Under the pieces are notes generated by a model that saw nothing but the letters and a program-made list of their open reading frames with translations, ran no database searches and was not told the DNA's origin. A DNA stretch of 62,100 bases, filler included, from Globobulimina sp. (Eukaryota): NCBI GenBank assembly GCA_003354225.1. It is 26 parts of 26 records of this genome, joined end to end, with 100 filler letters (N's around TTAATTAATTAA, not from the genome) between each part and the next. Parts side by side here need not be neighbours in the genome. Positions count along the whole stretch, not along the records: positions 33,504 to 35,795 come from PIVH01007604.1; 25 more parts are not named here. One strand, 5' to 3'. Below, in pieces: positions 1 to 62,100 of this stretch. Made by a program: the position numbers and the translations under genes. How positions within the stretch are numbered: position 1 is the first letter of the stretch; every line of letters starts with the position of its first letter.

Positions 1-94
1 AGCATCCTTACTTACACGGTTAAGCACTCAAATGTTAGTGGAAATAGAAAACTTAAATGTTCATTGATGAAATGAACTAAAAGCAAAAACTCTA

Positions 95-1559
95 ATGTTA
101 AGCATTGAGGAGTTAGTAACAAAATACAGGAATGGATCATTATCACCCATAGAATATACAAAAGAGCAGTTAAAAAGATTAAAGAAAGTAAACCGTGATA
201 TCAACGCTGTTGCCGTATTTTGCAATGAAAAGGATATTTTAAAATGTGCACAAGAATCAGCTGTTAGATACAAAAACGGAACTCCATTATCAATATTTGA
301 TGGTATTGTGATTACTATAAAAGATATTTATTCCCATAAATGCCAAGGTATTCCTTTACGAAATGGCAGTGCCTTGCCACAAGCTTTCGAAATACCAAAC
401 GAAACCTCGCCACATATCGACTTATTGTTACGTGGCGGAGCCATAGTAATTGCAACCACAACAACGCCAGAAATTGGTTTCAAAGGAACCACAAATTCAA
501 TTCAATACGGCGTCACTCGAAATGCAAGAAATTTAGCATTAACAAGTGGTGGTTCCTCAGGGGGAGCAGCCTCACTTTGTGCTGCAGGTATTGCTAATTT
601 AAATTTTGGCTCAGATGGAGGTGGATCCATTAGAATTCCGGCCAGTTGCTGCGGTGTAATTGGCTTGAAACCATCATTTGGCATTGGATATGTCGGTAAC
701 TTCCCACTTTTATCACATGTTGGTCCATTGGTGAATAATATGAACGATTTGAGACTGTATATGCAATATATTTGTAATAAAAATAACTGTCATTTATGGC
801 AGTTACGAGTTGCAAAGCAAGTGTTTGAATCAATGAATTTTGAAAAAGATTATATTTTGAATAAATTTACAGCGAAATCGAAAAAATGTTTGAACATTGC
901 CGTGAGTAAAACTTTGGGTGGTATTGTACCGGAAAAATATGTGAATCCCATTGTGTGGAAACATATATTGAACGCAGTCAACTTATTAAAAAATGAGGGA
1001 TTTAATGTGAGAGCAGCATCGCCGTCATTTGATGATGGATTACGAGAGAGATATTTTTCAATCATGGCAAGTTTATGGAGAACTGCAATGTTTAATGGAT
1101 ACTCTGCTTTTGTGAATGATGAAAACCAAGATTTGGTGGATCCAGTTTTAGTGAAAATTATCAGAAAAGGAAAAACTGTCAGTTCACAACAGCTGTTTCA
1201 AAGTCTGATGGATAGGGATGAAGTTAAAAAAGTGGTTAATGATTTTTTTACAAATGATGGCTATGACATTTTGATAACACCCACTTTATCGATATTACCG
1301 CCGCCAGCATGGACTACAAAACAGGAAGCTTCATCGCCGAGGAAAATGAGGATTGCATCTGGAATCATGGCGCAATTCACGGGAATATTCAATTTGACGC
1401 ACAATCCAGCAATATCATGCAATAAACTGTGCCTTTGAAAATGGAAATATTCCCATTGGATTGTAAATCGCTGCGCCAATGTATAAGGATGATTTGCTCA
1501 TTAAGTTTGCCAATACGTTGCAAATATTATGTGCGAAAATAACTACTGCTAAGTTGTAA
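95..1559 (+). pseudogene. Amidase-signature family enzyme with a disrupted 3' end
   Basis: Motifs ITIKD, GGSSGGAAS and GSDGGGSIRIPAS (Lys-cisSer-Ser triad). The ORF stops at 1438, but the expected C-terminus (INCAFENGNIPIGL*IAAPMYKDDLLIKFA...AKL*) continues in another frame after a 4-bp insertion at 1418-1421, with an internal TAA at 1464-1466. Confidence 0.85.
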
Positions 1560-1870
1560 AATATCTAGAAATACTAAGCGAGGCTCATAGCTCTTTCACT
1601 ACAGATCAGCAGTAATCAAAGAAACATAATCGGATTTTGTCGGTTCCATCGTGCAAGGATAGGATTTAAAACAGGCCACAACGAAATTATATATTTTAAT
1701 TCAATATTTTATATCAGGACAACATTCAAACACAAAACAAATAAATAAAAATATTAAAAAAGCACAAATTAATTTGTTTAAACATACTGTAATAAAAATA
1801 ATATATAAAATATATTATTTAGAAAAAGGACTTAAAAATGAAGGAATAGCAAATAAAAAATAATGATCAA

Positions 1871-2294
1871 TAAATATATAAATAATTTTAAAATAAACTG
1901 TAAAAAAAAAACAAATATTATTTATATATTATAGTTATTAATCATATCCAATTGCAGTTAATCCACCGAAATCGTGTAATTATATACAGATTATATTTAT
2001 ATTATTAAGCAAATTAATTGTAGATATCTAAACATATTGGTTTAAAAACCAAACGTGCATTTTGTCAATTTTAAAGATGATGATTGGTCATAAAATAGCA
2101 ACCTCATAGCCCGACGTAGTACAATGTAATATTTCTTTTTTAAGAGATATTTGCTGCACGGCTCCATATGTCCTGTTGGTAAAAATGCTGCCCATGCTCT
2201 ACGATGCTTTGCTTTGTTGTTAAAATGGGATATGATGAATAACTAATATATAAACAATATTTTTTTTTTACAGTTTATTTTATTTATATATTTA
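1871..2294. repeat. Imperfect inverted repeat of ~70-80 bp (foldback/MITE-like)
   Basis: 1871-1949 (taaatatataaata...aaataaactgtaaaaaaaaaa...tttatatatt..agttattaatcatatcc) is the reverse complement, with small indels, of 2228-2294, which runs to the contig end. Confidence 0.7.
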
Positions 2295-2394
2295 NNNNNN
2301 NNNNNNNNNNNNNNNNNNNNNNNNNNNNNNNNNNNNNNTTAATTAATTAANNNNNNNNNNNNNNNNNNNNNNNNNNNNNNNNNNNNNNNNNNNN
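2295..2394. other. Artificial contig linker (first of 25 identical ones)
   Basis: 44 N + TTAATTAATTAA (stops in all six frames) + 44 N. Contigs are 1-2294, 2395-4688, 4789-7082, 7183-9476, 9577-11869, 11970-14262, 14363-16655, 16756-19048, 19149-21441, 21542-23834, 23935-26227, 26328-28619, 28720-31011, 31112-33403, 33504-35795, 35896-38187, 38288-40579, 40680-42971, 43072-45363, 45464-47754, 47855-50145, 50246-52536, 52637-54927, 55028-57318, 57419-59709 and 59810-62100, in descending length. Confidence 0.99.
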
Positions 2395-2528
2395 GGTGAC
2401 CAGAAATATTTGGTGACCATAAGTACTCAGATTTGGTTTGGGTCAGCCGATTTGGCTGAACCTTTGGTACGTTCATACAACAGGTATAACAGTGCCAGCC
2501 ATGAAATTTCAGCCAAATCTGTTCGTGC

Positions 2529-2766
2529 CATACATGGGCGAGGGGGTATGGGGGGTTTTACCCCCCAAAGTACCAAAATGCAAACCCCCACCCCCCGATC
2601 CGCAAAAGTGGGGGGGGGGTGAGCTCCCCCCTCTGAAGGCAAATTTTAGTTTAGCAAAAATTAGCAAAAATATCGCATTTTTTCCGAAAATATCGAATTT
2701 CGCGCCAAAAATCGTCGAAAAAAAGGCTGATCCTCCCCCCCAGCCGGCGACCCGCGCCCATGTATG
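2529..2766. mobile_element. 238-bp non-autonomous DNA transposon (MITE), hAT-like
   Basis: 12-bp terminal inverted repeats CATACATGGGCG (2529-2540) and CGCCCATGTATG (2755-2766), flanked by an 8-bp target-site duplication with one mismatch: GTTCGTGC (2521-2528) and GTTCATGC (2767-2774). Confidence 0.75.
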
Positions 2767-3142
2767 GTTCATGCAGGATAAAGGTCACCATAACCAAATC
2801 GGTTATAGCCCAAACAGTCACCAAATCGGCTCCGATACAATACAATGCACTTACCATGCAATCGTCATCGTCCAATGTTACGGCAGTGTGAGATTCTCTC
2901 TTGTGTTTCGTTACTTCTGCTACATCCAAGTGCCAAAAATTGCAGAAACTACAATGATGTTTACAATTTACAATCACGATTTTTAACACTTTTATTTCGT
3001 CGTCATCTTTGGTTTCCGAAATTTCCACTTCTGAAACACACATTCGCAAATTAATAGACTATGGCTAGGCTATGGCTAACACTATGAGCAAATAACAACT
3101 ACAATAACAATTAATGAGCTAGAAAATTGGTAATTGGTAAAA

Positions 3143-3628
3143 CCTGTATTACTGCACTTTTCCCACTCAGTAATGATCGTTTTCTACTAGTGCAACTAGG
3201 ATTACTGCACTTTTCCCACTCAGTCAGTAATGATCGTTTTCTACTAGTGCAAGTTGGATTACTCTACTTTTCCCACTCAGTAATGACCGTTTTCTTAGTG
3301 CAAGTTGGATTACCCTACTTTTCACACTCAGTAATGATCGTTTTCTACTAGTGCAAGTTGGATTACTCTACTTTTCCCACTCAGTAATGATCGTTTTCTA
3401 CTAGTGCAAGTTGGATTACTCTACTTTTCCCACTCAGTAATGACCGTTTTCTTAGTGCAAGTTGGATTACTCTACTTTTCCCGCTCAGTAATGATCGTTT
3501 TCTCCTAGTGCAACCTGTATTACTGCAGTTTTCCCGCTCAGTAATGATCGTTTTCTCCTAGTGCAACCTGTATTATTGCAGTTTTCCCACTCAGTAATGA
3601 GCATTTTCTCCTAGTGCAATCTGTATTA
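3143..3628. repeat. Minisatellite, ~53-bp unit, ~9 copies
   Basis: The unit cctgtattactgcacttttcccactcagtaatgatcgttttctactagtgcaa and variants are repeated head to tail, with no spacers. Confidence 0.95.
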
Positions 3629-4788
3629 GATCGCGAATAAAGAAAAGCAGTGAAATAAAAGTCGCACCTTCGTGTTTCACACTAGTATTTGCACCTGTAC
3701 TGCCACCAACATTTCCACAAAAACGGCAGTTACCAAATCCAGTGACCGGACGAGCTTCAGCCATCTAAAAATAGAGTATTTTATGCAGAGGGCATAATAG
3801 TTCAATTGAAATTGTACGCTACCTTGTCGATACACTTTTAAAATAACAAATTTCCAATTTATTTACGTTTATTTATTTTGTTACAAAAAAATCGGATGAA
3901 CTGTAACTAACTGCAACTGAAATGGAGTGGTATGCAAATTTTTGCTATCTATTCTGGGTGGTTTACAAACAACACAGACACAGTTGGTCCGACCGACGTC
4001 ATCCGGTCTTATCTTTTTCCCACGAGCTTTATTTTCCCACGAGTCTCGACCTCCTCCGTCAGTTGTGCCTTTGTTAGCGACTTTCATGAGAAAATTTTTT
4101 CTAACGATACCATATAGGCGATGACACCATTGGATAGATCTCAACGCGAGTATCATTTTGACAAAAAAATTGTTCATAAAATTTTAAGAAATGGCTGAGT
4201 TAGAAAGGTTTTTGTCACGATGTCCATTTCGCTGAAAATGGGCAAAAAAGTGCGCGGATTAGAAAAGGTGTTCCAGAGGGCCAAAAATTTCTGTGGGTCA
4301 AAATTTGATAGAAAGATATGCAATCGATTCGTCTCATCGAGCTGAAACCGAAAATGGATGCAATTTTTTGATATTTCAAAGAATGGATCACTTTTCACCC
4401 GTTTTTTCCATGAAAACGTTTCTCAACCAAAATTTGGTGAAATTTGCGAAATCGATTTTGGACCTTTTAGATGGGACGAAAATGACATTATAACATGTAA
4501 ACAGGTTTTAAGTGATTTTCAAGTGTTTCGAGATCAATTAAAAGAACGAAACATCTAAAAAAAAATTAAAAAGGGTGAATTTTTTGTCTTTTTTCTCCAA
4601 TGACCCAACTTTGAGGGCCTAAAGGCAAACGAATTTTGAAGATTTTTGATTCATTTTTATTTTGGATGTAGGCCATATCGGTATGTTTNNNNNNNNNNNN
4701 NNNNNNNNNNNNNNNNNNNNNNNNNNNNNNNNTTAATTAATTAANNNNNNNNNNNNNNNNNNNNNNNNNNNNNNNNNNNNNNNNNNNN

Positions 4789-5202
4789 CACAGACATAAC
4801 AATAAAAACAAAAAACACCATCACGACCTACAACAACTCGAAAAACAGAAATCAAAACAGAAAGACACGAAATCCACCTTCGAGTACGAAATGAATATGG
4901 TCAAAACTGGCTTAATGGGCTGGTTAACCAAGAAAGGAACTTATTTAATACGGCGAAATTGGAACTCCCGCGTTTAATGATATATTTCTCAGATGAAAAT
5001 TTCAAAGGCTGTGCTGGTATGTAACATATATACAAAATGTGTACATATCCGACTATAGAAACACTTGGAAACACTTTTGATAGATTTCCGAGAGAGTAAA
5101 TTGATGCTTTTATTTGACGATCAGCGTAAAAATTATTATTTTATACTTATATGGAATGCGGGTTCTAAGCTTTTAAATCGCAGTGATTCAAATTGTTCAT
5201 AA
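4789..5202 (+). CDS. Probable 3' end of an unknown spliced gene
   Basis: Open frame EIHLRVRNEYGQNWLNG...KGCA, then a GTATGT...TAG intron, then DFRESKLMLLFDD...NCS and a stop at 5200-5202. Confidence 0.35.
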
Positions 5203-5259
5203 AACTGAAGCTTGCAATAAAGACGCAACCAATCAAAACAAAACAAAAACTAAACGAGA

Positions 5260-6862
5260 TTATGTATTTTTTGGCACCATGAATGAAAGAATAAATCCAA
5301 TAAAAATACTGCATACCACATAATAAAATACAGTGTTATATTGTTCTTCGGTAATCGCAGTCTGCTGCTTTTGAATAATTGAGAATATTTTACCGGTGAT
5401 TTCATATGAAATGTAGATGTTTGCCATACAGATTGTCGAAACCAGGCCACATGACAAATCTGATGAGTTTGTTTTGTCATTAACCACTCGAATTGCTGCA
5501 AAAACGATTGTTATTGCACCCATACCACAGCCACTGACAAACGAAAATAAAAATAAATCCGAATAGCAATGATATTTTGCAGGAATATAAATAATAATTA
5601 AAGTGGTACTCCATAATATAAATCCAAATTTGATTAATGTTCTATAAATATATGCATTTGTTGTCTGATATTGCTTAGCAATAAAACCAAATAACAATGC
5701 TGACAATGCGCCGCCAATACTGGTACTCACAGCGATGGAGCCAGCAGTTGTTTTGCCGATATTTAGACCTCCAGCAACATTGAATTTTGTTTCCAAATAT
5801 TCTTTCATCCACATTCCACCTAAAATGGCTTGCGGGATACAACAGCAACTATGGATTAATGCGAATAAATAATTATACGGATTTGACACTGCTGACATTA
5901 TTTGTTTACGCAAAGTTATCTCAACATAATTATTTGTATCGCTCTCTGCTTTGGTCGCGTCTTCCTCGTCGTATGTTGTTTTATTTGTGATTGAATACGC
6001 TTTAATGACATAAGGCCGTGGCAATAGCCATGATTTGAAAATAGATAACTTTTGTTGTGGTTGACGTATTTCAATGTCGCCATTTTGTACAGTAATTGAA
6101 AGTGGTTTGGTGATGGATTTGCGATCGATTATGTAGGCAATAAACAAAATAAAACATACGATTTCTATTAAGAGACCATCCCAATAATAGGGAGTTCTCC
6201 AATCTCTATAATGTTGATATAAATAAGACTGATAAACGCCTACTATTGGGCCACTTTGACCGATCAATAATCCTAATCCGGCATAAAAGGGCACCTATAA
6301 TTATAATTATGTACAAAAACGCAAAAAAAAGTTAATGAAATTGATGAGGAATCGGAATTATAAAACACAAATTGTTGCTAAACATCATGGATAGAAAAGT
6401 ATTGTTGAATCATTGATAGTGTTCCCAGCCAGCAGGTCGAACAAGATATTCCCAATACAATTCGAATGGAAATTAATGTTTCAAAGGTGTTGCTATAATA
6501 AATTAATTGCGAACATAAACCTGCTGTAAACATTGGAATAATGAGCGCAATCTCTGATGATATTGTTTGTAATAATAATCCAGCGGGTATTTGAAACATT
6601 GTATAGGTGATAAAAAATCCAGATTGTAATTTTGACAAATCTTGTTGTTGTCTGCCAAAATCCAGTTTTAACGCATCTGTTATTGCCATACATGATGATC
6701 GCAGCCACATTCCGCAGCCATACAATATAATGCAGCAAATAACCACCACGTACCTTTAATTTAAGTGTAGACACATAAGAAGGTTGTAGTATATTGATTA
6801 GTCAATTACTAGACATACCGTATCAGTGAAGTTCTCGATTTCACATCACCTGAAATGAGCAT
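5260..6862 (-). CDS. Major facilitator superfamily transporter, 3 exons
   Basis: Exons 6862-6819, 6753-6384 and 6294-5260 join in frame across GT-AG introns 6818-6754 and 6383-6295. About 12 hydrophobic helices and MFS-like motifs (FFITYTMFQIPAGLLL, IRIVLGISCS). Confidence 0.85.
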
Positions 6863-7626
6863 GTTTTGTAGTAGTGTATGAGCTAGGTTTTGTAAATTAA
6901 ATTAAAGTGTGACAAGATGCGATAATGCGACAATGAGAAAGGTTAATGTAGCTGTAGAGGAAAAATTTATTACAGTTTTACGAAGTTTTTTGAAGCTAAA
7001 ATTAAAATGTTGTAGTGAAATAACTATGAAATATGTGTAATAATTATTAATCGTTGCCACAAAGAGCATTTTTAAGAGCACCNNNNNNNNNNNNNNNNNN
7101 NNNNNNNNNNNNNNNNNNNNNNNNNNTTAATTAATTAANNNNNNNNNNNNNNNNNNNNNNNNNNNNNNNNNNNNNNNNNNNNTGTGAGGTAGCGCGAGCG
7201 CCAACCTACTTGAAGGCATAAATTGCGTCGACTGTTGCAGCACAAAGACATACAACAAGAGAGAATATCAAAGGTAGATGGAGTGCAATACCCAATCAAC
7301 AAACTCTCACAGAAAAAACTGTTTGATCAAGTTTCTGTTCAACCAGGTATGTGAAGGAAAAGTAGAAGCAAAGCTACACTAATTACTCAATAAATATACA
7401 AACTCAATCACAAGATAAATATCAAAATAGCACTTGTTAAACACCTTAATTTCATTATTCAATAGACTTAAACAAATCCTTTTGATGTAATGTACTATAT
7501 AAACAATACAGTGTCTTAACTGTCTTTGCATGTTATTATTTGGTGGGATATCGTACGTATGTAAACCACTTGTAAATTTTCATTTTATATGTAAACAAAT
7601 TTCACTCAAAGTTAACCATAAGCGTC

Positions 7627-8922
7627 ATGTCAACTTTTTTCACCATATTATTCGCGTTTTACCTGCTGACAGTTGAATTAGCCACGAAAGCAAGGCCATT
7701 CTATAAACACAATCACAATGTACTACAATTACATTCAACAGATTACGACACAACCATTAATTCTATGAAAAAAGGTGAACTTTATTTTATTCAATATTTC
7801 TCTCATTCTTCTCGTTGGTGTAAAACATTCAAAGGACAATACATTAATTTTGCAAAATTCATTGAAAAACATCACAACAATATGACCAATTATAATATTA
7901 AACTATTTGCTATTGATATAGCAGCACGTAACGATGCTTCGTTGCTTGCAATTCATAAACGATACAACATCACGCAATATCCCACAGTTTTGCTATTCAT
8001 AAATTCATCCACAAACTATATACAATTCGCAGCAAGCGGTGCAACCAAATATGACTTATACAATTGGTTCAAACATGCATTGCACCAAAAAAACATAGCA
8101 ATTAAATTAAGTAATTTTGCAGAAGAATATTGTTTAAACAGTATAAGCGGTCCGGATTACATCACAGATTCAAAAGGATGGATTTGTGAAATAAAGGATA
8201 TCAACAAAAAAACGCAATGTTGTGAGGTTATGGGCGACTATGATTATTTTTCAATTTGTCATGCACATAGAAAATGTGATGAATATTATCCGTGTTGCAT
8301 AGATTACGAATCTTGCATTGCCTGTTGCTTACATAAGACAAATAATATTTTTTCCGGCGAGATATTACCATATCCATTTTATACAAATGATAGGAAGCAA
8401 TTATTACAGATACAAGACACCCATTTCAGCAATTTCTCATTCTGCAGACATCAATGTCGTACATCATCATTATCGACGTTTGAAGGAAACGTATATGTCG
8501 ATTATAGGAAATATTATTGTTATTCGAAGGATATTGCACAGTATGAAGAGCCTCTAAAATTGTTACAAAACGTTGATACGGATGCACAGTTTGAGATAAT
8601 TGTGGGTAGCAAAGGTGAATCTTGTTGGCAAACTTGTGCAGACAATGGAGATGAACATGTGAGCAAAATATGTGTGCAAGACAAGAAATTAATGGCTCAA
8701 ATTAATTCATGCACAGCGATTAAAAAATATTTTCAAAATTGTAACGGTGGCTGCATGTTTGGATACGATGGTTTCTTACCGGCATTTGATGTGCGTCAAT
8801 CAAGGTGTTATTTAAAAGCAACCATCGCAAAGCAATATGGTTATTCTTGTACTGACAGTAACGCTGACTACAAGCGACTGTGTTTGTGTTTGTGTCAAGG
8901 GCAACAAAAAGCACTCCAGTAA
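7627..8922 (+). CDS. Secreted thioredoxin-fold + SPRING1/C12orf49(UPF0454)-like + Cys-rich C-terminal domain protein
   Basis: Signal peptide, then a Trx fold (FIQYFSHSSRWCKTFK...YNITQYPTVLLF). SPRING-like motifs CLNSISG..YITDSKGWIC, YESCIACCL and CRHQCRTSS..EGNVY...YYCY follow. The C-terminal domain reads GESCWQTC...INSC...KRLCLC. Confidence 0.75.
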   Translation: MSTFFTILFAFYLLTVELATKARPFYKHNHNVLQLHSTDYDTTINSMKKGELYFIQYFSHSSRWCKTFKGQYINFAKFIEKHHNNMTNYNIKLFAIDIAARNDASLLAIHKRYNITQYPTVLLFINSSTNYIQFAASGATKYDLYNWFKHALHQKNIAIKLSNFAEEYCLNSISGPDYITDSKGWICEIKDINKKTQCCEVMGDYDYFSICHAHRKCDEYYPCCIDYESCIACCLHKTNNIFSGEILPYPFYTNDRKQLLQIQDTHFSNFSFCRHQCRTSSLSTFEGNVYVDYRKYYCYSKDIAQYEEPLKLLQNVDTDAQFEIIVGSKGESCWQTCADNGDEHVSKICVQDKKLMAQINSCTAIKKYFQNCNGGCMFGYDGFLPAFDVRQSRCYLKATIAKQYGYSCTDSNADYKRLCLCLCQGQQKALQ

Positions 8923-9016
8923 AAGTTTTTACCTTTTTTAGTAAATAATCCCTCAAACATTTTACATTTGATTTTAGATTTGCGCATTGTTTTGCAAAAC
9001 AATGTTCGTGTCATGG

Positions 9017-9421
9017 TTATCCAGCATAACAGCCAATAGCAGTAATGACACCAAACGCGGCAAAGAATACAGACAATAACAATGAGCGCGATATCTTATG
9101 TTTTGCTTCCGGAATTAACTCCGTGCACACGATGTAAGTCATAGATCCAGATGCAACTCCATAGCCGATTGGTAACAAAGATTTAAAAGATTCTAAAAAT
9201 ATAAATGCTGGAATAGCAATTAATGGCTGCGGTATATTACTGATAACAGCAAACATTGAGGATTTCCATACATTCATTCCTTGAGACATTAATAACAATG
9301 ATACTGCAATTCCTTCTGGAATATTATGTATTGCTAAAGATATTATTACCAATAAACCGACACTTTCACGTTCTGCCGTGGCCGAGACACCCACACTTAT
9401 CTTACAATGAATTTGTGTCAT
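9017..9421 (-). CDS. ZIP (ZupT/ZIP11-like) metal transporter, 5'-partial
   Basis: HNIPEGIAV signature and C-terminal ELIPEA. Confidence 0.9.
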   Translation of the reverse strand: MTQIHCKISVGVSATAERESVGLLVIISLAIHNIPEGIAVSLLLMSQGMNVWKSSMFAVISNIPQPLIAIPAFIFLESFKSLLPIGYGVASGSMTYIVCTELIPEAKHKISRSLLLSVFFAAFGVITAIGCYAG

Positions 9422-9576
9422 TTTGTGTGCAAGGATGAAATATATAAAATCGACAATACATAACTCCTTAACCGAGNNNNNNNNNNNNNNNNNNNNNNNN
9501 NNNNNNNNNNNNNNNNNNNNTTAATTAATTAANNNNNNNNNNNNNNNNNNNNNNNNNNNNNNNNNNNNNNNNNNNN

Positions 9577-11680
9577 CCCACCAAACGCCGGAATCATCAA
9601 ATTGCACTGCATACGTTCTGCCAGCTCGAACTAGCGCTCTTTCAATATTCTCATTATACAATGCTACTTTGTACTGAAATATTATTTTTGATAAATTCGA
9701 AGGAAATGATACCAAATTCAAATACCATCCGCTCCATCCGAGCGAAGACGCATTTGCGCCATTTGGATATAACTCTTCCATCCATTTGAAACCGCCAATA
9801 ATAAATATGGCACTCTGTACAATTTCACCATTTTGTGCATTTTTGACCATTTTCAATGTCGAATCTGATATTTTCCACTCATAATATTCTTCAGGAAGTG
9901 TTGTTGCTTGTTTACATTCATCCATATCATCAATGTATTCATTTATAAGTGAAACTCCAGTTCTTTTGTGATAAACATCCACCAATGATATGGTTGCAAC
10001 AAATGTTAATGAATTTAAGTCTTTTAATTGTTTAGTTTTTAATTTATATCTCGGCCACCCCTCAGAATCATCATCCCTATCAAATTGTGTATATGTCGAA
10101 TATTTTGTATCTGTTTCACGATTAAATAATTGATATTTAATGCAAATTGCACCAATATCAACCGGTAACGTTAATAATCTTAAAAATAAATCACAAATTC
10201 CTCCATCACCTCCGGATGGATATAACCTTAAGAACCATTTACATTTATGCATTTCGAATATTTTACTTTCAAAATAACGACCTTTTTCTGCTTCTTTTAT
10301 ACAGCAAACTTCATCAAAATTTGTAGTTTTCCATATAAACTCACCGGTTGGCATATCATTATATTTTGTTCGTAGTTGTGGTTGTAACAACGAATAATTT
10401 CGACCGGTCAGACAATTATTATCAGTGTCAAACACATCAAATATTTTGATATGTAAACAAAAAGTAAATGAATTTAGATTTAAAACTCCATCTTTCAGCA
10501 AATGTCCGTTGACCCATCCATCAGAGTAACTGGTATGGTCAAACCATGTCGAACACTTTCGTTTTGTCCCAGTTTCCAGCAACAAAATATCATAATAAAA
10601 TGCAACGCGCTGTATTTTATTTGATAAACTGACCAAATTCAAATACCATTTAAACGATCCTTCAGATTGTCGACTATTTCCATTGGGATAACATTCCATC
10701 ATCCAACAAAAGCCATGCATCGCAAATATATCACTTTTAAAACCATCTGAACCATTCGCGGCGACTTTCCATTTGCAAACAATTTCACTATCATCTATTT
10801 TCCAAACATATTGTTCTGATTCAAACGACGATACTTGTCTCTCCACTGCATTTACAATATTTTTATTTACATAATCTTTAGTAATAACAGTGCCATTTAT
10901 GTCGTATATATCAATGAGTGAAATTGTTAAATTAATGGTATAAATATCGAATTTTTGTAATTCACAATGTCGCAATTTATACGTCGGCCAACCTTCGCTC
11001 ATTCCCTTCGCATCGAACTGAGTGAAACTTTCAAATGTCGTACCAGTCTCTTTCAAAGATAACTCATATTTGAACGCAACGGAGGAAATATTTGGAGGAA
11101 TCGCGGCCATCGTCAAATAAAGTTCAGTTTGTGTATTGGCTGCCATCCCCATTGTAACCATACCCATTGGATACAGCTCTAAATAAAAAATAAACGAATG
11201 TAATCTGAAAAAATCACTGAAATATTCATCTCCTTCCTGTGCAGTTTTAATTTTATTCACAGTGTCTCTGTCTTTTATAATCCATTCGAAACTATCTGTG
11301 TATCCCAAATAGTTTTGGGGATCGTAATATTTCCTCGTTAGCTCCTCTTGTGTCACAATGGTGCCGTCGACTTTATAAATATCAAATATCTTTAAATCTA
11401 ATTTAAACGTTAACTGTTTCAACAGTTCAATTCGATCCGTTTTTAGATAGCCTCCCGGCCAGCCTTCACTTCTATGATCGAACGCAAACACTGTGGTTCG
11501 GTCACAAACAGTGCACGTTTCAACCAATTCAACTTTATAATTGAATGACACCTTTGCGATGTTTGGAGATAATGATATTAAATGAATAAAAAATTGAACA
11601 GATCCTTCTGTTTCTTGCTTATTGCCATTGGGATAAACCACCATGATCCATTTTAAACAGCCCATATTAAATATTTTACG
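9577..11680 (-). CDS. Tandem MATH/TRAF-domain protein (at least 5 domains), partial
   Basis: Repeated units (Y/F)xWKI...SxIF...W...YPNG...F.+YLxLxS...SEGWP in a 700-aa frame that is open at the contig end. Confidence 0.85.
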
Positions 11681-11684
11681 ACCT

Positions 11685-11869
11685 CTGTCTGCTCTTCTCT
11701 GGTGTGTGTTCTGTCTGCTCTTCTCTGGGGTGTGTTCTGTCTGCTCTTCTCTGGTGTGTGTTCTGTCTGCTCTTCTCTGGGGTGTGTTCTGTCTGCTCTT
11801 CTCTGGGGTGTGTTCTGTCTGCTCTTCTCTGGGGTGTGTTCTGTCTGCTCTTCTCTGGGGTGTGTTCTG
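11685..11869. repeat. 26-bp tandem repeat, ~7 copies, running to the contig end
   Basis: Unit ctgtctgctcttctctgg(g/t)gtgtgtt. The ORFs called here are artefacts of the repeat. Confidence 0.95.
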
Positions 11870-11969
11870 NNNNNNNNNNNNNNNNNNNNNNNNNNNNNNN
11901 NNNNNNNNNNNNNTTAATTAATTAANNNNNNNNNNNNNNNNNNNNNNNNNNNNNNNNNNNNNNNNNNNN

Positions 11970-12570
11970 TGTTGGAGCATGTGCCGGGCCAATAATATTT
12001 AATATGCAATTGTTGACAAACTATTACTTAAACGAAGAACCACGCGTTGCAGGCTCAGAAGTACTATTTGGTTGCATGTGTATTGAGATTTTGACAGCAA
12101 TATTATTCTATTTTGAATTATATGATATTGTGGTATATTTATCATATGTTTCTGCTCTGCTCACTGCCTTTCTTTTAACGAAATATTTTGTATTATTTGT
12201 CCCCAAATTCATGGGTAATTCGAGAATATTACTACAATTCTTTCTGTTTTGTAGCTCGTATGGGATAATATTCTTCATATATTTGAGACATTGGATATCG
12301 ACTTTCGAATTATGTATTTGCGCAGTATATGTTTCCTGGGATTTTAATGGACAAATTGTTGGACATTATGTTGTCAAGGATAGGTTACCAATATTTAAAC
12401 CACATTATTTTCTCATACCAATCGGTGTTATTCTTGAATATTATTATTTTAATCCATTGCTTTGGATGGTGGATTCTAAAAACAATTTACATGTTACTAC
12501 ATTATTGTTTTGGCTGGTTGTGGCCTATAAAAATATAACATTTTTTTTAACTACGGCACATAAATTGTGA
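11970..12570 (+). CDS. Multi-pass membrane protein, 5'-partial; possibly the C-terminus of a choline/ethanolamine phosphotransferase
   Basis: Several TM helices and weak CPT/EPT-like features (NGQIVGHYV). The catalytic motif is not in the contig. Confidence 0.4.
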
Positions 12571-12934
12571 CACAGTTATTCATGACACCACGTCCCTTGT
12601 TATTGCAGTAACAGTACTCTTTTAGTCTAGCTTCACCATGTTTTATTGCTTGCACTGCCTTGTTGAGAAACCTGAAATATATCTGATATATAGTCCAAAC
12701 TGTTTTTGTTTTTGCACGGCATTTTACACATTCGTGAAGACATAAATTTATTTTATACACAAATGACACAATAACTGTCAAAGACAGAGTAGATAAAACA
12801 AGCAAAGAGAAAAATACATAATTCACATTAAATTAAAAAATAATCTAACTAAAAAACACACAAAGATCTGAAAAAATAAAAAATAAAAAAATATATATAT
12901 ATTAGTAGAGGAAAAATAATCAAATTGACGCACA

Positions 12935-14262
12935 TCAATCATGATATACACCACGCACAGCCACAGGAGTCTGTCTCTCCATTAACATTTTACTAAAATC
13001 ACATAATTGGCAATCAGCCGGATCCAAATATATCATCGAGTCAGAGTCATGTACTCTCACTGTATTCATAGTCATGGCAGTGTCCTCACTCCCGCTGCTG
13101 CCACTGCTTCCACTCCGAAATACCGTTCTCGTTCTATTGGACTCGAATTCAGTCAGTGTTGGCAAATTCGTTTCACTCTCCGTCTCGACCTGCACATGTT
13201 TATGATAACGAATATGCGTCTCATAAACTCCACTTCTCTCAGACTCATGACACTGATCCGGGTTTGCTGTTGATCGAAAACTTGGCACCGCCACAGATAA
13301 GGACTCAGCAGATGCGACATTGGAGGATGCTGCATTCGAATTGGTATTGTAACTATCACCAATACTACTTTTTGTATTCGATTTGTCGCCATAAAAAGTA
13401 CATGGAGTTCTGGTGTGATATGGGCTGAGAGCACTGGGAGATACTGATTTTACTGCAATCGCAGCATTGGGTTTCTCCACTATCACAGATGGGGGCAACC
13501 CAGCAACACTTTCCTCGGTATGCTCCTTTAATATTATCATTTTTTCGTGGTTGTCAACAGCCATACAAATACAAAAACAAATTGTAAACATCAAGCAAAA
13601 CAATCCAACAGCTCCCAAAACTATCAATACTTCCATGCCAAGAATGCTTTTACTGCCGGACGGCGTTGAGGCTGCACTCAATTCTTTGATTTGGCTGCCG
13701 CTGTTTGTGGTGGCTTTGTATTGTTGGTTTGTGTTATATTGTTTTTGTGGTATGGTTTATATCTGTCTGCATACGTATTGTTGGCTTAATTGTTGGCGGC
13801 TTTGTTGGATACGACTGTGATTCTGATGTGTCCGATGTTGGATTGTTGGTTGAAGTTGGTTTAGATACAAAATTGCATTTAAGTTTACTGTCATATCTTC
13901 CAATGAAATCATATTCTGAATATCCTGCGATGTGTTTATTATTTTTGTGGGTTGAATAGTAATATTTTGTGTAAATTATTTAAAATATATACCTATTGGA
14001 GGCATATCTGGACCGCCACATTGAACATTGATTTCATTGCATGCATTGTCTCCAAAGCAATATACTGTGTTATAATTACGTGCTGCTAGATAGAATTGTG
14101 AGCCTTCGCATTGTCCGTCAGAGCATGTTATAAGGCCTATTTATTGTTGATTTAGATGGTTATTGGTATGTTGGGCGTTAATTACATTTAATACATACAT
14201 GATGATGCATAGTTTGTGCAGATAACAATATCACAAATTTGTGATTCACAATCAACAACACA
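12935..14262 (-). CDS. Type I membrane protein: Cys-rich ectodomain, PT-rich stalk, TM, Ser-rich tail (spliced, 5'-partial)
   Basis: Upstream exons (CSDGQCEGSQ...CFGDNACNE; PTSTNNPTS...PTKPPTIKPTI) splice via GT-AG introns in frame into the 13681-12935 ORF, which has a single TM (VLIVLGAVGLFCLMFTICFCICM). Confidence 0.7.
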
Positions 14263-14537
14263 NNNNNNNNNNNNNNNNNNNNNNNNNNNNNNNNNNNNNN
14301 NNNNNNTTAATTAATTAANNNNNNNNNNNNNNNNNNNNNNNNNNNNNNNNNNNNNNNNNNNNCAAGTGATGCAAGCAAGGAATAGCACATGTTTTAAATG
14401 CGCTGATCTCCGGACAAATGACTTTTCGTTAACTTACTGTAAAAGCTTTTTCTCTGAAATATGAGCGAACAACATAAAATAGAAAATTTACAAAATACAT
14501 TCAGATTTGTACAAATGGCATAAAAATATCGCAGTGT

Positions 14538-16343
14538 TCAGTCCAGATAAGAGGAAACAATCACAATTATAAAGATTATAAAACAGAATCTGATGATGCA
14601 TTCAGATGTATTATTAATTGGCATTCCAGCAATTTCATACTCGCTGCAATTTAATATATTTTGTCGAATGTGATTTATTAATAAAATTATATCATTTGAT
14701 TTCATTTCTGCTTTCATTCCATAATTGTTTTCATTCGAATATTCAAACTGTTTAAAATGAATAATTTCATTATTGAGCATTTTCCCATGTTTGAATTGCA
14801 ACGTATATGTTTTTGATACCATCTTCAATGCGTACAATAAACCAAATAATACATACACACAAATTGCAAATATCGGTAAATCGGACTCATGCATCATAAA
14901 ATAAATATAAATTAAAGCAATCACAATCATTACAAAAAGCAAAGTTAATATGCGATTAATCCGAGTTATAAATGAATATAAAATGAAATCAAAATAATAA
15001 TTCCTCGATTTCCAGTACATATTGACATTATGCATGCTTTTTACTTGAATGGGACGACTAAATTGTTTGATTATAATAATTGCATAATTATAGCTGATAA
15101 TTATACGCAAAACCAAATGAATAAACACAAATGTATATACAATGCATATTGTAATGGATAATACAGAGTATATTTTGTAATAAACAATCCATAAAACGAT
15201 AGAGAATATGAATGAAATTGCATGAATAATAACATGTATTGATGTTTTATTAAATATTGTTTGCTGTGTAATATTTTGTACATTCATTTCCAATCTTTGA
15301 ATATAAACATGATTTGGTATTGCTTTTCGAATATCATCTTTAATTTGTGTGAAATGCACAGATATCGTCGTAAGCAATGCAAAGGAAACAAGAATCATAC
15401 ACACAAATACTAAAAGAGTAACATTGTTGGTGTTATTGGTGTTATCCGCGTCAGACAACAAAACCAGTAATAATAAAATGTTTGAAATGATTAAGAAAGC
15501 GCCAGCTGGAATAATTGCAATCGAATTATGTATCCTCGGATCAAAGTTAACTGCATCTTTACCTATTTCATAATTAATATTTCGAATATTAAAGGCGCGA
15601 TTATATAATGCATCAATGCTATACAATATGTCAGTAATTTGATGCATATGACATGTACACGGAGCTGCAGCTGGAGCAGTATCAGCTGATCTCGATCCAG
15701 ATCCAGCTCCATGTTGCAATTGACGTGGTTTGCATCGGTTTACATTCCGGTTCCCATTGGAAATGATTGAATCTGTCGACTCGGGAATGCACGACGAATA
15801 CAGTGGTATTAAAATAAAAAGAATTATCAAATTTATAACTAAATAAATTAAGCGAAGAAAATGTTTAACCATATCATTATCAGCAATATCATCGGCAAAT
15901 GCAATCTGTGGAACATATATAATGATAATTGAGAGCAATACAAATGAAATTGGTCTTAAATTATAATCGAATAATATTAAGTCGACGTCATTGTCAATGT
16001 CGCCATTATTCATTGTCATTTTATCCATTATTAATTGAGAAAGGAGATTTAGATTTGTTTCGTCAGCTTCTGGTAAAACTACATTATAATTATTACTGTT
16101 ACTGTTATTATTATCGATATCGTTCAAGTTAAATATACCGTGACTTGGCGACGAGGTCTTAACATTTGTTGTTCCGACAGATGTTGCAGACTCTACGGTG
16201 TCTCTTGACTCTCTTCTATTTTTGGTCTGTTTCTTTGAATAAAGAGTTGATGTTTGAGATGTTGCGTCGTCAAAATCAAGTACTGATTCTGTTTTATGTT
16301 CCACAACGGTATTATTTCTAAAATGATCCTCAGTATATGCCAT
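14538..16343 (-). CDS. Uncharacterised ~9-TM membrane protein (601 aa)
   Basis: Intact intronless ORF with a low-complexity N-terminus and about nine hydrophobic helices. Confidence 0.8.
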   Translation of the reverse strand: MAYTEDHFRNNTVVEHKTESVLDFDDATSQTSTLYSKKQTKNRRESRDTVESATSVGTTNVKTSSPSHGIFNLNDIDNNNSNSNNYNVVLPEADETNLNLLSQLIMDKMTMNNGDIDNDVDLILFDYNLRPISFVLLSIIIIYVPQIAFADDIADNDMVKHFLRLIYLVINLIILFILIPLYSSCIPESTDSIISNGNRNVNRCKPRQLQHGAGSGSRSADTAPAAAPCTCHMHQITDILYSIDALYNRAFNIRNINYEIGKDAVNFDPRIHNSIAIIPAGAFLIISNILLLLVLLSDADNTNNTNNVTLLVFVCMILVSFALLTTISVHFTQIKDDIRKAIPNHVYIQRLEMNVQNITQQTIFNKTSIHVIIHAISFIFSIVLWIVYYKIYSVLSITICIVYTFVFIHLVLRIIISYNYAIIIIKQFSRPIQVKSMHNVNMYWKSRNYYFDFILYSFITRINRILTLLFVMIVIALIYIYFMMHESDLPIFAICVYVLFGLLYALKMVSKTYTLQFKHGKMLNNEIIHFKQFEYSNENNYGMKAEMKSNDIILLINHIRQNILNCSEYEIAGMPINNTSECIIRFCFIIFIIVIVSSYLD

Positions 16344-16755
16344 ATTATTGCAAGTAAGTTTTTAGTGATTCAAGAATGTCCAACAACTTTCAACAATGAA
16401 GAGCAACAATCACAGAATCACTGGCGCCGCGGACGTGTTAAATGATTAAAAAAGATTTCTGGATTCTTTCGGGTAAAACATAGTCTGAATTTATAAAAAA
16501 TTATAAAAAATTTGCAATCAAACTGAAAGATTTGTTTACAAACAAACTAAAAAGCAATTAATTCTTTATTCAATTCAATTCAATTTAAATTAAATTAAAA
16601 AAGGAGCTTTACAATGTTATAATAATTAATGTATTTACTACTATTTAAACACGCANNNNNNNNNNNNNNNNNNNNNNNNNNNNNNNNNNNNNNNNNNNNT
16701 TAATTAATTAANNNNNNNNNNNNNNNNNNNNNNNNNNNNNNNNNNNNNNNNNNNN

Positions 16756-19048
16756 CCAAATGGAACTCGACAAAACCGATAAATTTGGAGATTTCCCTCG
16801 ACTTTATGCAATTTTGGGTTTATAAACCAGAAAAAGCGAATGACATCTCTGTCTGCCGTCTGTAAACCAATATTAAGAAATGCCTTTTCTATGTCTGCCA
16901 ATATTGCGACCGCATGTAAACGAAAACGAAGTAATAAACCACATAAATCATTCAGTAAGTTTGGACCTTTATAAAGGCACTCATTCAAAGATTTATTACT
17001 CTTTTTCGTTTTTGCCGAAGCATCATACACAATACGTACCTTAGTTGTAGTTTTAGTCGGAGTCACAACAGCATGATGCGGAATATAATGTTTCATGGGT
17101 CCTTCTTCCGTCGTGGGTGTCACTTTTTCAATTATACCAAGTTTGACTTGTTCCTGAATGATTGCATCACATTTTTCCAATAAAGTTGAGTCACGAAATA
17201 GTCTATTTGCTAATGACTTGAAGCGACTGAGGGCAAGACCATAATTTTCCGGTAAATCGGGTGTCTTTTCTTTCCAAGGCCATGTCACTTCATAACGATT
17301 GTTTTTAATTTGTACAGTTTTTTCAAAATTTTCTAAAGCAATTTTGTCATCTGAAAGTTTTGGGGGGTCAATAATCCCTATGTTTTCGAGATCCCAGAAA
17401 GTTTCTAAATCGGGAATAATTGGAAGTGATAAATCAGGGGGGGTCAAGTAAGTATTCGGTAACGGCGAAGTGTTACCATATGTCATACACAAAAGATCAA
17501 TATCAGCCCCCTTGATATTTTCGTCAGTTTTGGCGCGACCTGAAATCATCCAACCTAATTTAGTAGCCAAAAGGTATAAACCTGGAGCAAGTTCCTTTGT
17601 TTCTGAAAGTAAAAAATCTAAGTAATAATCATTTCCCAACAGTAATTCAATAGTAACGTTTTCCACAGTGTCTGGAAGTGTGTCTGCTAACGTTTTCCGA
17701 TCAACAGTCAAAGGTACCGTAAGGGGTACACGTGTTAAAGTACAATACGAAATTTTGGGTACAATATGTACGGTAATGGGTACTTTTTGGCCATTTTTGG
17801 TAACAATAATCATTGTCGCGGTTGGGCAAGTAAGATGTTTTGGCTCGTCCGAACCAAAAGTAATAACCGAAATTTCTGCAGTACCTTTTGGTTTTAAATC
17901 GATCGTTTTAGCTAAATTTTCGGATGCAAAAGTTTTAGATGCGCCAGTATCGGCCAAAAGTCGAGTAACAGTACATGCAGTTTCATCTTCATTAGCTACC
18001 ATAGGCGATGCAGTTTGCATGTATATAGCTTGTTTGTGCGTAGCGATTAAACCCGTGTCTACTGTGTCACAAATCATGACATTCATCTCACCAGTTTTGC
18101 CGCCGTCAGTTTTAGGTTTACCCCCCCAGGAAGGTTTTGACGGATTTTCACCAAATTTTTGTCGACAAAGACTGCTGTTATGATTACGAGGTTGACCACA
18201 ATAAAAACATTTGTATTGAGTTTTTGTACATTGTTTTGCCATATGTTCAGGATTTAAACAAATGTAACAATTACCTTTTATTTTTTATTTTCTGGATTCT
18301 ACAGTCGAATAAGTTGGACATTCGTCGTGCCAGTGTGATTTTCCACAATAAATGCATGGCCTAGTAGGAACATTTTGACGAGAATTCGCCATCAAAGCAC
18401 TACCCGTAGTAGGTCTAGATTGATAACTTCTTGGACGCGGACTAGGTTCTGACTGACTGAATTTGCGAAAATTCGGAGTGAAAAAACCGCGACTTTCGGG
18501 TTTTTGCGAAAAACGATTTTGTGAATCAAAGCGATTTTGTGAATCATAACCATAACTAGAGGCAATCGTGCTCTTTTGTGGAGTAATTGGAGCTATTGAT
18601 TCACGCGCACGAATTTCTCTACCTAAAAGCTTCCGTAATTTTTCAAGTGTCCAATTTTCGTCGTCATCAATTTGTCTATTTAATTGGTACATAATTTCGT
18701 CGGGTAATTTTGTCTTAACTAACGATACTAATTGTCGCTGAATATTAACATCCTCGCCAATAGCTTCCAAACTGCGAAAATGTTTTTCCATACTATCATA
18801 AAGTACACGTAATTTAGTAATTTGATTTGGGGAACTTGGTAAATCAGTCAGACTAATATAATGGGCATCAATAATTTTTTGAGGGTTTCCGAATCGATCT
18901 TGCAAATTTTCTAAAGCTATTTTATAATTATCATTAGAAATCGGTATACCAGAAATAGCTTCTAAAGCAACACCCTTCAATTTTGCCCGTAAATGAGTAA
19001 ATTTTTCAACGCCTGACAAATTTGGATTTTTATCAATAGCAGCTTCAA
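16756..19048 (-). mobile_element. BEL/Pao LTR-retrotransposon gag-pol fragment with an in-frame stop
   Basis: DUF1759-like gag (EKFTHLRAKL...LQDRFGN) and three tandem Cys/His knuckles (CIYCGKSHWHDEC, CYICLNPEHMAKQC, CFYCGQPRNHNSSLC). Protease LADTGA...LLLGND, then Pao RT start YIPHHAV...KVRIVYDAS...SLNECL...ADIEKAFL. One TAA at 18285-18287 splits a single reading frame. Confidence 0.95.
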
Positions 19049-19148
19049 NNNNNNNNNNNNNNNNNNNNNNNNNNNNNNNNNNNNNNNNNNNNTTAATTAA
19101 TTAANNNNNNNNNNNNNNNNNNNNNNNNNNNNNNNNNNNNNNNNNNNN

Positions 19149-21441
19149 TCTGCAACGATTCGAATTGCCGCTCCGCCTCTTGCCGCGAGTTGGAATTCCC
19201 GGCATCATTGGCACTGTCATACAAATTCTTCAATTTAATCACATCGGCAATGCGCCCATTCAACTCCTGCATGGCCGCTTTGCTCCGCTTTTTTAAGTCG
19301 TCCACGTTCTTGGTGTCATCCACCAATTTATTCAACTGATTCTGCCATTTCCTGTTATCCGCCTCAATCATCCGCAAAGCGTCCTGGATGTCCTTATCGC
19401 CCTCCATGTTCCCAGACGCTTTGGCCGCGGCCGACAATGCCCGCACATCTTGCTGCAATTTGCTATTCTGCGCTTGGTGCCGTTTGATGGCATCCACGCG
19501 CAACTTCTCCGCCTGCGTCACCGCATTGCCATCGCCGTCCGCGTTCACGTGCAAATTGCTCAAATTGTTCAAATCCTGCCGGCGATCGTCCATTTCCGAC
19601 AACAAGCCCCGAATCACCATCTTCTGCGCGGAGCTCGTCGGCCCGTAGTCTTTCAACGGCGTCTTACTATGCGTCTTATCCGCGGCTAACCGCGCCGCCT
19701 CGGCCTGGGCCCGGGCGTCATTTAATTGGTTCGTTAGCTCCGCATTGGCCGCCTCCAACGCCTTCATAATCGCCAGCCATTCTTCCTGGTCTCTGGCCAC
19801 TGCCTCCTGTTGCTGCGTCAACTCGCGATCATAATGCTCCTTTTTGGCCTCATCCGTGCGGTGTTGAATATTGCGCACCAAATCGGACAAAACCTCGGGT
19901 GGCTCGTCGCCAGTCACCACTTTCACCGCACGGTCCAGGTCTTTTGTACGTAGCTCCAACTCCAAACGGAGCGGCTCCGCGTCGTTGTCGTTGAGTTCCT
20001 GCCCCGTGGCATATATCAATGACTTCCATTGGTCGTTGTTTTCCGGCAATAGCTCGTCGATGGCATTGGCCGACGGCGGCAACTCAGATAGCTCATTGAT
20101 TATGCCTTCGTGCCGGATTTCGAGGTTGTTGACCAATTCCTGAACCTGCTGCGACTTGGACAGAATGCTCGAATTGCTCTCGGGATGGAAATAGATGCCG
20201 TTTAATTGCGTCAAGTCGCTGATACGACCGTTGAGTTCCGTGATCATTTGGTCTTTGGCCGCGGCGAGATATTGTACTTCGTTTTGGAGTTTGCTGTCGT
20301 TTTCGTCGCTGCTGCCACCGACACCCACTCCGTAGGCACTTTGTTGTTTGGCGTCGTCGAGGCCCGCTTTTTTACCACGTTTGCGGGCACGGCGACGGAT
20401 TACAATCACACTGTCCTTCACTTTGTAGATCTCGTCTTGCCATTTTTTGCTTAATTCGGGCAATTCGTCGCAATAATCGTAGTTCAAATCGTCGGTTAAT
20501 TTGGCGGTCCATTTCTCGTGGCGCCCAATCACCGATTCCCACAATTCCTTGAATTGCGTGTCTTGGATGGCATCTTCTTCGTCGTTGCAATAGATTTCGT
20601 TGACGCGATGCAAGTCTTTGGTCCGCGACGATAATTCCTCCATTAATTCACCATAGATTTCATCCGTATGGTCCTGGTTTAGATGTTTTTGTATATTTAT
20701 AGCTTCGCAAATTCGCAATGGCTTAGATGACAGACCTCAAATTTTATAATATCGTCCGCGTCGTCTTTAATATCGTCGAGATTTTGAGGTTCCTCGTCCT
20801 CGTCATCCATATCGACGGACGTGTCGCCTTTTTTTCTTTTCTTTTTCTTTTTCTTTTTAAATTCGGCTTCAATTTCCTTGGTCACTTCGTCGATCATATC
20901 GTCGGCGGCCTCCTCCACCTCCGACGCTTCCACAATTTGCACGTCTTTGATAATAACCTCGCCGCCATCCACAGTCTTGATTTTGATGCGGTTTTTACCT
21001 TTTTTGTACACTTTAATCTTACGAATATCGTCAATGAATACATATTTTACCACCACTCCTTTTTCTTTGGCCGCGGCGCGTTGCCGATTAATCCATCTGT
21101 CAAAGCATGAAAAATGCCAATAATATATGTGCGAATTTGCGTATATAATATAAGAAAAAAGAAACTTTTGTTGGTCTTGTTTGAATCGCTTTAATTGTTG
21201 CTGGTAATATCTCGCTTGTTTATCCAAGTCACGAAGTGCTAATTTTAGCCTTTTTTTAAGATTTGCAATCTCTCTCTTTAACTGTTTAATGATTTTCTCA
21301 TCGCCAAATGCCGCTTTCTTGCCTCGCCCCTCTTTCTTTAATTGCGGTTGCAATGACTTAATTAAAGCTTCTTTGTCATCCACGGATTTGCGTAGTTCGC
21401 GTACATTTTTCTTTGATTTTTCCAACTGATCCTTGGTGTCT
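19149..21441 (-). CDS. Large coiled-coil protein, internal fragment (spliced)
   Basis: ORFs 21425-20697 and 20718-19149 are linked by AT-rich GT-AG introns. The sequence is heptad-rich, with internal repeats (ELxxRTKDLxR; QELNGRIxD). Confidence 0.7.
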
Positions 21442-21541
21442 NNNNNNNNNNNNNNNNNNNNNNNNNNNNNNNNNNNNNNNNNNNNTTAATTAATTAANNN
21501 NNNNNNNNNNNNNNNNNNNNNNNNNNNNNNNNNNNNNNNNN

Positions 21542-22422
21542 GTCGGCCTATCGTAAGTTTGTCAAATCATTTAAGAAAGAATATTGGTATTGGGAGTTTG
21601 TATTATTTTCGCGGAGGTTTTTTATTTCATTTTTTACGAGTGTTCAGTTTGTGGGCGGCGGTTATACCAATTTTAGATTTTTGGTGGTGGGGGTGATGTA
21701 TTTTGGATTACAGATTCATTATAAACCGTTTGCATATGGACGAGCGAACAAAATTGAAGGTTTGAATATGGTTTTGTTGATTGCAGCATTTGCCGCAGCC
21801 ACTTTTATTCATCTTAATGATGAAGGTATATAATAACTATATATATAAATTATTGTTTTGTGATTCAATTTTCTTTTTTTTTTTGATGCATTTATCAGAT
21901 TTATTTGTTGGTTGGATTTTATCGATATGTATATTGATACCGTTGATTATTGTTTTTGTCTATTTTATGAAGATTATTGTAAATCGAATGAAATGGCTTA
22001 GTTACAAGGCTGACGATACGAAGATAAATGCAGCAAAAATGTTGGAAAGAATGCCTAAATCGTTTAAAGATGTTATGACTGCCCGATCGCAACAAATGCC
22101 ACAAGATTTGGAAGATTTGGAAGATTTGGAGGTTTATGATGCAAATAAAGAGGAAACAGATATTAATACGAAATTGAATGAACAGCAAAGTAAAGATTCT
22201 GAAGATGACGATCGAGAGCTGGCAACAACTCATTATAAAGAAGCAACCACTGAAATGGTGCGGGTTCATAACGATTCGGCTGAAATGCAACAACAAGAAG
22301 TGATTAATATTGCAGATGAAAATATCGATGTTGTGATGAGTCAAACACATGATAATGGACCGTCGCCTCCAAATGCAGTTGTTGGAAAAGATGAGGGTGG
22401 CAATGAAGTTACACATGTCTGA
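21542..22422 (+). CDS. C-terminus of a multi-pass membrane protein (TRP-C-like tail of large protist surface receptors)
   Basis: YWYWEFVLFSRR...LQIHYKPFAYGRANKIE motif, intron at ~21827-21898, acidic cytoplasmic tail. Confidence 0.7.
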
Positions 22423-22658
22423 CAGTGGCCGTTTATTGCGATTTATTATTTTATTTGTTTTAGTGTTTTTTTGTGTTTTTTCTGTTTTTTCTGTTTCAAT
22501 ATTCATAAAAATGTTGGCTCGTATTCGTAACTGACTTGATTGCAGCTGCAGTTTCGGAGAATCATATTATATGCTAATTACGCGTTGTCGCACTTTATTG
22601 TTCTAGTTGTCATTATTTTTTTTAGACTTTAGTCAACAATAATCTTTTTTTATTCATC

Positions 22659-23834
22659 ATGCTTTTTCGCATGCTTTATTTCTTTGTATGTTTGCTGACA
22701 ATCAATGCAGGGACAAATTACTCGCATTTAGGAGATGACATTGTGAACAATATAATTTCACAAGTGCAGCCCGCATACTTAGACAATGTCAGGAGAATCA
22801 ATCAGGATCATCATCGCTTGACAGAAGACTACTATGCTAAAGATATTTCGCAACTGTTACATCTGACGTCCCAATCAGTCTATCAACGCAACTCGAATCT
22901 TGCACCAGGAATAGAATCAATAATGCTGAGACATCAAAATGACTCCCGCTTTAACCAACTGTTACATGCGAGGTTCCCATTTATCTTACACGCCATCAAA
23001 GGTTTATCTTTAATCGACGAGAAAAGAATGCTTCTTGCATTGGGTATCGACATCCACGACATCGTGGGTGCCAACGCAGTTTGTAGTAATACTGCACTGG
23101 ACGCATTATATCATACATCTAGGTTTCTTGCCGTAGGCTACCATTTAAGTAGACCATATTATACGTTTTCAAAATATACGTTTTCATGGATGGTAAATTC
23201 GTTTTTATACAAGGCATTACGTGGCAAACTAAATGTTTCTAATTCTGAACTAATCCCTGGAACCATTTTATGGAAGAAACAATACGTCCATGCAATGGAG
23301 GTAGCTGTTATTGTGGGACATAATGATTTGACAGCAACTAGAGATCTGCTTGAATTTCTAAGTCATTTTCGACCTCTAAACGTATTTTGTTCAGTGTGGA
23401 ATCAATGTATTTTCGATATCATAAACGTGTTTGAAGTGACCAATCCAAACGCATCGTTATCGTTTGATGGCCGATCGGTTTTCTACTGGCTTCAAATTAC
23501 TACGAAAGTTGCTTATTATAATTATCAAAGAGGTGATGCAGCTAAGTATAAACAGGTCGTTGGCGCATTAACGAACATTTTTTATGACGAAGCAAATGGG
23601 GAATTCAAAAGGTTGTTATTTCATTTGAGGTCATGGCAGCAAACCGGAAAATGTGTAAACGTTTTTAATAGTAGGATCAGAATGGAAACAACACCGGCAA
23701 TACAGGATACATATTTTGTTTCTATGATGATGAATGATTTAAGCACACAAAGAGATGATTGGGAGACATTCAGCCTGGCGGAGGTGATGCGCATCTCGTA
23801 TTTTGCACGAATTTGGTTTGGTATTTTTGTATTA
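22659..23834 (+). CDS. Uncharacterised secreted protein, 3'-partial
   Basis: Frame of ~390 aa with an N-terminal signal peptide, open at the contig end. Confidence 0.65.
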
Positions 23835-23934
23835 NNNNNNNNNNNNNNNNNNNNNNNNNNNNNNNNNNNNNNNNNNNNTTAATTAATTAANNNNNNNNNN
23901 NNNNNNNNNNNNNNNNNNNNNNNNNNNNNNNNNN

Positions 23935-26027
23935 ATCTCAATCAATGATTTCTGAGCCATGGCGTTTAGGCTCTCGACAGTCGCGGATTGGTTCACCATA
24001 AATAACTGTGACACGTCTAAACTATTCACCTCGTTCTCGTAATCTTCCTTTGCTTTATCTCGCTTGGAGATAACCTCTGATAATTCATCCAAAAACACCT
24101 TCAATTGCTCCGCCTCCTCATTGTCTTTGACCTCACTCACATTCGGCAATTCTGCCGCCAATTCCTGGCGCTCCTTATCTAAGCCGGCGAAGTTGCTCTC
24201 ATACTCTTTCATAGAGCTCTCGATCTTGCTGTTGGTCTCGATGGCCGTGGTCAAATGATTGGCAATCACGTCCACTTGCTGTCGATACTCTTTTTGCAAT
24301 TGCATGCTGTCCGTACGTTGCCACTTACTGCCCAATTTGGTGCGGATTTGGGTGTCAATGGACTGCTCACAATCTAAGGTCGCGATCACTTCGTCTTGCA
24401 ATATCTTCCATGATTCCACATTGATGGATTCTATCCGCGTAAGCAATATATTTAATTCCTTGATGCCGCCAATTTGTTTACATTCAGAGATGCGATCCCA
24501 CACTGCATCCGGTAATCCGGTCTGTGACTGCGCACAATCTGATTTTAAGTTTTTTGTTTTGTTGGCATTTTTTAAGTGGACTTTACTCAAAAATCATGGG
24601 AACAGCATGACATACCGACAGCAGCAGGCAAGCCAAGAGAGGCTAATATAGCACGCGCATTGTCATTGTTTTCATTGCATTGTACCTGCATAGTTTGTAT
24701 ATCCGCCGTCAAGTCAGCTTTTAATTGGTCCGCTTTCTTCGCAATATTCTTCGGTACCATATTCTTAAACGGATCTGCAACGGCATCAAACTTCGGTTTA
24801 TATTCCGTAATGCTGACATTTTGCCGCCCTGTGATGGATTTCATTGACACGACATTTGGTATGCGGTCATGATAAATATCATTATTGTCCTTGACTGCTT
24901 CTTTTAAGCGTGGCGCTAATTTACGTAACAACGATTTGCGATGGGTAGCTAAGGTAGGTATTAATTTATATTTGTTGCTCCCTAGCGACTGCAATATAGA
25001 ATTTGCAGATTTCAGCCATGCGATCTCTTTGCCATACACCCCTTCTTCGGCCAATTTGCTCACACGAATGGATTCATAAAAATGCGCAATTGCAGTGTAA
25101 TATTCTTGCTGCGCTTGGCAATGAGCGCGGAAGTTATATTGTCCCTTTTCGATCCATGATTTTAGTGCTCCCGTAATGTCAATGGAACTGACACACTGTG
25201 CATATCATCAATCAATGTATTTGTGTCAGTATGGGTATGCATGCGCAATTTCGCATGTTGTAAATGTAACAAACCTCTTGGAAGAATTCAGATGTTCCCA
25301 TGGCCAAAGCGGAGATCAATTTGGGTTTCATTTTCTTGCGTATTGCCTGTGTGTATAGCATATCGTGATAGGGGTTAATATATAATTGTATAGACGTAGA
25401 ATGTTATAATACCATTTCAGCGAAACATGCTTGTGCCTGAGCCAACATTAAGGCGGCTAAGAATCGGCAGGAATCCTTTTGTATATCCATGTTTTGTACG
25501 AATTGTATGGATTCAGAGGCCGCGTTTTGTGATAAATATTCGAATACGCCGCCAGATTCACGAAATAGTTTGCAAGCATCTTTGAGGCCATCCTCGTCCT
25601 GCTCCGATAACTTGACCGCATGTAACGAGATTAAGGCGCCTAAATTAAACATAATAGCAAATTTTTCCAATTTGATATCCATGGATTGTTCGATTTTGGT
25701 GTGTCTGTAGGAATCGACCCATTTGAACCAGACTTCGACTTTGGAGGCTTTGGAGAAGACGCCTCTGCCAGATTTGCCCCATGAAAATCGCTTTTCTAAC
25801 ATACATACGTATGCCAAATATTTCTCATGCTTTCCGATGGCTGACACTGGAGATACATTTTTGTCGTCCACATTGCACGAATCTCGAAATTGTTGAATTT
25901 CTTTAATGGTTCCCATCTTTTCCTTCTCTTTGTCTTTGCCGTAAGCATCACGTATGTACACTTGTAATGCCTTCACCAAATTTATTTGTTTATTGTCGAA
26001 TGTTTTCTTTAGAAAAGCTGATATCAT
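23935..26027 (-). CDS. ALIX/BRO1-family ESCRT-associated protein, 3'-partial, at least 4 exons
   Basis: BRO1 motifs (FKWVDSY, EKFAIMFNLGAL, LMLAQAQACF, YGKEIAWL, KDNNDIYHDRIP) followed by a V-domain (ILASLGLPAAV, QIGGIKEL, KWQRTDS). GT-AG introns are present. Confidence 0.92.
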
Positions 26028-26327
26028 TTTATAGGCGATGGACTATGCTGAGAACTGAGGACTAGAGTTTTTCAGGATGTTTGATTATAAAATATGCATT
26101 TTTACGATAAAGAAAAAATGCCTAAGAGCATCCGGTCTTCAGCGTCAGATTTTTATTGGGGTAAGGTGTAAGCAAACCGTTTCTGGTGACTGATAAAGGC
26201 AAAAATAATATAGGTTTGCCTTCGTTTNNNNNNNNNNNNNNNNNNNNNNNNNNNNNNNNNNNNNNNNNNNNTTAATTAATTAANNNNNNNNNNNNNNNNN
26301 NNNNNNNNNNNNNNNNNNNNNNNNNNN

Positions 26328-28464
26328 CCATTGGTGCGCCTATATGTATGTGTATGTGGGTATAGATATAATTTATGTAACATATATTATTTGCACTGTG
26401 TACTTAACCTGGCAATGGTGCTGCCATCGGCGCAGAACCTGGAATTGGAGCAGCCATCGGTGCAGAACCTGGAATTGGTGCAGCCATAGGCGCTGAACCG
26501 GGCAATGGTGCTGCCATCGGCGCAGAACCTGGAATTGGGGCTGCCATCGGCGCAGAACCTGGAATTGGAGCTGCCATCGGAGCAGAACCTGGAATTGGAG
26601 CTGCCATTGGCGCAGAACCTGGCAATGGTGCCGGCATTGGGGCAGCTCCAGGCAACGGAGCTGCGAATAGATTGTTAGTTGACTTTTTCGATTTGTTAGG
26701 CAACGGAGCAGCGAATACATTTGTAGTCGACTTTTTCGATAAATTAGGAACCGGCACAGATGCACGCGATTTTACCGCTTGAGTCTTTGACATTATATCC
26801 AATTTACCCTGCAATTTTTTATTTTTTTCCTTCAATTTATTGATGGTCTTCTTCAATTCATCAGATTTATTATCTTGTCTTTTCTCCTCTCTCTCCTCCA
26901 GTTGCTCCGGTTTATTATACTGTTGTTGTAACTGTTGGAAATTCATCGATCTGTTCAACATCGTCAATATAATATCATCAAACTTCAACTGCTCATCAAT
27001 CGCTTCCTTCTCATCATTCTCATTCAATTGCCGCCTAATCTCCGTCGCTTGGGACGACAAATCATGCGACATCCGCCTCACTGTCCGCTGAAACGCCTGC
27101 GTCTTCCGATCCAATTCCTGCTGTTTCTTGGCCATCTCCGCATTCTTAATATTAATCTCATACTTTTTATTCATAATTTGTTTCTTCTCCCTCCGCAGCC
27201 GTACCTTATCCTTATACAGATCCTTCATTTGCGTCATCAATCCTTGTTCCTTATTCTCCAAATCATTCAACACCGAATCCTTCTCACTCAACTCAGTAAT
27301 CACTTTGTTATATTGCTCGTCCTTCACTTTCAGCTCATTATCGTAGCCATCCTTCATATCCTCGAATTTCTCCAACTTCTCCAACTTTTCCTCGATAATA
27401 ATCGCCTGTTTGGCTGCTTGTTCCTTCTCCAAATCAAACAACTTCTTTTCAATCACAATGCGCTCCGTCTCCTGCAACAATCGACTTTGGTCGCCGGCCA
27501 ACAATTGTTTCTGTGCGGCGATCGCTGTTTGAATAGTATCAATCTCATTATTCAAATCCTTCTGTCGCTGCTGTTGCTTACTTAATACAATTTGCTGTAG
27601 CTCCTGTTTCCGCTGTTCGTGGCGTATCATTTCTTCAGTTTGCACCAATTTTATCTTTTGCTGCTGGGTCTTCGCCGCAGTTTGGTTCAATCTGCGCTTC
27701 GTATCCATCATATCGAGTTTGTTCTTATTCAGCTCGGCGTCCATCATTCTTTTCTGCGATTCCAAGTCCTTTCGTAACATTCCAATCTGCTCATTTTGCT
27801 GTTGCAGAGCCTTTCTTTCCGATAGCAAAGCTTCCTTTTCTTTGGAAAATTGATTTTGTTCTCGTTCAAACTTTTCGCGCAGAATGCTTTGTTCCCGCTC
27901 GTTTTTAACACGATGCGATTCAATCTCTTGTTGCATTTTCGCCACTGTGTCCTTTTCATTTTGCAGTTGTTTCTTGATTTCTTGCTCAATCTTGCGTCGT
28001 TGTGCGGGCTGTAATTGTTTCAACGCGACTGAGACAGCGGCGGAGAGTTTAATTTTATTCAATTTCGCCGCTTTTACCGCGTACGCTAAGGAAGTGCGAG
28101 GAAGTCTGGCTTTGTAGTCTTTGTCTTTTTTGTGACGACTTTTTTTTCTGTCTTTGATTTCGTCCGCTTTGCCTGTTTTTAAATTAGTAGCGGCTTTTTT
28201 CATTTGCAATTTGGCCTTTTCCAGTTTTTGTTGCCGTGATGATAAGCGTTTGTTGCTTTTTTTGTCTTTGCGGACTTTTTTGGTTTTGCGTTGTTTTGTT
28301 TCTCGCAACACTTGTTTGGCGGATTTGGATTTCTTGCGGATCCGATTCGGATGTTTGTCTCTGACACGTTTAAGACTTTGTCGCTTGTCGGTTTTGTCCA
28401 ATTTTCTGGAGGATTTGGTGCGGTTTTTGGAGCCGCTACCAGTGCCTTCGTTTTCATGCGACTC
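26328..28464 (-). CDS. Coiled-coil protein with a Pro-rich (FH1-like) repeat tail, partial
   Basis: K/Q/E-rich coiled coil followed by APMAAPIPGS repeats. The repeat resumes after an intron near 26341-26407. Confidence 0.7.
26404..26655 (-). repeat. Coding 30-bp tandem repeat encoding APMAAP(I/L)PGS, ~8 copies
   Basis: Directly visible, with synonymous variation between units. Confidence 0.9.
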
Positions 28465-28467
28465 TTA

Positions 28468-28619
28468 GGGCTGAATGCGACCATTGGGATCGCAGCGGCG
28501 TTCAACATCGGGATCGCCGCCCGGTGCAACGGCGTCGGCGATACGCCGGCGCACTACATGGCTGCCCACACCTCCCCGGTCTACGTCCAGTGCGGCCACG
28601 GGGTGCCCTTCGACGGCCC
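28468..28619 (+). other. High-GC, bacterial-like fragment joined to a eukaryotic contig
   Basis: Abrupt switch to GC-rich sequence encoding IAARCNG...MAAHTSPVYVQCG. The eukaryotic minus-strand frame is closed by a TAA at the junction (28465-28467). Confidence 0.6.
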
Positions 28620-28719
28620 NNNNNNNNNNNNNNNNNNNNNNNNNNNNNNNNNNNNNNNNNNNNTTAATTAATTAANNNNNNNNNNNNNNNNNNNNNNNNN
28701 NNNNNNNNNNNNNNNNNNN

Positions 28720-31011
28720 CTTTTATCCATATTTTGTTTATAATGTTTTTTAAATAATTGATATGCAGATTTATATGCAAATAATGCCAAATGATCAACA
28801 CAAAATGATTTAGTTAACATCCATTTATTTTCTTTTTCATTTTTATATTTGTATGGAATAAATTCGACTTCAATATGTTTTATATTATTTATATTACTTT
28901 CAACATTGCAGATTAAACTATCATTTTTAGTCACCGTCACACAAAATTCATTTTGTAATTCTACATCAATCCCATTTTGAGATAATATGGCATCTAACAT
29001 TTCTGCTCTATGTCGATCAATACTTTTATGATGACGACCTGCTCCGACTTGAACCATTTCAATTATTGGATGTTTACCAATTTTATTTGGTTTATCTAAG
29101 TTTAATTCATTCTGTACACTCCATCCGGTATTATTCACATTTAATCCATATTTGACTAATAATTGTATTGATTTATAATCATATTTTTTAATCGCATGAA
29201 TTAATATTACACCACGTTTATCCTGGCGATTGATATCGATTTTATTGGCAATTAATAATTGCAATAACTCAATGCGCACATTTTCATTTTCAATATTTAA
29301 TACATCATAGATTGGTTGATACACTTTATTTAAATATCTTTTATATTTATTTAAATCTACTTTGCCGTTTTTTAATAACATTTTACAAATTCTTAATGAA
29401 ATTGGCTCTGTTCCATTATCAAATAACTTTTGTGAGGACGGTAATTTTACTGTTTCTAAAATTATTTTCTCATTAATTTCAATTTTACATCTGTTGTATG
29501 ATAACACTTTGTTCAATATTTTCTCAGAAATTAATGATATGTTTAATACCCGACCTCGGTATAATTTCTTTTTGTGGCTAATAACTCTCTCATCTCTGCC
29601 TTTATACTCATTGCAAACTGCATTCATTTGATTAACTAATGCATTTTGCATTGATTCACATTCTTTTGCAATTAAATCGATAATAAATTCAACGATAGAT
29701 TTTGCATTTGCATTTTTTGGATTATCCACCATATTTAAATCAATATTTTCTGCACATTGTAATATTAAACATATTAATTGATAGCCAATACAATTTTCTT
29801 CATTCCCGGCATCTTTTACATATTTTTTTTCAAATCGTTGAGTGTCAAATATTTCATCATCATGGCATTGTTTTATTATTTGAATTATGGCTGGAATTTC
29901 TCGCCAAACTTTTAATTTTGCACCTTTTTCAATTAATAATTTAATAACTTTATATTTTGTTGATTCAATTGGATTAAATGCAAATTGTTTATTTTCTGCG
30001 TATTCACATTCAAATTCTTGAATTGCTGTTGTTAAATAAGACTTTCTTCGAATTTTAATTTTCCGTTTTTTCGTTTTTGTTTTGTTATCTCCGTCTTCAA
30101 ATTGTTTATATTCTTCATCTTCGTCTTGATCCATCTCAATGATCTCATTATTGTCATCTTGAATGAATGAGTCCATCTCATCACCATCATCATGGTAATC
30201 ATCATCATCATCACTTGAATTTTCAGAGAATGAATCCTCAGATAATGAATCCGCATCATCTTTATGTTTAATTCTTGATTTTTTATCTTTTTTATCTTTG
30301 TCCTCATAAATGATTAATTCTTTATTGACATCGGCTTTTTTTAAAATGGGCGTTAATATTTGTATGGTGTTAGTTGGTGGATCTCGTAAAACCAAAGAGA
30401 TGACAGTTTGTGCGTTCTCATTCATTGTATTTGGATCACATCCCATTTCAATCAAAGTTTTAATTATTTCGACAGATCCATAATTTACGTCATATCCATT
30501 TGTGTCTTGATAACATTGTGCTTTCACCGCATAAAACAATGCATTCATACCACGACCACCGCCACTAAATACATCCAGTGCTTTTGATGAATTATTGTCA
30601 TATTTTAGTAATTGATGGCTTAATAATTTAATTGTTTCCAATCTATTCTCTCGAAATTGCCTTTGTTTTATAGTTTCACCGACGCAGTTTCGTTCTTTCT
30701 CCTCTTCTTCTTCTTGCTTCTTTTTTTTTAATTTTTCTTCCTCGTCTTCAGACTCTTCATCATTAGAGGACGAATCTGACGATTTATCAAAATCTAAATC
30801 AATTTTTTGATCAAAGGTTGAACCGACAAAGCCACCGATATTTGCACCGTGTTGCATTCTTAATTTTTCTTTGCGTTTCTTTTGTTGTTGCTGTTGTTGT
30901 TTTTTTTTCTTTCTTTTTTCTTTTGGTTTTTGTGGTGTTTTTTGTGGCGGAACTAATTGAATGGCCATCATTAACGGAGTTAGCCATTCATCGCGGATTG
31001 ACGTATTCACA
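28720..31011 (-). CDS. Ankyrin-repeat protein with acidic and basic low-complexity inserts, internal fragment
   Basis: TPLMMAI, GMNALFYAV, IIKTLIEMGCDPN, LLIEKGAK, LLIANKIDIN, LLVKYGLNVN. Confidence 0.85.
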
Positions 31012-31112
31012 NNNNNNNNNNNNNNNNNNNNNNNNNNNNNNNNNNNNNNNNNNNNTTAATTAATTAANNNNNNNNNNNNNNNNNNNNNNNNNNNNNNNNN
31101 NNNNNNNNNNNA

Positions 31113-32048
31113 TGTCTTGAAATCCTGAAAGATTTCATCTTAATCACGTGGTCCATAGCATTACTCGCCGAAATACAGGACGAATTTTACAATGTTTTAA
31201 AGCTTGGTGCAACTGTCTATGTCTCAAATGATGAAAATTACTTTGGCCCAGTTCAAATATTATGCATGCATTCAAACTCTAAGCAGATCTCAAATAACTG
31301 TGATGCGGCGCTACTAAGCCACTCACAAACCACTGCAATACAAAATTACTTCTCATTAAAATATTTGGAGGTGTTTCGAGGTGACATCGCAATCACTGTC
31401 GACGATATTATTGATGACCGGCATAATTTGTTTATTGTTTTGAGTATCTACATTGTGATCTGGTTTTGTCTAAGCTGCGCAGGGAAATTACAGGAAAATA
31501 CCCGAGATTATGATGGTTCTTATCCCCATTCGAGTTATTATTTTAGCATTTGTTACTTGGAGAACTCGCTTGCGACATTTAAGATGATGATGATTAATGT
31601 TTTCGCAGTCAGTGAGACCGTGGATGGCGTATTGTTGCTGGAATATATTCCGGGATTCAGTTTGATTGTGTTCATGGTGTTTAGTATTGTAATGGGCTGC
31701 TGTTTGGGTGCAATGCAAGAGATGTATACGAAACATGTATGGATGAAAAGTGCCTGCATTTGTGTTGTGATTGGGATATTAATTCTGTATTTCATGTTGT
31801 TTATATTTCCTTCATTTGGATTAAATGTTTATGCGTTACAGTTTTTATTTGAATTTACAGCTGTTTCCAATGGATTGTTGAGTGTGCACTTTGTAAACAG
31901 TGTGAATCTGTTGCGATCTTTTGCATTTTATATGGGATTTATTGGATGGTTTAAGACCGTTACACCGCTTATTTCAATGTGTGTTGCTAGGAAAAGAACA
32001 AAAAATGCTTTATTAGCTGGCTCACCACAGCCAACTTATACTCTTTGA
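31113..32048 (+). CDS. Uncharacterised multi-pass membrane protein, 5'-partial
   Basis: The frame is open from the contig start and contains ~5 TM helices. Confidence 0.6.
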   Translation, partial: CLEILKDFILITWSIALLAEIQDEFYNVLKLGATVYVSNDENYFGPVQILCMHSNSKQISNNCDAALLSHSQTTAIQNYFSLKYLEVFRGDIAITVDDIIDDRHNLFIVLSIYIVIWFCLSCAGKLQENTRDYDGSYPHSSYYFSICYLENSLATFKMMMINVFAVSETVDGVLLLEYIPGFSLIVFMVFSIVMGCCLGAMQEMYTKHVWMKSACICVVIGILILYFMLFIFPSFGLNVYALQFLFEFTAVSNGLLSVHFVNSVNLLRSFAFYMGFIGWFKTVTPLISMCVARKRTKNALLAGSPQPTYTL

Positions 32049-32295
32049 CTGAGTGTGAACTTTGAACTGATTATTTCGTTGTTTTTGTTATGAAATAACA
32101 ACACCTCTCAACTCAACAACACCTCTTTAAAACAAAACGACCAGGAACACGAGATGATAATTATCAGACACCGTTTTTTGACATATCCTCCAAGTCAGCA
32201 ATTACAATGGAACACTGAAACAGTACAAAGCTCAATTGCATAAAGTACATTGCCTTTGATACATTAGACATTCCAATTACCATTCCAGTTAACAG

Positions 32296-32571
32296 GAAAG
32301 CTGAAATTATTGGAAATTAATTAATGAATGTTACCATTTAAAATAAAGCATGTCATATTGCAAGCCTTCGATTAATATCTCAATTTTTATGGCATAATGC
32401 ATCTGACATTGCATCATTTGCATGTAACTCTTTTTCTTGCGTGCAAATATTATTATCCGTTATGGCTTGAATATGGATATTATTCAATAACAATATAAAT
32501 ATGACATGATATACGGTGTATACCTTCATTTCCAATAATAAATGCATTAATTTCCAATAATTTCAGCTTTC
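32296..32571. mobile_element. ~280-bp foldback/MITE-like element
   Basis: Perfect 26-bp inverted repeat gaaagctgaaattattggaaattaat (32296-32321 and 32546-32571), plus an inner 11-bp inverted repeat catgtcatatt. Confidence 0.65.
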
Positions 32572-32704
32572 ATGCATGTTAATATCCAAACAATAAACTA
32601 TTTAAATGATAACTGGGATGTACATATTTTCTAAAAATCCTCCTTTTGCACATTCAGACCATCTCAAATTAATTAAATACGTATACCGTACGTATAGCTG
32701 TAAA

Positions 32705-33403
32705 ATGAAGAACGTTTTACTAATTAGTGCAGGTTTGGCCGTCTTATTAATCGGTTACGTGATACAGAACCCTCCGTGGAACCTGTTGGAGTCCTTAAAC
32801 GAGAACCTTATTATCGGCAACATTGGCATCCAATTATCCGCCTTAGGCTTTTGTTTAACGAGCACCGATTTGATGGACTCGAGCGGCCACGTCGAAGAAG
32901 ACAATTATTCCAAACAAAGCATTTACAGCGTCCTTTACAGCTTATATGATTTCTTAGGTACAATGGAATCGGACCAGAATGTTTCGTATCGATTCACGTT
33001 CAATACATGGGGTATCGGCCCGAGTTTAGTTGACGAGAATGACCCCGAAAGGTTCGGCAAGACGGCCTATAAATCATTGATTTTATTTGACGAAGTTCAA
33101 AAAATGATTACTGAGAAGATATCGTTGGGTGAAACGTTAAAAATCTTAGAGGTTGGATGTGGTACCGGAGCCGGAGCCAATTTGCTCGTGCATGAGATGA
33201 TGGAATTAGGTGTGGCGGCCACTAAAATAAAATATACTGCGCTCGATATGCAATTGGCGGCGATTACGACTTGCAAAGCTCTCCATGAGTCCATATCGTT
33301 GGAGTGTGTGCAGGGCAATGGAATGAGTCTTACCTTTGAGACGAATGCCTTTGATATGATTATTATTTCAGAGACCCATATCGCTGAAATTGATATCGAT
33401 CCT
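32705..33403 (+). CDS. Class I SAM-dependent methyltransferase with an N-terminal anchor, 3'-partial
   Basis: Motif I ILEVGCGTGAGA, then YTALDM and QGNGMSLTFETNAFDMII. The likely start is the ATG at 32705, before a hydrophobic segment. Confidence 0.88.
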
Positions 33404-33568
33404 NNNNNNNNNNNNNNNNNNNNNNNNNNNNNNNNNNNNNNNNNNNNTTAATTAATTAANNNNNNNNNNNNNNNNNNNNNNNNNNNNNNNNNNNNNNNNN
33501 NNNGACTAGATCTAGAGAAATATATTTGCATACAAACCCCTTTAGAGATCATATACACTCCACCATAG

Positions 33569-34300
33569 GTTCCAAGCACTCGAACTCAAGGCGAATTCGA
33601 CCGGATAAATTCCAAAGGTCTAGTACCCAGAGTCGGAACACCGGAAAGTGTTTTTCGAGCGGAAAATGATGCCGACATTCAACAAAAAAGATGGAAATGG
33701 TATCAAGAGAATATTGAATTATTTAAATTAGTTTTGCAAAATAATGGTTATGATTTTGAAGATATTCAATGTTCAATCAGCGGCACAAAACCATTGGGAA
33801 TGAAAATGGAATTATTCACTGAATTTAAAAAAGAGTTGGTTACAACCATTAATTCTGCCAAACATCGAATCAGTAAAGAATTAGGAAAAGAGGTTAAATT
33901 TCGAGTGGTATTACAAGGATCTTACATTGTCGGTTACAGTGCCAACCCATTTAAAGGGGATCGCTATATTCCCACATATTTATTTGATGCAACCAAGAAA
34001 AGTGATTATGATTTTCGTTTATTTGCTGATGGCTTAGATGTTTATGTTGAAAAATTAAGAAATGATGGCGTTGATATCAAAGATTGGGGTTTTAAAAAAA
34101 AAGAAAATGCGCATATCATTTATCCGTATGGTAGTAGTATGGCTAAAATATTGCCAGAATGTGTGCCATTCATACAAAAGTTTGAAACAATGACTAAAAA
34201 ATTTAACAATGGGAAAGCAATTGGATTACAAATTTCTGTGTTTACAAAAAATATTGGCTTTGAACCTCTTCCATGGAATATAGAAATACCAATGCAATAA
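33569..34300 (+). CDS. Pol-beta-superfamily nucleotidyltransferase-like protein, last exon
   Basis: An AG acceptor at 33568 opens the frame. Motif VVLQGSYIVG...KSDYDFRLF (GS...DxD). Confidence 0.55.
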   Translation, partial: VPSTRTQGEFDRINSKGLVPRVGTPESVFRAENDADIQQKRWKWYQENIELFKLVLQNNGYDFEDIQCSISGTKPLGMKMELFTEFKKELVTTINSAKHRISKELGKEVKFRVVLQGSYIVGYSANPFKGDRYIPTYLFDATKKSDYDFRLFADGLDVYVEKLRNDGVDIKDWGFKKKENAHIIYPYGSSMAKILPECVPFIQKFETMTKKFNNGKAIGLQISVFTKNIGFEPLPWNIEIPMQ

Positions 34301-34459
34301 CTGTTTTTTTTAAATATGTTTACCATATAAAATTTGCATTAGTTTGTAAATTGTAATCTGAATTGATATCTGTATACATGCTGTGCAAGGATAGATAATT
34401 GAAGCTATGTTTTTCTATAAACGAGAACCAAAACTTTAATTTAAGCTACTTTTAATATA

Positions 34460-35647
34460 ATGGGTGTTCAACAGAGTTCAAAAGTGAAATCTGCCAACCA
34501 TAATAAACCAGAAACTGATTATAGTAAAGAAGTAGCGGCATATCAAAGAGCGGTTTATTACAATGGACAGCCTTCACATAATTATTTGACTCAATCACCT
34601 TCACATAATAATGAGTGCAAAAGGCATAATGATGATAGTAAATCAAAACATGAAATATTTGATTCAATCAACGTTAATATATTGCCTTTGTTTTGGACCG
34701 TAAATGTGAATACATTGTCAGACGAAGAATATTCTAATTTAGCATTAAATTTTTACCTCAATATTTATAATGCAATCCCGTCAGCAAAAGCATTATTTGT
34801 CTCCATTAAAAATGACATGCGCACTCAAAGTAGAATATTTTTCGGCATATTCGGTTGGCTCATTTCCACCATCAACAAAGACAACGCCTATCGTTCGGCA
34901 ATAAAAAAACTATCAAAATTAGGTAAAATGCATTGTAAAATGGGTATTACATTGGATTATTATCAAAAAATGGGAGGCGCTTTCCACAAAACCATGGCTG
35001 AACATTTCAAGGACGACTACAGTTTACGAGTTCGTTTTTGCTTCAATGCTTTGTATGAAACGGTTGTCACTATAATGTTGGCTCAAGATTTTGACTCAAA
35101 ATGCAAATCGCAACAAAAAAAAACCATGCAAGTAATTGTGCAGACGAATGAGTTAGAAAACTGTTTAAATGATCCCCATTCAATGGAATATTTAGAATTA
35201 TTCATGAAACAAAAGTTGTGTTCCGAATTAATTATGTTTTACAAGGATTATTTGCAATTTCAATCATTATTTGCTGCCGTTGCTGCCGTTGCTGTTGATG
35301 CAGACGCAGAGCGATTAAAATTAATCAAATTAAGAAATCGATTTGGAGAACGTATACAGACTTTATATATCAATCAAAATGCTGAACGAGAGGTAAATAT
35401 CGGTTATGTGGCCAGAGATGATTTTTTTTTAAAGTTAAAGTTAGGAAATAATAATTATTGTGAGACCATTTATGACGGCGTTTACGAAGAAATATTGGAA
35501 TTAATTCGAGCGTCCGTATTTCCTTTATTTCAACAAGAGATTAAGAAATTAATCACAACGAATACGTGTACTTCGCCGCGGCCGGTCCAATTGCAAACAA
35601 ATTGGAAGTATGTAACGGACAGATTAAATCACCAAACATTGTGTTAA
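34460..35647 (+). CDS. Globin-RGS fusion protein with a predicted N-myristoylation site
   Basis: N-terminus MGVQQS. Globin at aa ~70-207 (FY99 B10, P107, F113 CD1, Q123 E7, H158 F8 in KLGKMHCKMGI). RGS at aa ~232-360 (LENCLND...LELFMKQKLCSELIMFY...YINQNAEREVNI...VFPLF). Confidence 0.85.
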   Translation: MGVQQSSKVKSANHNKPETDYSKEVAAYQRAVYYNGQPSHNYLTQSPSHNNECKRHNDDSKSKHEIFDSINVNILPLFWTVNVNTLSDEEYSNLALNFYLNIYNAIPSAKALFVSIKNDMRTQSRIFFGIFGWLISTINKDNAYRSAIKKLSKLGKMHCKMGITLDYYQKMGGAFHKTMAEHFKDDYSLRVRFCFNALYETVVTIMLAQDFDSKCKSQQKKTMQVIVQTNELENCLNDPHSMEYLELFMKQKLCSELIMFYKDYLQFQSLFAAVAAVAVDADAERLKLIKLRNRFGERIQTLYINQNAEREVNIGYVARDDFFLKLKLGNNNYCETIYDGVYEEILELIRASVFPLFQQEIKKLITTNTCTSPRPVQLQTNWKYVTDRLNHQTLC

Positions 35648-35897
35648 ATTATGTATAAATAAGCTCAGTTGTATAGTGCCGCACGATGTTTTTCCCAAAA
35701 ATATCTTGCGCGATCTCACGGTTGACAAACAAAGTTTGCGACCTTATCGAAAGCTGAAAGTTTTCGAGTGAGGTTCTTCGGACAAACTTTTACATNNNNN
35801 NNNNNNNNNNNNNNNNNNNNNNNNNNNNNNNNNNNNNNNTTAATTAATTAANNNNNNNNNNNNNNNNNNNNNNNNNNNNNNNNNNNNNNNNNNNNTC

Positions 35898-37970
35898 CCA
35901 TCACCTGATCCCATTGAAGACACCACTGCTGATCCAACAGTTTTTGTTTCAATAAATCCTACCACAGACCCGGCACAAATATTATCTCAAAGTCCTACTT
36001 CAGATCCAACCAATGATCCCACAAAACAACCGTTACAACCTGGACAGACTCATTCACCCACAACAACTGATCCAACCAAGTCACCAACAATAGATGCTAC
36101 AAATATGCCAACATTTATCCCATCACCTGATCCAATTGAAGATACCACTGCTGATCCAACCATACCTGGACAGACCCAACAGCCAACCATAAATCCAACA
36201 ATATACCCAACACGCGAGCCATTGGAATCAGGACAAACTCATCATCCAACATCTGATCCTAGTCATGCACCAACATATGACCCAACAACGAATATACCAA
36301 CCACATCAACAACGGGTGGCTCAGTTACAGGCGCTCAGACTACAAATCCTACACAACAACCATTACCAGATGGACTGACTCATCATCCAACAGATCAACC
36401 TACACCTATTCCAACAAGGAAACCTTTTGTATCTGGACCAACTACACTTCATCCGACTTCTGATCCGATTGTTATATCACTGGATCCGACACTAAATCCA
36501 ACAACACAACCAATCATCACATTAAATCCAACAGTGGAACCGATGCAAATTACAACGGATCCAACAACATATCCAAATGTCGAACCTAGTATAAATCCAA
36601 CAAATATTCCATCGCAAGAACCAACAGAATATCCAAGTTATAATCCATCAGAACTGCCAACCGATAATCCAACACCTTGCGGACACGAAACAAGTACAAC
36701 TTGGCAACCATGGCCAACAAAAAGACGTCCTACTGCACCACCACAAAGATCCTGGTGGTCCTCAAGTGACGATGATTATGATCAGCCTCAATATATACCG
36801 AATAACGATGCTTCAAAAGTTACAGTTTCATGTCCAAAACAGCAGCAACTTCCCGATGGTTGGAGATGTAAACGGGAATGTATTGATATCCAATCAACGG
36901 AATGGAATGTTGAACTCGCCGGTATTACACAAAATGTTGACGATGGCTCATCGCAATGGACATATCGTATACAAATATCTGAACTATATCTACCAGATAA
37001 CTATCATCGTTGGTGTGGTTATTATGAAGATTTCGGGGATTCATTTGCCACCAAATTAGCACAGATTAATAAATTTTATATCGGTGTCTCTGGCTGTTGC
37101 GATATTTCCAATATTGACATTGCATATGCGACCTCGTTTAGATTCTCACATCCACCAATTGATGATATTGATAGTGGCTGGATATGGGAGGATTTACGTA
37201 TAACACAGAATACACATTTTGCAGAGTTTACATTGGTATTTCCGCATAATATATTTGCTCCAATCCATGGCGACTTTTGGATCCTTTCTGACGATGCAAA
37301 GCGGTGTGTACGCGGTGGTACTCTTATCCCCGATTTATGCCATTTCAGTAATGATTATACGATGTCTGGTATGTTGAATGTAATTGTGGTGGTACATAAT
37401 GACTGGGTATCACATAAATATGATCCATGTGAGTCTTTGATATCATATTTTAATTATAATGCAAATATTGCAAAATGTAAAGCGTATCCATATCCATATG
37501 GTAATAAACGAAGAGGATTAATGATTGATGATGGAGAGATTGAAGTTGTTTTTAATTTTACATTGACATTTAATAATGATACAATTTATGCGGAGTGTAT
37601 ACAAAATTTACAAGATAAGACGTTTGGGGATTTATTTCTGAATCATTACAAAAAGGAAACGAATTTGTCGGTAGTTAATGTTTCTGTGGTTGAGTTGCAA
37701 TATGATTCGAATGTGGTTAATGATGAAATTCCGATGGATAGAGGTGGTGTAGAGAGCGATATGAATAAAGCAACAGGAATTGGGATGGAGTTTGGTATTA
37801 TGTCTATTATTGCATTCTGCTGTGTGTTAATTTGTATTGTTATGGCCGGATATGTATATATGATGAATAAAAGCAGTAACAATAGAAATAAAGAGAGTAT
37901 AGAATATGGTGAGCAGCATATCAGAGAAGAAGAGGTTGATAATAATAATAATATAGATGATTGTTTTTGA
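35898..37970 (+). CDS. Pro/Thr-rich (PTxxPT) mucin-like type I surface protein, 5'-partial
   Basis: Long PT-repeat stalk, a Cys-containing domain, a KRRGL basic site and a C-terminal TM (FGIMSIIAFCCVLICIVMAGYVYM). Confidence 0.8.
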   Translation, partial: PSPDPIEDTTADPTVFVSINPTTDPAQILSQSPTSDPTNDPTKQPLQPGQTHSPTTTDPTKSPTIDATNMPTFIPSPDPIEDTTADPTIPGQTQQPTINPTIYPTREPLESGQTHHPTSDPSHAPTYDPTTNIPTTSTTGGSVTGAQTTNPTQQPLPDGLTHHPTDQPTPIPTRKPFVSGPTTLHPTSDPIVISLDPTLNPTTQPIITLNPTVEPMQITTDPTTYPNVEPSINPTNIPSQEPTEYPSYNPSELPTDNPTPCGHETSTTWQPWPTKRRPTAPPQRSWWSSSDDDYDQPQYIPNNDASKVTVSCPKQQQLPDGWRCKRECIDIQSTEWNVELAGITQNVDDGSSQWTYRIQISELYLPDNYHRWCGYYEDFGDSFATKLAQINKFYIGVSGCCDISNIDIAYATSFRFSHPPIDDIDSGWIWEDLRITQNTHFAEFTLVFPHNIFAPIHGDFWILSDDAKRCVRGGTLIPDLCHFSNDYTMSGMLNVIVVVHNDWVSHKYDPCESLISYFNYNANIAKCKAYPYPYGNKRRGLMIDDGEIEVVFNFTLTFNNDTIYAECIQNLQDKTFGDLFLNHYKKETNLSVVNVSVVELQYDSNVVNDEIPMDRGGVESDMNKATGIGMEFGIMSIIAFCCVLICIVMAGYVYMMNKSSNNRNKESIEYGEQHIREEEVDNNNNIDDCF

Positions 37971-38288
37971 AATTTATGACAGATTATAAAATTTGACTTC
38001 GTATAATATGTACATTTTTAAATTTTTTTGTTTGTTTTGTACACTATGGTTTGGTTGGGATAAACGTAATATATTTAATATTTGAATTAAATTTTATACC
38101 TAACTTGAAAATACCATTACATTTTGTGTTTACGTATGTTATTCGTAGCCTGTACATTCACAACGCTGTGAGCGTGTAACCTATTTANNNNNNNNNNNNN
38201 NNNNNNNNNNNNNNNNNNNNNNNNNNNNNNNTTAATTAATTAANNNNNNNNNNNNNNNNNNNNNNNNNNNNNNNNNNNNNNNNNNNNT

Positions 38289-40127
38289 GAAATTGAATAT
38301 GATGAAACTGTTGTAAATAATATAATTTATCAAAGATATGATAACGATTCGATTCACTATACATCAATGATTCCAATAAATGATATAAATGATAATTGCC
38401 TGTTAATTAAAGTTGAAATTATATCATATTTTGATAATTCGAGTGAATTCACTGAAAGCTGTAATATGACAGCAATTGAGCAGAGTAGATATGACATATT
38501 TGGATGTCCGACAGTATCAAATATTATATTTATTACAGTTATTAAACAATTTCAAACATATGCATTGAATAAGATAAATAAAGAATGTTTATTTTTTTAT
38601 GTTGAATATGACAAATATGATAAATGGTTGACGCAATCGTTTGACCCAGAATTTGATGCTGTAAATAATTTTTTTTATACCGTATTGGATGAGAATCCAA
38701 CAAATAAATTTGGTGAAATCCATATAAATATTGCTTGCTATTCAAATCTAACATGGTTTATACAAATTGGAGTTGAAGACAATTGGCGAAAATGGTTAAC
38801 CGGAGGCTTCAATAAATTGGCACATTCTGATAGGTTTATAACAAATGAAATAAATGAGAAAACTGGTAATGAATTCGAACGCGAATTAAGGAGATTCAAA
38901 ATTAAAATGAACGATATTAACAAATTTGTGCCAAAAGATGAGACCATAGCAAATATTTTAAATATTTCAATTAAAATAGAGAGCTATGATGCGGATGGAT
39001 TATTATACAGTGATCAATATGTATTGACATGCATTCGTTTGCCGGATTTTTCAACGGAAAAACCAATGTTAATCAAACCAGAATATGGTGATATTGTACC
39101 ATCCGGATTTTTAATATCATATTTAATAAAAGAAGATGCATACAAAGATACATTAGAATTAATTATTAGGCCACGTGAATCCGTCAAATATAAAACCGAT
39201 AATAATGGCGAAAGAATAATTACATTGAATGAGAATGCATTTATTGGCAAACCAAATATTATTCATTCAATAAAATTTTGTCCCCATTTAGAAAAATGTA
39301 TGAACACAGAAATGAAAACGATCATTAAATTTATAAGGCCGTCAGCTGCAAATAATTTAATTGAATTTAGTTTGTATGATTTTACATTACGATACAAAGA
39401 CATGTGGAACAATCCATATTCATCACATACAATAAATGATATTATGATTGTTCGTGATTGGAGTGAGGATTTATATGTTTTACGCACAATTTATGATAAA
39501 CTAAATGGCAAAAACTGGTTTGTTGGATGGGATATAGATAATGATAATAATTATTGTGATAATAAATGGTACGGAATAAAATGTAATTCTTTGAAACAAT
39601 TAGTTTCAATAAATCTATTTTCAAACAATTTATACGGTGAATTACCATTAGAAATTGGTAAATTATCATCGTTACAATATTTAGATTTATCGTCAAATTA
39701 TATAACCGGAACAATACCAAACACAATACAATTATTAACTATTTGTAAATATATATCATTTTCATCAAATTCATTAATTGGTTCAATACCAAATGGTTTA
39801 GAAAATATGAATAATTTAAATATATTAAATTTAGCTGGAAATATGTTATCTGGCACAATTCCAAATGGCTTATTGTTATCTGCAAAAGAATCAAATTTAA
39901 AAAATATTTATTTAAATGGAAATAGATTAACTGGATATATTTCAAATAAATTTAAAGATATAAAAGATTTAAATATATTGTACTTATCTGATAATGATTG
40001 GTATTGTCCATCTGTTGATTATTCAAAATGGGCAAAAAATACAGATTATACATCAATTAATAAATGTATTCAAGCACCAAAACATGTGTTACAATCTGAT
40101 ATTAAAACACCAATTGACATTATATAA
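38289..40127 (+). CDS. Leucine-rich repeat protein (plant RLK-type LRR-NT cap + LRRs), 5'-partial
   Basis: Cap LRTIYDKLNGKNW...C..KWYGIKC, followed by ~6 LxxLxLSxNxLxGxIP repeats. Confidence 0.9.
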   Translation, partial: EIEYDETVVNNIIYQRYDNDSIHYTSMIPINDINDNCLLIKVEIISYFDNSSEFTESCNMTAIEQSRYDIFGCPTVSNIIFITVIKQFQTYALNKINKECLFFYVEYDKYDKWLTQSFDPEFDAVNNFFYTVLDENPTNKFGEIHINIACYSNLTWFIQIGVEDNWRKWLTGGFNKLAHSDRFITNEINEKTGNEFERELRRFKIKMNDINKFVPKDETIANILNISIKIESYDADGLLYSDQYVLTCIRLPDFSTEKPMLIKPEYGDIVPSGFLISYLIKEDAYKDTLELIIRPRESVKYKTDNNGERIITLNENAFIGKPNIIHSIKFCPHLEKCMNTEMKTIIKFIRPSAANNLIEFSLYDFTLRYKDMWNNPYSSHTINDIMIVRDWSEDLYVLRTIYDKLNGKNWFVGWDIDNDNNYCDNKWYGIKCNSLKQLVSINLFSNNLYGELPLEIGKLSSLQYLDLSSNYITGTIPNTIQLLTICKYISFSSNSLIGSIPNGLENMNNLNILNLAGNMLSGTIPNGLLLSAKESNLKNIYLNGNRLTGYISNKFKDIKDLNILYLSDNDWYCPSVDYSKWAKNTDYTSINKCIQAPKHVLQSDIKTPIDII

Positions 40128-40328
40128 TTGTTTTAAACTCCGAAAGCAATTCCATTCAATTTGTAAGTGAGATTAAAAACAGCTTTGTCAGTGGTATAAA
40201 TCCCGCAATTTAAGGGCTGTTTGTGATCATCGATCGGCAATCTTAGGCAATCTACATTAAAACAAACCGTTAGGTTTGCAGCACCCATTGTAAATAAATA
40301 AATAAATATTACACTGACAAGTTTATTT

Positions 40329-40579
40329 TTATGCTTGCATAGAATGATAAAATGCTGTCCATATTTTCTCACTCAATTTTTTCGAAATTGGTTTAAATTT
40401 TGTATTATCCATTGCGTTACAAACATTTTGTAAATCCTTATCCAATTCAACAATTCCAGAATCTAAATCTCTATGCCATTCTAAACATGTCCCATTCACC
40501 TGTCTATACAAAAATAATTTGCAATCTTCCTCACTCTCACAACGATCCCATGCATTATATAAATCCCTCAATGTCGGGT
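40329..40579 (-). CDS. Possible 3' end of an unknown gene
   Basis: The frame is open from the contig end (PTLRDLYNAWD...) to a TAA. Confidence 0.3.
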
Positions 40580-40679
40580 NNNNNNNNNNNNNNNNNNNNN
40601 NNNNNNNNNNNNNNNNNNNNNNNTTAATTAATTAANNNNNNNNNNNNNNNNNNNNNNNNNNNNNNNNNNNNNNNNNNNN

Positions 40680-41842
40680 AATCCCGTAATAACCGCAGCA
40701 GACATGGACGTACCTTGCAATTTCTTGTATGTGTTATCATTGGCACCCAAATCCGCAGAATATATATCAACGCCCGGCGCGTATAAATCGACGCAGCTTC
40801 CAGTATTACCATACATTTTCATTCCAGAATCGTACGCGGCAACGGATAATGTGTACGGCGACGAACCCGGATAGCTGTGACATGCATCAATCTCTTTGTT
40901 CCCTGCCGCCGCCACAATAATTCCACCCAAATCCACAATTTGTTTCAACAACGCATCCAAATAATCCATCCATTGCTGTGCGGGCAAACCAGCAGTTTGC
41001 ACGGATAAATTGATAATGACACGTTTCTTCTCATCGCTTTGCTGTATGAACGCAATGATTTTGTACAGAGCCTCTTCAATCAAACTAAAAGAACAGCCCT
41101 GCGATACTCTGCAGATTGGATAGTCGTAGACGGGAATGGATGGCGAACCTTGCGTCATTCCAACATTTCCGCCAACAATGATGCCGGCGACGTGTGTACC
41201 ATGCAATGACGCTGCAGCACCGCTGAAAGATGGGTCAAATGCGATATAATTAACAGTCTGGAACTCGATGTGTGTGGATTGTATTAATGAGTCCAAGATG
41301 AATATATCAACGTTGTTGTAGGCAGCTGAGGTATCAATGTATGCATATTTATTATCTATGACACCGTCCATATAATCCAAATGCCATAAATAGGGAGAGT
41401 TTGGCTGTGGATTCATGTCACAATCAACGCTGAAACATTCGGAATATGCTTGTTCGAATTCCAATTCATAATCGATATGTTGTAGACAGAAGTCGTTCCA
41501 ATTTATTTCTAAGTTGTCGAGACAAGATATATTCAAATTATCTATGTTATTGTTGGCGTAATGGATGGATAGATATGTATGGTAATCGCCATTCTTTTGG
41601 TCGTAGATTCTATTTTTTGTATCGTGCAAACATGGATACAAGTTTCTTAATGATTGGATGTAATGTTTTGCGGCTCGTAGTGATAAACAACAGTATGGAT
41701 CAAAGGATAACAGCATTCGATTTTTATTGTGATGTTCTTCGATGGTTTGTGGCCGAATTGGTGCTATTCGGTTTTTCGTAAAGCCATTTGTTTGGTTGGT
41801 TATCAATATCAACAGTGATATCAATGCAAAAAACAGTGACAT
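40680..41842 (-). CDS. Secreted subtilisin-like (S8, proteinase K-type) serine protease, 3'-partial
   Basis: Signal peptide. Catalytic motifs FILDS, HGTHVAG, AAGN and GTSMS, plus VDLYAPG. Confidence 0.95.
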
Positions 41843-41899
41843 GCTCTTACTTTACAAAAAAAACAAAGAATTAAATAAATTAAACGGGGTTTTGTTCAT

Positions 41900-42539
41900 T
41901 TATGATGGATATAGATATGTAATATGTTATTTAATTCAGATGTGATTGCTGCACTGCAAAAAGAGTGCAATCAATAATATGGCCATGGAAATGCAGCATT
42001 TACAAATAAGACAGGATGTATTGTCGAAGCAACACATGATGTTCCCAATGGATTATATTTGGCATCCTCATATTGTGAATGTAGAAAGAGATTAAAATTA
42101 AATGAAATTGTCTCAAAATATATTGTTGGCAAACATATAAAACATTTTTTTATTGAATGAGCAATACGTTGTAAAACCATCAAATAGTAATAATACACAT
42201 TTATATGGCATCAAGACTCTGAATATTTATCTCAACCATCTCTCAATATTTCTGCATGGATCCCAATGGATGATATTTGACAACAGAATGGCTCCATTTT
42301 TATGTTACCGTTTGAGAATTATTTAAATATAAATTCATGGAAAAAAGCAGAATATGGAAAAGAATGGAATTATTTGCTAAAGCAGGTGATATGATAATAT
42401 TTACTTCGTTAACATTTCATAAATCAAACTGTAATTTATATCCGATAGAATGCGGAGAGTATTGCTGGTTCAATATAGTACATTTCCTCTCATTGACAGA
42501 ATTAATAAGAAACTCTATCGACTTGTTGTTAAATTATAA
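41900..42539 (+). pseudogene. Phytanoyl-CoA dioxygenase (PhyH) family pseudogene
   Basis: Collinear fragments in shifting frames: GCIVE, LLNEQYVVKP, WHQDSEY (HxD), ISAWIPMDD*QQNGSI, AGDMIIFTSLTFHKS..N and RRVLLVQYS. At least two stops and several frameshifts. Confidence 0.8.
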
Positions 42540-42723
42540 ACACACAAAAAATGCCAGCATTCAATTAACTATATTTGTTTGTGACGAAGAGACAGAAAGT
42601 GAAGATTATTTGAGAATTTATTTTTCTTTGTGTGATTTCTTTGCTTTTGGAAGTTAAACATTTGGCAACATCCATAAACCCAATGTATCACGCAAAAAAA
42701 GCAAATGTGTGTGTTCCGGAGTA

Positions 42724-42854
42724 CTTTAGAATAGGACCTGTTTGAAACACCGCGTGTTTAAACAATTTAAAATCCTATGGAGGTTTACATGCAGTGCTAG
42801 GATAATGTATACAATTTCAAAAGAAAAGTGTTCCAAACACGTCCTATTCTAAAG
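42724..42854. mobile_element. 131-bp MITE with TA target-site duplication (Tc1/mariner-type)
   Basis: 27-bp TIR ctttagaataggacctgtttgaaacac versus gtgttccaaacacgtcctattctaaag (2 mismatches), flanked by TA at 42722-42723 and 42855-42856. Confidence 0.8.
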
Positions 42855-43071
42855 TATTTAGAAAAAATAGATTTGTAAAGTTTTGTAAAGTTTTTTGTAA
42901 AGTTACTTGAATAGCATCCTTGAGAATCGTTAAGTGATTCATCTAAAACCGCAGTCGAAAGAAGATACCACNNNNNNNNNNNNNNNNNNNNNNNNNNNNN
43001 NNNNNNNNNNNNNNNTTAATTAATTAANNNNNNNNNNNNNNNNNNNNNNNNNNNNNNNNNNNNNNNNNNNN

Positions 43072-44372
43072 GTGTCGTTGGGCTGTTGATTGAATTTTTT
43101 TAATGTATCAACATCTGCAAATTGTTGATATAATTTTTGTTTAGAATTTAACATTTGCTGCATTGCTTTGATTTGTTTCGTTTGAACAGAGAAAGTCTCG
43201 TCAACTTCAGTGTAACATTCCAGTTTCTTTCTTTCTTCGCAACGTAGCCTATATCCAATATCATAGCAATGCATAAAATGACAATGAATGTTGTCCATTA
43301 TTTCAACAACTGATGAATCTATATTTTCTATATTGTGTGAACATATTGGTGTTTTTTGTCGAAGCTGATGTGTTCTGTGCAGTATACTGCATTCTGATAC
43401 GTCACAGTAACCCAATGCATCGCATATATCTTGAAATTCCTGCTCCGAACAATGATGCAAAATCAAATGATGATAATCATTCAACACTGCTACAATGTCC
43501 ATGTCATTCAATATTGCTCCATTAAATTTTGTTAATGTTGATATTATATTTGATAATGCACTGCAATCAGCCAATGAATCATTACAAGCAATAACTTGAT
43601 TTGAGTCAGTGGAGTGAGTGGATGATGATATTGCAAAATCCGTGGACTGTTATAAAGAGTGGATAAATATTTTTAACATAACATCACATATAAAGTTACA
43701 TAACTTGGAGAAATATTATTGTTGTATCGATTAAGCTTTTGTTTTTTCGTCAAAATCATGATCGGCATTGTTCTGCTTACTTTCCTTTTGATCATTGCTT
43801 ACAAGTTCAACCTTAACAGATTTAATCCTCCTTTCTCCAGTTTTAGGCAAACCCTTTTGTGTTTTAATTAGGTAAATAAAAAATATATGAATAACATTTT
43901 GAAGATAATATATTGCGATATTAATGTCATATTTTGCCTCAATAAACGCTTCCATTGAGTCTTTTAATGAATATCCCATATTTGTCAACTGATTTACTGC
44001 CTCATCTAAATCCAAATCGCCACGAAGATAAACCAATGCATTATCAAAATGGCCTCGATTAATCTGCAACGCAATTAACGCTTTTTTATGGTCAAAACCC
44101 ATAGTTACCAATCTGTCAAATGCTGTGTTTTTGAGCGATTTGGAGGAGCATTCACTGCATATATCATAACCATGAGGATGTTTTGCATCATCTTCTTTAT
44201 CACAATGATAGAAATATTTATTTTTTTGCATTGGTTTATAACAACTGTCACAAACGTAATCTTGAGAATTTAATATCATTTTTGTGAGCTCATTGCCACA
44301 GACACAGATGCATGAATGTGTGCTACTTTTACATTCAGTGTTGTCTTCTGTGATGTTATTTGATTTACTCAT
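43072..44372 (-). CDS. Cys/His zinc-finger + tandem UBA-domain protein, spliced, 3'-partial
   Basis: CVCG...CDSC...YHC...YDICSEC, then two UBA motifs (LVTMGF...ALVYL; LTNMGY...AIYYL). The downstream exon from 43646 is in frame with the 43574 ORF. Confidence 0.7.
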
Positions 44373-44431
44373 ATTCTAGCCTTTGTTGTTGTATTTTTAA
44401 GTTAAAAACTTAACTAAGCTTAGTCCTTATA

Positions 44432-45363
44432 ATGGCCACCAAACGTTTATCTAAAATTTTATCACAACTATCAATTTCAGATGAAGAAGATGAGAAAGTA
44501 TTAGAACAGAATGAGACAGCAGCCAGCAATCGCAACTCATTAACGGTAACCGACAATCGTACAGGCAAAACCTTAGAGATTCCCATTAAAGATGGCGTAG
44601 TGCCAGCAAAAGAATTTAGTAAATTACGATTACGCGATGCAAACATTGGACTCAGACTATATGATCCAGGCTACACCAATACCGCCGCCGCAACCTCCCG
44701 CATCACATACATCGATGGCCCCAACGGCGTGTTAACATATCGGGGCTATCCCATTGAAGAATTAGCGACAAAATCCAATTTCTTAGAGGTTGCTTACTTG
44801 TTAATTTATGGCGAGTTACCCAACGAATCGCAGTTCGAGTTTTGGAGCGCACGCATCATGAAACATACGTACATCCATTCCGACCTCGCCACGATGATGG
44901 AATCATTCCGCTACGACGCACATCCAATGGGCATGCTCATCACTGCCTTATCTGCCTTAGGTATATAGCATACCCTCCACACTCTGACTCAGTGCGAGGA
45001 TAATATACCAACACAATATATATATATATACACATAACATAGGCACTGTCCACCCCGAGGCCAATCCAGCATTATCAGGCCAGACAATCTATTACGACCA
45101 GAAAGTGCGCAACAAGCAAATAAATCGCTGTATCGGCAGTGTAGCCACCATCGCCGCCTTAGCCTACCGACATCGTATGGGCAGACCCTATGTGTACCCA
45201 TCGCATCAATCCTTGGGCTACGCCGAGAATTTCCTATATATGATTGACCGATACAGCAATCTCAACTACAAACCCAATGCAGAGTTGGCCCAAGCGTTGG
45301 ATGTCTTATTTATACTGCACGCCGACCACGAATTGAATTGCAGCACCTCGGCCATGCGCCATT
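44432..45363 (+). CDS. Citrate synthase, peroxisomal/bacterial-like type, 3'-partial
   Basis: [17 protein letters not shown]...[18 protein letters not shown] and [15 protein letters not shown]. Intron 44961-45042. N-terminal RLSKILSQL matches PTS2. Confidence 0.96.
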
Positions 45364-45463
45364 NNNNNNNNNNNNNNNNNNNNNNNNNNNNNNNNNNNNN
45401 NNNNNNNTTAATTAATTAANNNNNNNNNNNNNNNNNNNNNNNNNNNNNNNNNNNNNNNNNNNN

Positions 45464-45894
45464 TCTTTTGTTAATGAATACATTTGATCAGATATTGAAT
45501 GTGTTGGCTTTGGATTCAATTTATTTATGCCATTGATTAGGCGTCGTTTGATATGAACAGCAAAACCATTTTCTGCACAATAATCTCTGTTTAGAGGCAG
45601 TAAAATACATCCAATGTTTAGAGGCAGTAAAATACATCCATACCTTGCATCTTTTTCAGTCCACATATTGAGGTCATTGATGGTGATATCATGTTCTCTG
45701 AAACATGATTGTAACGATTCAATTCTATTTATTCTTAAAAATCCAGCAATTTCTGCATTCATTTGTCGCGCTTCTCTTTTTTCTTCTTTCTTTTCATCAG
45801 TAATTCGTTGGTCTGGCATCCCTTCATTCATTTGAATGTTGCGACCCTCAAAAACGTCCATCTGACTGTCGAATTGTGCCATTTGAATGTCCAT
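45464..45894 (-). CDS. SAM-like domain protein, partial
   Basis: FL...+.SL...F.EHDITI.DL...RRLINGINKL pattern, with a 57-bp intron at 45587-45643. Confidence 0.5.
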
Positions 45895-46500
45895 CTGACA
45901 AAAACAATTTCAAAAAACCTCTGTGGTAGTAATGGCAACTGAGGCAGTAAACACTGGCACCATTATCTATTTAGAGCGCAAACAAGGTGCTATCTGTGAA
46001 TTATTTTTCGTCCCAATGGAATTTGTATTAATGGTATCAATCCGTGGACGTGGACATGCCAGACAGGCCAAATTCAACGTGTGTTTATTTTAAGACTATA
46101 TTTTACAAACAATAAACTTATATTATTGTCAGACTGTTTGGACAGGCTCACAATATTCGCTCTTATCAACGGTTAGACACATTTATCAGTCAAAATATAA
46201 AGCAACATTTCTTCACATATATGGCGATCTTAAATACGCGTTGCAGCATCCAACTCTATCATCGATACAAATACAAACTCTAAATAAAATCACATTGGAA
46301 CAATTTGATGAATTAAATGCAAAAAAAGAGCAATTGGAGGAAGCAGAAAGGGAGTGGAATTTTGATGAAGTCCCGTTTGCATTTGATGCGGAGACTAAAC
46401 AATGATTGCTAATATATTTTTCGTTGTTGTATTTTTTTTTGTATACTAAAGTTATCCTTGCACTTCAGAGTTAAAAAAAAAAAAATACATTTTAGTGTTA

Positions 46501-47607
46501 ATGGCCAGTCACAAGAAAAGAAAAGAGAACCCTACTGCAGACAAAAGACCTTTTAAAAAGCAAAAACCAAAACAAAGACAGTTAACATTGTATGGTTTTT
46601 ACAACAAATTGGTGACAGATTCAACAGTCGCGAGAAAGGCGGCCAATTATAAAAAAGAAAAAAGAAAAAAGAAAAAAGAACCAACATTACATGATCATTA
46701 TATTTATGATATTTCAGGTGCAAATCTTTGGTATGTTCAAGAGGCACTCAAACACGTTTATTGTGTGTTGGAGCGGATGTATAAAAACAACACTCGCCTC
46801 AAACAGTTGCCTCAATATGTCAAAAAACCATCAACCGGATTGCAATCATTAACGGACTATATTGCAATGCAAAAATTATTGGTGAAAATTAGACACGGCG
46901 AAGAAATATTATATAAGCGACCAAGTATTAGTACACGAACTCATTCAAATACTATTCATAATGCAGGCACTGAACAAAAAGAATCTATTGATAAATTAGT
47001 ATTTGGATTTATTCGCTTACAATTCGAAGATATTTTCAATTTAGAAATGCCACAAGATTTACAAAACACAATACCTCCATGGTATGGAAATATTATCATG
47101 ACTTCAAATATTATGAATGTGAATCATATTCAAACTATTGGATATGCATTAAATGAAATGATACCAAAATTGAATCATTTTAAATTATATGAAACATTTA
47201 GATTTCAAGATAATAACCATAAAAAAATCAGATTTGTAGTGGTAATCGAAACAAATACAGGAGATATTTTAATGCATTTTCGTGGATATCAGATTTGTAG
47301 TGGTAATCGAAACAAATACGAAGAAGATAGCTGGAGTTTGTTATTACAAACATCAGTCAAAACTATTCCAATCAAATATACATGGAATTATGTCTTTCCA
47401 ATCAAAACTATTCCAATTTATCATTTACCAAATAATTATGTCTTTGATTCAACTGAGAAATTTTCCGACATTTTCACTGATTGGGTGGATTCGATTGAGA
47501 CTCAGCGACCGCTCCCTGGAATTGGATCACTTTTGACTCATAATTTAATGAAGCCAGAAAATACTGCGATTACATGTACACAATTTGAAGTTTTTTTATT
47601 CGAATAA
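46501..47607 (+). CDS. Uncharacterised protein with a basic NLS-like N-terminus and a degenerate TLDc-like C-terminus
   Basis: KKRK/KKEKRKKKK, LVFGFIR...MPQDL, VVVIETNTGDI and terminal QFEVF. Confidence 0.5.
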   Translation: MASHKKRKENPTADKRPFKKQKPKQRQLTLYGFYNKLVTDSTVARKAANYKKEKRKKKKEPTLHDHYIYDISGANLWYVQEALKHVYCVLERMYKNNTRLKQLPQYVKKPSTGLQSLTDYIAMQKLLVKIRHGEEILYKRPSISTRTHSNTIHNAGTEQKESIDKLVFGFIRLQFEDIFNLEMPQDLQNTIPPWYGNIIMTSNIMNVNHIQTIGYALNEMIPKLNHFKLYETFRFQDNNHKKIRFVVVIETNTGDILMHFRGYQICSGNRNKYEEDSWSLLLQTSVKTIPIKYTWNYVFPIKTIPIYHLPNNYVFDSTEKFSDIFTDWVDSIETQRPLPGIGSLLTHNLMKPENTAITCTQFEVFLFE

Positions 47608-47617
47608 ATATAACGTA

Positions 47618-47741
47618 CAAAGGAATAGCATGATCATACACCAATGTATGATCAAAAGAATAGCATGATCATACATTGATGTATGATCAAAGCAATAGCA
47701 TGATCATACATTAATGTATGATCAAAGAAATAGCATGATCA
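47618..47741. repeat. 35-bp tandem repeat of hairpin-forming units, ~3.5 copies
   Basis: aatagca-TGATCATACA-nnna-TGTATGATCA-aa.., with starts at 47624, 47659, 47694 and 47729. Confidence 0.9.
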
Positions 47742-47854
47742 CCTTTAGGGGGGGNNNNNNNNNNNNNNNNNNNNNNNNNNNNNNNNNNNNNNNNNNNNTT
47801 AATTAATTAANNNNNNNNNNNNNNNNNNNNNNNNNNNNNNNNNNNNNNNNNNNN

Positions 47855-48913
47855 TATTTTTTTAAGTTCCATTGATTATTGTTTTGTATTTTATATTTTT
47901 TCCCATATTGAAGAATCGAGTTTTTTCAAGCGAGGCGCCAAACATTTCTGTGCTATAAGGCTGAGTTTGAGCGTCTGAGTAGTTACAGTCTGCGAAGGCA
48001 TAGAAATAGAAATTATAAAATCAGTATGAATCCTGATTTTGAATAAACAGATTTTCAAATTTATTCTCAGATCCTAACCGTTGTTTGATCATAGTATCGA
48101 TATTATTTACTAGATCGCGCGATATATTCAACACATCGCAGATTCCGTATATAAATTCTATATCGTATTCAATTATTTCTTTTTCCTTTTCATTCCCATC
48201 ATCATCAACAACTGACTCTGCCTCCTCCTCTTCGTCCGGTTCATGATAAATAAAAGAGACCATGTCCACAATGGCGCATTTATAGAATATCACATAATGA
48301 TTGTTTTCAATTAAAATATTTAATAAACCCAATAAATTATCATTCATATCATCACTTACACACTGCAGAAAATTCAATTGTAATTGATTGAGACTTTTGG
48401 TAATATTCGAATCAATTTCAGACAAAAACGTTTCCAACTGATCGATTTCAATGCATTGCAACAATGTGGCACCGTCAATCTCCAATTCATCACAAATATA
48501 TCCAATGGGAACCATTTGCGTTTCATAAAATTCCAAGACGGGCTCGAAATTCTCATATTTGAGTGGTGTATGTTAATATGTACAGTGTATACTATGTAGC
48601 GTACCTGCGATAAGCCTGCGGTTTCCACGTGTTTTAACTGACTGAATTTATTTTTCATTTCTTCCAATTGTTGCTCTAAATTTGCGTTACGAGTGGATAA
48701 TATAATAACTTCCTGCTGCATGGCATCAAATTGCATAGTATTAAAATGACCACCGACCTCATCATTTTCAGTGGATTCAGTCTCCTCTTCAATTGGCATA
48801 TCATCCATAGTATCATCATAAGTATCAGACTTATGGTGCGTTAATGGTATATTCTCATCACCACCACCCACAAAATTTGGTTCTTTGTCTGATACCACAC
48901 ATAACGAGCCCAT
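47855..48913 (-). CDS. Uncharacterised acidic protein, spliced; MG-S-L-C N-terminus (possible acylation)
   Basis: ORFs 48913-48374 and 48536-48021 can be joined by a GTACGC...CGAG intron. Confidence 0.55.
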
Positions 48914-49052
48914 TACATGAAAAGTTTTCAGAGAAAGTTACAATTAAAACCCCACTTAAAAATCTCAATCTTCATCAAACATCACTGACAATCCCGCGAA
49001 CATTACATATATATCAACCCCTACATCTTAAAAAAGGAAACCTATACAAACA

Positions 49053-50140
49053 ATGGGTAAAAAAAAGACTCCATTGACGCCCATCGAGAATTTCGCATTA
49101 TCGGGAGCCGCCGCCGTGATCTCGAAAACCGTGGCCGCCCCCATCGAACGCGTCAAATTAATGATCCAAAATCAGGATGAAATGCTCAAAACCGGTGCGT
49201 TAAAAGAGCCCTATAAAGGTCCGATTGATTGCTTTCGTCGTGTCATTACCGAAGAGGGTGTCTTGCCTTTATGGAGAGGCAACGCTGCCAATTGTTTGCG
49301 ATATTTCCCAACGCAGGCTCTCAATTTCATGTTCAAAGAGAGGTAAAATGCATATCTCCAATTCTCCATCTCTCCATATTCGCGAAAATGCGAATTCAAA
49401 CACGCATTATATACAGAATAAAACAAGTATTTAAAAAGAAACAAGACGACAACTTTGCGGCGAAATTAGGCAAAAATGTAGCAGCTGGCGGCAGCGCCGG
49501 TGCCTTGTCCTTATTATTTGTATATTCATTGGATTATGCTCGAACCCGTTTAGCCAATGACGTGAAATCGATGAAGAAAGGCGCTGTCGGAGAGCGGCAA
49601 TACAGCGGATTGGTGGATGTGTATAAGCAGACCATCAAAAGTGATGGCATGGCGGGCTTATACCGAGGTTTTGTCATTTCTTGCGTTGGTATTGTGGTTT
49701 ATAGAGGTTTTTATTTTGGTTTATTCGATACCATTCGGCCAATGTTACCTGAAAAGTCCCCTTTTATCGTAACTTTTGGTGTTGGCTATGCTGTGACTGG
49801 TATGTGTATAATGTGTATATATATGAAATGTGTATATTTTTCCCGAAATTTCCCATGCATTGGCACGCAAAATCGCATATGTTACACAGTGACGGCCGGT
49901 TTGATATCTTATCCGATTGATACGATCCGAAGACGTATGATGATGACATCGGGCCAAGCCGTGAAATATTCGGGTTCCTTGGATTGCGCTCGACAGATTT
50001 TGGTGAATGAAGGCTTTATGTCCATGATGAAAGGAGCCGGTGCCAATATATTAAGAGGTATGGCCGGAGCCGGTACACTCGCTGGTTTTGATGTGTTCAC
50101 CGATGCGTATACGAAATGGAAGTATCCGGAGAGGGATTAA
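49053..50140 (+). CDS. AAC: Mitochondrial ADP/ATP carrier (adenine nucleotide translocator), 3 exons
   Basis: [38 protein letters not shown] and the RRRMMM signature. Introns 49343-49416 and 49800-49889. Confidence 0.98.
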
Positions 50141-50739
50141 TATATNNNNNNNNNNNNNNNNNNNNNNNNNNNNNNNNNNNNNNNNNNNNTTAATTAATTA
50201 ANNNNNNNNNNNNNNNNNNNNNNNNNNNNNNNNNNNNNNNNNNNNGACCTAGTATTGGATGACCTAGGTCAACTTCGAATACTAGGTTGAAAACCACTCT
50301 AGCTAACCAAAAACTTTGCTAATCGTTGAAATGAAATGAAACGAAACTAAGCCAAAAAAGTTAAATACGTAGTTTTATTTTAAACTCAGATCAAAGTAGT
50401 TTCTGAAACATAACCTATAAGGGAGTAAATTACGTAATTAAAATATGACCTAGTAATTTACAACACTCCCTAAGCAGTTTAACAATTTGAACAAGTAGTA
50501 ATCGTCCATGGTCTCTTTATACATTAATAATTTTTATACAAATAATACAACGCAAAACGTCTCTTTATAATTTAAAAAAACTACAATGTATGAAAACAGT
50601 CATAATTTTCTTTGATTGAGACCAGATAAATCATCTAAATTCATGAATATCCCATGTCCACTATGTAGAATACATACATTTATAATATGTTATTATGGGG
50701 ACTAAATATAGAAAAACAAAATTAAAAATTAAACTAACA

Positions 50740-52293
50740 TCAATCAGACATTTCATTCTCATTATCACTGTCAGTCTCAGTCTCAGTGTCAGTAACTTTC
50801 AATGAAATGCTTAACTTATTAATTGATCCATGGATGCCGTGAAAATTTGTCGTACTTTTTCTTGAATTTCTATGATTCACACAACATGCGCACAAATGCA
50901 TATTCCTATTGATAAGAAATGAAAAAAAATAAATTCCGAATATAGAACATAATGTTGGTGCGATTATCATGGATAAAAATAATATCCAAATAGATTCCAT
51001 CGCGCCTTTAAGGCCTAAAAAAGTGCCAGCAATCACCAATAAACTCACATTTACCATTAACATGAATACCACACCAACTTTAAATGCCTCCTTCTTATCA
51101 AATACTAAATTCGTATAACTTACATTCAAATTATTTGATTGTTCATCCAACATTGGGTTCAGTGCATCCACTGCATCGCTATAATGATGTCCCGACGCAA
51201 TGATATCACGCTCTTTCTCCAATCGTTGGTTATATTTTGGTGCAAAACAGGGCAACTTGAGTCTGCTGATGCGACTATATACAAATTCATAAATATTAAT
51301 TCACAAAATGAGTGCAAGGATTATTAATAAAGCGGAGAAATGTAATGTAATTTCTTATTCTATTAATTATAACCTGAACATGAGAAACATGAATGCATTC
51401 ATAATAATTGGCACAATGGCAATATACAGCCATGCATCCAATGTAGAATTGTCTGTGGCCATTAAGCGCGACCATCGCCCAAAAACAGCCGCTTGCGCCA
51501 TAGCAAAACATGACCAAATTGACTTTTCAAATGTTTTGACAATGACCCATTGCGTGGTTTGCCATAACGAGGAAACGGGTGCGATGGCAGTCGAGACTAA
51601 GAATATTAAGACTAAAAATCCCATGGATATATTTACAAACCATTGGGTGCCATATAACTGCCATCCAAAAAATCCAGAAATGGCACTCACAGACACTGCG
51701 GCGATCAGAACAAATGCGATTTTGACATAGTTGCAACGGGCCTGCCGATCGTGACAGGATCTACAATGTAAACAGTCATCGACGGGATATCTATTTGCAT
51801 CGTAAATGCCTGGTTTAGATATCCATTGCCATCGTTGTCTGCAATGTTCATCCATAATAGGCACATTTTGAGGTTGTAATTTGTTATTAAGATCTGCATT
51901 GATGGACTCATTTGGCGTGTCATTGCGACTGCAATTCGACATTTTCAGTGCATACTGAATCACGCCATATTGCAATAATTGTACAAAGGGTACGCCGCAT
52001 GCCTCATAAAAAAAGGCCAATGCATAGATAGCGCATTGATCCGCATCGTGTGATAGTCGGTCAATTCCGATACTTACTGTGATATTAAATATATGTGACA
52101 CTAATGCACCTGCACAGATTTTGTACGAATCAAACCAAAATGTGCGAAATGAGCGACATGTATGTCCAGACACACATAAGTATTTAATATATTCTACCAT
52201 GTATTCAGTTAACAAGACAAAGCCTACCAAGACTGCTAATGAAATTTGAACAATAACTCCTACATCTCCTGCTATGTTGCAATCTTCACCCAT
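50740..52293 (-). CDS. STIMATE/TMEM110 (yeast YPL162C)-like membrane protein, 2 exons
   Basis: RSFRTFWFDSYK..AGA.VSH.FNI, DQCAIY and IVPIIMNAFMF. An intron near 51279-51372 joins the two ORFs. Confidence 0.65.
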
Positions 52294-52388
52294 TATTGAT
52301 TCGATTTATGTTGACTGAAACGTTGCCATGATCAGGATTGTGAGGTTTATAAGTAAAAGGTTTTATGAATGAATTCTGAGTAACAGTT

Positions 52389-52536
52389 ATGAGTGGCAAA
52401 AATGCTGGAATTCTGGTAGTTAAAGCTGCAACCATAATCGCAACCATAATCGCGTCCATCGCGACATTAAAGCTGCAAATATATTATTATCGGATAAAGG
52501 AATATGCCAAATATCGGACTTTGGTGGCAGCGGTGC
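52389..52536 (+). CDS. Possible 5' end of a membrane-protein gene, divergent from the STIMATE-like gene
   Basis: ATG followed by a hydrophobic helix, open at the contig end. Confidence 0.35.
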
Positions 52537-52636
52537 NNNNNNNNNNNNNNNNNNNNNNNNNNNNNNNNNNNNNNNNNNNNTTAATTAATTAANNNNNNNN
52601 NNNNNNNNNNNNNNNNNNNNNNNNNNNNNNNNNNNN

Positions 52637-54309
52637 GCATACTTATTTTCTTTTCATGCTGGTGTTTATTGGCACTGCCCATTCATTATTTTAGCTGCGC
52701 AGTGGAACGAAATAGTATCCCGGCATTGGATGCTGTGCTTAATAAAAGTGTAATATTTGCGATTGAAATAAATGTGCATTGCATGGCAGAATCAAATTGT
52801 GTCAATATCAAGAAAGAGGCATCACATCACATACAATTACATTTTGATAATGAGCAAAGGATAAATGAGCAATTTAAACTGAATATTATAAATGAATACC
52901 AATACAATAAAGTGAATCTATTAGAAAAGTGTGGCTCTGCATACACTGATATATCATATTTATATTGTTTGCAATCAATAAGTCCGCAAACACGAAGAGG
53001 AATAGGTTCATATGATATATATTTGATAAATATGCATTCGAATGAAGGGATGGGAGGAAACAAATGCATTGTCAGTCCGTCCCGAAGTGCATGGATTGAT
53101 ATTGATAATATGTGGCAATTAAGTGCCTTGATGGAAAAAATGGTTTATGCGCCGATAGAATCGTCACAAATAAATATTGGCATAAAAGATCAAATATTTT
53201 CATTTTCATTATTAAACAGCGAGCCTGCAATGGGACATGCTTTCAAATGGAATATGACTGAGATATATGACCATTATTTGTCACCTTTTTTCAACCGACT
53301 TAGTAATATCTTAATATATGATTTTTATGTCGATTCGCAAATATTGTATTATGGATATATAATATCTCCGGCAGTCACCGACGACATTCATGTGGATCGA
53401 GCTGATTTTAAATCTGTTTTAGCAAATTATATCAAAAAAGATGAAGAGAATAATTATTTTTATGTCACAAACAAGGAATTACAGACTTTTGTGGGTGGAA
53501 CAGATTGGAATCACGTTTCGAGTCTGATCAGTGACATAGCTCCGATTCAATTCGTTATTTACATTCCACCAAAGAAGTATTCACCGCTTCACATCAAATC
53601 AAATATAAATGGAAGCATCAAATTAAATGAATACAACGCATTTTTGGTGCCACGCTTTGGTGGATGCATTATATATAATCCATATCCATCACATTCAAAC
53701 AGTACTCATTCATACATAGAGACAGATGCTTTATATCCGACATTTAATTTGGTGACCTCGCAGTTGCGCTCATTGTTTGGTTTACGGAATGATTATTATC
53801 ATAAGAATGAGAATGAGAGTGATATGGATATGTTATTTCTGATGGATGGCAGTGGTGTAAATGAGTGGGAATTGGATCTCTTAATTCGTGGCCATATAAT
53901 CAATGATTTGCAAACTGTTGAGATAGCACTAAAAAACATCTATGCGATTATTGCCAAAGTGTCTCAATTACCAATCAAAGAGAATGTGGCCTTATTAATC
54001 AGTGATGCTGTTTACGCCTTTGATGAAGCACTAAAAAGTTGCAACAAACATAAAAATAAACGGAATGATGCAGATTATAAGAAATGCATTCAATGGACGC
54101 GACACTCAAATTATTTGGCACAGAAAGCGGAATATCATCCATCAATGTTGCCCGCACTCTATTTTTCGCCGGAATTTACTTACGCCGTCTATTCGCCCTA
54201 TTTCTTGCCTGGTTATATCCCGATTGTTGCCGCTCTGTTTAAGAAAATAAAAGCAAAATGCAAACAATACACACGTAAAAAGAAAAAGGATACATCGAAC
54301 AAGCAATAA
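52637..54309 (+). CDS. PIGS: GPI transamidase subunit PIG-S/Gpi17, 5'-partial
   Basis: VDSQILYY, AFLVPRFGG.IIYN, QLRSLFG, WELDLL and HPSML..LYF..E..YAVYSPYFLP. Confidence 0.88.
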
Positions 54310-54340
54310 TAATTAAATAATAGAAGAATAGAAACGCTTT

Positions 54341-54927
54341 TTAAACATTTAAATTCTCCAAATAATGTAAACTATCATTAAATACAAACCATACATCGTG
54401 TATTCCTGTAGTTTGTGTTTGCAGTCTGTTCCTATCAATTGGACCAAGCTTCCATTCTCTTTTTGATTGTTGATACTCAGTTTGTTTCTTTGTCATGCTT
54501 TTGAATGAATTGCGAATCAATTCTTTGCTGTCACTTAGCAAGAATGAGGATAAACCATTGACATAAAATTCATTATTTCCAATGAGTTTCTCATATTCAA
54601 CAATTGCCCATTTCCATTGATTAAAACTGTTAAAATATAATATTTGTGATTGGATCTGGCTCAGCATTGACGGCAATAACTTTGATTTCAGCAAACAATT
54701 TCCATATTCTGCATGCTGAAGAAACGCAAGCGATCCAATATCTTTCCAATAATTAACTTCAAATCTAAATTAAACAATTAACTTCAAGTTGCATTAAATA
54801 TGGAATGTGCGGTATTGCATTGTCGTGATTATCGAAAAACGGATAACTGGCTGTGATCGGCAATAAATATATTGCATCACCATTTTGGTGGCTCTTTGAA
54901 TTTGAAATAAATTTAAATTCATTTTCC
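54341..54927 (-). CDS. 3' end of an unknown gene
   Basis: 117-aa ORF convergent with PIG-S, plus probable upstream exon(s). Confidence 0.35.
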
Positions 54928-55027
54928 NNNNNNNNNNNNNNNNNNNNNNNNNNNNNNNNNNNNNNNNNNNNTTAATTAATTAANNNNNNNNNNNNNNNNN
55001 NNNNNNNNNNNNNNNNNNNNNNNNNNN

Positions 55028-56187
55028 TGTTCACTTTTCATGGCAATGAGGTCTTTGTGCCTGGTACGACTGAAGTTAGTATTGACATTGATGATGATTT
55101 GGGCGATGCCTCCAATGTGCCCATTTATTGTACGATAGAGACCCAGGGACCGACAAAGGCGCCGACTACGTTGCCCCCCACGCCTTTCCCCACCACACAG
55201 CAACCGATTGTGAGGTTGAATTTAGATGATATTGGCACGTGGGGCATTGACAAAGACTGTGTGTTTGATGACGACTTAACACGGCGGAGACTGCAGTCAC
55301 TTGACTATGAATGTATAGGTTGTCCTATTTGCACCGTGACAGAGAACAGTGATGAAAGATTTATTCGCATTGAACGGTATCCGGTGGACTTTGCCTTTGA
55401 TATTCATGTCGTGCTTGAAATTGAATATTTAGTTGATTCGAATGGCGGTGTCATGGAGGAAGATGATTTTGATTTTGGTCACGGCAGAACTCATAGTAAA
55501 TGGAAGAAGTTATTCCGTGGGGAAACCGTGGATAAATATATTGTGGGTGGTTTGGAGGATTATACCTTGGATATCTCGTATTATTTGACACAGGAAGTGG
55601 TTGATCCGGAGGCGGATCCTGAGCCAATTGAATATTTTGTGGTGCGTATTGTGGGCTGTTCTGTGGATGAAAGTGGGGGAGCGACTGTTGCGATCCCTGA
55701 GGAGTTGCGTGGAGACAATATGCCGTATCTATGCAGTCCGGGTATATATCAGCGAGTTATTATTGCAGTGGTGCAGTTGGACGGAGATGACACATTTGTG
55801 ACGAGTAAGACTGGTGATATGCCGATGTGGGTATGGTATCCGATTGGATTTGCTGCGCTCGCCATACCATTCGTGGCCTATTTGATTTGGAGGTTTTATA
55901 ATGCGAAGAAAAGAGCGGATGTTATGGAGCAACAAAGGAAGTTCGAATTGGGTGAGGCGGAGAAGCAGGACGATGTGGGCGAGTTTGGTATTATTGGCGA
56001 TCATATCGAAGCGAATCCGATAGCGACGGGTGCTGCGTTTGAGGTGGATAAAGGCGATGCGATTATTAATCATCAATTGCAAATCGAAAAAATGAATTTT
56101 GAAACTGCGCAGGTTGAGGTGGAACATAATATATTTAAACAAGAATTTGGTCCTGTTCAAGTGGAGAAAAATGATATGGATCAATAA
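55028..56187 (+). CDS. Type I membrane protein, 5'-partial
   Basis: PT stretch, an RRRLQ basic site, TM MWVWYPIGFAALAIPFVAYLIW and a cytoplasmic NP motif. Confidence 0.75.
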
Positions 56188-56738
56188 AATAAATAAATAA
56201 ATCAAATTATTATAAATTATATTGTGCTTTTTCAGTTTTGAGTTTGAATGTATTTTTGTGGATTAATTATTTTATATATATATTGACACACCATTCTTTT
56301 GTCCATTTTTGAATATATAAAATAATTGTGAATATTAGCTGTCACTACAAAATTAAATGCAAATTTTTTTGATTGATCTATATCTTTTTTTTTGTTTTTT
56401 TTAATTAAAATCGCTTATTTCTAACAGGTTTTTCGTTGTGTTAGTGATAACCACGCGTGTTTGTTTAATATTTTTTGTCTGGTTGTTTGCAGAAATACTA
56501 ATTAATAGTAATTAGTGTTTTTGTTGTTTTGAAACAAATATTGTTATTTATTATATTACGTTATATTAAGTACTAAACGACAGTTTCCCCATTATTTGAA
56601 CAGAATTGCCGAACGAATTTTAATTTTTTTCCCCTCAATACAACATTTTTCTAGTTTGTAAGGTTTGTGAGCTCGCAGTGCAGTGAGTGCAGAAAAAAAT
56701 AATACGCACTTATTTATTTACAGGAACAGAAGAACTCA

Positions 56739-57318
56739 TCAAAAGGAACGCAAAAAGAAGGTGCCATCATCAACACTGCACTCATTGAACATATACTGAC
56801 GAAATGTTGCATCAACCCTTGAATATCCATCACCTTCACGTAAATCAATCCATTCACAATCTACTATAACCTTTTTATCATCGCCTGTGGATTTTGCGGC
56901 AACAAATATACATTTCCCACCCACTGTTCATACAACCGGATATTCTTTATACTGTTTGCTTGTTTCCCACGGTAAATCCTCCAAATATAATAATCTCATC
57001 TGAATGTCCATTATAATATGATCCGGGACTTACTCTTTTCCGATTCATCTTTCTGTAGCTTCTACTTTGATTCTCTTCCAAATCATATATTTCAACAACA
57101 TCCAATGCCTTCCTTTGAAATTGATGTCCTCCAATTATGGCTAACTTTGAATCTGTAATCTTAGTGATTGACATAAAACCTTTCCCAGCACTCATACGGC
57201 CAATTTCAACCGTTGAGCATTGTCTGCGTCTCCGATAATCATTGACCTCGGGCTCAGGCTCGAGCCCATAATCATCATCATCTGCTAAACTGTTTGGACC
57301 ATTCTCATCATCGACAAA
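56739..57318 (-). pseudogene. Kelch-repeat protein 3' end, disrupted
   Basis: IIGG...VEIYD...MNRKR...IIIFGG. A frameshift follows 56950, and there is a TGA at 56928-56930 in YPVV*TVGG. Confidence 0.6.
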
Positions 57319-57928
57319 NNNNNNNNNNNNNNNNNNNNNNNNNNNNNNNNNNNNNNNNNNNNTTAATTAATTAANNNNNNNNNNNNNNNNNNNNNNNNNN
57401 NNNNNNNNNNNNNNNNNNCAATATTATATTAAAAATAATAAGTTATTTGTAAAAATAAGTAATATTATATTAAAAAAAAAAGTATCTGTGTTATTAGGAT
57501 ATTTTTTTTGTAATACTTTTTTGTTTGTTTTGGATGATTGTATATTTTTTTTTCTGTTGTGATGAAGCTCATTCCATAGCTTTCTAAGCTTAGTGTTTGG
57601 CTATGTATTTTATATTTTCATCTACATATAATATTTTCATGTATAGTTATCTCGGTTCACGTTTGTTGGAAACACAAGGGAAATATTCGGCACTAGTGCT
57701 AGTATACAGTGGTTGGATTCTGAATATATCCTTGAAGGCCTCCACCCGTTTGATTTAACTTGAAAGGTTTTCACAGAAGTCATCATTGAAGTCATCTTTC
57801 TAAACATGTTGTCTGCCACGGGAGCACGATACAGATAAACAACATGGATGTGGCCGTGGCGAACCCGACTATGAGAAGCAAATATGATTATGAGAAGCAA
57901 ACAAATATTTTGAATAATTTCATGATCG

Positions 57929-59709
57929 ATGCGCAGTGACAGTGTATCCTCCGATGATGCAGCTAAATGGAAAGAAAATTACAATAACATTCAAAAAATA
58001 TCACAACAACAAAGCCATGAAATATCAATGCTTAGAATTGAAACGCAGTCTTATCAGCGTCGCAATGAATCTTTGATAAAACAAACGAATGTTTTGAAAC
58101 AACAACTGCACAAAAATGAGATATGCCCTCCGATCATAGCAACACCGGCACCAACTATAACACATAAAAACGTTCTGATAACATCGCACAGAACAACACA
58201 AATCGAACAAAAGCAATCAAGAAAAATAGCAAATTTAGAATTTGAGCTTCAACAATTAAAAAATAGCAATTTTACGTTAAAAAATGAAATATCTGAACAG
58301 AGGGACAAAAATGTTGTCTCTCAATCAAAGATCCATGTATTACAGCACCAAAATGCAGAATTAGAAATTGAAAATGCAGAAAATAAAAATGAACAAAACA
58401 ATAATTGCAGCCATGTGCATGAACTGGAACATGAGAAAAAAATATTATTATATGATATTAAAAAGAAAATTCAAGTTTCAGTCAAGTCATTTGACTCAAT
58501 AAAATATCGAACAGTGTTAACCCAAGGAATTAAAGACAAAATTTCAGAAATTCTCAAAGATTCAGATGTTTTCTGTAATAATATTGAAAGCGGATTTTAT
58601 TTACCTTTATCTGAGGAAATAGAAACGGCCCAACATAAAATAGGCAAATTAAAGTGCAATGTAACTAAACTAAAATCACACAATAAAGAACTAAATGAAA
58701 CAAATAATAATATAATGACTGAGAATAATAGCCTTAAAAAACACGTCGAGACTTTGAGCAGTCAGATTGCAAAGTTACGCACTCGTCGAAAAACTGTAAA
58801 TAACAAACAACAGCAACAGTTCAATGAAAATAATCGCTTAAATCAACAAATTAAGCAATTAAATGAAAAAATACAAGAATGTGAGATTTCGATGGGAAAT
58901 CAGACCGAAACTAATCATTTAGCCACCAATGAATTAGATTTATTGAAAAAAGAGTTGCAGCAATTAACCATCAATTATAATGAAAAGACGAATGCATTGA
59001 AAAGCATCACTAAAATGTTTGATGGGAATGAAGATAATCAAGAATGGCTAAATACATTAATTCAAACTTGTCAACATATAAAAGAACATAATAATAAGTT
59101 AGAAGACGATTTAAATGAATTAAATAACGATAAAAAGGATTTGCAATTACAATTATATGAGTTAGAAGAGAATAATGCTGAAATTAAGCAAGAAACAGTT
59201 GAATCAAAGCAAGATTTGTTACAAAGTATACAGGAAATCAAAAATGATTATGACAAGTTACAGAATGAATATGATATTTTACGAAAGCAGTTTGAAACAA
59301 TAAATAACGAGAAACAAATGTGTATGCAGCAAACAATGGAATTAACAAACACATATAACAGCGATAACGATGTTAATCATATTATGCAGCAAACGGAAAA
59401 ACAATGGAATGCATTATGCGAATTAAGTAAAAATATTGGAATTGTTTCAAACAAATTTAATTTTTATGATTCTATAGATTTAATAAATGTTATACGGACT
59501 AAATATAATGAAATAAAGAAAGAAAATGAAGATTTAAAGGTAAATTTTAAAGAAAATAGTGTTTCATTGGAAATAAAATCCGAAATTAATTGGAAAACAG
59601 AAATTAAAAAACTTCGCGATAAGTTGCATTCGAAAAGTATATTAATTAAAGAGTTAGAAGCTCATTTATCTTCCGCACATCAAATGACACTGAAATGTGA
59701 GTCACTAAC
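57929..59709 (+). CDS. Long coiled-coil protein, 3'-partial
   Basis: About 590 aa of N/Q/E/K-rich heptads, open at the contig end. Confidence 0.8.
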
Positions 59710-59810
59710 NNNNNNNNNNNNNNNNNNNNNNNNNNNNNNNNNNNNNNNNNNNNTTAATTAATTAANNNNNNNNNNNNNNNNNNNNNNNNNNNNNNNNNNN
59801 NNNNNNNNNG

Positions 59811-62100
59811 AGTCAACGACGATTTGGTCCTCCAGGACCCGGGTATGTTTGCCACACTAGTGGAGAAACGGGTCATTGGCGTCAAGGCTGTCCAAAGCAA
59901 CAAAATCAAAGTGAAGACGGTCCATCAACGAGTAAGTCACCATCAACGGGCAAACAACAACCATTATCGACATCACATGTTTTGGTAAGTTCAGCAATTG
60001 GCACTGTCAATGCACCAAGAAGAATGGACACAGAGGCTAAAAGGAGAGAGTTGGCCAATATTAAATGGGACATGCTTCCTGACGGTAAGTTAGGACCATT
60101 AACATATCAAGAGTATGTTTATCAGTTTGCAATAAAAACGAGTCAGTCATACCCACTTCGGGATTTTTATGTGTTCCCAGAGTTTTTGATTCCAGACGAT
60201 GACTGCCCTGATCAGGAGCTTAAATATGCATATGATAATTGGGTTCATTGCAGTCAACGGGAGGAACCGCAAGAATTCGATTGGGTAACACCTACTCTTG
60301 ATAGAACTCGAAAAAAAGCACATGACCGTTTATTGGCCAATCTACCAGAAAGCCGTGTAGAAGGGACTAGTACAGTAAATGAAGTAATCAAACCAATCGA
60401 TAATTTTGGGATATGCTTTGCCAGAATTACGGGCGAACCAGTGGGTGCCATAGGTAGTGTACGTACAGATGTTACAAATGACAATAATGATAATCGGTGT
60501 GTAACTATTAATAGTCATCCTGTATGGGTACCTAAACCTGTAGAACCCCAACTTCCTGTTAGGTCCCGAAACCGATCTGAATCTATTAGTTTGATTGAAG
60601 CCGCCAATACCGAAAGGGCGACTACTCAACTCGTGTCCCCTACACTTGAATTGCCCATTTTGCGTGCAAATCGATTGGACAGTGATACTGTAGAAGCGAC
60701 CGTATTGACTGCCATGCCTAAAGAGGAGGTAACAGACCCAAAATCAGTAATTGTGTTACAACCAATGGAAATGGCTCTCCATTTGCTTCGTGAACGCATT
60801 AAGATATGTCAATTAGCAGCGCTGGCCGACACAGGGTCTGTGCTTACTATTGCGCAAAGCTCTGTTTGCGAATTTGCGGGCATTTCATTAACTAAATTGC
60901 GCAAATGTCATCATCAAACAATGTCTGGTTTTGGTGGTAATATTAAAATTTTGGGTAAAGTTGTAATGTCTTTCGCCATTGGAGAACTGCAATTCGAACA
61001 AACAGTCCATGTAGTACCTGATGATCCAAGACTACCATTGCTTATTTTTGGAGTGGATTGGTTGGAACGTCACCAAGCTCAATTTGATTTTATAAAAGGT
61101 AATTTAGTTTTGTATGGTTATGAAATTCCTTTGGGTAAGCCTCGACAACAGTGTACATCAAAATGTTTTGCTGCCAGAGGAGGAGCTATGGGTGGATTAG
61201 ATCAAGAATCCAGTGAAGACGAGTCCGACCATCTATCACCAAAAGATGTGAATAATATCAAACGGATCAAGGAAGTAGCAAAGAACAGACATGGACGGAA
61301 GAAACAAATGGCAAAGAATACACAGACAGAACGTAATTTACAAGCAGATGCAGTACTACGTCGCCAATTAATGGAGACAGTAGCTTCCGTAACTGCAATT
61401 GCATTAGCATTACCTGGAAAATGGAGTCAATTTACCCCAGAATCAAGGGATTACTATCAACAAACATTGGCCACTATGCTCGAAGCAATGTCGGAAGCGG
61501 AGGTACCAATAGCTGGAGGTCGAGTCGTTGATATTGCAACGTTGTTGAGACATAACCGAAGACGTATAGCACCAGCAGCTGGAGTATCAACAGATAAAGA
61601 AACACCATCAGTACATACAGATGCAGCAACACCAAGAAGACGGTTGCTAGCTGATGTTGAAGATGGAGTTGAAGGACCAGTGACTGGAGCAGCAGCTTGG
61701 ACAGATGAAGATGAAGACACGGTTGGCAATACACTTGAAAATTTTATGGCGGAAATTATATCTGAAGAACAACGTCATACAGCACCACAACAAGTGCAAG
61801 GTGGATTATTTGGTGAAATAGAACAACGAAGGAACAGAAGAGAAGTCCTGATGCGACGGTATGTACAACGTCAAGCAGACCGTGAAGCCCAGGAAGCCGC
61901 TAGACGAAGAAATCTGGGGTACACTAGACGTAGTCATCATGCTACTCCTGGTGCAACATACACCTGTCACACTTGCGGCATTCCGGGTCACTGGCGCGAA
62001 AACTGCGAGGCTGTCGCCAGTCTTCCAGCACCAATCATCAGATTCCCATGTCGTCATGCCGTGGAGCAACACGGCTCCGCTACCAGAGCGGAGATATGCG
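59811..62100 (+). mobile_element. Retroelement-type gag-protease ORF, open at both ends (~760 aa, missing from the ORF track)
   Basis: My translation shows no stop across the contig. Degenerate knuckle CHTSGETGHWRQGC (59850-59891), retropepsin ALADTGS (60828)...LIFGVDWL, and a second knuckle CHTCGIPGHWRENC (61965-62006). Confidence 0.85.

What the first reader, a model, noticed from the sequence alone, without database searches (positions are those of the whole stretch)
34460..35647. Myristoylated globin-RGS fusion: candidate haem/O2(NO)-gated regulator of G-protein signalling
Seen: one intact, intronless 395-aa ORF lying wholly inside a contig. It starts MGxxxS and has two recognisable domains. 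The first is a 3/3 globin with Tyr99(B10), Pro107(C2), Phe113(CD1), Gln123(E7) and proximal His158(F8). The second is an RGS box with SE..MFY, Y(I)..NA.REVNI (Asn313 aligns by eye with the GAP-critical Asn of RGS4) and VFPLF. Known: TyrB10/GlnE7 globins bind O2 tightly or process NO; globin-coupled sensors usually carry MCP, GGDEF, kinase or cyclase outputs; RGS domains are Galpha GAPs. Inference: a membrane-tethered sensor tying oxygen or NO level directly to Galpha deactivation, which would suit a sediment protist moving along oxygen gradients. I do not know this architecture as a characterised family.
Basis: partly seen in the sequence, partly recalled or inferred. Interest (0 to 1): 0.88.

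Follow-up and report, generated by a model that had tools for sequence, protein, structure and literature searches.

The report
Myristoylated globin-RGS fusion protein, foraminiferal family
This is a real, intact gene for a membrane-anchorable haemoglobin-like domain fused to a G-protein "off-switch" (RGS) domain; it belongs to an undescribed gene family found across foraminifera and may link oxygen, nitric oxide or redox state directly to G-protein signalling.

Summary
Window 34460-35647 (+) is one uninterrupted 395-codon ORF inside a 2.29-kb contig. Pfam finds Globin (36.2 bits, cut-off 22) and RGS (25.8 bits, cut-off 23.9) on the same chain. The join is not an assembly chimera: contigs from three other sequencing runs bridge the linker.

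The gene is not a singleton. 57 of 147 representative homologues span both domains. Every fused member that carries an organism name is foraminiferal: 19 of 30 clusters looked up, covering Bolivina, Ammonia, Nonionella, Elphidium and Reticulomyxa. The family keeps the proximal His (42/45), an N-terminal Met-Gly (29/45) and the RGS Glu and Asn needed for GAP activity in other RGS proteins (42/45 and 34/45).

A family profile matches solved HGbI/HGbRL globins (about 1e-18) and R4-type RGS domains such as RGS2 (about 4e-17). I found no paper describing this architecture.

My reading is a new eukaryotic variant of haem-sensor-coupled signalling. Interest is moderate to high.

The parts
34460..35647 (+). 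Complete intronless ORF, 395 aa plus TAA stop (P0001)
   Evidence: In other runs, 13 of the 17 listed differences inside the ORF are synonymous third-position changes, and 8 of 8 indel rows inside the ORF are multiples of 3.
34460..34480 (+). N-terminal M-G-V-Q-Q-S-S, a candidate N-myristoylation signal (Gly2, Ser6), followed by Lys8 and Lys10
   Evidence: Sequence. Gly2 is present in 33 of 45 alignment rows. Met-Gly starts 29 of 45 members and a PROSITE-like pattern (recalled) is matched by 17 of 45. The modification itself was not tested.
34481..34672 (+). Low-complexity N-terminal tail (aa 8-71), not conserved; likely a flexible tether
   Evidence: There are no conserved columns before F78/W79. 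In-frame indels occur here in run X7, at 34492 (-9) and 34636 (+6).
34673..35089 (+). Globin domain, aa 72-210 (Pfam core aa 98-205 = nt 34751-35074). Key codons: Y99(B10) 34754-34756, F113(CD1) 34796-34798, Q123(E7) 34826-34828, H158(F8) 34931-34933
   Evidence: Pfam Globin 36.2 bits. HGbI alignment. Family profile against 3s1i 1.4e-18. Clade profile against 3wfw 8.9e-19. In the family, H158 is kept in 42/45 rows and G155 in 45/45.
35090..35152 (+). Inter-domain linker (aa 211-231), variable in length across the family. It is flanked by the conserved motifs I-M-x-G-x-D (aa 205-210) and F/L-x-S-L-x-x-C-L (aa 228-236)
   Evidence: M206 is kept in 43/45 rows. The M206-to-C235 spacing ranges from 19 to 54 residues. 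The linker is bridged by contigs of runs X2, X6 and X7.
35153..35536 (+). RGS domain, aa 232-359. Key codons: C235 35162-35164, C254 35219-35221, E256 35225-35227, N313 35396-35398
   Evidence: Pfam RGS 25.8 bits. Family profile against RGS2 3.7e-17, RGS18, RGS1, RGS8 and RGS4 4e-13. Alignments. Column counts.
35285..35332 (+). Copy-specific 16-aa insertion (aa 276-291) in the RGS alpha4-alpha5 loop, partly encoded by a 9-nt tandem repeat at 35271-35294
   Evidence: The C254-to-N313 spacing is 59 here versus 43 in 34 of 45 members. Alignment A2. Tandem Repeats Finder. Length polymorphism at 35286/35287 and 35318 in X2, X6 and X7.
35537..35644 (+). Unconserved C-terminal tail (aa 360-395)
   Evidence: An in-frame 6-nt deletion occurs at 35575 in X7.

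Best explanation
The gene encodes a peripheral-membrane signalling protein of a foraminiferan. An N-terminal myristoyl-glycine and a flexible tail of about 70 residues would tether it to the inner face of a membrane, where heterotrimeric G proteins sit. A haem-binding 3/3 globin with a TyrB10/GlnE7 distal pocket would bind O2 or NO, or change redox state. A C-terminal R4-like RGS domain would bind activated G-alpha and speed up its GTP hydrolysis. The most likely logic is that of a globin-coupled sensor: the ligation or redox state of the haem changes the availability or activity of the RGS domain, so gas or redox conditions set how long G-alpha signals last.

Shown here: gene integrity, both domains, conservation of the haem-ligand and RGS catalytic-contact residues, family-wide conservation of the fusion, and purifying selection.

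Inferred: haem binding, myristoylation, GAP activity, coupling between the domains, and the physiological ligand.
For: 1. Both Pfam domains score above their curated cut-offs on one ORF.

2. Haem pocket. Y99, Q123 and H158 align to Tyr29(B10), Gln50(E7) and the F8 His of HGbI. According to PMC4476040 (passages), HGbI binds O2 with very high affinity through these two distal residues. In the 12-member clade around this protein, H158 and G155 are invariant and Y99, P107 and F113 are at least 90% conserved.

3. The RGS domain is of the GAP-competent type. The family profile matches R4-type RGS domains (RGS2, 18, 1, 8, 5, 16, 4) at 1e-13 to 4e-17, better than axin at 1e-10.

4. The most conserved polar RGS residues are E256 (42/45) and N313 (34/45). 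In 34 of 45 members they are 41 residues apart, derived from the C254-to-N313 spacing of 43. By recall, that equals the RGS4 Glu87-Asn128 spacing. RGS4 Asn128 binds G-alpha-i1 directly (PMC7572916, passage). Alanine substitution of the corresponding Glu313 and Asn357 of Selaginella RGS abolished GAP activity and cut affinity 45-fold and 295-fold (PMC11061236, passages).

5. The fusion is conserved. 57 of 147 representatives span both domains in one aligned stretch, and 29 of 147 list both Pfam families. 19 of 19 fused clusters with an organism name are foraminiferal, covering four rotaliid genera and the monothalamid Reticulomyxa. Many of these come from transcriptome assemblies, so the fused mRNA exists in relatives.

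6. Constraint on this gene. 13 of 17 listed substitutions are synonymous, and 8 of 8 indels in the ORF are in frame and fall in the tails, the linker or the loop insertion.

7. The Met-Gly start is kept in 29 of 45 members.

8. Conserved junction motifs sit on both sides of the linker.

9. Rhizarians have most GPCR/G-protein components, with lineage-specific G-alpha and RGS radiations (PMC3971589, passages; PMC5784254, passage).
Against:
- The RGS score of this single copy is marginal (25.8 against 23.9 bits).
- This copy has Leu257, Ser352 and Leu356 at positions that, by recalled RGS4 numbering, correspond to the G-alpha contacts Asn88, Asp163 and Arg167. It also carries a 16-residue loop insertion.
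- Across the whole family the distal pocket varies: B10 is Y in 23 and F in 16 rows; E7 is Q 12, L 10, T 5, H 3. There is therefore no single conserved ligand chemistry.
- Linker length varies from 19 to 54 residues, which does not favour one rigid allosteric interface.
- The only NCBI-annotated paralogue (R. filosa P0127) has Tyr in place of the proximal His and Glu in place of the RGS Asn.
- No G-alpha of this organism was seen. None is in the window and no genome is held.
- Transcription of this particular gene is not shown. Runs X6 and X7 are only guessed to be RNA.
Confidence: 0.5

Rival explanations
1. G-protein-targeted enzyme. The globin is a catalytic haem protein (NO dioxygenase, nitrite reductase or superoxide source). 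The RGS domain mainly recruits it to activated G-alpha or receptor complexes at the membrane. Information would then flow from the G protein to local NO/ROS chemistry rather than from gas to G protein.
For: - The TyrB10/GlnE7 pocket is that of the flavohaemoglobin/HGbI group (PMC4476040, passages).
- The weak best NCBIfam hit is the NO-inducible flavohaemoprotein family (E 0.019).
- Myristoylated globins with proposed redox or electron-transfer roles are known: GLB-26 (PMC3520999, abstract) and globin X (PMC3176823, abstract).
- Denitrifying foraminifera that carry family members handle NO (PMC8153729, passages).
Against: - There is no reductase domain on the chain.
- The distal pocket is not conserved across paralogues, which is unusual for one fixed catalytic chemistry.
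- The conserved RGS Glu and Asn point to a functional GAP surface rather than mere docking.
Confidence: 0.2
2. Non-GAP RGS. The RGS-like domain has lost GTPase-accelerating activity and serves as a scaffold or binds another partner, as in axin, GRKs or sorting nexins. The globin would then regulate or localise that other interaction.
For: [quoted passage not shown]
- In this copy three recalled G-alpha contact positions are substituted (L257, S352, L356) and a 16-residue insertion is present.
- The single-sequence Pfam score is marginal.
Against: - The family profile is closer to R4 GAP-type RGS domains (about 1e-17) than to axin (1e-10).
- Pfam RGS-like PF09128 was not hit by P0001.
- The Glu and Asn essential for GAP activity in plant RGS are present in this copy and conserved in the family.
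- The family's Cys254 and position-352 Asn match residues of RGS2 in the printed alignment, and RGS2 is an active GAP.
Confidence: 0.17
3. Haem-free or thiol-based module. The globin fold serves as a ligand-free dimerisation or regulatory domain, like the non-haem RsbR or photoglobin-type globins. Alternatively, regulation runs through the two near-invariant RGS cysteines (C235, C254) rather than through a haem ligand.
For: - Non-haem globins exist (PMC8717448, abstract start in the listing).
- 3 of 45 members have Tyr at F8.
- C235 (42/45) and C254 (41/45) are among the best conserved residues of the family.
Against: - The proximal His is kept in 42 of 45 members and is invariant in this protein's clade, as are F5 Gly, CD1 Phe and B10 Tyr.
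- C254 has an ordinary counterpart, the Cys of RGS2, in the printed alignment.
- The distance between the two cysteines could not be measured because no model was available.
Confidence: 0.1
4. Artefact: a chimeric assembly join, a pseudogene, or a contaminant ORF.
For: - The contig is short (2.29 kb) and ends in high-copy repeats.
- The listed contigs of run X1 leave 35051-35156, the linker, uncovered.
- The exact protein is absent from the searched protein collection.
Against: - Contigs from three other runs in three studies bridge the linker collinearly: X2 34928-35476, X6 34828-35578 and X7 34479-35672. No joints were reported inside the ORF.
- 57 homologues have the same domain order in one aligned stretch.
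- The frame is intact, with a synonymous-biased substitution pattern.
Confidence: 0.02

Closest known systems
HGbRL of Methylacidiphilum infernorum (globin fused to a Roadblock/LC7 domain; PDB 3wfw/3wfx) and its single-domain relative HGbI (3s1i)
   Same: - HGbRL is the best solved relative of this protein's globin clade (3wfw 8.9e-19). HGbI scores 1.4e-18 against the family profile.
- It has the same TyrB10/GlnE7/HisF8 pocket.
- HGbRL is also an N-terminal globin fused to a domain of a family that includes a GTPase-activating protein: MglB, the GAP of MglA (PMC4476040, passages).
   Different: - HGbRL is bacterial.
- Its partner domain is Roadblock/LC7, not RGS.
- Its target would be a small Ras-like GTPase, not heterotrimeric G-alpha.
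- It has no lipid anchor.
- Its function is also unproven.
Bacterial and archaeal globin-coupled sensors (HemAT, globin-diguanylate cyclases, globin histidine kinases, globin HD-GYP)
   Same: An N-terminal haem globin, a linker and a C-terminal signalling output domain. Ligand or redox state controls the output (PMC8076648 and PMC10882959, abstract starts in the listing; PMC7475203, passages).
   Different: - Their globins belong to the sensor (protoglobin-related) lineage. Here Pfam Protoglobin scores 18.3 bits, below its cut-off of 25, and the best relatives are F-type globins.
- An RGS output is not among the listed outputs.
- This protein is eukaryotic and lipid-anchored.
R4-subfamily RGS proteins, especially RGS2 (2af0, 4ekc/4ekd)
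   Same: - These are the best solved RGS matches (3.7e-17 to 4e-13).
- The Glu and Asn of the G-alpha contact surface are kept.
- The family's Cys254 and position-352 Asn align with the Cys of RGS2 'FCEEN' and the second Asn of 'MENNSY'. By recall these are RGS2 Cys106 and Asn184, two of its three G-alpha-selectivity residues.
   Different: - R4 RGS proteins have no globin.
- This copy has Ser at position 352.
- This copy has Leu at the position recalled as RGS4 Asn88.
- This copy has a 16-residue insertion.
Human neuroglobin as a redox-dependent GDI for G-alpha-i/o
   Same: A globin whose haem redox state (ferric, under oxidative stress) controls a heterotrimeric G-alpha subunit at the membrane (PMC4842972, abstract and passages).
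   Different: - Neuroglobin acts through its own globin surface on GDP-bound G-alpha, as a GDI.
- It is a separate protein with no RGS domain.
- An RGS domain acts on GTP-bound G-alpha, as a GAP.
ADO-RGS4/RGS5 oxygen-sensing pathway of animals
   Same: It couples O2 level to G-protein signalling through RGS proteins (abstract starts of PMC11406360, PMC13294159 and PMC10506105, listing).
   Different: - Oxygen acts through a non-haem iron dioxygenase that marks the RGS N-terminal Cys for degradation.
- No haem sensor is built into the RGS protein.
- The family here starts with Met-Gly, not Met-Cys.
N-acylated membrane globins (vertebrate globin X; C. elegans GLB-26)
   Same: An N-terminal myristoylation signal on a globin, membrane localisation, and proposed redox-sensing or signalling roles (abstracts).
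   Different: These are single-domain globins with no effector domain. They are hexacoordinate His-E7 types, whereas this protein has Gln at E7.

Membership tests
Globin (Pfam PF00042; haem-binding 3/3 globin) | Profile match above the curated threshold | tested here: met
   36.2 bits against a cut-off of 22, aa 98-205 covering profile positions 3-116 of 117. Family profile against solved globins 1.4e-18.
Globin (Pfam PF00042; haem-binding 3/3 globin) | Proximal His F8 and CD1 Phe in register | tested here: met
   H158 and F113. In the family, H158 is kept in 42/45 members and is invariant in this protein's clade.
Globin (Pfam PF00042; haem-binding 3/3 globin) | 3-on-3 helical fold and bound haem | not testable with these tools
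Haem binding needs spectroscopy.
Globin-coupled sensor (sensor/S lineage) | N-terminal globin followed by a C-terminal signalling output domain | tested here: met
   Globin at aa 98-205, then RGS at aa 232-359.
Globin-coupled sensor (sensor/S lineage) | Globin domain of the protoglobin-related sensor lineage | tested here: not met
   Pfam Protoglobin 18.3 bits, below its cut-off of 25. The nearest solved relatives are HGbI/HGbRL, placed by PMC4476040 with the HMP/FHP/Vitreoscilla group.
Globin-coupled sensor (sensor/S lineage) | Output activity changes with haem ligand or redox state | not testable with these tools
   Needs biochemistry.
RGS domain (Pfam PF00615), GAP-competent R4-like type | Profile match above the curated threshold | tested here: met
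   25.8 bits against a cut-off of 23.9, which is marginal. The family profile scores 3.7e-17 against RGS2 and 4e-13 against RGS4.
RGS domain (Pfam PF00615), GAP-competent R4-like type | Conserved Glu and Asn that contact G-alpha switch regions (RGS4 Asn128; Selaginella RGS Glu313/Asn357) | tested here: met
   E256 and N313 are present, and kept in 42/45 and 34/45 family members. Their role comes from PMC7572916 and PMC11061236 (passages). The correspondence to RGS4 numbering is inferred through the RGS2 and RGS18 alignments.
RGS domain (Pfam PF00615), GAP-competent R4-like type | Remaining G-alpha contact residues (recalled: RGS4 Asn88, Asp163, Arg167) | tested here: not met
   P0001 has L257, S352 and L356. 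The family majority is L/I, N and variable at these positions. The residue list is recalled, not taken from a call.
RGS domain (Pfam PF00615), GAP-competent R4-like type | GAP activity on a cognate G-alpha that is present in the same organism | not tested
   No genome is held and none of the 41 window ORFs scanned is a G-alpha. Rhizarian G-alpha radiations are reported in the literature only.
N-myristoylated proteins | Met-Gly start with a small or uncharged residue at position 3 and Ser/Thr at position 6 | tested here: met
   M-G-V-Q-Q-S-S. The upstream in-frame stop leaves no earlier ATG. The motif definition is recalled. The modification itself was not tested.

The most novel reading that the evidence does not exclude
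Foraminifera possess a lineage-wide array of membrane-anchored haem sensors that act directly as G-alpha GTPase-activating proteins. If so, this would be the first case of a gas- or redox-sensing haem domain built into an RGS protein, and the first eukaryotic globin-coupled sensor acting on heterotrimeric G proteins. Paralogues with different distal pockets (Tyr/Gln, Tyr/His, Phe/Leu, Phe/Thr and others) would be tuned to different ligands (O2, NO, perhaps sulfide or redox state). Together they would steer pseudopodial behaviour and metabolism along the steep oxygen and nitrate gradients of sediments.
Probability: 0.3. Interest if true: 0.85.

Novelty: new variant of a known kind. Interest (0 to 1): 0.62.

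Why it matters
Oxygen and nitric oxide are known to reach G-protein signalling only indirectly. In animals this happens through ADO-dependent degradation of RGS4/5 or through the GDI activity of neuroglobin. A haem sensor fused to the GAP domain itself would be the shortest possible wiring between a gas and a G protein.

The family is also a ready-made set of natural variants for asking how a globin transmits ligand binding to a partner domain. The organisms that carry it, benthic foraminifera, are among the few eukaryotes that live and denitrify in anoxic sediments, and how they sense those gradients is not known.

The hypothesis is directly testable with recombinant protein.

Tried and rejected
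- **Structure prediction.** With no model there was no fold search, no inter-domain geometry and no Cys-Cys distance.
- **Complex prediction.** Complex prediction (globin + haem against the RGS domain) was not available.
- **Protein Atlas.** Closed for this sequence.
- **Own genome.** Not held, so paralogues and G-alpha genes of this organism could not be counted.
- **Word-index protein searches.** P0001 alone gave no hits. The family alignment A1 gave only one hit. The family was found only by the exhaustive HMMER scan.
- **The search for related loci.** With A1 it failed in three collections because the alignment was too diverse. With P0001 in metagenome contigs it found no relatives. With P0093 in prokaryote genomes it found none.
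- **Expression.** No RNA holder was listed for the contig. X6 and X7 are only guessed to be RNA.
- **Run X1.** Its listed contigs do not cover 35051-35156. I do not read this gap as evidence either way.
- **Single-sequence phmmer of the RGS half against the PDB.** Only an insignificant partial RGS14 match (E 0.93). The profile searches were needed.
- **Haem-adjacent Cys159 (F9).** Considered as a conserved nitrosylation site and rejected, because it is not conserved.
- **Rfam and consensus scans of the contig.** Rfam found nothing. The bacterial promoter/terminator scan is uninformative for a eukaryote.
- **Papers not held.** The Reticulomyxa genome paper and Anantharaman et al. 2011 on RGS architectures (PMC3396428) could not be read. 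Either could mention this architecture. Supplementary architecture figures of PMC3971589 could not be seen.
- **Earlier findings of this scan.** No globin-RGS note was found by words, place or sequence.
Full report
**What is there.** The window is not one genomic stretch. It is 26 contigs of about 2.29 kb joined by N44-TTAATTAATTAA-N44 spacers. The finding lies in the contig at 33504-35795. On its + strand, 34460-35647 is a single ORF of 395 codons plus TAA. The frame opens only five codons upstream, at 34445, so the ATG at 34460 is the first possible start. At the local 31% GC, such an open frame has a chance probability of about 1.5e-14.

The contig also holds an unrelated 166-aa ORF at 33800-34300. 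It has no Pfam match and one fragmentary EukProt relative. Both contig ends are high-copy repeats.

**Domains.** Pfam places Globin (PF00042, E 9.6e-9, 36.2 bits, cut-off 22) on aa 98-205. It places RGS (PF00615, E 1.5e-5, 25.8 bits, cut-off 23.9) on aa 232-359. Protoglobin scores 18.3 bits, below its cut-off of 25.

**Globin residues.**
- The best solved relative of the single sequence is Methylacidiphilum HGbI (3s1i, E 8.6e-6).
- In that alignment Y99, Q123 and H158 fall on HGbI residues 29, 50 and the F8 His.
- PMC4476040 (passages read) names the first two Tyr29(B10) and Gln50(E7). It says they bind O2 in a globin of very high O2 affinity.

**The join is real.** Contigs from three other runs, in three different studies, cover the inter-domain linker collinearly: X2 34928-35476, X6 34828-35578 and X7 34479-35672. 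No joint is reported inside the ORF. The listed contigs of X1, which may be the source sample, leave 35051-35156 uncovered. I draw nothing from that gap.

X6 and X7 differ from the window by 41 and 66 substitutions, so they are diverged alleles or orthologues.
- Of the 17 differences inside the ORF that the tool listed, 13 are synonymous third-position changes. The tool showed 40 of 109 differences in all.
- All 8 indel rows inside the ORF are multiples of three. They lie in the N-terminal tail, the linker, the RGS loop insertion or the C-terminal tail.
- The only two single-base indels lie just after the stop codon.

This is the signature of a protein-coding gene under purifying selection. 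Transcription of this copy is not shown, because the RNA label of X6 and X7 is only a guess.

**A family, not a singleton.** The word-index search found nothing. The exhaustive HMMER scan of 1.84 billion representatives found 147 proteins at E<=1e-3, 43 at <=1e-10 and 9 at <=1e-30.
- 57 of the 147 align to the query in one stretch covering at least half of the globin and running into the RGS domain. 12 of these cover both domains almost fully.
- 29 of 147 list both Pfam families: 22 of 74 at E<=0.01 and 7 of 73 at E<=0.001. Many others have a globin too diverged for Pfam but clearly homologous to this one.

I looked up 30 clusters.
- 19 carry a foraminiferal species name: Bolivina argentea, Ammonia sp., Nonionella stella, Elphidium margaritaceum and Reticulomyxa filosa.
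- One is a chytrid protein with 14 RGS domains and no globin.

So every fused member with an organism name is foraminiferal. The named species span four rotaliid families and the monothalamids. Most come from transcriptome assemblies, so fused mRNAs exist in relatives.

A quick maximum-likelihood tree of 44 members shows two deep clades, each holding several genera. The window's protein is sister to a Bolivina protein (SH-aLRT 98; 35% identity), inside a 10-member clade of Ammonia and Bolivina paralogues. The family therefore diversified before these genera split. I did not root the tree or test alternative topologies.

**What the family conserves (45-sequence alignment A1).**
- Globin: G155(F5) 45/45 and H158(F8) 42/45. 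F78 and W79 (41 and 39 of 45), Y187 and M206 (43/45 each) are also highly conserved.
- Distal pocket, which varies: B10 is Tyr 23 and Phe 16; E7 is Gln 12, Leu 10, Thr 5, His 3; CD1 is Phe 19, Leu 12, Met 8.
- This protein's own clade (A2): H158 is invariant, and Y99, P107 and F113 are at least 90% conserved.
- RGS domain: C235 42/45, C254 41/45, E256 42/45, N313 34/45 and F357 42/45. Position 352 is Asn in 30/45, but Ser in this copy.
- N-terminus: Gly2 in 33/45 rows and a Met-Gly start in 29/45. Several of the rest are 5'-truncated fragments.
- Spacing: F8-to-M206 is fixed at 48 residues in 38/45. The linker from M206 to C235 varies from 19 to 54 residues.

This copy carries a private 16-residue insertion (aa 276-291) in the alpha4-alpha5 loop. 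It is partly encoded by a 9-nt tandem repeat and is length-polymorphic between runs.

**Which kinds of globin and RGS.** The A1 profile matches HGbI at 1.4e-18 and RGS2 at 3.7e-17. It then matches RGS18, RGS1, RGS8, RGS5, RGS10, RGS16 and RGS4 (1agr, 4e-13). Axin scores 1e-10. The clade profile A2 matches best the globin domain of HGbRL (3wfw, 8.9e-19).

The globin is therefore of the bacterial TyrB10/GlnE7 type that lacks helix D, the group of flavohaemoglobins. It is not the sensor/protoglobin lineage. The RGS domain is of the canonical GAP type.

The printed alignments put the family Cys254-x-Glu256 on the 'C-E-E' of RGS2 and N313 on the Asn of 'KE(I/V)N'.
- RGS4 Asn128 directly binds G-alpha-i1 (PMC7572916, passage).
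- Alanine substitution of the equivalent Glu and Asn in a plant RGS abolishes GAP activity (PMC11061236, passages).

My mapping to RGS4 numbers goes through these alignments and through recalled numbering. It is an inference. The chain coordinates agree with it to within one residue.

Against full canonical status, this copy has Leu, Ser and Leu where I recall RGS4 Asn88, Asp163 and Arg167.

**Mechanism.** The best-supported reading is a lipid-anchored, haem-based sensor whose output is an RGS GAP domain. Haem ligation or redox state would modulate deactivation of G-alpha. What is shown is the architecture, its conservation and the retention of the key residues of both domains. Haem binding, acylation, GAP activity and coupling are all inferred.

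Rhizarians have most G-protein components, with lineage-specific G-alpha and RGS radiations (PMC3971589; PMC5784254). I could not show a G-alpha in this organism.

The rivals are:
- a G-protein-targeted NO/ROS enzyme;
- a non-GAP scaffold RGS;
- a haem-free or thiol-switched module;
- an artefact, which is effectively excluded.

**Comparison with the known.**
- Architecturally the nearest precedent is HGbRL, a closely related globin fused to a Roadblock/LC7 domain. That domain family includes the GAP MglB.
- Functionally, neuroglobin's redox-dependent GDI action on G-alpha-i and the ADO-RGS4/5 pathway show that oxygen or redox control of G-protein signalling exists, by other means.
- Globin X and GLB-26 show myristoylated membrane globins.
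- Classical globin-coupled sensors share the logic, but not the globin lineage or the output domain.

**Novelty.**
- No paper in the held library contains both 'globin domain' and 'RGS domain'.
- None pairs Reticulomyxa with globin.
- 84 papers contain both 'globin' and 'RGS' as words. None of the 40 listed concerns such a fusion (one candidate checked).
- A large globin review does not mention RGS or G proteins.
- The survey of GPCR-system architectures does not mention globin in its main text. Its supplementary architecture figures could not be seen.
- Anantharaman et al. 2011 and the Reticulomyxa genome paper were not held.

Sequences of the family are public but unstudied. The one NCBI entry I saw (R. 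filosa ETO32836.1) is 'hypothetical protein', auto-named 'RGS domain-containing protein' in UniRef. It lacks the proximal His.

**Verdict.** I class this as a new variant of a known kind: a chimeric, sensor-type globin with a new, eukaryotic output. Confidence in the sensor-GAP mechanism is 0.5. Interest is 0.62.

Noticed in passing
whole window (spacers at 2295-2394, 4689-4788... 59710-59809): The window is 26 unrelated contigs of about 2.29 kb, joined by N44-TTAATTAATTAA-N44 spacers. Features on either side of a spacer are not genomic neighbours.
   Followed up: yes
window 33504-33657 and 35660-35795: Both ends of the target contig have word depths of about 2600-2800 and 290-370 in run X1, against about 6 in the middle. 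They carry many loose ends in several runs. These are repeats that probably broke the assembly. No second copy lies in the window.
   Followed up: partly
window 33800-34300 (+): An upstream 166-aa ORF on the same contig. It has no Pfam family and a single 78%-identical 97-aa EukProt fragment, P0162. It is covered by diverged contigs of X2 and X6. Its function is unknown.
   Followed up: partly
proteins P0060, P0093, P0131: A second, separate group combines the same two domains in the order RGS-globin-RGS(-globin). Its globins are closer to single-domain bacterial-type globins. No relative was found in prokaryote genomes by the pattern scan.
   Followed up: partly
proteins P0016 and P0022: Two giant repeat proteins. 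P0016 (2461 aa, metagenome) has 14 globin domains. P0022 (2719 aa, the chytrid Physocladia obscura) has 14 RGS domains. Both begin with M-P-P-K-T.
   Followed up: no
protein P0127 (Reticulomyxa filosa ETO32836.1): This is the only NCBI-annotated family member I saw. It has Tyr where the proximal His should be and Glu at the RGS Asn column, so it may be a degenerate, haem-free paralogue.
   Followed up: partly
window 23937-26042 (-): BRO1 and ALIX V-domain matches are split over three consecutive ORFs on one contig, which suggests an ALIX-like gene interrupted by introns.
   Followed up: no
window 16755-19046 (-) and 59811-62099 (+): Retroelement-like ORFs: DUF1758 peptidase plus DUF1759 (two adjacent ORFs on one contig), and a long ORF on a separate contig ending in a CCHC zinc knuckle.
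   Followed up: no
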